The position numbers and the translations under genes are program-made. Shown here one piece after another: positions 1 to 53,090 of a stretch of DNA of 53,090 nucleotides. The first letter of the stretch is position 1, and every line of letters starts with the position of its first letter. This DNA comes from Octopus sinensis (Eukaryota): assembly GCF_006345805.1 (NCBI RefSeq), contig NW_021833955.1:1-53090 (forward strand), written 5' to 3'. The notes under the pieces are model-generated. The model ran no database searches. It was not told where the DNA came from and worked only from the letters and a program-made list of their open reading frames with translations.

Positions 1-429
1 CATTTTTAATGTATATTAATTTAGCAGTTTATGGTACGTTAAAACTTTAATAATTTATATTAGATTTTTTTATTTTTTTATTTTATTTTTATTTATTTTT
101 TTTATTATGTATTTTTATTTTGCATTTGTTATATGTATTTTGAGGATATATTTAATGTTTTGGGGTGTTATTTAGTGGTGTTTTTTGAGTTTTGTATGTA
201 TGTGTGAATGTTTAAGATCCCTTTGTTTTTTTGTTTTATTTGTATGTTGAATTGACAGATTTTATTTGGGTATTGTCTTTTATAATAAAGTACACACCCA
301 TAACAATTAAAGTGCCCACTTCATTCGTTGTATTTGGTTTGCATGTGAGCCTCAGCATATGCACCTAACGGCCACTCCAGCCCCACATGGATAAATAAAC
401 ACATACATCCCTAAAATAATAAAAAAAAA

Positions 430-465
<36 letters not shown>

Positions 466-3419
466 AAAAAAAAAAAAGGGAGTAATCCCATTCACACCAA
501 TTATATGTATACAATTATACACACTTGAATAATACATACTAGCCCTAATATACTGACATACTAATAATCACCAACTAACCACCATCACAAATGAAACCCA
601 CACCCATACAATGACAAAACTCCCCCATACCCTATTTACACACTACATAGTAATCCCATATATTCTTCCATACATGGACGCAAGTGTGTGAAGCACATGA
701 ACATAATTAGTACGTACAACCCCTAATACACACTAATATATACGTATCAAGCTCGACCTCCACAGTGATAAGTTTACACACAATCACACCCAGATGGGTG
801 AATTGCACAACCAGTGAATGCTCACAAATACGGGCGCGATTACATTGTTGCATTATCGAGCCAAAATAGTATGCATATGTACATGTGGGGGGTACACGTA
901 AATGAAGTGAGCGTGTACCCCCTGTATTTATACCCGTGCGTGAATATACACATGGAGACTACCACACAGGTACAAATGTGTTTAGAAATGGAACCCCATC
1001 ACTACACTTAATGTATACTCTCACCCATCCGCACGGATGTGTAAGTGTATCTCCGGTGTATATGTTGAGGCTTATATGTAGAGTTGTTGTAGGAACGTCG
1101 TTGAAATTGTGAATGAATGGGTAGAGTTGGGAATTGTAACCGAGTGGTGGACTAGTGTTGCTTGGAATTGTGAATGGATTAGGGTGGTAATGAGGTAGGC
1201 ATTGAGTATGGGTTACTGTAAGTTGTTTGTTAGAGTTGCTAGGGTGAGCTAAAGCTCATAATGTATATAATTGATTTTTCATGATAGTTTTTAAAGAATC
1301 CATTCATAATAAATTTTTTTTTTTTTTTTTTTAGTAGCGTTGGTTTGCTACGTGGAAATAGTTTTTAGTTCCATTTATTATATTTCTCCATTCATACTAT
1401 GAATGACGTTTACTTTCTATGGCCGTATTCTTTTTTTACATTAGTTATTTCCATGGTAACGTAATTTTGTTTGGTTTTTTAACGGCTAAAAATCTAATTT
1501 CACTTCATAATTTGTAACTGAATTGTAAGTATGTATTTGATTTATCCTTATGTCATAATGTTATTTTTGATATTCTGGTTAATTACGATGTATTTATTGT
1601 TGTTTTTCATAAGAGTGTTTATGTATATGAGATTGGTTGTGAGTTTTAATTGTATAATTAATTTATTTATCTGTATGAGTGTGGGTGTAAATATTGTTGT
1701 ATATATCGAGTTTTAGTGAGTATGTATATGCGTATATGTGAGGGAGCATATGTATCTGTGTGTGTGTGTGTTTTGCGTGTTGTGTGGTTTGTGTGTGAAT
1801 GTGTATTTGGGTTTGTTATTTAGGATTTGGGATGTATGTGTTAATTTGTCTGTGTGGGGAGGGAGTGGTTTTTGGTGTATATTGAGGTTTATAAGTTAGT
1901 ATAGTTTGTGTATAAGTCTTGGGTCTGTGGTTTACGTGGGGTTTTTGTGTGTGAATGTTTAGGTTAGGGGGATTGCTATATAAGTTTGTTATAGGGTTTA
2001 GCAAGGAGATTTTATCGTTATATGCTTTTATGAGTTTTGGTTTATCATGGTTTTTTTTAGGTAATTTGTGGTATTTTGTATATTTTAGGTGTTGGTTATT
2101 TTTTTACATTGTTTCATTCATAATTTTTTGAGTGGTGTTCGTTTTGCCACGTGAATAACCGGGTGGTGGACTAGCGTTGCTTGGAATGTGAATGGAATAG
2201 TGTAGTAGTGAGTTAGGCATAGAGAATGGGATTGGGTTACTGCAAGTTGTTTGTTAGAGATGCTAAGGTGAGTAAAGCTCATAAATGTATATAATGTTTT
2301 GTGGGTGTGTAAGTATTGTTGTATATGTCGAGTTTAGTGAGTATGTATAGGCGTATATGTGAGGGAGTATATGTATCTTTGTGTGTGAGTGTTTTGCGTG
2401 TGAGTGTGTGTTTTGTGTGTGAATGTTTATATGGGTTTGTTATTTAGGTTTTGGGATGTATGTGTTAATTTGTCTGTGTGGGGAGGGAGTGGGTTTTGGT
2501 GTATATTGAGTTTATAAGTTAGTATAGGTATGTGTATAAGTCGTGAGTTTGTGGTTTTACGTGTGTGTATTTGTGTGTGAATGTTTAGGTTAGGGGGTTT
2601 ACTTTATAGGTTTGTTATAGAGTTTAGCAAAGGGAGATTTTATCGTTATATGTTTTTAAGAGTTTTGTTTTATCATGGTTTTTTTAGGGAATTCGTGGTA
2701 ATTAGTCTATATTTTCGATATGGATTATATATAGGTTATATATGGATTATATACTTATATTTTTTCATTTATACTTTAATTATTTAAAAGTATTATTTTT
2801 ATATTTTAAATTTTGATTTTTTAGATTGGAAAGTCCACCTGAAGATTGTCGATCAAGACAAAAACGATTGTAGTGGCGGTTTTTTTGACTATTTATTAAT
2901 TTTATGTACTGATTAAGTCTTTCCTTGTTTGTTTTGCAAAATAGTGGTTTTGTCTCAAATAATATTTTATAATATTTTACTATCAAATTGGATTTTAATC
3001 CTAAATCTGATTTTTTTCCCTATATATTCCCTAATATTTTATTATATATATATATATATATTATATATATATATATACTATATATATATTATAATATATA
3101 TTTATATATAGAGAGAGAAAGAAAAAGATAAATTAAGATATGGAGTCAAACACATGCTATTTAAACCATCTATACTTCCAACATATGTATCGAGAAAAGT
3201 ATTGAGATTCTTCCAGAGAGAATAAAAGATTATGTAAAACAATGCAATCATCTCATCAGGGAAGGAAAGGAACAAAACACATCAATAAACCATTTTAACA
3301 GAATGTGATTACCGCGTACGTTAGTAGTATATGATGTAAGGAGAAAGCGAGCAAGTTATTTTTTTAAAAACAGTTAATAGATTGTCAAAAGGAATATTTC
3401 ACCATTTTTCTACATTTAG

Positions 3420-3522
3420 ACATATTGACAAACGCAACAATACTGGGCTTCGTAAATTAATGTCGAAAATAAAGTCAAAAACGAATGAGAATGGAAAATG
3501 ATCTGAATTAGAGATGATGGAG
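3420..3522 (+). pseudogene. Putative exon A of RING/death-domain pseudogene
   Basis: Acceptor tttttctacatttAG, weak donor gag|GTagta. Reads HIDKRNNTGLRKLMSKIKSKTNENGK*SELEMME with one TGA (3499-3501). Ends in phase 0, matching the phase-0 start of the exon at 3873. Confidence 0.4.
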
Positions 3523-3549
3523 GTAGTAAATATTTTATAATTGGTTTAA

Positions 3550-3756
3550 CCCTTTCGTTACTGTATATATTTTGAGATGCTCTGTGTTTCTTTCAATTAT
3601 TTTAAATATAACAAAGAGTTTAGTAAAATAACTTATCATTCAGCTAGTGTTAGGAACATAAATTGTGACTAAGGTTTGGTGGAAGATTTTAATTCAGAAC
3701 TTTTGAAAACAAGACATTTGTACTACAGAATCTGAGCTGGGTTGGTAACGAAAGGG
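3550..3756. mobile_element. piggyBac-type MITE
   Basis: 12-bp TIR CCCTTTCGTTAC / GTAACGAAAGGG flanked on both sides by TTAA (3546-3549, 3757-3760). Confidence 0.8.
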
Positions 3757-3872
3757 TTAATTACTGGATAAACAAACTATGACTAGATTTATATGATCTG
3801 TTCTGTAATTAGAGGTATCTGTTATGAATATTTGTGTAATATTGTTATCATTTTATATTTCATCCTTTGTAG

Positions 3873-4005
3873 TGCTGCACTGAGCTCAGCTTGAGCAAAG
3901 ACGAAAGGTTCTCTGGCCTTGTGGTTACCAGATATCTCGCCAGCCATTGGACCTCATTGAAAACCCAAATTTGAAAACAAAATTACAAACATTTTTACCG
4001 CCACA
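3873..4005 (+). pseudogene. Putative exon B of RING/death-domain pseudogene
   Basis: Acceptor catcctttgtAG, consensus donor aca|GTAAGT. 133 nt (phase 0 to 1) reading CCTELSLSKDERFSGLVVTRYLASHWTSLKTQI*KQNYKHFYRH with TGA at 3972-3974. Phase matches the next exon. Confidence 0.55.
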
Positions 4006-4231
4006 GTAAGTATTTCCTGGCAATGACAAGATAAACTATTTTGTATATAATAATCATGTTTATATGTGTGTTTCGTTTAAGTTCTAACAATAAATAAAAC
4101 TGTTGCTAGTGTTTTGATGAAAGGTAGCACAAAACAACAATTATAGTTGTTGGGTGGTCAAAGAAAGAACACTGTTTCAATTACATTCACATAATGGGTT
4201 CTATTGACAGAGGTACCTCACTGGCACCCCA

Positions 4232-4267
<36 letters not shown>

Positions 4268-4444
4268 ATGGACTATTTAGCTACACACAAATCTGCCAAT
4301 ATGTAATGGTTTAAAGAATTTCTGATGTGCTCTTGATTGTCACTGAAGTCTCTCATAATATTCTCTTCTGTAAACACGTACGCAGTGTCATATTTCTTAT
4401 AAATGAATGTTATTGATTAGATATGTTTGTATTTCGTTGCACAG

Positions 4445-4584
4445 ATGATTGTGGTGCAGAAATAAAGCGGCCACAACAAAATTTCATCCCTGTGGACACC
4501 TTGTGACATGTGAAGAATGTTCAAACGTTCCACTGAAATGATGTCTGAGGTGTTTAAAACCTGTAACAAGCAGAAGTTGAGTTG
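4445..4584 (+). pseudogene. RING finger (C3HC4, IAP/Mind-bomb-like) exon, disabled
   Basis: Acceptor ttgcacAG, donor ttg|GTAAGA. Reads DCGAEI-(frameshift)-AATTKFHPCGHLVTCEECSNVPLK*CLRCLKPVTSRS*V, i.e. the FxPCGH-x2-C-x2-C-x(n)-C-x2-C RING-HC pattern, with a frameshift near 4465 and TGA at 4539 and 4578. Confidence 0.75.
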
Positions 4585-4842
4585 GTAAGAATGCTCTTTG
4601 ATGATCTGTCTGTTTGTCCTGCTTGTCTCATTGCCCTTATTGTGTAGAATAAAATGTAAAATTAAATACTCTCAGCAACAATGTTTAACAAAGGGATTAG
4701 GTGTTGTGTTTTATCCTTCTTGAAGTGGTTGTGACATTTGTTTGTTACTAGATCTTTGATGAATAACTTGTCTGACATTGGAATTAAGCAGATTGTTAGT
4801 GAAGATTAGTCTTGAGAACAATGCCATGTAATAGATTTGGCA

Positions 4843-5173
4843 TACGGAAAGAGAGCGACCCCTTCAGTCATGACTGTCCATGAGATTGAACCTAGAAAGT
4901 TACTCTCCCAGACACAAGTCCGGACAAAGTTGATTATGGAAGACCAGCAGTCACCCAGGCCTCCCCTCTCCACGCCACCAGTGTTATCCATGGGGAGGGA
5001 AAAGGCGCCGATACAGCTTGACCCTAGCTTTTGTTACAGCTGAGTGAACTGGAGCAACGTGAAATAAAGTATCTTGCTCAAGAACACAACACGCAGCCCG
5101 GTCCGGGATTCGAACTCAGAACCTCACAATCATAAGCTCAACGCTCTAACCACTGAGCCATGCGCCTTCACAT
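4843..5173 (-). mobile_element. tRNA-derived SINE, family A
   Basis: Minus strand begins GTGAAGGCGCATGGCTCAGTGGTTAGAGCG (A box) with GAGTTCGAATCCC (B box). 9-bp TSD GATTTGGCA at 4834-4842 and 5174-5182. Homologous to 35023 and 39560. Confidence 0.85.
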
Positions 5174-5678
5174 GATTTGGCACAGATATAAGCAAAGTAA
5201 ACAAAACTTAGAGAGAAACTGTAATTAAGTGATAATTAAGTGATATAATTGCAACATTGTTAGATTATGTAAGATGTCTTAATAGAGGACATTTACGAAG
5301 ATCAATCAAATGTTTGTTTTGGATCTAAATATTGTTGAATCCTTTCGTGTTCAGATTACTCTGTTAAATGTAATATTTTTTTATTCAAATTGTTTTGAAT
5401 TAATCATGCATTATCTTATATCTTCGAGGTTTCAATGGTGCGATTGTTTATTTTTAGAATGTCAATTTAGGTTTGGTATGAGAGGCTTAATATTGCCAGT
5501 TTGAATATAAAACATATAGAATATTTGGGCCGGATATGGCCGGTTTAAACACTAAATGGTGAAAGTATAAAATTATTGTCCGAAGCCATTGTGATTGCTG
5601 GTTGACCATTGATGTTAGGAATGTCTCTCAATAATAAAATTTAGATTGTTGATAAAGATAAAGACTTTTACTATAACA

Positions 5679-6071
5679 CTAGCAGTATCGCCCGGCGTTG
5701 CTCGGGTTTGTTTTGACCCTTTAGAACTGGAATTTTTGAAAAGTAAAATTTTGGCATTATATAGCTTGTTATTCTCTTTAAGTGAACATTTTTCTGGTTG
5801 AAATACACCGAAAAATGGCGACACATCAGTCAAAAAATCGTTAAAAAATAGGGATTTTCATAGAAAAAAAAGTAGCTTTTTGATGTAAATAATTTTGGTC
5901 TTAACATGGTCTGATTTGAATTATATCTGCTACGGAATGACGAGCAAGGCTTCTTCTATCATATTCTCAATTTTGGTCAACTTGCGCCTCAGGGTCTCAG
6001 AGGAGATAATGTTAGTTGAAGGCTACCAAACCTGCCATACACAGACGACTTCAGCTTTATATATAGAAAGA
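5679..6071 (-). mobile_element. Non-autonomous Helitron
   Basis: Minus strand starts TC(TTTCTATATATAAAG) and ends CCCGAGCAACGCCGGG-CGATACTG-CTAG (GC hairpin plus CTAG). Inserted between A and T, no TSD. Termini shared with 26116-26494. Confidence 0.75.
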
Positions 6072-6114
6072 TTGTTAATACTGTTACTGTTATTTCTTAT
6101 TGTATCTTTTGCAG

Positions 6115-6319
6115 GTATTTTTTAGGAATTCCAGCAATTGACCAGGATATTATCAAGAACGTTTTCCCTTGTGACACAGTAAAACAGAGTTATCAAATGC
6201 TTTGTGAGTGGTTTATAAATTGTAAACCAGAGGAACGTACAGTTGAAACCCTCAGAAGCGGCCTTAAAGATGCTGAGTGCTTTGCTGCCCTTGAATATCT
6301 CTCATTAGATGAACGGTGA
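6115..6319 (+). CDS. Death-domain C-terminal exon (intact ORF, part of a disabled gene)
   Basis: Acceptor tatcttttgcAG. Reads YFLGIPAIDQDIIKNVFPCDTVKQSYQMLCEWFINCKPEERTVETLRSGLKDAECFAALEYLSLDER*, matching the death-fold pattern LG...I..I...P....Q...ML..W......T...L...L. An alternative acceptor at ~6125 is possible. Confidence 0.75.
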
Positions 6320-8024
6320 ATTTCTGTGTAAATTCTACTGTTGTTTACTCCCAGGTGAATGCTGACCAAAGAGAGAGACCTTTGACCAAAGTATAGAGAA
6401 CCAAGAACCACACACTCCAATTTGTCCTCCTTTACAATGATGAGGTGTGGAGTGCAGTGGATTTAGCTACCAATTCTAGCAGATCTATCTCTCACATAAG
6501 AGATACCCTTCACTGGTTTGGTTCCTTTGTTAGAAATTAGCTTTTGAAATAAAGATAAACTTTGAAATATCCGTTCGTTGTTGTTGCCATACTTAATTGC
6601 CTCCTTAAACGCTTCCATTGTTATATCGGCAGATTTAACCTCCTCCCATATATTGATAGTTATCTACCTTCATTTGTAGCTGAGAGTAGAATGCTTGGTA
6701 CTTAAGGTTATCTGGAAAGTTCATGGCGATTATTTAAGGAAATTAGAAGAGAAAACAATATTATGTGATTGAATATTTATTCAACTAAATATGAACCATT
6801 TTGTTGCACAACCTTTCTCCTTTCTCCATTTTTCCTTCAACATAAAGATTCCAGCATCCCAGAATTGGCTCCTATGCCAGCTTCCAAATCCTGTTTTATG
6901 ATTAGGTAATATTTGTTAAACTTTAAACCTCACTAACCTTTTTCTGCAACTTTTCTGCAACAAATAAATAACGAAGTTATTTCAAGTTACTAAATTTGGA
7001 AATATTGACCTAGTTATACTCTCCCAAAATATGTGACAGTAACAGGGATGTCCCTACAAAATTAGAGAGACAGAAAGTTATATGACGTGTCACACACACA
7101 CGTTTAAATACGTACACACAGGGAATCACGAGTTTAAAATGTTGTATAATAGACATATGCATGTACCCTGTATGTATATACTCATATGTATGCGTGTGTC
7201 TATGTGTGAGTGTTTCTTTGCCGATAAACATCAGAAAAGCCACCCACTCTGTCTCTCATGAAAGCTACGTATTCATAAAATGCACACATCTCTGTGTATG
7301 TGTGTGCTGTATCAATGTTTTTACAAAAGTATGTATGCAGCGTCGCGTGTATATGACAGCTATATTAACATTAAAATCTTATTCTTGCTGATAGAATTCT
7401 CTGATAGAATTCTCCATCTCTCTTTGATACTCTCTTTCTGTCAAACTAGTACATTTTGCAACTTTATCATTTTAAAATTGTATTTGTTCCAATGCCCCTG
7501 GGTTGCACGTTATAGATTTTTATAGGAATCCAATTAGCTTATCACTTAACTGAATGTTAGTGTAACATGAACGGAGAGTTTCGTGAATATTGGATCATTG
7601 GTTTAAACATTAAGATGGTAAAAGTCAGACAAAAATTGTCATTGATTTATGTGTGTGTGTGTATGCGGGTGTGTATCAGTGGCTGATTCCGTGAATGATA
7701 AAAGTGAAAATTATAAATCATTGGGGTAACTATTCGCAATTTACAACGAAAAAGCAAAAGTATTGCTAGAAATACGAGCCAAATCAACTCTTAGCCACGA
7801 GCCACTGGTTGGTTTGGTATTTCTTATAAACAGACAAGGCCAGTTGAGTTTTAACCTTTGGCAACCACATGGAATGCATCACACATCCGAAATCATCGAT
7901 GATCCGGCTCTGCCTTGCTTGCACTATGGAGCTTGTATCCCTTGCTTACTGATGGCTAAGAGTCATTCTGACTCTTATTTCTAGCAATGTTGCTGCTGCT
8001 TACTAGCAACATTAGTCACTTCAT

Positions 8025-8110
<86 letters not shown>

Positions 8111-8201
8111 TTATGTGTGTGTGTGTGTGTGTGTGTGTATGTATATATGTATGTATATATATATGTATGTATATATATATGTATGTATATATGTATATAT
8201 A

Positions 8202-8565
8202 TACTCTTTTACTCTTTTACTTGTTTCAGTCATTTTGACTGCGGCCATGCTGGAGCACCACCTTTTTAGTACTTATTCTATCGGTCTCTTTTTGCCGAAC
8301 CGCTAAGTGACGGGGACGCAAACACACCAGCATCGGTTGTCAAGCAATGCTAGGAGGACAAACACAGACACACAATCACACACACATACATATATATATA
8401 TACGACAGGCTTCTTTCAGTTTCCGTCTACCAAATCCACTCACAAGGCATTGGTCGGCCCGGGGCTATAGCAGAAGACACCTGCCCAAGATGCCACGCAG
8501 TGGGACTGAACCAGCAACCGTGTGGTTGGTTAGCAAGCTACTTACCACACAGCCACTCCTGCGTC
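8202..8565 (-). mobile_element. tRNA-derived SINE, family B
   Basis: Minus head GCAGGAGTGGCTGTGTGGTAAGTAGCTTG, central AC/AT microsatellite, tail GACTGAAACAAGTAAAAGAGTAAAAGAG. Nearly identical to 44242-44612. Confidence 0.85.
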
Positions 8566-8595
8566 TATATATATGTGTGTATATATATATATGTG

Positions 8596-8641
<46 letters not shown>

Positions 8642-8676
8642 ATATATATATGTGTATATATATGTGTATATATATA

Positions 8677-8723
<47 letters not shown>

Positions 8724-8797
8724 CACACAATTTAGACGACTGACCACTAAAAGTGGATAGCCTATATGCTAAACATAGACGTCAAATCGCCATTTAC

Positions 8798-9011
8798 CAC
8801 GAAGAATGTGTTCTCAAGAGAAATCTTAGCAAAAAGCCAAAGTGTAAAAATAAGCGAAGACATGAAAATATCGGAAATGAAAAACGATTCCCTATCTACC
8901 AATTGGTTCCACTTGTTAATATTTACGTATTTCGAATATTTTCACGTGTCTCTGCTTATTTTTACACTTTGGATTTTTGCTGAGATTTTTCTTGAGAACC
9001 CATTCTTCGTG
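8798..9011. mobile_element. Foldback/MITE-like element with ~80-bp inverted arms
   Basis: 8798-8878 (CACGAAGAATGTGTTCTCAAGAGAAATCTTAGC...) is the reverse complement of 8929-9011, with scattered mismatches and a 2-bp indel. 50-bp spacer. Confidence 0.7.
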
Positions 9012-9660
9012 AAAAACGGGATGGACGCTTCGATTTTGTTTTGGTGCCTCGCTCTGTTGTACAAGACTATGAGGATTTGCATCCCCAACGTAATTCGTCT
9101 TTTTCCCAAACTAATGTAATACATGTCCTTGGAGTAGTAATTGTACGCGGCTGAAGAAGGATATTGACATACAAGTTACATCAATTATGCATTGATATAA
9201 CCGTCTAATAAAAGCGGTTGGTGTTTACATAGGAAGCACACTGTCAGAGTTGGTTTGGAACCAACTTTAAGTTTTTAGTCCAACATATCAACCCAAGTAA
9301 TATCTAAGCCCGACACTCATTCTATCGGTACAATTTGCCGCATCGCTAAGTGAGAGGGATTTTCACTGCGCTTGTCAAGCGTCGCTGGGACAATTAATGT
9401 ATGTATGTATATATGTATGTATATATTTATAAACATATATATATATATATATATATAATATATGTATGTATGTACGTATATATATGTATATATACGTATA
9501 TATACGTATATATATATATGTATGTATGTATGTATGTATATATATATATATATATATACATATACGTATATACATACATACATATACACACACACAAACA
9601 CCCACACACAATCTCTCTCACGGATGCACGTACAAAGACATATTCATTTACCTGCATTTA

Positions 9661-9713
<53 letters not shown>

Positions 9714-9942
9714 CACATACACATAACTGTGATGGTAGTCGTTCACATTTTCCGTTGTGAGGTTTTGGGTGACTTCTTGCTTAAGAGACTTTCTGCCCTC
9801 GCCTGCTGCATTTTAATTGACAATAGAGATGTTTGATCTCCGAGTCGCTGGACATTGGGGGAAAACGGTTCTCCAGCGAAACGCAGCAGAACTGAAAAAG
9901 CATCGATATTGTAAAATTCAAGTGAAGTAGCCAGACGGGTGT

Positions 9943-9987
<45 letters not shown>

Positions 9988-10222
9988 CACGGATACACGT
10001 ACAAACACATGTTTATTTGTATGCATTTATATGTTTGTGGTGGTCGCGGTTGGTGTTTCAGTGTGTGATGGACACATTCATACACCTGTGATGGTAGTCG
10101 TTGACAATCTTGTTTGAGCAGTTGTTTTGCATAAGAGACATCTTGTTCTCACCTGCGGTCTTTAACCTGACAATGGATCCGATTGATGTCAATGGCCCTT
10201 TGTTGTTCTACTTTTCACCTCT

Positions 10223-10710
10223 CAGGTGATTCTATCAAATGGATATGATCTGCATAATGCCGATTGCATAATGCCAAATCTGCATTATGCAGTTCATATC
10301 CATTTGATAGAATCACCTGTCAAAGTAATTGTGCAATATGTTCGACAAACCCACATGTGAACTGCAAAACCAAGGGCACCGTATACCAAATTGAGTGCCA
10401 AGAAGGAGCTTGCAAGACTAACCCAGAGTCATACATAGGTGAGACTTCTAGAAGTATCAATGATAGGTTCAAAGAACACCTGGACAACTACATTGAAAGG
10501 AAGCCAAACTCCATCTTCTACCAACATGCTGTGGACTGCCACAGGGGATCCTCAGGGAAACTTAAGTTAAACATCCTATCAACACATCCCACCGATGCAA
10601 TCTTGAGACAGGTCACAGAAGCTGTTTGTATACAAGAATACAAACCTACTCTCAACCGAAAATCCGAATGGAGTAACATCCAGATCCCATTCAGGAGGAC
10701 CATTCTATAA
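10223..10710 (+). mobile_element. 5'-truncated Penelope-like element: Cys-rich linker plus GIY-YIG endonuclease
   Basis: ORF 10264-10710 contains CQSNCAIC...VYQIEC...YIGETSRSINDRFKEH...IFYQHAVDCH...RQVTEAVCIQEYKPTLNR, the PLE-type GIY-YIG signature. No RT upstream. Preceded by an inverted copy of its own 5' end. Confidence 0.85.
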
Positions 10711-11326
10711 CCACCCCTCTCTCTCTCGTTTACATGTAATCCTTACATACATGTTGCAATGCGTGGTGCTAAAACACTTATGTGCAGTTATATGTAACCG
10801 TATGGGCGTACGTTGTTCGATACGTATGTGCGTGTGTGGTGCTATAAGAAAAATGCACATGCATGCACGTATGAGCATGTATGGATGTATGTATGTATTG
10901 TATATGTATGCGCTTATGCATATATAAAAAAAAGAAAAAAGAAAAAGAGCAGATAGGTTAATATAATGCATGTTCGATTTTTAACCGTTGCCCTTGTATA
11001 CTGTGTCGTATTTTGTATGTGTGTGTGAATGTGTGTGTGCGTGTGTGTGTGTGTATGTGTGTAATAGGACATATGTATGTAGAAGTGGATAAGTATATAT
11101 GAGTATATAATTTAAGATTATATGTATATTTATGAGTGTGTCTATATGATTGTGTGTTCTTGCGTATATGTATATGGTTATATGTGCACAGTTGCACCGA
11201 AATGTTGTATCCATTCACAGTTAGACGATGATGAGAGGAACAAACACACACCCACACACATATATATATATATATGTGTGCGTCTATACAAACATATATG
11301 TGTGTATATAGACAACCTTCAACAAA

Positions 11327-11560
11327 GTGACGGTGAGCTGGCAGAAACGTTAGCACGCCGGGCGAAATGCGTGGCCGTATTTCGTCTGTCGTTACGTTCC
11401 GAGTTCAAATTCCGCCGAGGTCGACTTTGCCTTTCATCCTTTCGGGGTCGATAAATTAAGTACCAATTACGCACTGAGGGTCGATGCAATCGACTTAAAT
11501 CCCTTTGTCTGTCCTTGTTTGTCCCCTCTGTGTTTAGCCCCTTGTGGGTAGTAAAGAAAT
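11327..11560 (+). mobile_element. tRNA-derived SINE, family C
   Basis: GACGGTGAGCTGGCAGAAACGTTAGCACG...GAGTTCAAATTCC...AGTAAAGAAAT, flanked by a 21-bp TSD ATATAGACAACCTTCAACAAA (11306-11326, 11561-11581). Confidence 0.85.
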
Positions 11561-12855
11561 ATATAGACAACCTTCAACAAATTAACAGTGATGTACACAA
11601 CTTGGACGGACACCTACCAGTACACGGACATACGTTCACACGCACATACACATGTACACACACACACACAGACGCGTCTGCCCATTCTCCTAGATACTCA
11701 CATACATAAGTACAAACATACATACATACCTGCGTATGGGCACACACACGTACATACGCACGTACATGTACGCACACACTTACATAGGCACATGCATACG
11801 TGCGCGTATGCATGCATACGCACATGCATACGTACGTGCATACACACACACATACATACATACATACATACATACATACATACATACATACGTGCATACA
11901 TACACACATACATACGTATACATATTTTACCTGAACTAACTAGATGTAAGGGCGAAAATAAATAGTTATAGTAAAACAAAAGTTTTCTGATACTGAGATA
12001 AATGTCTGATAATAGGTTTTAGAGTTTTGTTTTGGGGGTGAGGGTCGTAAATCACTTCCTAGTTTCGGCGGGGAAGGTTGAAATTTGATATTATTGTGAT
12101 GAGTGGTCAGTCTACATCTATCCTTCACTACATGTTTATAGCTCTAAGTTTATAGTGTGTATGTGGGTGCATATACACACATACATACATACATATCTAC
12201 ATACATACATACACACAGGCGTATGTACGTACATACATACATACATGGATGCATGCATACATGCGTGTATACATACATACACACATACATACGTACATAT
12301 ATATGACGAACTAACTGTTACTTTCTCAGATGCAGCACGGATTTTTGTCAGTGAACAGGTCGCGGATTTTAGCGACGAAAATATTGACAATTAAACTTAA
12401 ATGTTGAAGTGAATCGAACGTTTTTGTGTGTTTCTTAAATGGATCTTTCCTTTTCCTATGTTTCTGACGAAAAGTTCCTCTCGAAACGTTAAACTCTCCT
12501 TCTTTCCTTCTTTCCTCAGCGTCCAATAATACTATACTTGTTCCACGTCCTCGCGTTGTTGTGTTTTCTCTTTGTGTTTTTTCATGTTTGGATTAACTAT
12601 ATATATATATATTATATATATAATATATATATATCTATATATATATATGTATATATCATAATATATATACATAGTATATATATATATATATATATGTATT
12701 AGAAAAAATCCACCTATTATCAATTCAAAATGAACAATTAAATTACACCAGAAAATTACATATAATAGAAATATTAAATATAAAATAACAATAATATACC
12801 GATGATTCAGTAAATTGCAACAAAATAATAAATAAAACGTATACATTTGGTAGAA

Positions 12856-12959
12856 TAACGACACGTGTTTCGTGGCTATATTTAAGAAATGATTATAGTA
12901 AAATAATTAATAGTAGTAGTAAAATCAATTCGATACAAATACAGCCACTTATCAGGTTA
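12856..12959 (-). ncRNA. Minimal type I hammerhead-ribozyme-like motif with core variant
   Basis: Minus strand: TAAC-CTGATAA-GTGGCTGTATTT-(loop)-AAATATAGCCAC-GAAAC-ACGT-GTC-GTTA. 12-bp stem II, palindromic ACGT loop, GUC triplet, 4-bp stem I. Core reads CUGAUAA instead of CUGANGA. Confidence 0.6.
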
Positions 12960-13409
12960 AAAATAAACTAAAATAATAAAATAATTAATTAATAAATATA
13001 CGTAAATAATCTTTAAAAATATAAATATATTCTTTAAAATACATATATATATTCTTACCTTTTCGTTTCACTCTGCCTGCAATCATCACAGAGTTTGCAT
13101 GGTCGCTGAAGTGAAGGCAAGTGGCTTAGAGGTTAGGGGTATTCGGCTTAGATTTGGGGTGATATATTAAAATCGGCTGGGGTGGGAGAGAGAGGATTTT
13201 CTGAGTAACTTTAATTTTTATATGAGTGACAACAGACAACTTTGATATACTTGACTGTTATTTCTAGCATCACGTAGGACTACCAATTGGATAATATTCC
13301 TCCGGATGCTTCTTAAAGTCTCCTTTAATCCTTCATGAAAAGCAATACAAAATATAATCTATTAATTTTAGCATATTACCCGACCACCTGTAGGACAATA
13401 TATTTGATA

Positions 13410-16320
13410 GACGCTTCCTCAGAGAGAATGGAAGAATGAAAAGAGAATTAAAGAAGGAATGAAAGAAAAGAGGAGGGAAGGAAAAAAGTAACGTGATTCT
13501 GTAATAATGCATGAAATGAGAGCGGAAGAAAGAAAGAAAGAAAGAAAGCGAAGTGATTCCGTAATAAACAAAGAGATAAGAGTGGGGGGAGAGAAAGAGA
13601 GAAAGGGAGAAAGAAAGTAAAAGAAAGAAGGAAAAATACAAAGAATGAAGGAAAAAAGAAGAAATAAAGAAAGAAAGAAGGAAAATGAAAGAAAGAAGGA
13701 GAGAAATATAAGAGTAGGGCGAGAGAGAGAGAGAAAAAGGAGAAAAGGAAAGGACACGAAACAACGACAAAAAAAGGAAGGAAGAAAAAGATAAGAAGCA
13801 AAGGAGAAGGAAAGATAAGAGCGAGGAAAGAAACAAGAATGACGGGTAAGAAGAAGGAAATGAAAAACAAAGAAATAAAGAAAATGAAAGAAAGAAAGAA
13901 TGAGAGAAATGAAGTAAGAAAAAAAGACAGAAAGGAAAGAAAGAAAGAAAGAAAAAGAATGAAAGAAAGAAAGAAAAAGGAAGAAGAAAAGAAAGAAAGG
14001 AAAGAAAGAAAGAAGGAAGGAAAGAAGAAAGATAGGAAAAGGAAAGAAGGAAAGAAAAAACAAAGACAGTAAAAAGAAAGAAGCAAAGGAAAAGGAAACA
14101 AAGAAAGAAAGAAGAATGGAAGGAAGGATGGAAGCAAGCAAGAAAGAAGGAAAGAAAGAAGGAAAGAAAGAAAGAAAGAAAGAAGGAGAGAATGAGAGGA
14201 ATGAAGGAAGAACGAAAGAAAGACAGAAGGAGAGAATGAGAGGAATGAAGGAAGAACGAAAGAAAGACAGATGGGAAAGAAAGGAAGAGTAAAGAAAGAA
14301 AGAACGAAAGAAAGCAAAGAGAAAGAAAGGAAAAGGAAAGAAAGAAAGAAAAAAGAAAGCAAAGAGAAAGAAAGGAAAAGAAAAGAAAGAAAGAACGACA
14401 GGAAAAAGAAAGAAAGAAAGAAATAAAGAAAAAAAAAAAAAGAAAAAATGTAAGAAACAAAAAGAAAGAAAGGATGAGAGAGAGATAGAAACAATGAGAT
14501 TAAGGGAAAGAAAGAGAGAGAGAGAAAAAGAAGGAAAGAATGAAAAAGAGAGAGAGAAGGAGGAAGAAAGAAAAGAGAAAAAGAAGGAATGATAGAAGAG
14601 GGGGTGGAAGGAAAAAAGTAACGTGATTTTGTAATAATGCATGAAATGAGAGCGAAAGAAAGAAAGAAAGAAAGCGAAGTGATTCCGTAATAAACAAAGA
14701 GATGAGAGCGGGGTGGGGAGAGAAAGAAAGAAAGAAGAGAGAAAGAAGGAAAAGGAACGAAGGAAAAATAGAAAGAATGAAGTAAAAAGGAAGGAAAAAA
14801 GAAAGAAAGAAGGAAAATGAAGAAAAGAAGGAGAGAAAGATAGGTGTAGGGCGAGAGGGAGAGAGAGAAGAAGAAGAAAAGGAAAGGAAACGAAACAACG
14901 ACAAAAATAGGAAGGAAGAAAAAGAAAAGAAGCAAAGGAGAAGGAAAGATAAGAGCGAGGAAAGAAAAAAGAAAGAAGGGTAAGAAGAAGGAAATGATAA
15001 ACAGAAAGAAAAACAAAGAAGGAAAATTAGAGAAGAAAACAAAGAAAGAATGAGAGAAATGAAGGAAGAAAGAAAGAAAAACAGAAAGGAAAGAATGAAA
15101 GAAAGAAAGAAGAAAAAGAAGCAAAGAAAGAAAGAAAGAATGAATGAAAGAAGGAGAGAAGAATGAAAGGAAAAGGAAAGAAAGAAAGAAAGAAAGAAAT
15201 AAGAAGGAAAGGAAAAAGAAAGAAAGGAAGAAAGAAAAAACAAAGAAAGAAAGAAGAGAAAGAAAGAAAGAGAAAGGAAAGAAAGAAAGAAAGAAAAAAG
15301 AAAGAAGGAAAGAAAGAAATAAACGAAAAGGAAAGAAATAAAGAAAAAAGAAAGAAAGAAAGAAAAAAGAAAGGAAAAGGAAAGAAATAAAGAAAAAGAA
15401 ATAAAGAAATAAAAAAGAAAGGAAATGGAAAGAAAGGAAGAAAGACAGGAAAAGAAAGAAAGAAAGAAAGAAAGAAGGAAAAAACGGAAGGAAAGTAAAG
15501 GGAAACAAAAAGAAAGAAAGAATGAGAGAGAGATAGAGAGGAAGGCGACGTAATTCTGAAAAAATGATGAGAAGAAAGAGGGAGAGGGAGAGAGAGGGGG
15601 AGGAAGGAGGAGGGATTAGAGAAATAAATGTTAAGAGAGGAGGAGTATGAGATGAGAGAGAAAGAGTAAAAAGGCGGAGCATTAATATATAATAAGGTAA
15701 TAGAGAGAGGGAGAGGGAGAGAGGGAGAAAGAGAGAGACAGACAAACAGAGACACGGAGACAGAGAGAGAGACATAAGAAGCGAGAGGGAGAAAGAGAGA
15801 GACTGAAATAGAGAAATCGAGAGAGCAAAGAGAGAGAAAGACAGACATAGAGAAAGAGAGGGAGAGGGAAAGGGAGGAGAAAGGGAGGGAAAGAATGAGG
15901 TAAGAGAATGAGAGAATATTATATAAGGAGGTGGAGGGAGAGAGAGAATGATACATAGGTTTAGAAAGAGAGGGAGAGTGTGACGTGGGGCGGAGCGCAA
16001 AAGAGGTAGAGGGAGAGTATGAGATATGAGGTGGTAAAGAGGGAGGGAGAGAGACAAAAAGTGAGGGAGGGGGAAGGAAACAGAGGTGATGTATGAGATA
16101 TATGCTTTGTGAGGGAGGGAGAGTAAGAGTTGAGAGAAAACGAGGGATGAGGGAGGCGGGGTTAAACAATAACATAAATAATTGACAGAGGGGGAGGGAG
16201 AGGAGTAGAGAAGGAGAGGGAATGATGTGTGTGATAAGAGAGGGAGTCTATCATGTATTAGAGAAAGGAAGAGGGGAAGGATGAGGTATTAATACAGAAT
16301 GAGGAAGGAGAGAGAAGAGT
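13410..16320. repeat. ~2.9-kb purine-rich (GAAA/GA) low-complexity tract with internal duplication
   Basis: Almost exclusively A/G on the plus strand. The marker GAAAAAAGTAACGTGATT(C/T)TGTAATAATGCATGAAATGAGAGCG recurs at 13481 and 14611 (period 1130). Confidence 0.9.
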
Positions 16321-16469
16321 TTCGAAGTGTCCTTCATTTTCATATGAAACACAAAACCAAACTTTAACATACTTGGCTGTTATCTCTAGCATCACATTTG
16401 ATCCCCAACTGGACTATATTTCTCCAAAAGCTTCTGAAAGTGTCCTTCATGATAACAATCTAAAGTATA

Positions 16470-17859
16470 GTGTGGTGGGCTGTTATTTCTAGCAAGATAA
16501 CAGACCACCAATACGTTTTATAGACGCTTCTTCACTTGGTTTCTCATTCGAGGAAGAAGTCTGATCAGATCCGGGAAAAAGTTTTATAAATGCTTCTTAA
16601 ATTGTATTTCAATTTCGTATGAAAATCAAAGCAACTTTGTGTGTAGTGGGCTGTTATTTCTAGCAAGATAACAGACCACCAATACGTTTTATAGACGCTT
16701 CTTCACTTGGTTTCTCCTTCGAGGAAGAAGTCTGACCAGATCTGAAAAAAAGTTTTATAAATGCTTCTTAAATTGTCTTTCAATTTCGTATGAAAAACAA
16801 AGCAACTTTGAGTGTAGTGGCTTGTTATTTCTAGCAAGATAACAGACCACCAATACATTTATAGACGCTTCTTCACTTGGTTTCTCATTCGAGGAAGAAG
16901 TCTGACCAGATCCGGGAAAAAGTTTTATAAATGCTTCTTAAATTGTCTTTCAATTTCGTATGAAAAACAAAGCAACTTTGAGTGTAGTGGCTTGTTATTT
17001 CTAGCAAGATAACAGACCACCAATACATTTATAGACGCTTCTTCACTTGGTTTCTCATTCGAGGAAGAAGTCTGACCAGATCCGGGAAAAAGTTTTATAA
17101 ATGCTTCTTAAATTGTCTTTCAATTTCGTATGAAAAACAAAGCAACTTTGAGTGTAGTGGCTTGTTATTTCTAGCAAGATAACAGACCACCAATACATTT
17201 ATAGACGCTTCTTCACTTGGTTTCTCATTCGAGGAAGAAGTCTGACCAGATCCGGGAAAAAGTTTTATAAATGCTTCTTAAATTGTCTTTCAATTTCGTA
17301 TGAAAAACAAAGCAACTTTGAGTGTAGTGGGCTGTTATTTCTAGCAAGATACCAGACCACCAATACGTTTTATAGACGCTTCTTCACTTGGTTTCTCTTT
17401 CGAGGAAGAAGTCTGACCAGATCCGGGAAAAAGTTTTATAAATGCTTCTTAAATTGTCTTTCAATTTCGTATGAAAAACAAAGCAACTTTGAGTGTAGTG
17501 GGCTGTTATTTCTAGCACGATAACAGACCACCAATACCTTTTATAGACGCTTCTTCACTTGGTTTCTCATTCGAGGAAGAAGTCTGACCAGATCCGGGAA
17601 AAAGTTTTATAAATGCTTCTTAAATTGTCTTTCAATTTCGTATGAAAAACAAAGCAACTTTGAGTGTAGTGGGCTGTTATTTCTAGCAAGATACCAGACC
17701 ACCAATACGTTTTATAGACGCTTCTTCACTTGGTTTCTCTTTCGAGGAAGAAGTCTGACCAGATCCGGGAAAAAGTTTTATAAATGCTTCTTAAATTGTC
17801 TTTCAATTTCGTATGAAAAACAAAGCAACTTTGAGTGTAGTGGGCTGTTATTTCTAGCA
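16470..17859. repeat. Tandem array of a 170/171-bp unit (8 full copies plus a partial one)
   Basis: Unit starts GTGT(A/G)GTGG..TGTTATTTCTAGC at 16470, 16641, 16812, 16982, 17152, 17322, 17493, 17664 and 17835. Degenerate related sequence continues on both flanks. Confidence 0.95.
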
Positions 17860-18074
17860 TGATGTCAAACCAGGTGTAGGAGGATTTTTTGAATAAATGC
17901 TTCTTAAATTGTCCGTCAATGTCTCGGCTATTTAATTTGCTCAATTAAGAACTACACAGTAATTATGTAATTAATGGTTAGTTAAATAATTAGCTTCTGG
18001 TAAAATAATTAGCGAGAGAGAAATTTGAAGGTAAATGTGAAAATATAATTTATTTGTAAGAAAGTAAGGTTTCT

Positions 18075-18830
18075 TAGGGATAAAAGGAGAGGAAGAGGGA
18101 GAGGGTAAGATATAAGGAGGTGGGGGAGATAGAGAGAGAAAGAAAAGAAGAAAGAGTGAGAGAGAGAAAGCCTAGGGAAGGGGAGGGATATATTAATGTA
18201 TGAGGAAGCAGAGAAAGAACGAGAGTGGGAGAGAGAGAGAGAGAGACAGAATGCGTGAGAGAGAGAGAGAGAGAAAGAATGCGTGAGAGAGAGAGAGAGA
18301 TAGAAAGGAAGAAAGAGTGATTGAGAGAAAGCCTAGGGAAGGGGAGGGATATATTCATGTATGAGGAAGCAGAGAAAGAATGAGAGTGGGAGAGAGAGAG
18401 AGAGAGAGAAAGAAAGGAAGAAAGAGTGAGAGAGAGAAAGCCTAGCGAAGGGGAGGGATATATTAATGTATGAGGAAGCAGAGAAAGAATGAGAGTGGGA
18501 GAGAGAGAGAGAGACAGAATGCGTGAGAGAGAGAGAGAGAGACAGTTAGTGAGGGAGAGGAAGAGGTGAACGCTTTTGCAAGGGAGGTGGGCGGTGATTG
18601 AAATGAATATATAATGAGGTTCTGAGAGAAAGGAGACAGAGAGGGAGAAGTGGGAGGATATGTTTTGTAGGGGGGAGAGAAGAGTATGAAAATGCATTAA
18701 AGGTTCAGTGAGGTACAGACAGAGGGAATTAAGAGTAAAAGCAAGGGAGGGGGAAGCATTGGGTAATATATGAGGAGGTGGGCGAGGGAGGCGAAGAGAA
18801 AGAGACAAAGAGTGAGAGCGCGCTTATTGG
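18075..18830. repeat. GA-rich tract with three copies of a ~110-160-bp unit
   Basis: CCTAG(G/C)GAAGGGGAGGGATATATT(A/C)ATGTATGAGGAAGCAGAG at 18171, 18332 and 18441. Confidence 0.85.
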
Positions 18831-20121
18831 ACGATATATATTTAGTAATAGGGGAAGGGTATGAGTTAATAAGAAAGCAAAATAGGCGGAGTCAGTCTAC
18901 ATTATGCAAAGTGGTGGGAGGAGTCAACGTTGAAAGGGTAAGAACAATAACTCTTATTGCATCCCTTTTCGCTTTAAATTGTATTTTTTCTTGCGCAGAA
19001 TTTGAAGATTTCCAAAAATGATTTAATGTAAATAATAGATCGAAGGGTTTAATATTGCAATTCTTAGCCCTTAATTTCCTCCTCGTAATCTTCACACTGC
19101 ACCCTGCACCTATTGTGGATGCAGCTGCTAGAAATAGCAGCCAAACATCGCATACTAAATGAAACCTCTGATTTCTTTAATTGCTTCAAAATTTATTTAT
19201 TAAGTTGAAGAAAAATTTCGTGCGTTTGGTCTTTATTTTGAAGAATATTTGTTGCTTTTGAATAAATTCTTGCATAAAAAATCATTTTAACACGACGCAC
19301 GGACATTTCCCTCAATCTAATAGTTTCTATTTTATAATTGGCATTTGGTCAGATAACTGCAAAGATTAGCCATTGACTGTCCACTACAAAGAGAAGGGAG
19401 CAAGAATATGCAAAGAAAGTACAGTTTAGTGCAACCGTGCACTGGTTGTCGTCCTATTTTAAGCTGCAAAAATGTGAAAGTAGACTTCGAGAAGGAAAGG
19501 GATCAGACCGGAAGTGATGAGAATAGAACAGGAAACAAGTGAATGCCATCTAACGGAGAACAATTCAGCTCATAGTGACGACGCCTCTACCACCGAAACA
19601 TCTCGACACACTGTTTTTACTCATCGCAGGCCGGTCCCATGGATGTGTGACGGAGCTGTGTTGCGGGAAACAGCTACGAGAACGGAAATCGACGGAAATT
19701 GACGCATCTCGACGGTTATGAAGGAGTTCAGTGTGAAGATATTAAATGCCTTTCGGTATTGCTTCAGATGTTTGACACCCGAATTTCCTGCCTCAGAGCT
19801 TCCAGAAAATGGAGATTTTAAATTATATTTTCTAAAACTGAGCTTCTGATGCTGTAAATTGCGATTATATCGAAATATTTGATGAAAACATTTTTCCTTC
19901 TTCGATGTGGGGAGTTTTGGAAAATTCACACAAGGCGTCTGGCTTTTTTCACAACTTTCAGAAAATTAGTAAATTTTTAATGGAATTTTCTATAAATGCC
20001 TTTCAGAGTGTGTCGATTACAATTATATCGGAAATGAATATGAGAAAATTAATTTGGTGTATTATTACAGATACAGAGAACAACAGGTCACATATCGACA
20101 AAAGAAAATTGTGATGTGCGT

Positions 20122-20170
<49 letters not shown>

Positions 20171-20879
20171 TTCTTATTTTTACTTTCCACATTAAATTCC
20201 AATACAATCGCATTTTACACACACTGTAACGTATTTGTAGAAAATTACCTTAGAAAATATCCGATTTTTGTTAAAGTTCTGAGCAAACACAGACAATTCG
20301 TGTGAATTTTACGAAACTCATCTTTCCGCTACAAATTCCGATATAATCAGAATGATCACCATCTGAAGCGTATTTACAGAAAATTTAATTAAATAATGTT
20401 TGTCGGGGAGTTATGAGGAAACAAATTCGGTGCGTCGCACACATCTGTGAGAATGGCTGCCTTCCCAAGACGGGTCTTCTGCTGGAAATCGCTGTTCCAG
20501 TCGGAAAGCTTCTCGGATGTCCTCTCCCGCATCTGTGCGTGTCGGTGGGACATTACCGTCAAATCCAAGCACCATCTGAGTCGTCTCTTTTCCTCACTAA
20601 CATTTCTCTCTCTCTCTCTCTCTCTTTCTCTAATTCTTTCTTTCTTTCTCTCTGAGGGTTATGTTGCAGCCCTACCCAACCATCAGAATCATCCTCACCT
20701 GACCTAAGACCGACAATGACAGAGAAAGTAGCCGGTTCCCATTGTTAACAGCGTGTAGGTCGATGGCAGAAATATCTGGTCGGTGGTGGAAGATTGAGAC
20801 AGATGCACAGGTATCTCGACGAAATTCAGCTGCGGGGAAGTGGTATCCGTCTTTACGATCAACCATGTGTTTCATTTTT

Positions 20880-21770
20880 CTTGAATCTTTTATTTAAATA
20901 AGAAATTTCAGTGTTTTCCCTTTTGTACAGACATATTGCGTTTATTAAGTTGTCCAAAAATGTCTGACAAATAGAATAATTTGTATAACGAATCTTGATT
21001 GTGGAACAAATCTGAATTTATTCCCAGCAGGAATATTATGTCTTCATTTTCTTAAAGTTCAAACAATTGTTTCAAATCTTCTCCATTTCAGATTCATCAC
21101 ACTTCTGTTCTTCATAAAACTTTGCAGAAATTGGATGCCATTTCGTCAAAGAAGAGGAAACTATTGAGAACAAGAATTTTAATAACGTTAATAATTTTAA
21201 CCGCTTCTTGTAATATTGCAAAAGTATCTGGAAATATTTTCTGAGAAACCAACACCTCTCAGTGAAGATTGCAATAAGTGACAGAAATAGGGTTTTTATC
21301 TTACAAATTTAACTTGAACCCCAATTTCCCTCCTTATCATAGCTTCTGCATCTTTATTACATACTACATTACATTTATACCATCCAAGGCCTAGTTCTAT
21401 CGTCTACTTTTAGCTACAAAGTCTCCATCTAACGAACCAATCTTCCTGGACCCTATTCTATATTACTATAGTTTGTAATTTTACTTGCTTCATCTAATTG
21501 AATTGCATGTGTAGAGACGTTGTTTAAAAACCTTCGCATAATTTACTCCAATTAATCATTATTCATTTCTGAAATATAAATACCAACATTATCATTTCGC
21601 AGACTAACTTGCTTCATCTGCATGTTATTTCAATGAATAATTATTGATGTTTTCATTGCTGCTGCTAATACAAGTTCTTCGCCGATGTTGTTTGGGGTTT
21701 CTTTTATCTCTTGCAATAAAATAAACAGCTTCAAAAGATGCCCTTCTACTATAACCTCTGCCCCATCAGA
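20880..21770 (-). mobile_element. Fossil hAT transposase (Buster/SPIN/ZBED5-FAM200 type)
   Basis: Minus-strand reading through stops: NNIGEELVLAAA...AIQLDEAS...VTYCNLH*EVLV...ILQEAVKIINVIK...VL*RTEV**I*NGEDLKQLFEL...YLSDIFGQLNKRNMSVQKG. Matches the hAT motifs IGEELILPAA, LQLDEST, HCxxHREAL, HTEVRWLSRG and YLxDIFxxLNxLNxSxQG. Confidence 0.8.
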
Positions 21771-21777
21771 ATATCGT

Positions 21778-22072
21778 GAGTGTATTTGGTAGATGGAAAC
21801 GGAAAAAAGCCCGTCGTATACATATATACATACATACTTATGTGTTTGTGCTTGTATGTTTGTGCGCGCGTGTCTTTGTGTTTGCGTTTGAGAAGCCACC
21901 CCGCTTGACAACCAGTGTTTCTCTGTTTACGTCCTTGTGGTATAGCCGTTTGGCAAAAGACACCGTTACTAGAAGTAGTATGCATAAATGATAAAAGAAA
22001 AATCTAGAGGGGTAATTCATCAAAACGGTGCCCCAGCATGGCCGCAGTCGAATTACTGAAACCAGTAAAAAA
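21778..22072 (+). mobile_element. SINE family B, 3' fragment
   Basis: GTGTATTTGGTAGATGGAAACGGAAAAAAGCCCGTCG...CCCCAGCATGGCCGCAGTC...ACTGAAACCAGTAAAA. Interrupts the 5' side of the hAT fossil. Confidence 0.7.
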
Positions 22073-22289
22073 TATAAGATTTAAATAAAACAATAGTTTC
22101 CTCTTCCCTAAACTTATTTGCCTTTTATAATCAGTTCGATCTCTTATTTCCATTCAATCATATTTGGCAGTTTTCTGAAGTCTTCGCAGAGACACAGATT
22201 CGATTTAACCCAACCGAAAGTAATTCAGTTGAAAAGAAGAACGGGGTGTCAGAAGAGGAATTATCTTTGCCCCGTCTGGGATAATCTCT

Positions 22290-23036
22290 TCCCTCTCATC
22301 CTTCTCTTTATTCCATCATCACGTCCTATTTCTTTCAATCTCGTTCATTCCTTTTTTCCTTCCTTTTTTTCTTTATTCATTCATTCTTTTTTCTCTTTTC
22401 TTCCTTCTATCTTTCAATATAACTTGCTTTCTTTCTTCATTCTTTCTTTCAGTTTATCTGCCTTTTTTCAGTCCTTCTTTCTTTCCTTCTTTCTTTCTTT
22501 TTTTCTATTTTCCATCTTCTATCTTTCTATCTCTGTTTCTTTTGTTCTTTCTTCCTTCTTTCTGTCTTTCTGTCAGTTTTTCTTTATTTCCTTCTTTCTT
22601 ATCTCCTCCTTTCTTTCTTTCTTTTATTCTTTCTCTCTCTTTCTTTCTTTCCTTCTTTACTTTCTCCCTTCTTCCTTTCCTTCTTTCTTATCTCTTTCTT
22701 TCTTTCATTCTCTGTCTCATTTGTTATCAATCTTATTTTCTCCTTCGCAAAATAACTTCGCCGTTTGTTTATTCTTCCTTTCTTTTTTCCACTCTTTCTT
22801 TATTTCCTTCTTTCTTTCTCTTCTTTCTTTGTTTTATTTCCTTCCATTTCATACTTCCTTTCTTCTTCTTTCTACTATTCTTTCCTCTTTCTTTCTTCTT
22901 CTTTGTTTCTGTGTTTTTCTTTCTTTCTTTCACTCTTTTAGTTTTCCTTTACGTACTCTTTTTTCTCTACCTTTCTATCTCTCTTTCTATCTCTCTTTCT
23001 TTCTCTCTTTCTTTCTCTCTCTCTCTTTTCTTTCCT
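22290..23036. repeat. Pyrimidine-rich (TTTC/CT) tract
   Basis: Almost exclusively C/T on the plus strand; source of the spurious F/L/S ORFs. Confidence 0.9.
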
Positions 23037-23559
23037 CGTAAGTCGCGGTTTTCTCTTTTCGTCTAGCGTCATTTGGGAAACATGACAACAAAGCTATAAG
23101 ACGGACACACCGAACAAAGCTAGCAGTCAGAAACTCACTGGAGAAAGGCGGTTCGGTTCGACTTCCAGGGAGACTTAGACAGATAGACACACATGTTGAC
23201 GTCATGAAACGAGAGGATGTATATTTTGGTGGTGGGATCCATCTTTGCCGGCACCGTTCAGTTTTGATCATTTGCCGAGTGATTCGTGTCGCCGATGTCG
23301 TCGGATACTTCTAAGTTCTTTACACCGAGCTACACTACACCTCGGATGCTGGTTCATGTCTTTCGAAAGACACAGCGCATTGTAGTAGCTGTTCTCTTAA
23401 GCAAGTCTCTCTGAACAATATCACTAATCGTAAACTAACGATGGTTTTCACCTCGTCCAATGAAAGGGTAGCCGCAAGATTGTTTTTTTTTTATATCATC
23501 GGACAGCGATGGTAAGCGGAATGACAGCAGATCACCGCTTAAGTGGATCCTTTTTCTAA

Positions 23560-24420
23560 CGTCTGGATACCATTTCTAACGTCAGCCAGTTTATAGAGTG
23601 TTCTGATTGTGTTGATGTGGCACCAGTGAGGCTGAATGTTACATTGCACCAGCCTCCACGAGCGCACAAGATTAGGTACGCTCAGCTTAAAAGAGATGCA
23701 GGGGACATGCCTATATGCAAGATCAACCACGATTTTACTTCGCCTGACGTCTTTTCTCAAGCATAGCAAACCGTCCTGTGTCTCGGTCCTTGTCATCCCT
23801 TCTGTGAGACCCAACGTCTGAAGATCCTTTCTCCCCATTTCGTCCCACGTTTTCTTGGGCCTACTCCTTCCACAGTGTTTCCTTCACAATTAGAGATCAG
23901 CACCTCTTGATGAGAGAGTTTTCATTCATACGCATTACATGATCATACCAGCGCAGTCTTCTCTCTTGCACACTAGATCTAATGCCTCGTATACACAGTC
24001 CTTCTCTCAAATCACTTACAAACTGTTGTATACGCTCACTGATATTACTCATCCAGCGGACCATACTGGCTTTATTTGTTTCAAGCCTTCGCATATCTTC
24101 ACTAGTCACAGCCAATGTTTCACAATCATGTAGCGCCGCTGTTCGTACATAGGCATCATACAATCTGCCTTTCACTCAGAGGGAGTGACCTATCGTCACT
24201 AACAGATGTAGTAGCTCTCAGAACTTTTCCCAGCCTATTCTTATTCAAGCAGTTATGCCTTTGGAACAACCTCACCCCACAACATTTAACTTGGCCACCT
24301 AAGCAAACAGTCTGCTACTTCTAAGGGTCCTCCTGACTTTTGAGGGAGTCTATTTTTGTACGTTCCTAGTGTTTAAAGAACCTGGACATCTGCTACTCGT
24401 AAAGACTACATTCTCATCTT
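23560..24420 (-). mobile_element. RTE-clade LINE 3' fragment, degenerate
   Basis: Reads GCSKGITA*IRIGWEKF*ELL...KGRLYDAYVRTAALHDCET...RRLETNKASMVRWM...LREGLCIRGI...VQERRLRWYDHVMRM, then RPKKTWDE, the typical RTE/BovB-like C-terminus. Confidence 0.8.
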
Positions 24421-25445
24421 AGGCTTCCAATGATACAAATAGATGTTGAACAAATACAGCCCCAAGGTAGTCAGGACCGGCTTTAATTTCCTTGATTCCC
24501 TGATGAACTCAGTGTACAGGGAAACCGGTGACCCCCCCCCCCCAGCTCAGCATAACTCCCTTATATAGAAACATGTTTCTATAATTTTTATTCAGCAAAA
24601 TGTTGGAGAGTCATTCAAACACAATGTCATACCAACTTGAAAGATGGAATTTTCCTATATTACTCAAACAATTCTCTTCCATCACCATCATCATAGTCGT
24701 GAACATCATCCTAGGAATGTCCAGCTTCTCTCTTTCAGGCTGGTGTAGGTGGGATGTTACGGACAGTAGGTCAGAGAGCTCTGTCCAACCAATCCCTCTG
24801 CCCTTGCCTTGCTTGAAACTGAGCCTCAGTAGTATTTCTCCTTGGCATAAAACAAAAGCTGCATCTCATCTACGCTAATTCTCTGAATGAAGTTTAATAT
24901 TTTGAAATGTATCGGAGCACTGACCCTTTTCAACCAATTTGAAGCGATTCAGTTTTCTGAAAAAGGGGATTTCAGCTATAGGGCATAGAATTGGTTTCGA
25001 AACAGTAAATGATGACCTTCAGAAGATTGATAACCCATGGTTGTGTGGTTCAAAAGCTTTCTTCCTAAGTATGTGGTCGCGAGTTCAGTCCCACTTCACG
25101 GTAACTTGGGCTATTTATCTTCTCCTTTAGGTCAAAGGTTAACCAAAGGATTTGTATGTGGATTTAGTAACCGGAAACTGAAAGAAGCTCATCATGTGAG
25201 TACTTGATATCATGTGATGACTAAAAACGGCCTTACCATCAATACAAGTGATGTCCGGCCGTCGGAAAATATTGCCGTGCTTGGGAACAGGTGAGAGTTG
25301 GAACCAGCAATTGCGTCCAGCTATAGAAAATCTGCCTCAATAAATTCTGTCTGACCCATGCGAGCATGGAAAAGTAGACGTTAAATGATGACAAAGAGAA
25401 TGGCATGGGCGATGTGTGTACTTGTACATATGTATATATGTATGT

Positions 25446-25477
<32 letters not shown>

Positions 25478-25729
25478 GCATTTTTTAATCGAGACCCATT
25501 ATGATCGGTGGGAACGTCTGAGATTCTAAGTTGGGTTTCTCTAATAGCCTGACCATCGTTTCTTACACAAACGAATCTAATTTAATCCTCTTTAGAACAA
25601 ACACTGTGTATATATGTGTCGGTGTGTGTTTGTATGCCTGTGTATGTATGTTTGCGGATGTGTGTTTGTGTGCGTGCATCCGCAAATGAACTTAATGTTG
25701 TTGTAAACATATTTTAGACAGGTGGCCAA

Positions 25730-25900
25730 TACAATGCCTGATTCCATGCAGTCTCTACAAATTCTACCCGCACAGCTTATATCGATCTTGTCTAAATCTA
25801 CGATGAAGATCTGTGGTAGTCCTTACCAAGTTCTGTGTTGCCACTGAAAATTTAGAACAGCTGCTCTTCATCGAAATTACAACAAAATATCTGGAACAGA
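25730..25900 (-). pseudogene. Decayed death-domain-like segment
   Basis: Stitching frames gives FDEEQLF*...ATELGKDYHRS-IVDLDKIDI-AVRVEFVETAWNQALY, resembling death-fold helices 1-4. Requires about three frame changes and a stop. Confidence 0.4.
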
Positions 25901-26115
25901 TTCTCTCTGTGACATGCTGAAATAGTATCAAAGATTTGCAAACTAGACCTATCAAACCCCATTAATATCAAAACAGTTTTTAAAAAAGAAAATCAGGAAA
26001 ACGTATTTTGTTGAATAATATATTATTTATTTACATTGAGATGAATCACACAGCTCTATAACGTATGATGTAATATATATTTTAGAATATGTTCTGCCGT
26101 AGCTTTACAATGTAA

Positions 26116-26494
26116 CTAGCAGTATCGCCCGGCGTTGCTCAGGTTTGTAAGGTAAATAACTATAAAGCATTTTTAGAGAGTTATATCCAAAAAACAGCAA
26201 AAAGATGGAAAAAAATGATGGTAAATTTTTTTTTTAGTTAAAAAAGGTGGAGTTGAGTCCCCTAGACAGTTTGCAATTTGTGTTTCTGATTCTCGACCCC
26301 ATGTCGAATTTATCGATTTTTTTCAGAACTGGGGGAACTTTTCAAAATTTTCGCTGCGTTAGTTTTGAACTATGACATTGGGCTATGTGTGTGTCAAGTT
26401 TCATCAGAATCGGTTGAAAGCCGTGGTCAGGGTGAGGGTACGAGAAAACACACACAGAAACGCACAGACAAACTGCCGTTTATATATAGAGAGA
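26116..26494 (-). mobile_element. Non-autonomous Helitron, second subfamily
   Basis: Same CTAGCAGTATCGCCCGGCGTTGCTC(A/G)GGTTTG end and TTTATATATAGA(G/A)AGA end as 5679-6071, with a different interior. Inserted at A|T. Confidence 0.75.
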
Positions 26495-26953
26495 TATATA
26501 TTCCGAGCATTGGTTTATGAATATAATTTGTGATTATTCAAACAAACTTTCTAAGATTAAGCATTATCTTTAAATTAGGGTTAAATATATAAAATATATT
26601 CAAGTAAAGAAAAAAAAACATTTGAAAGATTTGTTGAGAGGAAAGACGACATGGTGAGAAAAGATTAGAATTGAAATGGAGTTTTGTGTTTCTTTTATAA
26701 GATTGTTAACATGTAAGAGTAACAATTTGAATCAGATAATGTCGTCATTGTGTGTGTGTGTGGATGGGGGTGAAACGCTATTCCAGTGGAATACATACAC
26801 TGTTTCTAGTTCATTAATATTTTATTATCAATTAACTAATTAGGAATCATTATGGTAACTATCTTTGTTCGAGGATCCAGGTTAAAACCTACGTATTTTG
26901 TGTGACTATTCCAGAAGCATCCCATCGAATAAAGAAATATAGTCAAAAGGCTG

Positions 26954-28917
26954 CTAATGCCAATTGCTCGTAACATATATTGATTCAATATAGGGCTTAT
27001 CTCTCATAATAAATAATCCATCAAAACGTTGTCCAAATTTCCGTAAATCATGATGAAATAATCCGAAACATGTATGCCTTGATGTGGCAGACTTCAATTC
27101 CTGAGAGCTGAGAAAGATTTCGCATTTGCTGTCTACAGATACTTGGTGGATATTGTTATTACAATCTGATATGTAAATATTTTCGCCGTGGATGGTCAAG
27201 GATTTGTTGAAAATGTTTGGAATGGTTCCTCACTTGAATCATTAGTTGTTGACTTCTTACCCAATTGTCTCTGTACCAACATACATCGTAATGATCTTCC
27301 TTGTACTTAAGAACGACGATGTCTTCATTCGATGTCACACCCATACCTACAACCTTCCCCTCTTTCCCTAAATTCACTCGCCCTTATACTCGTACATTTC
27401 ACCGCCAATGTGAAGTATGTCTGCGTATGTCCCATATGGAATATTACTACATTCATTTGGAGCGTCTTCAAAACACACACCAGATTATGGCGTTCTTTTT
27501 GTACATTAAATTGTATGGTTTTTCAGTTGTGATCTTTTTTAAAGACACAAATCTGTATCGAAGAACATCAGTTGTTTTATCGTCACGAAAGAGGACTACA
27601 AATGATTCATCGGTCCATTGACATATATCTTGAGCTTCTTTTTCAAATGTTTGACTGTAAAGCAGATGACCGTCTCCACTGGTGACCATGAGAGTACATT
27701 TATGGAGGAGCACGACGATACTATTGTCTTGTAACATAATTAGCTTAAAAGCATTAAGAAAACAAAACATCGAATTTGAATCTAGTAAACCAGATAGAGA
27801 AAATGAAAGCGGGAACATTGCTGTTCTATGTGGCAGTCTTCTCACTGATATTTCATCAATTCCTAACATACTTTCCGCTATGTAATTACCACGTCTTACT
27901 TCTATTTCCCTTGATGTACTTCTTCTTTCTCCTCCATCGCCACCGTTTTTAAGTTTGTTAAATAATTCATTACTGAACATTCCCTTGTTCTTCTGAAATG
28001 TAATGGAAGGGAAGTAAAGGCCAAAATCAATATTCGATAACGACATAGATTCCAGAACCTTCAGTTGGTCCCCATCAATTTTTATAGTATCACATTCAAT
28101 CATGTTGATATGTACACACCAGTAAATATTTCCCACTTTTCTCCATATTATACCATAAGGTACTCGACTTTCCCAAACTTTATATTTCTCCAAGTTTTGT
28201 GACTTCAGTTGAAATATTTCTTGTCTGTTAGGGACTGTGACCAAGATATTTCTTTCTCCTGTAAAACATACACCACCAACAAAACTTCCAAAATCTCTAT
28301 AACATAGCAACTTCCCGTCTTCATCAATAGTTTAACATTTCCATTATTGGCCATTTCGCACACAAGTCTTTTTACTTGAACAGGACAATTGTTTGTTTGT
28401 AACCGTGAAACGGGGAATTTTTGCCGATTAATCTTGTACAAACCTTCAATATATAAGTACGAGTCATAGTTTGCAACAATCCTCGGGCCTTTACAGTTAA
28501 TACTGTTGAAATCCAACGGACGTTTATAATGTCTTTCATTTAAGAATATTCTCTTGTATTCACCGTTCTGCAACAATGAGACAATACGATACTTTTTCGT
28601 GTTTTCATAGATGTTCTTCCGCCCAGTAATGTACAAATAAGTATCATCGGTTGCCATAGAAATGGGTCGGGAATAAATACTGTGCTTAAATGAATATAAA
28701 TATTGCCCGTTCGGGTTCAGAATAGTGATGAGCCTCTCGTATTGACATTATGTTGTCATTAGCAATAACTGAGATATGGGTGATATTATATCTGTAGCAC
28801 ATCCAAAATAAGTCTATTTCTCTCATAATACGGACAGCTGACTGTATTTCATCGATATATATATAAAACAGGCCGTTTTCAATTTCGGGTATGCAGGTAC
28901 CACCACCAACATTACTG

Positions 28918-28993
<76 letters not shown>

Positions 28994-29395
28994 GCTACAC
29001 ACCAGTAGATTGTCGGATCGACAAGCGATACAATTGTATCGATTTTCCGTGTGGTAAGTTGCCAAGATCAATGGAAATTCCACTTTTAATGTCAGAGGTT
29101 GATGGTTATTGGTCGTTATAACCAATGTGTTTGATCGCCAGCAACACATATGTCTAGGGACAACATTTAACTTGATAGAGTCAACAAGTTGACCATCAAA
29201 AGTTAATATCTTAATGTTTTGATTTGTGCTGTCATATAAAGCAACCAGGTTATTTTCTGTAATAACCAAACAACCAATCTCCACTGGATGTCTATCTCCA
29301 AAACTTTGAGGGACAACAACTTCATGAGCTTTATCAGAAACAGTGAGATCTTGTAGACAACATTTCACTGAGACTGATGTTTCTAGAAAATACAT
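26954..29395 (-). pseudogene. 3' half of giant beta-propeller exon (modules 4-6), frameshifted
   Basis: Overlapping ORFs 28823-29395, 28205-28657, 27468-28310, 27159-27377 and 26954-27199 join by frame shifts into continuous NHL-like text (e.g. VEIGCLVITENNLVALYDSTNQNIKILTFDG, VGGVCFTGERNILVTVPNRQEIF, AQDICQWTDESFVVLF, TIHGENIYISD). Confidence 0.8.
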
Positions 29396-31801
29396 CTACC
29401 AGATCGATGAACATGTTAATTTGGCTTCTTGTGACATGATCTTTCACCAGCAAGTCATGCTCATTTACAGCAAACATGCGGCTGTTGTCTATCAAATGGA
29501 CACACATTTTATCAATACGTCCACCATAGAGATTGGATTGTGTTTTCCCTTGCGACAGTAAAATATTGGGTATCATCTCAATGCTATAAGGACCACCGTC
29601 ATAACCATAGAGATTGGAGGGTGTTTTCACTTGGGATGGTAAAACACTTCTTCTCCTCTTCCTGATGATCTTGTAGAAGAATACTGCTTTCTTACCAACA
29701 ATCAATAGTTTTAGTGTTTCATTTTCTAACGATAATGATTTCATTACAAAAGGAATATTAATTTTATGAATTATTTGAACTTGATTACAATTTTTAATGT
29801 TTAAAATATCTAAATGCGATGGTTTATCGCAATAACAAATAATATGACTTTCACCCAGCTTACACACCCGTACATAAGCCTGGTTTAATGCTACACTTAT
29901 AACTGCCTTTGATACGTTTCCGAAGACCCGTAATTGCTTCTCTAGAGGTAATGTGACGCCTATCTGATTATAATTCCATCGACATACATCTGTAGCTGTA
30001 GACGGCAGAGATAATCTAGACACAATGTTCCCTTCGTTGGAAATGTATAACAAACAATCATTATATATGTCGGACAACACCAACTGTCCATTTGCCAGAT
30101 GACATATTTCACCAATGAGAACTTGGTCATTCTCCTTTTCTTCGAGTCGAATATTTAGATTTTTATTATAAGGATTTTGAAAGGTTACATGACAGTCTGA
30201 CCAGTCATGGTACTTGTAAAGAAGAATCCGACTGAGCAGATCGTCCAGCACATAAGCTGTTCCTTGGAAAACAGCAGCGTGACAGCGAAAGTTTGAAGGA
30301 AGTTTCAACTGCCATTTCCTTTGTCCAGTTATATTGTAACAAGTCATCAAAGACTCTCTCCTGAAGATAACATAGAAGTATAATTTGTCTGTGAAAACAT
30401 GATGAGGATAGCCATTGAACTCAATGTGTTTCTTGGAAAGCTCCTCACCAAAGCTTGAATAAAATAACAAGTTACGTTTCTTTCTGTCTACAACTACAAA
30501 ATTAATTGGAGTAGCAGCAATGGCGACATTGTCATGTTCCAATGTAATTCTGTTTACAATGTCGACATGATCCGTTTTAATCAATAAAATATGTACCTCC
30601 ACGTTACCTTCATTGGTGGTCAGAGCCAAACACCTATTTGATACCATATGACACATTTGAATGTAATTGTTTTCGACGTCTATTAAATCACATTCAGTTA
30701 GTTGTGGACAGGTAATATATTGAAGTTTCCTGTCCTCACTAAAAAGGACAATAAATGTGTTCGAATCCACTCTGCAGAAAACAGAAGGCTGGAGTTTAAA
30801 GGTTAAACATTTTCCACCAAACGGTTGCCCTTCGCCAGTAACTAATATAGCTTTTAGATCCCGATATATAATTACTACTGAAGAGGCTGACATAGGTAGA
30901 ATCGTTGTAATGTTGGAGGGGTCATCAATATGGATTTGGTTTATCAGGCTCGGGACATGGTCTTGGTGATGGTAAGACAGCCGAGGCCAAAAATCTTTAT
31001 TTGTCCTAATAATATGTACAAGACCAAAACGGTCAGTCAAGTAAATATTATTTGTTGCCACACAAATATATCGAGCTTTTATCCCAATTTCTCTTTGGGA
31101 CACAGCACCGTTTGCTGAAATCTTGTAAATTACATTTCCTTGCAGAGCGTAAGAATAATTTCGATATACGGTGAGGTCGGTTGGAATATCGATGGAATGG
31201 GTCCTCAACTGAAACAAGTGTCTGCCATCTATTGTGTAACAGCTAATTCTATTTATATTAGCTAAGGCTATTAAGATATGATACTGTGGACCAACTGCTA
31301 TGTTTCCAACAATTTCTTGCACACTAAATTTTTCTTCAAATTTATTTTTATCCCAGTCTATGAGATATATTGTCTTACTAAACATTTCAGTCCCTACAAA
31401 TGTAGAATGTTCGAAATAGGAAATTGTAAAGAAACTATAATCCAGAGATTTTATGTGGAAACTTGATGGATTAATGAAAACTATTTTCTTGCGGAAAGGA
31501 ATTGTGGCTAGAACAGTGTGTTCACCAATTCTTGTCATGTCTGTGACATTAGAAGAACAATGAAAATCAAAATCACCGCCTGTTGTGGCACAACTTATTA
31601 ACTTCAAATCTGGTGAATAGGTTACTATTCCATTGCAGATTTCAACGATTCTTGAAACTGTGACCAGGTTCTTGGAATCATTATCGGAGTCTGTGAGCTG
31701 CAATATTTTGGACACAGCTGGGCAAAGGGGACGGAATTTGGATGAATGCGACTTCATAATACTTTTACAGTCAAAACGTGGTATCTGCATGTAGTGATCA
31801 T
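29334..31801 (-). CDS. Large exon encoding tandem NHL/YVTN-like beta-propeller modules 1-3 (about 820 aa open)
   Basis: Uninterrupted 818-aa ORF, not low complexity. Acceptor ttgttattcAG at 31802-31803 gives a phase-1 start (x)DHYMQIP. Repeated blade motifs such as IGEICHLANGQLVLSDIYNDCLLYISNEGNIVSRLSLPSTATDVCRW, typical of mollusc TRIM/B-box-associated propellers. Confidence 0.8.
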
Positions 31802-32490
31802 CTGAATAACAATAACAACAGAAATAAAATTATATTAAATTTTCAAAAGACATGAATGGGTAATATTAATTTGTAACAGCAACTTCCTACGCAATTCGAG
31901 TCACAAACAAATCAAATCTTCTCAATTTAACAAAAACATTGCACAACATTCCTACCACACCATTTTCAAGACACTTTCCATTTCATTTATTGTAGATAAA
32001 CACGGAAATAGCAACATCAGTGGGGTTACAAGCTGGAAACACTGATATACACCAGCGGAGTTTGTTACTGAAGAGCGATATCCATGATGATCTGGCTATG
32101 TATACCTTGACCACTTCAATTGTGGTTAATACTAGAAGGTCTACACATGTACAACCACATACTGTACAATGAGGAAATAATTTATTGCATCCCGACTGCT
32201 ACCACACTCCACCCCACAAAACAAAACACTGTATTTTGTAAGTTAACTCTGTGATGTTTAACAAGATGAAAGAATGGAATATTTGACGGGTTAGATCTGG
32301 GTGTTTTTTACGGAGGCTGTGACCAGCTGCGTATTGTTATATATGTGTGTGTGTATGTATGTGAGTACTAAATATGGCCTGAGTAGCTATTACACGACCA
32401 ATCGTAAGATTTATGATCTCTCTCTTTCTCTCTCTCTCTCGCTCTCTCTCTCTTTCTTTCTCTCTCTCTCTTTCTCCTTCTCTCTTTCTT

Positions 32491-32528
<38 letters not shown>

Positions 32529-32531
32529 CTT

Positions 32532-32580
<49 letters not shown>

Positions 32581-34034
32581 GACCCCATGTTAGACGTTAA
32601 AAATTAGATTAGCCCCAACACCAATTCTATGAATGAATGAGGTAAATAAAATTCGAATAAACAAAACAGAAATTGCCTTTTACCGATTTAGAGATAACGA
32701 ATAATTATTGATAATTTATAGTCAATAACTTTCTGCACTCCACTTCCTTAATGCTGGGCTAATTCTAAATGCTCTGATTTAAAATACCAATTAGTGTTTT
32801 ACAAATATACAGATATATATGAAAATATTCACAGAAATATATAACCCTGTAATTACCCATGTGATCTTTTAGTAATTACTAGTATTTATGGCAATCCAGA
32901 AACCTGTAATTATCCATTATCTCAGTTGAGATTTGGTCAGTCTCTCTCCTAATTTAACATGTATAACTTTGATGTATTTGCAAGTAATTAGTATCCATCG
33001 CTACCTACCATCACTACCACTATCATCATTGAACGTCGGTTCCCCATTCTGGCAGGGTTTGTACGTTTTGTCAGGGGCTGGCTAGGGAGAAGAATGCACC
33101 AGGCTTCACTGTCTGATTTGGCAGGATTTTACAGCTGGATACTCTTCCCAACACCAACAACCTTACAGTGGGATCTGGATCCACAAGCACTGGTGGGGGT
33201 CACCAAAGAACTTGCAAGACAAAAAGCCTTTGAGAGGGAGAGCATTGGAGGAGGAGGTGGTCGTGTGCCAGAGGATGACAGGTTCGACTGTGACAGAGGG
33301 ATTGAAACAGGTGTCTTATAGTAGAAGACATACATGATTACCCAGTGAGAGGAGGAGGGCAAGAGAAACAGTGAGAGTGAGCAACCAAGGAATGTTAATA
33401 AATAATTAAGCACTCTGGTACCTCACACACCGTTGTAACTCAGTCTCCATCATTTACTGTTGTCAGCCTCCACCGCTTCTTCGAATCACTTTTTTTATCC
33501 TTATTGTCTCGTATCTTTTAGTCTGCATTCCGATTCTTCTATAATCTCTTCTCCCATCTTAAACATATCAGTGAACAAACACATCATAGAGTAGTGAGGA
33601 CTAACTTTCTAATAATTTGGAATGTGACTCAACCTCACTAATGCTGGTGCTATGATCAAATGCTCCCACTACACACTAGGAGGTGGTTGTTGGATGAGAG
33701 TTGACACCGTAAGTTTGAGAGGGAGGTTTAATCTTGCCGAGGACATGGCAATCTCTTGTAGTGTTTGTGCCACAATTATATTCACCCAGGACCCTTTGTA
33801 AAGTGGTTGGTGATAAGAAGGGCATACCACCATGAAAAAGCTGCTGGAATGGTTAATTGAGGGGTAATCCTCAAGCAATCATTATGGGTAGTTTACTGTT
33901 AATAAGAAATGACATGGACAGTGACCACCCATCCAGTACATGGGAGCATAGAGAGCAGATGATAAAAGGGAGAGGATGATATTATTTACTGCATTGAAAC
34001 TTGCAGATAGTGAAAGGGAGCGAGAAAGAGACAA

Positions 34035-34071
<37 letters not shown>

Positions 34072-35022
34072 CTGAGCTGCAAAGCAGCCTTCTACTTGAA
34101 TAAAGGCAATATTGAATAGATGTAATGGTTGAATAGTGGACGTAATGACAGTAAAAAAAAACAGGCTGTTCACTATTGGAACAAGTTTCACCATAACATC
34201 TGGTTAAGCAAAAGCGCCAACAACAATAATCAATCAGTAAGCTTACTAAAAATGTAAAACGAACAAACACTTTGTCATTAAATCACCTGATTACCTTTAA
34301 ACAACAAAATCATTTTAGTTCCTATTCTAAAGGACAATATTATTTTCTACTCTAGGCACAAGGCCAGGATCCTTTGGCGACGGCGCCAGTCGATTAGATC
34401 GACCCCAGTACGACCCCGAAAGGATGAAAGGCAAAATCGACCTCGGTGGAATTCATCTATCGGAGCCCAATCTATGATATGGCATTGTTCTCTCACCTCC
34501 AGATTTCCCTAATGAACTCCCAGGAAGAATGGGACGAAATGGTGAGTAATGATCTTGAAATGTTGAGCCTAACAGTCACTTGGCAGTTTTCTGTGCTTGA
34601 GAACAACCACCAACCTAAATCAAGGGCATAAGCGCCTGTTTGTCCCCCAACAATGCCTCCCCCGCACATGTCGCATTCTCCTCCATTCTCCCTCATGTAC
34701 CTACATGCACATATGATGCCCTACTGTTTCTCATCCCCAACCATATCCACCATTCCTCCTCCCTCTACTACCTTCCTTTCACAAACTTATAAACTAACCC
34801 CCATCCTCACAGATCACTCTCTGTCGTATTTCACCATTTTCTCTATCGACACATGAGGCAGCCATAGAAACAAAGGCAAAATAGACATTTGTGGGCTGTT
34901 ATTTTATACTTATCAACTGGCTCTGCTACCATCGTCTGCACTTATTTCCCTTCAAGCTTTAGATTCTCTGAAATAAATATTGTTTACAGTAAAATCTTTT
35001 TATCATTATCAATAATCTATAT

Positions 35023-35381
35023 GTGAAGGCGCATGGCTCAGTGGTTAGAGCGTCGAGCTTACGATCGTGAGCTTACGATCGTGAGGTTGTGAGCTCGAAT
35101 CCCGGACCGGGCTGCGTGTTGTGTTCTCGAGCAAGGCACTTTATTTCACGTTGCTCCAGTTCACTCAGCTGTAGAAATGAGTTGCGACGTCACTGGTGCC
35201 AAGCTGTATCGACCTTTGTCTTTCCCCTGGATAACACTGGTGGCGTGGAGAGGGGAGGCTGGTATGCATGGGCGACTGCTGGCCTTCCATAAAAACAACC
35301 TTGCCCAGACTTGTGTCTAGGAGGGTAACTTTCTAGGTGCAATCCCATGGTCATTCATGACCGAAGGGGGTCTTTACCCTT
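35023..35381 (+). mobile_element. tRNA-derived SINE, family A
   Basis: GTGAAGGCGCATGGCTCAGTGGTTAGAGCG head, with a tandem 14-bp duplication (GAGCTTACGATCGT x2) between the A and B boxes. Confidence 0.85.
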
Positions 35382-35640
35382 TATATTCTGCTATTGTGAG
35401 AGATTTCTACCATCAATGGTCTACAAGAGTTCACGCAGGTTTCGGTCAATATTTATATACTTTCAACAGTGGGCCCATTATTTATGCCCTCCACAAAATT
35501 GATTGGCATTCCTAAATCTCCGCTCTCAATTAAGACATCTTACATATCTCATTTACTTCTCAAGTATCATCCTTAATAAAGTAGATGAGGTAATGGCAAA
35601 CTTGATAGAAATCAATAAGGTAATGTTGATTTATACTCAC

Positions 35641-35691
35641 CAACTGGTTCTACTTCTGTTTCAACTTCATTGTCAACAAGCATTGAAGAAT
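35641..35691 (-). CDS. Putative 51-nt symmetric (phase 1-1) exon upstream of the propeller exon
   Basis: Minus strand ctatttcAG|ATTCTTCAATG...CCAGTTG|GTGAGT, reading DSSMLVDNEVETEVEPV. Phase is compatible with the acceptor at 31801. Confidence 0.45.
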
Positions 35692-36704
35692 CTGAAATAG
35701 ATATTCTTAAATTTTACACTTTACAGAAAAATGTCTTTATCTTAATAAATAATCAAAATTTTGTTATTCTGTGACATTCCTGTCATTGATGGTCAACTGG
35801 TGACCAGTACGGCTTGGGTCAAAATTTTCATACTTTGTACAGTGATACCATGTAATAGCTCAATATTCAGGTCCACAACTAAATAGACTAATCTAATATA
35901 TCTCCCTATTAAGACATCTTACATAATCTAAGAATCACTCTATTAAGATATCTCCATAATCTAATAATTATCTTATTTAATTATCCCACGATAACACCGA
36001 TTATCTCTTAGTTTAATTTTTGCTTTCATCTATCGGAGCCCTATCAATGATTTGGCATTATCTTATCACCTGCAGATTTCTCTAATCAACATTCTTCTCC
36101 TCTTCTAATTCTGATGTCAATGAAGCTGGACTCCAAACATCTAACCACAAACGCATGTCACAATACATCAAGTAGGATTAATATACACATGCTCTCTTTT
36201 TAAAAGGTTGCTGCTGGTAATCTTTAATCTTAAATCCCCACATCACAATTCATCAGAATAGGATCTGATTCTGGAAACATTTGAAGATATTTCAATGTCA
36301 TTAATCCTCCTTAATAAGCAGCTATTTTCAGGTGAACAATGTTTGCTCCTAAGCAAGTGGAGCAGAAAGTGATATCAGGTATCGCAAACCACTGTATTCT
36401 TGCATAGAAACTCATTAACTACACACACAAACACACACACATATACACACATGCACACAATCACACACACACACACACACACATATATTTATGTGTGTGT
36501 GTATGTATATATGTATATGTATGTAGATGTGTATGTATATATACACATAGGTTTATACATACATGCATACATATATATTTATATTAGCGCGCCAGAACCA
36601 AGACATTTGAAATTTTATTCCCGATGTAATCAGTAAAACTAAGCACATGTCTGTCTTGACACAGAGAGCTGGGGTTAGTTTTTCAGTTTGCATCTCGATG
36701 ACCG

Positions 36705-36781
36705 AATGTACTGATGAAGTCACGGACATTTGAATTATGCAAGTAATTCTTTTGTTAAAGACCGAAACCGAGGTATGCATT
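36705..36781 (+). ncRNA. Minimal type I hammerhead-ribozyme-like motif
   Basis: AATGTA-CTGATGA-AGTC...GAATTAT-GCAA-GTAATTC...GACC-GAAAC-CGAG-GTA-TGCATT. Intact core boxes, GUA triplet, 6-bp stem I, stem II capped by a GNRA hairpin, A.C mismatch at the first stem II pair. Confidence 0.65.
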
Positions 36782-37040
36782 TAAGTCTGTTTTTTATTTA
36801 AATTTTCATATGTCCTGCCCGCCAAATCTGGTTCTGGTGTTCGCTGAATTCTTCCTCTAGAGAATTTCCCTTGTAGTTTGATCGTTGATGATCCTCTTCT
36901 AGCATTCGGCCGGCTACCTAGCAGGCCAGCCCTGCCAATATACACATATATTTGAATTTTCTCTGACTTCTCAGATTTTTGAATGCTGGATTACTGGTTT
37001 TAAATTGATATTAAAATTAATATTAATTTATCTCCCTCAA

Positions 37041-37087
<47 letters not shown>

Positions 37088-37090
<3 letters not shown>

Positions 37091-37105
37091 TATATATATA
37101 TATAT

Positions 37106-37182
<77 letters not shown>

Positions 37183-37238
37183 AAGATAGATAGATAGAAA
37201 GATAGATAGATCAATAGATTGATAGATAGATAGATAGA

Positions 37239-37317
<79 letters not shown>

Positions 37318-37330
37318 AGATAGATAGATT
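37088..37330. repeat. Compound (AT)n/(GATA)n/(GA)n microsatellite
   Basis: Direct reading of the sequence; the (AT)n portion begins near 37045. Confidence 0.95.
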
Positions 37331-37489
37331 TATGAAGGTACATTTACATATTACTGCAAAGGAATTATATCCGGAATAGTACTGACTCTCAAGAATATAT
37401 AAGCAAGACAGAGATAAAATCAAACTGGAAGCGCCAAATTTATTTTGCATTATGTTTTCATTTTAACTCCATCACAGTTTGTGCCTTGA

Positions 37490-38060
37490 TCCTATTTCCT
37501 CAAGACGTGTCTCTCAACAAGCTATCGTACCATTGTCTTCAAGCTTTTGGCATGATTTCTCCTGCTATTTGTAGCTTTACTTGTTTCTGCTGATCATTTA
37601 CAAACGATAGACAGCACTACTTATTCGATTTAAACCACATTTTTGCCCAAATAATGAGTTAATCCAGTCTAACCAGAATTATTTGCATATCCTTCTGATC
37701 TCTCCTTAGTATTATTAAGTAATCCATGAATGCCTTCTTGTTGTAATTCACTTGAGCCGTTTCTGCTGATATAAGTAACATCCTCATAACCATCTCAAAC
37801 CAAATGGCTCATATTGTCAACCTCCGGCTATTCAAATTCCTGTCTCAACACGATGCCAGTCTGTTGTAATATTTTCTGTGATGAACCGCATTGTGAAATC
37901 ATTATAGCAGCTCCTCATCAGATCATTAATCTCCTATTAATCGTTCATTGCTTCCATCAACCATTTCTATGGTATAGAACAATAAGCATTAGCCAGATCA
38001 GGCCATACAACTTTCAAATCAGTTATATTCTCCTTTCCTTCTTGCATTTTCTAACCTATT
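37490..38060 (-). mobile_element. Fossil reverse transcriptase of an R2-superfamily non-LTR element (HERO/NeSL-like)
   Basis: Reads DLKVVWPDLANAYCSIP*...YNDFTMRFITENITTDWHRVETGI...KAFMDY...RLD*LIIWAKMWFK, matching VVWLDLANAYGSVPH, AFMDD and WARMxFK motifs, with stops. Confidence 0.75.
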
Positions 38061-38366
38061 GTTTCTCTAGAAAATAATAAACGAGAAACTGTCCTTATTC
38101 AAGAATTTAATAATGTCTCTGACCTGATCACTCTACGTTCTGAGTTCAAATTTCCATGAGATCAAGTTTGTCTTTTATTTTTTCCGAGGGGTGGAGTTGA
38201 TAAAACTAAGTAACAGTCTATTTATATTGCTGTAATAAATCCTGGATATGAACGTAAATAAATTAGAAGACGAACATCACTTTGTTTCACCCAAATAAGT
38301 CAAGTACTGGGTTGATTTCTATTCCTAAAACACAACCTGAATATAGATAGAATTATGATAGAAAAC

Positions 38367-38804
38367 GGATCTTTTCAGTTTGAACGGCAGTTTTTACATA
38401 ATTTCTAGGTAACTAAAAAATTTTAAACTTCGTATACTGGTAGAATGTGTTCATAAAACATCTTTTTCTCTTGGCTTTATTGAGAAAATTCTATAGTTTG
38501 TAAGATATTTGTTGTTTTTTTCTTCAATTTCTGCAATTTCAACCAATCACTGACGTCTATTGAATTAAAAAGCATTCTGTGCCTTATGAATATGTCCCTC
38601 GTTTAAGAAACAGATTGGGTTTATTTACATTTTTGAAGAAAAAAGATACCCTTCCCCCACCCCTAACCCTAACCCTAACTAGCCCTAACTAACCCTAACC
38701 CTAAAACAGATTGAAATGCAATAGATCGATTCTAGGGTCATAATTATGGTGACAATTTCATATGACACCGCTAGAAAAAACTGCCGTTCAAACCGAAAAG
38801 AGCC
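38367..38804. mobile_element. MITE with ~27-bp TIRs carrying (CCCTAA)n
   Basis: TIR GGATCTTTTCAGTTTGAACGGCAGTTTT / AAAACTGCCGTTCAAACCGAAAAGAGCC. Internal telomere-like hexamers at ~38660-38703. Second copy at 48704-49122. Confidence 0.85.
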
Positions 38805-39559
38805 TACAAAACTTCTGTTTTTCTTTGGACCATCAAGTTTTAATAGATTCGTAGGGCCGCCATCTTTGACATATGGTGTGCTTTGGGCGTCTTAAACTTG
38901 GCTGAGCCCATCTCTCATAACGTATGAAAACAGCAAGTTTCCCTGAGAGAGAGAGAAAGACAGAGAGATTAAGAAAGAAGAATCGACCCCAGTATAAACT
39001 GATACATTATTTGTCGATTTCGTGAGATAGTTGAACTCACAACGCAGACTGTCGAAAAGAATACTAATAGTATTCGATCAAACGTCCAAATGATGCTACC
39101 AATTTGCGTTGCTTTATAGGGGGCCAAGAAGATGCTGATATTCTTTAAAATTTTAAACAGAGCCGCTCATATGGTCATTTGCTCATTTTGCCGGGTCATA
39201 GTGCTAGTGCATGCATATACAGCTGCGTGCGTGCGCACATACACGCGAGTACAGTCCAAATCTCCGACCAATCACAGCTAGCTGACATTCAATTGGCGTA
39301 TCAAGTTCCGGGCATTTTGATTGGGTTTTGGATAGAAAATTCACAAAAAAGTCACTTCTATTGATCTTTTAATGGCTTTGCAGGGTGACTGGAGAAATGT
39401 AAAGATGTGCATGACCACCCTTGGACGGTTTTCAATGACCATAGAAAGTGCGAGCCCTCTAAATGAAAAATCGTGGATTTGCATAAAGGACACACACACA
39501 GACAGACATTTTGCCATTTATACATATAATCACATTATATATATAATATATATATAATA

Positions 39560-39881
39560 GTGAAGGCGCATGGCTCAGTGGCTTGAGCGTCAAGCTTACG
39601 ATCGTGCGGTTGTGAGCTCGAATCCCGGACCGGGCTGTGTGTTGTGTTCTTGAGCAAGACACTTTATTTCACGTTGCTCCAGTTCAGTCAGCTGTAGAAA
39701 TGAGTTGCGACGTTACAGGTGCCAAGCTGCATCAGCCTTTGCTTTGGATAACATCAGTGGTGTGGAGAGGGGAGGCCGGTATGCATGGGCGACTGCTGGT
39801 CTTCTATAAAACAACATTGTCCAGACTTGTGCTTCGGGGGGTAACTTTCTACGTGCAATCTCATGACTGAAGGGAAGTCTC
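39560..39881 (+). mobile_element. tRNA-derived SINE, family A
   Basis: Homologous to 35023-35381. Possible TSD TATATATATAAT on both sides. Confidence 0.85.
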
Positions 39882-39914
39882 CTATATATATAATCTTTTA
39901 CTTCTGGGGCAGTG

Positions 39915-40137
39915 TCTTTAACAATTTCTTAGTTGAATGTATCGAACCCAGTACTTATTCTTTTAAATCCTGATACTTATTTTATCGGTTTCTTTGCCGA
40001 ACCGCTAAATTATTGGGACGTAAACACCAGCACCGAAATCTACTCACTAAGGCTTTGATCGACCCGAGGCTACAGTAGAAGACACTTGCCCAAGGTAACA
40101 CGCAATGGGATTGAACCAAAAATCATGTGGTTGAGAA
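39915..40137 (-). mobile_element. SINE family B, internally deleted fragment
   Basis: CCGAACCGCTAA..GGGACGTAAACACCAGCA joined to AATCTACTCACTAAGGCTTTG...GACACTTGCCCAAGG...GAACCAAAAATCATGTGGTTG. Confidence 0.65.
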
Positions 40138-40149
40138 GCACTGCTCCTA

Positions 40150-40150
40150 A

Positions 40151-40236
<86 letters not shown>

Positions 40237-40609
40237 TGTGAACTTTTATGCTTCTTTTTTCTTCTCTCTCTTCATCTCCTTATTTCTTTACTCCTGTCCT
40301 CTATGTCGTCATTTCATTAATCTATACGCTCCTCATTTTCCCTATTCGTCTCTCTGATGACGGAATATCCCATACTCTGTTAGACTCTGAATTTTTCCAC
40401 TAATAATATCATACATGACTTGAGATGCTTGCCTTGCCTTAACGTTTGTTGTCCTCTTTAACAATTATATATCCGCTGCATCGGAAATCTGCAATAGCGC
40501 CATAACTATCGTCTCGGCCTACAACCTTGGAGCCCTAGTAATCTGTTACGGCACTTACCTAGCGTACCTAATCGTTTAGATACCTGTGAACTAAACCCTC
40601 ATACTTTGT

Positions 40610-40657
<48 letters not shown>

Positions 40658-40682
40658 AAGAAGGACAGACAGACAGACAGAC

Positions 40683-40777
<95 letters not shown>

Positions 40778-40809
40778 AAGAAAGACAGACAGACAGACAG
40801 ACAGACAGA
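40150..40809. repeat. (GATA)n and (GACA)n/(GATA)n arrays
   Basis: (GATA)n at 40150-40235 and mixed GACA/GATA at 40610-40809. Confidence 0.9.
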
Positions 40810-41343
40810 TCTTAAGAAAACACGCCATAAAAAAAATGTCGTAAATAAAATCATGTCACAAAATGAAATCATAAAAATGTTAATAAAGAAATCATGAACA
40901 GAAATCTTAAAAACAAGTCTTAAAAACAAATATTCCGAACTAGTTAAAACTAGTCTTGAACGCCTTAAAAGTCAGTCGTAAAAGCATCTTTAAAAAAGCT
41001 AGTATATATACAGAAGTCTTAAAAAGTAAATATAAGAACATTATTTAAAAGAAAAAAAAAAACTCATAATGATTTCATACACTGGCACAACGCAAAAATT
41101 TTTCTTTTCGGGGCGGTAGGGAGCACGTGATTTTATTGACCCTTCTGTTTTAGCAATTAACATTCATCGACCTTGAAAGAATGAAAAGTAAGATCTACCA
41201 CTGCGCTGTTCGAACACTGGACGTAAAGTAATGTAACACTATACCACAAATTCTTTTGTCCGACGTTGTCAATCAACCACATATAAACGCCTGAAGAGAA
41301 TTTTTGAAATATCTGAAAAGCAACTTTGGATAACAGAGTGTAT

Positions 41344-41700
41344 AGGCACAGGCGTGATGGTTGTGTGGTAAGAAGCTTGCTTCACAACCATATGGTTCCG
41401 GGTTCAGACCCACTGCGTGGCACCTTGATTAAATGTCTTATATAGCCTTTGGCCGACTAATGCCTTGTAAGTGGATTTAGGAGACGGAAACTGAAAGAAG
41501 CCCGGTGTATGTGTGTGTGTGTGTGTCACTGGTGTGTTTACGTCCCCGTAACTTAGCGATTCGGCCAAAACCCCGATAGAATAAGTACCAGGCTTAACAA
41601 AAAAGTACTGCGGTCGATTCGTTCGACTGAAAAAGGACTATTCAAGGTGGTGCTCCGACATGGCCGCAGTCTATTGCCTGAAACAAGTTAAAGCTAAAAG
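41344..41700 (+). mobile_element. SINE family B, diverged
   Basis: AGGCACAGGCGTGATGGTTGTGTGGTAAGAAGCTTGC...GGTTCAGACCCACTGCGTGGCACC...CATGGCCGCAGTC...TGAAACAAG. Confidence 0.75.
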
Positions 41701-42809
41701 TTAAAAATATAAATCAAATTGTTAAAACAAGTCCAAAAACAAATCGAAAAAATAATTATATTAAAGCAAGTTTTTAAAAAGTACATAAGGCGGTGCCCCA
41801 GCATGGCCACAGCTCATTAGCTGAAACTGGAAAAATCAAAAATCAAAAAGGTAAAAGCTGGCCTTTAAAAAAATGCTTGAATCAAGTCTTAATGGACTGT
41901 CTTGAATTTTAAAAGTCATTCGCTTAATAAGTGGGGTATCTTCTCGCTTGCTCCACCTAGAAACACATTACACTGTACCGAAAAAGAAAACGAAACATTG
42001 ATTGTTGTCCATCATTTGTGAACACAGCATGGCCTAATGGTTCAGAAGATTGCTTCATAATCAGAAGGTTCTAGTTTCGACCCCACTGCTTGATATCTTA
42101 GTCAAGTATTTTCTATTGTTGCCTTAGATTGATTCGAGCCTTATGTATGAGTGTGAGAATGGGCGTAGCTGGAGAATATATTTTTATAATTCAAATTCAA
42201 TTGCTGACAAGGCAACAGTATTTCGTTTTGTTACCTTAATACACAACTAGTTATAGTATAGATTTATTAAGTCAAAACTGTGTATTAACAGTGCTTTAAT
42301 TTCATTTTAAGTTTATCTCTATAGATTTTTTTATAGAATTCAATGCCAGCACTGTTTGTTATGGCTTTCGTAAATAAATACATCTGTGTAAACAATGCAA
42401 TCGAAGATAGAAAAAGAGGTATAGGTGTATATGAATATCTCGAAGATTATTGTCCTCTCGTCAGCACCTCATTCAACCTATCACTATCCACGAACACATT
42501 GTTGAAATACCTTCTAGTTTTAGGAGTGTAATATCACTGGATAGACCAATTAGCATATTAAACACATCCCTGGTAACTGGACGAGGTACCGATGAGAGGA
42601 CAATGCTCGAAATACCGATTATCTGTCTTCGATCGCATTATTTACTTAGATGTATTTGTTTACGAAACGTGTAACTTACAGTGCTGACACTGAATTTTAT
42701 AGAAAATCTTTAGAGACAACCCAGTAATCCAATCGTACAGCTTTACCTGCCACAGGCACCACCCAAAGTCTACTTCAGGATTACGTTAAAAGTTTTCATG
42801 TCATTCTCT

Positions 42810-43018
42810 CTCTTTTATCTCTTATTTGTTTCAGTCATTTGACTGCAGCCATGCTGGAGCACCGCCTTTAATCGAGCAACTCGACCCCGGGACTTATTCT
42901 TTTGTAAGCCCAGTACTTATTTTATCGGTCCCTTTTGCCGAACTGCTAAGTAACGGGGACATAAACACACCAGCATCGGTTGTCAAGCGATGTTGGGGGG
43001 ACAAACACAGACACACAA

Positions 43019-43063
<45 letters not shown>

Positions 43064-43182
43064 CGGCGGGCTTCTTTCAGTTTCCGTCTACCAAATCCAC
43101 TCACAAGGTTTTGGTTTTCAGTGGGACTGAACCCAGAACCATGTGGTTGGTAAACAAGCTACTTACCACACAGCCACTCCTG
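42810..43182 (-). mobile_element. SINE family B with internal deletion
   Basis: Homologous to 8202-8565; lacks the GGCTATAG(C/T)AGAAGACACTTGCCCAAG segment. Confidence 0.8.
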
Positions 43183-43378
43183 TCAGTGGAATATTCATTC
43201 ACTTACACTCTATTTAACGAGCTGAATATTCTGTTGATCGAGCCACAGAATCCTCATTGTCAAAACCAATAGGGATCCAATTACAATTCCTCATCGTTGG
43301 AGTTCCATTTACAATTCTTCTCAAACGATGGTCAGACTGCGTTTAGGTTAAACAACAATGACAACACCAACGGCAAGT

Positions 43379-43772
43379 GGAGGCGCAATGGCCCGATGGT
43401 TAGGGCAGCGGACTCGCTGTCGAAGGACCGCGGTTTCGATTCCCAGACCGGGCGTTGTGTGTGTTTATTGAGCGAAAACACCTAAAGCTCCACGAGGCTC
43501 CGGCAGGGGGTGGTGGCGACCCCTGTTGTACTCTTTCGCTCCAAATTTCTCTCTCACTCTTTCTTCCTGTTTCTTGTCCCCGACTTCCTGCGCAACCGCT
43601 GAGCCTGGATGCGCATTCATCCATCCGTCGATGCTCTCGGTGTCGGGGGTTGACCTGCTTTCTCTTCTGCGGGTCTTACGAATAGCAAAGTACCACGTTT
43701 CGGACTTCTCCCACTATAGACAATCCTGAGACGCGATCTTGCGAGCTCTATGACGAAGACCGCTTCGCTCAA
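43379..43772 (+). mobile_element. GC-rich tRNA-derived SINE, family D, with (CAG/CAA)n tail
   Basis: GGAGGCGCAATGGCCCGATGGTTAGGGCAGCGGACTC...GGTTTCGATTCCCAG head (A/B-box-like), CpG-rich body, followed by a CAG/CAA repeat to ~43823. Confidence 0.65.
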
Positions 43773-44241
43773 CAGCAACAGCAACATCAGCAGGAACAGC
43801 AACAGCAACAGCAACAACAACGGCAATTGTAATTTGAGGTAGGCATCTATGTGGTCATTCGACTACCTAGAAATACCAACCACATTTCATTCAGATCACA
43901 CCCTGCTCATTAAAGGGGGACGGAATGGTCTCACTTCAACGCCTTTCATTCGATAAAGAGATGACTTGGGGCTAAACACCATCAGCAACAACAGCAGCAG
44001 CAGTATCTCTGTATTGTATTTACTTGCACTCCTTTTTTGCCATAGTGATACTACCTGCCTATTGACGATGCGTATCCATTACAAACCCTTGCTGCGATAA
44101 CAGTGTGCCTGTTAATGACACACATTGCTGGGTGTAACGTTAACAATAGCAACTACATGGCCTTACTACTCCCAGTGTTTTCACTAAATGTTGTTACCTG
44201 ATATCTACGATCCCACCTCCGTCACACTAGTAAATTTAGGT

Positions 44242-44612
44242 TACTCTTTTACTCTTTTACTTGTTTCAGTCATTTGACTGCGGCCATGCTGGAGCACCAC
44301 CTTTTTAGTACTTATTCTATCGGTCTCTTTTGCCGAACCGCTAAGTGACGGGGACCTAAACACACCAGCATCGGTTGTCAAGCAATGCTAGGGAGACAAA
44401 CACAGACACACAAACACACACACATATACACATATATATACATATATACGACAGGCTTCTTTCAGTTTCCATCTACCAAATCCACTCACAAGGCATTGGT
44501 CGGCCCGGGGCTATAGCAGAAGACACTTGCCCAAGATGCCACGCAGTGGGACTGAACCCGCAACCGTGTGGTTGGTTAGCAAGCTACTTACCACACAGCC
44601 ACTCCTGCGCCT
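44242..44612 (-). mobile_element. SINE family B
   Basis: Near-identical to 8202-8565, including the shared short variant CACCTTTTTAGTACTTATTC. Confidence 0.85.
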
Positions 44613-44710
44613 GTATTTTACGTAGGATGTGTGCGGTGCCTAGTGGTGTTATTTTAAGGAAATTACAAGGCTATAGGATAAGAAGAAAATCTTAACTTAG
44701 TTCAAAAGCT

Positions 44711-45108
44711 ATAATAAAGAAAAAAAAATGCTTTCTAATCGATGTATCGATAGCAACAGATGACAACGTTTCTCTAAAAGGAACGGAGAAACTTTCAAAA
44801 TACAATTATCTGGAATTAGAGGTAACTCGAATGCGGAGTCTAAAAACAAAAAAAAAACAATTCCTATCATAGTAGGTGCATTAGGTATAATAAAAGAAAA
44901 TATTCAGACAAATACATAACAAAAACACCAGGACTAACAAGTATATATAACATACAGAAAATAACACCACTAGGCACCGCACACATCCTACGTAAAACAC
45001 TTTCAATACAGTGAAGATAAGAACACCGTAATAAACCACAACACATATCCAATGAACATAGAGCTGCGCTCGGTAATACAGTGAAAGCACGTGATAAAAA
45101 TAAGCCTA

Positions 45109-45112
<4 letters not shown>
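44711..45112 (+). mobile_element. R4/Dong-type non-LTR 3' fragment, diverged
   Basis: Aligns to 46290-46677 (TGCTTTCTAAT..GATGTATC...ATCATAGTAGGTGCATTAGG...CTACTGAATAATAAT) and ends at a (TAA)n run. Confidence 0.85.
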
Positions 45113-45180
<68 letters not shown>

Positions 45181-45183
<3 letters not shown>

Positions 45184-46673
45184 TAGTTAAGAGTAACAAC
45201 ATCACACTAGATAAAACCAATGAAATAAAAGAATTAGACCAAAGCCAAACTTACAAATACTTAGGAATCCATGAACTAGATAAGACACAACACACACAAA
45301 TGAAAGAGAAAATAAAAAAAGAATATTATAGACGAGTTAGATCAATACTAAAAACAAGATAATAGGTATCAACACTTTAGCTGTCCCAGTTATAAGTTAC
45401 AGCTACAATATCCTTAACTGGACACTAAATGAACTGACCAAAATAGATAGGAAAACAAGAAAAATAATGACAGGATCTAGGATGCATCACCCAAAATCTG
45501 ACATAGAAAGACTATATATACAACGTATAGAAGGTGGTAGAGGCCTTATACAGCTGGAAAACTACTATAAAATAACCACCATAGGACTGCAAAAATATCT
45601 ACTTCAGAAGGAAGGAAAACTGATCCAGATAGCAGCAAAACACGAGCAAAACAAAAAACTGTTCTCAATATTTAAGGAAGCTGACAAACAAGAAATCATA
45701 CCACCTAATAAACACGAAGAAGAAGAAGAAGAAGATGAAGAAACAACAAAAGCTATAAAACAAATGAAATCCAAACTAAAAATAGAACAGCAACGAAACA
45801 TGATAAAACGATGGCAAGAAAAGCCCCTTCATGGTAAATACTGGACTAAACTAAAGGCAAAAGAAATAGACAAAGAAAAATCCCAGCAATGGTTGAGAAG
45901 CTCAGGACTCAAAGCAGAAACAGAGGGATTTTTAATTGCAGCACAAGACCAAAGCCTCCCCACCAGAAATTACCAAAAACATGTAATGAAAAGAAATATT
46001 ACAAGTAAATGCAGAATATGTGGAGATGGACAAGAAACAATAAATCATATTATCTCTAGCTGCCCAGTCCTGGCTAAGAAGGAATATATTCACAGACACG
46101 ACAGAGTTGGAACCTACATACATTGGAAGCTATGCCAACATTATGGAATAACAACAGAAAAAAGATGGTATAGGCACACACTAGAAAAGGTCACAGAAAA
46201 CGAGAAAGCAACCATACTCTGGGATATGCCGATACACACAGATAGAGAAATTAAGGCCAACAGACCAGATATAGTTGTCAGAGATCATGAAGAAAAAAAA
46301 TGCTTTCTAATTGATGTATCAATACCGGCAGATGACAACGTGTCTCTAAAAGAAATGGAGAAACCCTCAAAATACAAAGACCTGGAAATAGAGGTAACTA
46401 GAATGTGGAATCTGAAAACAGAAACAATTCCTATCATAGTAGGTGCATTAGGCATGATAAAAAAATATTCAGACAAATACATAACAAAAACACCAGGACT
46501 TACAAACACATATAACATACAGAAAATTGCACTACTAGGCACTGCACACATCCTACGCAGAACACTTTCCATACAATAACCATCAGAGCATCACAACAAA
46601 TCACAGCACATACCCAAGGCACACAGAGCTGTGCTCGGTAGTGAAGTGAAAGCACGCTATAAAAATAAAACTA

Positions 46674-46677
<4 letters not shown>
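45181..46677 (+). mobile_element. 5'-truncated R4/Dong-clade non-LTR retrotransposon (RT end, CCHC knuckle, restriction-like endonuclease)
   Basis: YKYLG and thumb at 45181-45466 (one small deletion/frameshift near 45357), then ORF 45467-46579 with LYxxRxxGGRGL, CRICGDGQETINHIISSC and RPDIVVRD..CFLIDVSIP..KEMEK.SKY. (TAA)n on both sides. Confidence 0.9.
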
Positions 46678-46719
<42 letters not shown>

Positions 46720-46774
46720 TAATAATAATAATATAATAATAATAATGATAATAATAATAATAATGATAATAATA

Positions 46775-47385
<611 letters not shown>

Positions 47386-47412
47386 TAATAATAATAATAA
47401 CAATAACAATAA

Positions 47413-47496
<84 letters not shown>

Positions 47497-48703
47497 TTGG
47501 CTCAAGACGATGTATGAACACAAATGTTTTGTTTATAGTGGTCAAATGCTCGTGCCGCATATCAGCTCTTCTTTCCATCAAATCGACGTTGTCTGAACAT
47601 GCGCAGTGTGCCACGCGTCAGGTGTTGAAGTGATCGCAGGTCGATACGAGATGAATTATTTTGCTCCAGAAAACAACACATTATTACCCGGACTAGGAAT
47701 TGAAATCACGATCTAGCGATGTTTGGTGCAACACCCCGAACTTAGAAGAAGAAGAAGAAGAAGAAGAAGAAAATTGAATGATGAACTGCGATATATAATA
47801 AAACACATTGACTGTCTATTGAAGTGAGCAATATTTCGACAGAACGCCTGTCTTTTTCAGATTCAAAATAGAACGAAGAATACTTAAAAATGCCTTTCAA
47901 AATTTCGACTATTCTGCATTACATCACACATAAAAAAATCATCAAAATATTTAGGATCCTACACTAAATGTCTTAATTCAATTGGGAAATATTCGTAACC
48001 CTGTCTTCTTCGCTCAATTGTCTCCTCCCTCTTTGACTATTTGCTCAATTGTAGCAGTAGAGAGATATTTTTCTAATATTTCTCAATTCAGTCGAAAGTT
48101 AAGAAACAAATATTCACAAAACAGTGTACATTTTCATTCAGGGTCTCTTTTATTTGGACCTGTATATTTTTGCATTAAACAGTGAAAGAAATAACTTAAA
48201 ATCCTTCGTTTTCTTTAATATTCGAGAATTAAACTTTTTCATGCTCTCATTATCTTTCCCGTAGTTATTTTCGCTATTGGAATTTGATACATCCTGGTCA
48301 AGGTTCACCACATGGCATGTTTTTTTACATTTTTGTTTACTGCAACCTACTATCCTACAAATTAAGAATCGCAGACAACTAAAAATGAAGGTAATGCCGA
48401 TTATGAAAATGGTGAAATGTTTTCCGTTTCCTTGAAGAGTTAAAAAATCTATTATGTTACGTCAAACTTTTTGTTAACTAATACTAAAACACATTTTAAT
48501 AACGCTTTAATTTTGTCATTATTTTTCACGAATTTGATTTTATAGCGAAGCCGCCGTTCATTTCAAATATTTTTTTCAAGTTTGACTCGGTCTTTAAGTC
48601 ACTCTTTTATGTCACCCTGTTGTATTACTTCATCATGTTCTTTATTATGATACTCGAGGGACACTTAAATTTGTGAAAGTGATTCGCACCATTGTACAAT
48701 TAG

Positions 48704-49122
48704 GGATCTTTTCGGTTGGAACGGCAGTTTTTACATAATTTCTAGGTAACTAAAAAATTTTAAACTTCGTATACTGGTAGAATGTGTTTATAAAACATCT
48801 TTTTCTCTTCGTTTTATTGAGAAAATTCTATAGTTTGTAAGATATTTGTTGTTGTTTTTCTTCAATTTCTGCAATTTCAACCAATCACTGACGTCTATTG
48901 AGTTAAAAAGCATTCTGTGCCGTATGAATATGTCCCTCGTTTAAGAAACAGATTGGGTTTATTTACATTTTTGAAGAAAAAAGATGCCCTTCCCCCACCC
49001 CTAACCCTAACCCTAACCCTAAAAGAGATTGAAATGCAATAGATCGATTCTAGGGTCATAATTATGGGTGACAATTTCATATGACACCGCTAGAAAAACT
49101 GCCGTTCAAACCGAAGAGATCC
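48704..49122. mobile_element. MITE with (CCCTAA)n, second copy
   Basis: Near-identical to 38367-38804. TIR GGATCTTTTCGGTTGGAACGGCAGTTTT / AAAACTGCCGTTCAAACCGAAGAGATCC. CCCTAA x3-4 at ~49000-49022. Confidence 0.85.
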
Positions 49123-49407
49123 AAAATTAGTGTTCTAAATCGTGAAATAAGGAGTTGATAATTGTTTTACTAACTATAATATTTTAATATGTTTTTCAAC
49201 CGAATATAAACGTTGTGCTTACAAAAATAGAAAGCAAAAATACAACGATTTATTTTCAAAAAGCTGGCCACTAATTTAAGTTTTGTGCGGGTAGCAGCAG
49301 ATATCCCGCTAGTATTTATTATTCTATCTATCGGTTAATATCTATCCATATATGCAGGTGTTTGTATGTATATACATGAATGCGAATCTGTACGCATACA
49401 CACACAA

Positions 49408-49489
<82 letters not shown>

Positions 49490-49699
49490 GTATGTATGTG
49501 GGCGTGTGCATATGTATGTAAAGATGCATGGGCGTATGTATGTATGCATGTAAATGTTAATGGGCATATATTGTACAAAATATCAATGGGGATGGGGACG
49601 CAATCCTTCTGATATAAGAGAACCTCTATCTGGGAACAATTTTGTAACTTAGTGGATCCAAAAGCACTATTAACATCATGGTTATTTGCCTGCCCTCGA

Positions 49700-49897
49700 G
49701 GCGGCGAGCTGGCAGAAACGTTAGCACGCCGGGCGAAATGCATAGCCGTATTTCGTCTGCCGTTACGTTCTGAGTTCAAGTTCCACCGAGGTCGACTTTG
49801 CCTTTCATCCTTTCGGGGACGATGTAATCGACTTAATCCCTTTGTCTGTCCTTGTTTGTCCCCTCTGTGTTTAGCCCTTTGTGAGCAGTAAAGAAAT
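49700..49897 (+). mobile_element. SINE family C with internal deletion
   Basis: Homologous to 11327-11560. TSD ATTTGCCT(G/T)CCCTC at ~49684 and ~49898. Confidence 0.8.
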
Positions 49898-50573
49898 ATT
49901 TGCCTTCCCTCTAAGTCGTTCTCCGACTTACAGGAGTATTCTTAAAGCAGTACAACCCACTCACTGGGAGATAATATCGGTGAAATGCTATCTTTAAAAT
50001 GCTACAGCTACTACTGCGGCTACCACTGCTGACGATAATGAGACGAAGAGCGAGTAGAGAAAGGTCAACAAGAGAAAGAGGAGAAAGAAAATAAGAGAAA
50101 GTGGAGGGAAATGGTGGAAGAAGAGGTGAATGAGAAGTATTGCTGCTTCTGTTGCTGTTGATGATGATGATGATAGATAAAAGTGAGGATGTAAATGATG
50201 GTGGTTGTCCTCTAGTGATAAACGATAACGGTGAAGATAAATAAATAATAATCAGTTTGATAAACCAAACACATAATCTCAATTAGCACCAATTAAGAAA
50301 GCAATGGGCTGACCAGCCATGAGGGGAAACAGAAGATGCTAAAAATATGTCTCTCTCTTCCCTCTCTCTCTCACTCTCGTTGTGTGTGTGTGTGTGTATG
50401 ATATGTATTCGTAGATATACACATGTGCGAGTTAGCATGTGTGGATCCGTAATGTCTATGAAAACAAAGGTGAAAATATTTAAGGAGAAAACAAGGGGGT
50501 GAAACGGAGAACCCCGCGAAAAAAGTATTCCCAGCTCTCGGCGCCCGAAAGAGGAGAGAGAATTACGGAAATG

Positions 50574-50609
<36 letters not shown>

Positions 50610-50872
50610 TTTTTTCCCAGAAGTCAAACACATAGTTATAAACAAACGACATACGAGTATATTAAATATACTCAATGCACAGACGCACGGAGAACAAGCA
50701 CAGGTTGCCAATTTTTCCTCAGTTATCGACAAAGGTCTCGAGCGCAATTTCATGATATATATATATATATATATATATAAGAATAAGTCCTGGGGTCGAT
50801 TTGCTCGACTAAAGGCGGTGCTCCAGGATGGCCGCAGTTAAATGACTGGAACAAGTAAAAGAGTAAAGAGTA

Positions 50873-50916
<44 letters not shown>

Positions 50917-51488
50917 ATACTGGTGTCTCTTGCAAAGGTAATTACGCCAATAATATACACACGCACTGGTTCAATATCCACTTCTTTATTATTACTCAGT
51001 TTCTTGTTAAATATTTAACCAACTCACTAATCGATCATTTGTTTCATGTGTTGGTTTAACAACCAATCGATTCCCAAAATCTTTTTAATCGCTATTCGCA
51101 ACCTCATCAGTTACATACCTTTTTTCAAGGTTTGTCAGGAATCTCAAGGTTGACTCAACACAGACTTAAAGCTCTCCTTATTATTCAATTTTTTCTGAAT
51201 ACATACATACACACACATGCGTATGTATTTTTGTTTGTATGTACGTTTTATTTAGTATGTATTTCTTATGTGTTTCAGTCTTTAGACTTGCGGCCAAGCT
51301 GGGGCACCACCTGTAAGTATTTTTAGCCAATGAATCGAACCCAGAAATTGTTTTTTAAAAGCATGGTGCGTATTCTATTGAAGTCGTAACACACCAGTAC
51401 TAGTTACCAAGTGGTGGGGTGAGGACAAACACATACACTGAGACACACATAAGCACACATACACACACACACACATACACATATATAT

Positions 51489-51573
<85 letters not shown>

Positions 51574-51574
<1 letters not shown>

Positions 51575-51976
51575 GGCGCAGGAGTGGCTGTGTGGTAAGT
51601 AGCTTGTTTACCAGCCACATGGTTCAGGGTTCAGTCCCACTGCGTGGCACCTTGGGCAAGTGTCTTCTGCTATAGCCTCGGGTCAACCAAAGCCTTGTGA
51701 GAGGATTTGGTAGACGGAAACTGAAAGAAGCCCGTCGTATATATGTATATATATATATATATACATATATGCGTGTGTGTGTTTGTGTGTCTGTGTTTGT
51801 CCCACTAGCATTGCTTAACAACCGATGCAGGTGTGTTTATGTCCCCGTTACTTAGCGGTTCGGCATAAGAGACCGATAGAATAAGTACTGGGGTCGAGTT
51901 GCTCGATTAAAGGCGGTGCTCCAGCGTGGCCGCAGTCAAATGACTGAAACAAGTAAAAGAGTAAAAGAGTAAAAGA
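51574..51976 (+). mobile_element. SINE family B
   Basis: AGGCGCAGGAGTGGCTGTGTGGTAAGTAGCTTG head through a GACTGAAACAAGTAAAAGAGTAAAAGAG tail. Further family fragments at ~50786-50869 (+), ~51270-51470 (-) and ~52010-52127 (-). Confidence 0.85.
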
Positions 51977-52132
51977 ATATATATATATTCCCCGTCTATT
52001 AGACATGGTCACAAGGCTTTAGTCAGCCCGATGATATAGTAGGTGATACTTGCTCAGGGTGCCAAGCAGTATGACTGAACCCAGAACCAGGTGGTTGCGA
52101 AGCAAACTTCTTACCACACGACCATGCCTGTT

Positions 52133-52186
<54 letters not shown>

Positions 52187-52627
52187 ATTTTCACACCTAC
52201 ACATATACACACGCAAACGGCAAGATCACCAGCCCTCTTCCACACGCACATACAAACTCTCTTATACACACGAACGCGCACCTTCGTTTTGAGATCACCA
52301 CCACTTTATTATCTCCCCTTCTCCCTAGCTCTCCTGTGTGACACTTCTGCCCGGCATTCGCCATGATAGATTGCTAGCCACTACACATTCTTAATTTTCT
52401 CTCCTTGTTTCTTTCTGTGGGAGAGCATAGGCTCGAAACGTTAAAGACTTTTCACTTCTCGTACGTTATACTAATACATCTGTTTGTTGTCTACACCACC
52501 TGTCTTCGTCTTTTGTTTTTGTTTTTGTTGTGAATTCTCCCCCAGTATATATATAATGAAAAGAAAATGGAGAATTACGATTGACACATTTTAATTTATT
52601 AACATAATACTATATTATTATCATTAC

Positions 52628-52718
<91 letters not shown>

Positions 52719-52749
52719 TATTATTATTATTATTATTGTTATTATTATT

Positions 52750-53090
52750 GAGTGAGAGAGCAGTGCATGCCATCAAAGTGACACTGGGGTAAAATATACG
52801 AAGCCCAGTATACCCATCATGACTACCCGTCTGATAAGAGTACACTAGGCACATGCATCACAACCATATGTGCGCGACATGGTGATCTCATATCAAGATA
52901 AACAGCACATGACCTTACAGGTGGGGCCCAGTTAGAATTCAGGTCGATTATCCTATCCCGCTCAAAAGGTCCCTGAATAAGGGTTGGTTAAGGATGTTGA
53001 ACGAACCACCCATGTTTCCAGAGTTGAATTATTCAAACCCCAAAGAATCCCTCTCAATACATGGCTATGATGCTCCCCCACTACTTCTGC
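52750..53090 (-). mobile_element. TAA-associated non-coding repeat, copy running off the window end
   Basis: Reverse complement of ~47070-47385; its 3' end abuts the (TTA)n tract at 52610-52749. Confidence 0.75.

What the first reader, a model, noticed from the sequence alone, without database searches (positions are those of the whole stretch)
26954..31801. A single ~4.85-kb exon encoding six tandem diverged NHL-like beta-propeller modules
One blade motif aligns six times at roughly 255-aa spacing (module 5 is shorter): NVTDMTRIGEHTVLATIPFRKKIVFI / QPSVFCRVDSNTFIVLFSEDRKLQYI / TATDVCRWNYNQIGVTLPLEKQLRVF / VPRHMCCWRSNTLVITTNNHQPLTL / FVGGVCFTGERNILVTVPNRQEIFQL / EAQDICQWTDESFVVLFRDDK. Approximate module starts are 31670, 30920, 30120, 29290, 28390 and 27760. 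In characterised TRIM-NHL proteins (TRIM2/3, TRIM71, Brat) one propeller is the ligand- or RNA-binding unit. An intronless string of six highly diverged ones is unusual and suggests a lineage-specific multivalent recognition protein (inference). This is the strongest candidate for an undescribed system in the window.
Basis: partly seen in the sequence, partly recalled or inferred. Interest (0 to 1): 0.75.

Follow-up and report, generated by a model that had tools for sequence, protein, structure and literature searches.

The report
Six-propeller octopus gene, damaged copy
This stretch of octopus DNA is one giant exon from an unnamed, octopus-only gene family whose proteins are strings of six NHL-type beta-propeller domains, but this copy lacks the family's N-terminal region, is broken by frameshifts, and is probably a dying duplicate.

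Summary
All six motif strings sit on the minus strand at about 255-residue spacing. A profile self-comparison of intact relatives maps the six motif positions onto one another (E 8e-19 at one module's shift). The window is Octopus sinensis. The region is one exon, 31801 down to a stop at 26999-26997. Once its indels are neutralised it reads as 1,617 codons with no in-frame stop, collinear with intact 1,650-1,900-residue relatives that have uninterrupted 5.1-kb coding sequences.

AlphaFold models are all-beta with six propeller-like domains. Modules 1, 2, 4 and 6 show six blades; modules 3 and 5 are less regular. Family profiles hit solved TRIM-NHL domains (Brat, TRIM2/3/71) ahead of every other natural protein in the PDB, but Pfam's NHL model stays below threshold. 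Intact members carry no RING or B-box.

Only octopods have the family (three Octopus species and Argonauta). Every member is annotated "uncharacterized" and I found no paper on it.

This copy is damaged. It lacks the N-terminal region, and a 14-bp deletion puts a stop after module 3. Fifteen further small frameshifts follow, and many may be assembly errors. The O. vulgaris orthologue carries two nonsense codons.

Verdict: an undescribed architecture of a known fold, seen here in a probably decaying copy.

The parts
26997..31801 (-). One giant exon, the last coding exon. It holds six tandem propeller modules and reads as 1,617 codons (DDHY...YYER) once window-specific indels are neutralised. 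The stop TAA is at 26999-26997.
   Evidence: The acceptor AG is at 31803-31802, and P0001 residues 52-873 map to 31802-29337. The restored frame has no in-frame stop. It is collinear with intact members P0038/P0039 at 53% identity over about 1,590 residues.
29334..31790 (-). The only long intact ORF in the window: 818 codons covering modules 1-3. It is identical to the large exon of RefSeq model LOC115228948 (O. sinensis) and ends at the TGA at 29336-29334.
   Evidence: (100% identity to P0001).
30957..31670 (-). Module 1. Six four-stranded blades are modelled (ORF residues 47-262, pLDDT about 85). The motif NVTDMTRIG... lies at 31550-31473, in blade 2.
30165..30956 (-). Module 2. Six blades are modelled (ORF residues 281-526, pLDDT about 80). 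The motif lies at 30791-30714.
29357..30164 (-). Module 3. Four to five blades are modelled with confidence. The tail has low confidence and holds a basic or Ser-rich insert and the conserved ...DLVDVFSRNISLSEMLS stretch. The motif lies at 29999-29922.
29357..29358 (-). Site of a window-specific 14-bp deletion (TCTTCTAGATTGTA is present in both L002 and L003). It shifts the frame and creates the stop at 29336-29334.
28421..29356 (-). Module 4. Six blades are modelled in the intact relative P0017. The motif lies at 29161-29087.
28917..28996 (-). A poly-Ser (AGT)n microsatellite inside module 4. Its length varies between copies. Here a TA interruption (+5 nt relative to L003) shifts the frame.
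27813..28420 (-). Module 5, the short one (about 215 residues). About four blades plus a disordered insert are modelled in P0017. The motif lies at 28283-28206. A window-specific 27-bp in-frame deletion at 28368 removes DIDISDEGK.
26997..27812 (-). Module 6. Six blades are modelled in P0017 (pLDDT 75-92). The motif lies at 27638-27576. The module ends with the family's C-terminus, ...GLxYYER*.
26997..28747 (-). A zone of window-specific single-base indels. Deletions: 28747, 28740, 28328, 27544, 27489, 27473, 27381, 27234, 27223, 27100, 27077, 27029, 27014, and 26997 (just past the stop). Insertion: 27578. Twelve of the 14 deletions lie in runs of identical bases.
35642..35692 (-). A short upstream exon that the RefSeq model splices onto the giant exon (it encodes DSSMLVDNEVETEVEPV). 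It lies inside a dispersed repeat, so this 5' end is doubtful.
   Evidence: In one search, window 35468-36584 matches five places in L003 at 88-91% identity.

Best explanation
The region is the large, intronless 3' exon of a member of an octopod-specific, unannotated gene family.

Shown: intact members are proteins of 1,650-1,900 residues encoded by one uninterrupted coding sequence of about 5.1 kb. They have an N-terminal region of about 150 residues with no recognisable domain, followed by six tandem, mutually homologous beta-propeller modules of about 215-290 residues. The modules are remote relatives of the NHL propeller of TRIM-NHL proteins.

Inferred origin: the array arose by repeated internal duplication of one NHL-type propeller taken from a TRIM-like ancestor, with loss of the RING and B-box part.

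Inferred mechanism: by analogy with single NHL propellers, which bind RNA or protein on one face, the protein acts as a cytosolic multivalent binding scaffold. Each propeller offers a separate, quickly diverging ligand face. The family evolves by gene birth and death.

Shown for this copy: it lacks the N-terminal region. A 14-bp deletion stops translation after module 3. Modules 4-6 are still recognisable but out of frame. The orthologous O. vulgaris locus is independently disabled.

Conclusion for this copy: it is most likely a recently inactivated or truncated duplicate, not a working six-propeller gene.
For: Species and family:
- The 818-residue ORF is 100% identical to O. sinensis LOC115228948. 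All relatives are Octopus 'uncharacterized' proteins with no Pfam domain.
- An exhaustive profile search of 1.84 billion representative proteins found only 26 hits. They come from O. bimaculoides, O. sinensis, O. vulgaris and Argonauta hians, and no squid, cuttlefish or Nautilus protein reached E 0.001. The two weakest hits lie outside the family: a bivalve RING + B-box + propeller protein and an unnamed protein from an ENA metagenome assembly.

Six homologous modules:
- hhalign self-alignments give E 8e-19, 1e-16 and 7.5e-10, with the six motif positions superposed.

Fold:
- The AlphaFold models are all-beta. Domains 47-262, 281-526 and 559-710 of the window ORF are modelled. Four further domains are modelled in P0017 residues 677-1712.
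- Foldseek matches strings of propellers at E 1e-18 to 1e-22.

NHL kinship:
- The module profile hits Brat at 6e-8, TRIM2 at 1e-7, TRIM3 at 4e-6, Thin at 5e-5, Mei-P26 at 5e-4 and TRIM71 at 0.0075.
- For the full-length profile, 12 of 14 PDB hits are TRIM-NHL domains.

Intronless giant ORFs:
- L001 has 1,442 open codons.
- P0017 and P0037 translate from single stretches of 5,139 and 5,154 bp.
- P0042 is a single stretch on a 7.2-kb contig.

The family is functional:
- The O. bimaculoides / O. sinensis orthologue pair keeps about 1,710 codons open at dS 0.18, with dN/dS 0.40.
- P0022 orthologues are conserved in three Octopus species.

This copy is damaged:
- It carries a 14-bp deletion, a microsatellite frameshift and 14 single-base frameshifts in the coding frame.
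- The collinear O. vulgaris locus L003 (95-97% identity over 20 kb) has AAA>TAA and TCA>TAA nonsense changes and a 1-bp insertion.
- The second O. sinensis copy, L002, has its own frameshifts.
- Three gene models attach three unrelated 5' ends to this exon. One of those 5' exons lies in a dispersed repeat.
Against: - Function and ligand are untested. No expression data were available.
- Pfam NHL is never above threshold.
- The models have only moderate confidence (mean pLDDT 66.5, pTM about 0.4) and come from shallow alignments of 13-14 sequences. I could not inspect coordinates to confirm ring closure. Modules 3 and 5 look irregular.
- The pseudogene reading is weakened by three points. The restored frame has no in-frame stop over 1,617 codons. 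dN/dS among the three near-identical copies is 0.23-0.63 in both halves. Most single-base deletions sit in runs of identical bases, as long-read assembly errors do.
- Absence from squid, cuttlefish and Nautilus rests on predicted proteomes only, not on genome searches.
Confidence: 0.6

Rival explanations
1. The locus is intact in the animal. The frame breaks are assembly errors or one haplotype's variants, so the window really encodes a working protein of about 1,600 residues with six propellers, although without the family's usual N-terminal region.
For: - Twelve of 14 single-base deletions lie in runs of identical bases.
- With indels neutralised there is no in-frame stop in 1,617 codons.
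- Window-specific substitutions are equal in the two halves (13 against 16), while single-base indels number 0 against 15 (14 deletions, one just past the stop, plus one insertion). That indel-to-substitution ratio is far too high for neutral decay.
- dN/dS between the window and L002 is 0.25-0.29 in both halves.
Against: - A 14-bp deletion flanked by TCT/TCTA microhomology is not a typical consensus error.
- All single-base indels are confined to the 3' 1.75 kb, with none in the 2.4 kb upstream.
- The orthologous O. vulgaris locus, from a different assembly, has two nonsense substitutions, which are not indel errors.
- There is no consistent 5' end.
Confidence: 0.2
2. The functional product is the truncated three-propeller protein of the RefSeq model (873 residues). 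Modules 4-6 are then a relic in the 3' UTR.
For: - The 818-codon ORF is the only long open frame in the window and carries no indel relative to the other copies.
- dN/dS for the first half is 0.29-0.5.
Against: - The O. vulgaris orthologue has stops inside modules 2 and 3.
- The 5' exon of the model lies in a dispersed repeat.
- Module 3 loses its conserved tail and is modelled poorly at its end.
- The second half shows the same low dN/dS, which argues against long-standing UTR status.
Confidence: 0.12
3. The modules are propellers of another class (WD40, or YWTD as in LRP receptors), and the NHL resemblance is only a generic blade similarity.
For: - Foldseek's best matches are LRP2, LRP4 (YWTD), DDB1 and IFT-A WD40 proteins.
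- The highest-scoring PDB sequence hits of the module profile are designed or repetitive WD40 proteins.
- Weak Pfam hits go to WD-type propeller models.
Against: - The WD40 sequence hits are sums of many identical weak blades of 3-7 bits each.
- All natural proteins at the top of both profile searches are TRIM-NHL domains.
- The nearest proteins outside the family include a RING + B-box + propeller protein.
- The Foldseek ranking is driven by the number of propellers in the target, not by blade type.
- There are no YWTD, EGF or WD40 Pfam hits.
Confidence: 0.15
4. The giant intronless multi-copy ORF belongs to a mobile element or an endogenous virus rather than to a host gene family.
For: - It is intronless, multi-copy, often disrupted and surrounded by repeats.
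Against: - No transposase, reverse-transcriptase, integrase or capsid domain is linked to it.
- Copies share long collinear flanks across species, as orthologous host loci do.
- Conserved single orthologues exist in three Octopus species on large chromosomal contigs.
- Only 26 representatives turned up among 1.84 billion proteins.
Confidence: 0.03

Closest known systems
NHL domains of TRIM-NHL proteins (Drosophila Brat, Mei-P26 and Thin; human TRIM2, TRIM3 and TRIM71/LIN-41)
   Same: They share a six-bladed propeller of roughly 40-residue four-stranded blades. Among natural proteins of known structure, they are the best sequence-profile matches. The blade pattern 'hydrophobic strand - D/N-x-N/G - hhhF/L - x-x-G-x-h' recurs. 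Such propellers are ligand-binding units, for RNA in Brat and LIN-41 (PMC5908797).
   Different: The octopus proteins have six propellers in tandem instead of one. They have no RING, B-box or coiled-coil region. Pfam NHL stays below threshold. The family is restricted to octopods. Ligand binding is untested.
Mollusc RING + B-box + propeller proteins (for example Potamilus streckersoni KAK3588083.1, here P0035)
   Same: P0035 is one of only two proteins outside the family that the exhaustive search reached (E 5e-5). Its C-terminal propeller carries the same 'xxDVCxxxxxxVAVSIPxxKEIVFL' type of blade.
   Different: It has a single propeller behind a RING and B-box, is 467 residues long, and comes from a bivalve.
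LRP2/megalin, LRP4 and ROS1 arrays of YWTD six-bladed propellers
   Same: They are strings of several six-bladed propellers in one chain, and they are Foldseek's best structural matches. They give a precedent for multivalent ligand capture by propeller arrays.
   Different: They are extracellular receptors with a signal peptide, EGF spacers and YWTD motifs. None of these features is found here, and no obvious signal peptide is seen by inspection of the N-termini.
DDB1 and Trm734 (triple-propeller adaptors)
   Same: They are cytosolic or nuclear multi-propeller scaffolds and rank high in Foldseek.
   Different: They have seven-bladed WD40-like propellers, partly interleaved, with no detectable sequence relationship to this family.

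Membership tests
NHL-repeat beta-propeller (Pfam PF01436) | Match to the Pfam NHL model at its gathering score (20 bits) | tested here: not met
   The six window pieces give no NHL hit at E<=1. One of 14 family members hits at E 0.049. The best value is P0022 at 18.5 bits, E 0.002.
NHL-repeat beta-propeller (Pfam PF01436) | Detectable sequence homology to solved NHL domains | tested here: met
   The module profile A2 hits Brat at 6e-8, TRIM2 at 1e-7, TRIM3 at 4e-6, Thin at 5e-5, Mei-P26 at 5e-4 and TRIM71 at 0.0075. For the full-length profile A3, 12 of 14 PDB hits are TRIM-NHL domains, led by TRIM71 at 1e-4.
NHL-repeat beta-propeller (Pfam PF01436) | Six blades, each of four antiparallel strands, per domain | tested here: inconclusive
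   DSSP strings of the AlphaFold models give six four-strand groups for modules 1, 2, 4 and 6. Module 3 gives about five plus a low-confidence tail, and module 5 gives about four plus a disordered insert. Mean pLDDT is 66.5. Coordinates could not be inspected, so ring closure is unconfirmed.
TRIM-NHL proteins (TRIM2/3/32/71, Brat, Mei-P26) | N-terminal RING, B-box and coiled coil | tested here: not met
   Intact members P0017, P0018, P0020 and P0022 give no such Pfam hit, and neither does the P0017 N-terminal region. The ANK + RING N-terminus of model P0014 comes from exons 44 kb upstream. In this window the matching relic lies on the opposite strand and contains a stop.
TRIM-NHL proteins (TRIM2/3/32/71, Brat, Mei-P26) | One C-terminal NHL propeller that binds RNA or protein | tested here: not met
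   There are six tandem modules. Binding cannot be tested with these tools.
LDL-receptor-type YWTD propeller arrays | YWTD (Ldl_recept_b) repeats, EGF spacers and a signal peptide | tested here: not met
   Pfam gives no hit for Ldl_recept_b or EGF. The resemblance comes from Foldseek only.
WD40 propellers | WD40 repeat signature (Pfam WD40 and relatives above threshold) | tested here: not met
   There are only sub-threshold hits, such as WDR90_beta-prop_4th at E 1.4e-4 at best and far below its 50-bit cut-off. The PDB WD40 hits are sums of identical designed blades.
Pseudogene (this copy) | Frame-disrupting lesions relative to intact relatives | tested here: met
   The window has a 14-bp deletion, a +5-nt change in the microsatellite, 13 single-base deletions in the coding frame and one single-base insertion. 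The family's N-terminal region is missing.
Pseudogene (this copy) | Independent disabling mutations in the orthologue, and neutral substitution pattern | tested here: inconclusive
   The O. vulgaris orthologue has two nonsense codons and a 1-bp insertion, which meets the first half of the feature. However, dN/dS is 0.5-0.63 against it and 0.25-0.29 against L002, from only 8-20 changes per class. Many of the window's indels may be assembly errors.

The most novel reading that the evidence does not exclude
The octopod hexa-propeller proteins form a new class of fast-evolving cytosolic multivalent receptors. They would descend from TRIM-NHL-like ancestors that shed the ubiquitin-ligase part and multiplied the ligand-binding propeller six-fold. 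They would be used for recognising variable targets such as viral or transposon RNA or protein. The birth-and-death turnover seen in this window would be the trace of an arms race.
Probability: 0.12. Interest if true: 0.75.

Novelty: new variant of a known kind. Interest (0 to 1): 0.45.

Why it matters
NHL propellers are known as single ligand-binding or RNA-binding units at the end of TRIM ubiquitin ligases. A family that strings six of them into one polypeptide of about 190 kDa is an architecture I could not find described. It has no ligase part, is encoded by one 5-kb exon, is confined to octopods, has at least 7-12 gene models per Octopus species, and evolves quickly (dN/dS 0.4 overall, 0.7-0.8 in modules 5-6).

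If the intact members prove to be expressed, they would be a tractable example of how a lineage builds a multivalent binder by internal domain duplication. They would also be a candidate for an octopod-specific recognition system.

For genome annotation, the case shows that current gene models for this family are unreliable. Models skip modules, borrow exons from satellites and dispersed repeats, and fuse neighbouring ANK-RING exons.

The copy in this window adds little on its own, because it is probably a decaying duplicate.

Tried and rejected
- Pfam scans of the six window pieces, of 14 relatives and of four intact members gave no family above threshold.
- A single-sequence PDB search and a PDB search with the modules 1-3 profile gave nothing useful.
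- BLASTP of the window pieces against each other gave only weak pairs. The repeat became significant only with family profiles.
- Foldseek on whole multi-domain models cannot tell NHL from YWTD or WD40, because the ranking follows the number of propellers.
- Four literature searches found no paper on this family. They covered octopus or cephalopod with NHL, TRIM, propeller and gene family expansion, plus six LOC identifiers.
- A TRIM-type or ANK-RING N-terminus for the family was rejected. It appears only in one gene model, across a 44-kb intron, and the relic in this window is on the other strand and carries a stop.
- A mobile-element or viral origin was rejected for lack of any element-type domain, and because the flanks are collinear between species.
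There are 14 deletions (13 in frame), one insertion, and a microsatellite shift that the first 'restoration' had silently removed.


Full report
WHAT IS THERE

On the minus strand the window holds one long open frame, 31790-29334 (818 codons). It is followed by shorter open stretches in other frames down to about 26957. No other long credible ORF exists in the 53-kb window. The other large 'ORFs' are translations of (AGAA)n/(CTTT)n low-complexity DNA.

The 818-residue product is 100% identical to Octopus sinensis LOC115228948, so the window is octopus genome.

IS THE SIX-FOLD REPEAT REAL?

Inside the window alone the signal is weak (BLASTP E 0.002 at best; profile P about 1e-3).

An exhaustive profile search of 1.84 billion representative proteins gave intact full-length relatives of 1,625-1,913 residues. 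I aligned six of them and compared the alignment with itself. The results were:
- one module's shift: E 8e-19 over 876 columns
- two modules: E 1e-16
- three modules: E 7.5e-10
- four modules: E 6e-4

The six motif positions fall exactly on one another.

ONE EXON, AND THE STATE OF THIS COPY

Intact relatives are encoded without introns:
- P0017 (O. bimaculoides) is a single stretch of 5,139 bp, and P0037 (O. sinensis) one of 5,154 bp.
- P0042 is one stretch on a 7.2-kb contig.
- The paralogue at L001 has 1,442 open codons, then one frameshift.

I aligned the window with two near-identical loci: L002, a second O. sinensis copy, and L003, from an O. vulgaris assembly. The window differs in these ways:
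- A 14-bp deletion at 29358 creates the stop at 29336-29334.
- A +5-nt 'TA'-interrupted state of the poly-Ser (AGT)n microsatellite in module 4 shifts the frame.
- A 27-bp in-frame deletion lies at 28368.
- There are 14 single-base deletions, 13 inside the frame and one just past the stop.
- There is one single-base insertion, at 27578.

When these are neutralised with N, the exon reads as 1,617 codons from DDHY to YYER* with no in-frame stop. That frame is collinear with intact members over all six modules: 53% identity to P0038/P0039 over about 1,590 residues.

IS THIS COPY ALIVE?

Evidence against:
- The window is collinear with L003 over about 20 kb at 95-97% identity, so L003 is the O. 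vulgaris orthologue. That orthologue has two nonsense substitutions, AAA>TAA in module 2 and TCA>TAA in module 3, plus a 1-bp insertion.
- L002 has its own frameshifts.
- This subfamily lacks the roughly 150-residue N-terminal region that all intact members have in the same exon.
- Three gene models attach three unrelated 5' ends. The 5' exon of the RefSeq model (35692-35642) lies in a dispersed repeat with at least five copies in L003. The ANK + RING start of model P0014 is joined across a 44-kb intron.

Evidence for:
- dN/dS among the three copies is 0.23-0.63 in both halves, though from only 8-20 changes per class.
- Twelve of the 14 single-base deletions sit in runs of identical bases.
- Window-specific substitutions are equal in the two halves (13 against 16), while the single-base indels number 0 against 15. 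That ratio looks like consensus error, not decay.

What I cannot explain is why such errors would be confined to the last 1.75 kb.

My reading is that the 14-bp deletion is real, many single-base gaps are probably artefacts, and the locus is a recently disabled duplicate in both sister species. I put this at about 60%.

FOLD

AlphaFold2 on the 818-residue ORF, with 14 family sequences, gives an all-beta model (mean pLDDT 66.5). It has three domains: 47-262 (pLDDT about 85), 281-526 (about 80) and 559-710 (about 70). The first two have six groups of four strands each.

A second model covers P0017 residues 677-1712, which is modules 3-6 (mean pLDDT 66.5). It shows:
- module 3, with about five blades and a low-confidence tail
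- module 4, with six blades
- module 5, with about four blades and a disordered insert
- module 6, with six blades at pLDDT 75-92

Foldseek against the PDB returns proteins made of several propellers at E 1e-18 to 1e-22: LRP2/megalin, LRP4, ROS1, DDB1, Trm734 and IFT-A. This confirms a string of propellers but cannot name the propeller class.

IS IT NHL-LIKE?

Pfam's NHL model never passes its cut-off.

I built a profile from 21 module sequences, covering all six modules of several intact members, and searched the PDB sequences with it. The top hits are designed or repetitive WD40 proteins, whose scores are sums of many identical weak blades. After those, every leading natural protein is a TRIM-NHL domain: Brat 6e-8, TRIM2 1e-7, TRIM3 4e-6, Thin 5e-5, Mei-P26 5e-4 and TRIM71 0.0075.

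Independently, for the uncollapsed full-length profile, 12 of its 14 PDB hits are TRIM-NHL domains.

The exhaustive search reached only two proteins outside the family. One is a bivalve protein with a RING, a B-box and one C-terminal propeller. The other is an unnamed protein from an ENA metagenome assembly with a long N-terminal region that matches no Pfam family and one propeller.

So the modules are remote relatives of the TRIM-type NHL propeller. The proteins themselves are not TRIM-NHL proteins, because intact members have no RING, B-box or coiled-coil match.

FAMILY AND SELECTION

Members come only from O. bimaculoides, O. sinensis, O. vulgaris and Argonauta hians, plus one unidentified sample whose protein is 85% identical to an Octopus member. 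All are named 'uncharacterized' or 'hypothetical'. There are roughly 7-12 gene models per Octopus species.

No squid, cuttlefish or Nautilus protein reached E 0.001. This rests on predicted proteomes, not on genome searches.

The orthologue pair P0017/P0037 keeps about 1,710 codons open at dS 0.18. Its dN/dS is 0.40 overall, 0.25-0.34 in modules 1-4, and 0.73-0.84 in modules 5-6. The intact genes are therefore under selection but evolve fast.

HOW IT MOST LIKELY WORKS

Shown: the protein is a large chain with six homologous NHL-type propeller modules and no signal-peptide-like N-terminus (the latter judged by inspection of the sequences).

Inferred: each propeller keeps the role it has in TRIM-NHL proteins, a ligand-binding face for RNA or protein (PMC5908797 for LIN-41 and Brat). 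The tandem array would give multivalent or combinatorial binding. Lineage restriction, copy-number turnover, disabled copies and fast evolution fit a birth-and-death family of the kind seen in recognition or defence genes. None of this is tested.

COMPARISON AND NOVELTY

The fold and the blade type are known. What is new is the architecture: six tandem NHL-type propellers, no ligase part, one giant exon, octopods only. I found no description of it in four literature searches or in any database name.

I rate it a new variant of a known kind. Interest is moderate (0.45). The family is worth a look, but the copy in this window is probably a decaying duplicate, and function is unknown.

Noticed in passing
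window 16469-17863: A 171-bp satellite with 8.2 copies at 97% identity. Its translation supplies the last 23 residues of the O. vulgaris gene model P0002, so that model's C-terminus is an annotation artefact. The same satellite lies at L003 72.7-73.5 kb.
   Followed up: partly
window 13333-16175 and 22118-23066: (AGAA)n/(CTTT)n low-complexity tracts with extreme strand skew (GC skew 0.81). They produce spurious ORFs of up to 869 codons, rich in S, L and F.
   Followed up: partly
window 3873-4571 (+): Relics of ankyrin and RING exons, up to 76% identical to the N-terminus of model P0014. The RING piece contains in-frame stops. Similar ANK-RING exons lie 44 kb upstream of the giant exon in L003, and an ANK match lies at L001 35231-35362. 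Family loci therefore seem to sit among ANK-RING genes.
   Followed up: partly
window 35468-36584: A dispersed repeat of about 1.1 kb with five copies in L003 (88-91% identity). It contains the 51-nt exon (35692-35642) that the RefSeq model splices to the giant exon.
   Followed up: partly
window 31814-32344: The sequence directly upstream of the giant exon matches three other places in L002/L003 at about 75% identity. A repeat therefore abuts the exon where intact relatives have their N-terminal coding region.
   Followed up: no
window 10264-10710 (+): A 148-codon ORF with a GIY-YIG nuclease domain (Pfam E 1.3e-5), probably part of a Penelope-like retroelement.
   Followed up: no
window 45467-46579 (+): A 370-codon ORF with the zf-RVT domain (Pfam E 3.9e-6), the tail of a non-LTR retrotransposon. 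A 96.6% identical copy lies in L003.
   Followed up: no
L005 3001-8139 and L006 3001-8154 (intact orthologue pair): dN/dS rises from 0.25-0.34 in modules 1-4 to 0.84 and 0.73 in modules 5 and 6. The two C-terminal modules are either much less constrained or under diversifying selection.
   Followed up: partly
L004 374-5437 (Logan assembly of SRR11869391): An intact 1,687-codon single-stretch ORF on a 7.2-kb contig. It is 85% identical to the divergent, well-conserved member P0022/P0044, so it comes from a further octopod species that I could not identify.
   Followed up: no
window 28917-28996 and the matching sites in L002/L003: The coding (AGT)n poly-Ser microsatellite in module 4 differs in length in all three copies (by 31 nt and 5 nt). 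It is a recurrent source of frameshifts in this subfamily. Other members have Ser-, Gly- or Gln-rich inserts at loop positions.
   Followed up: partly
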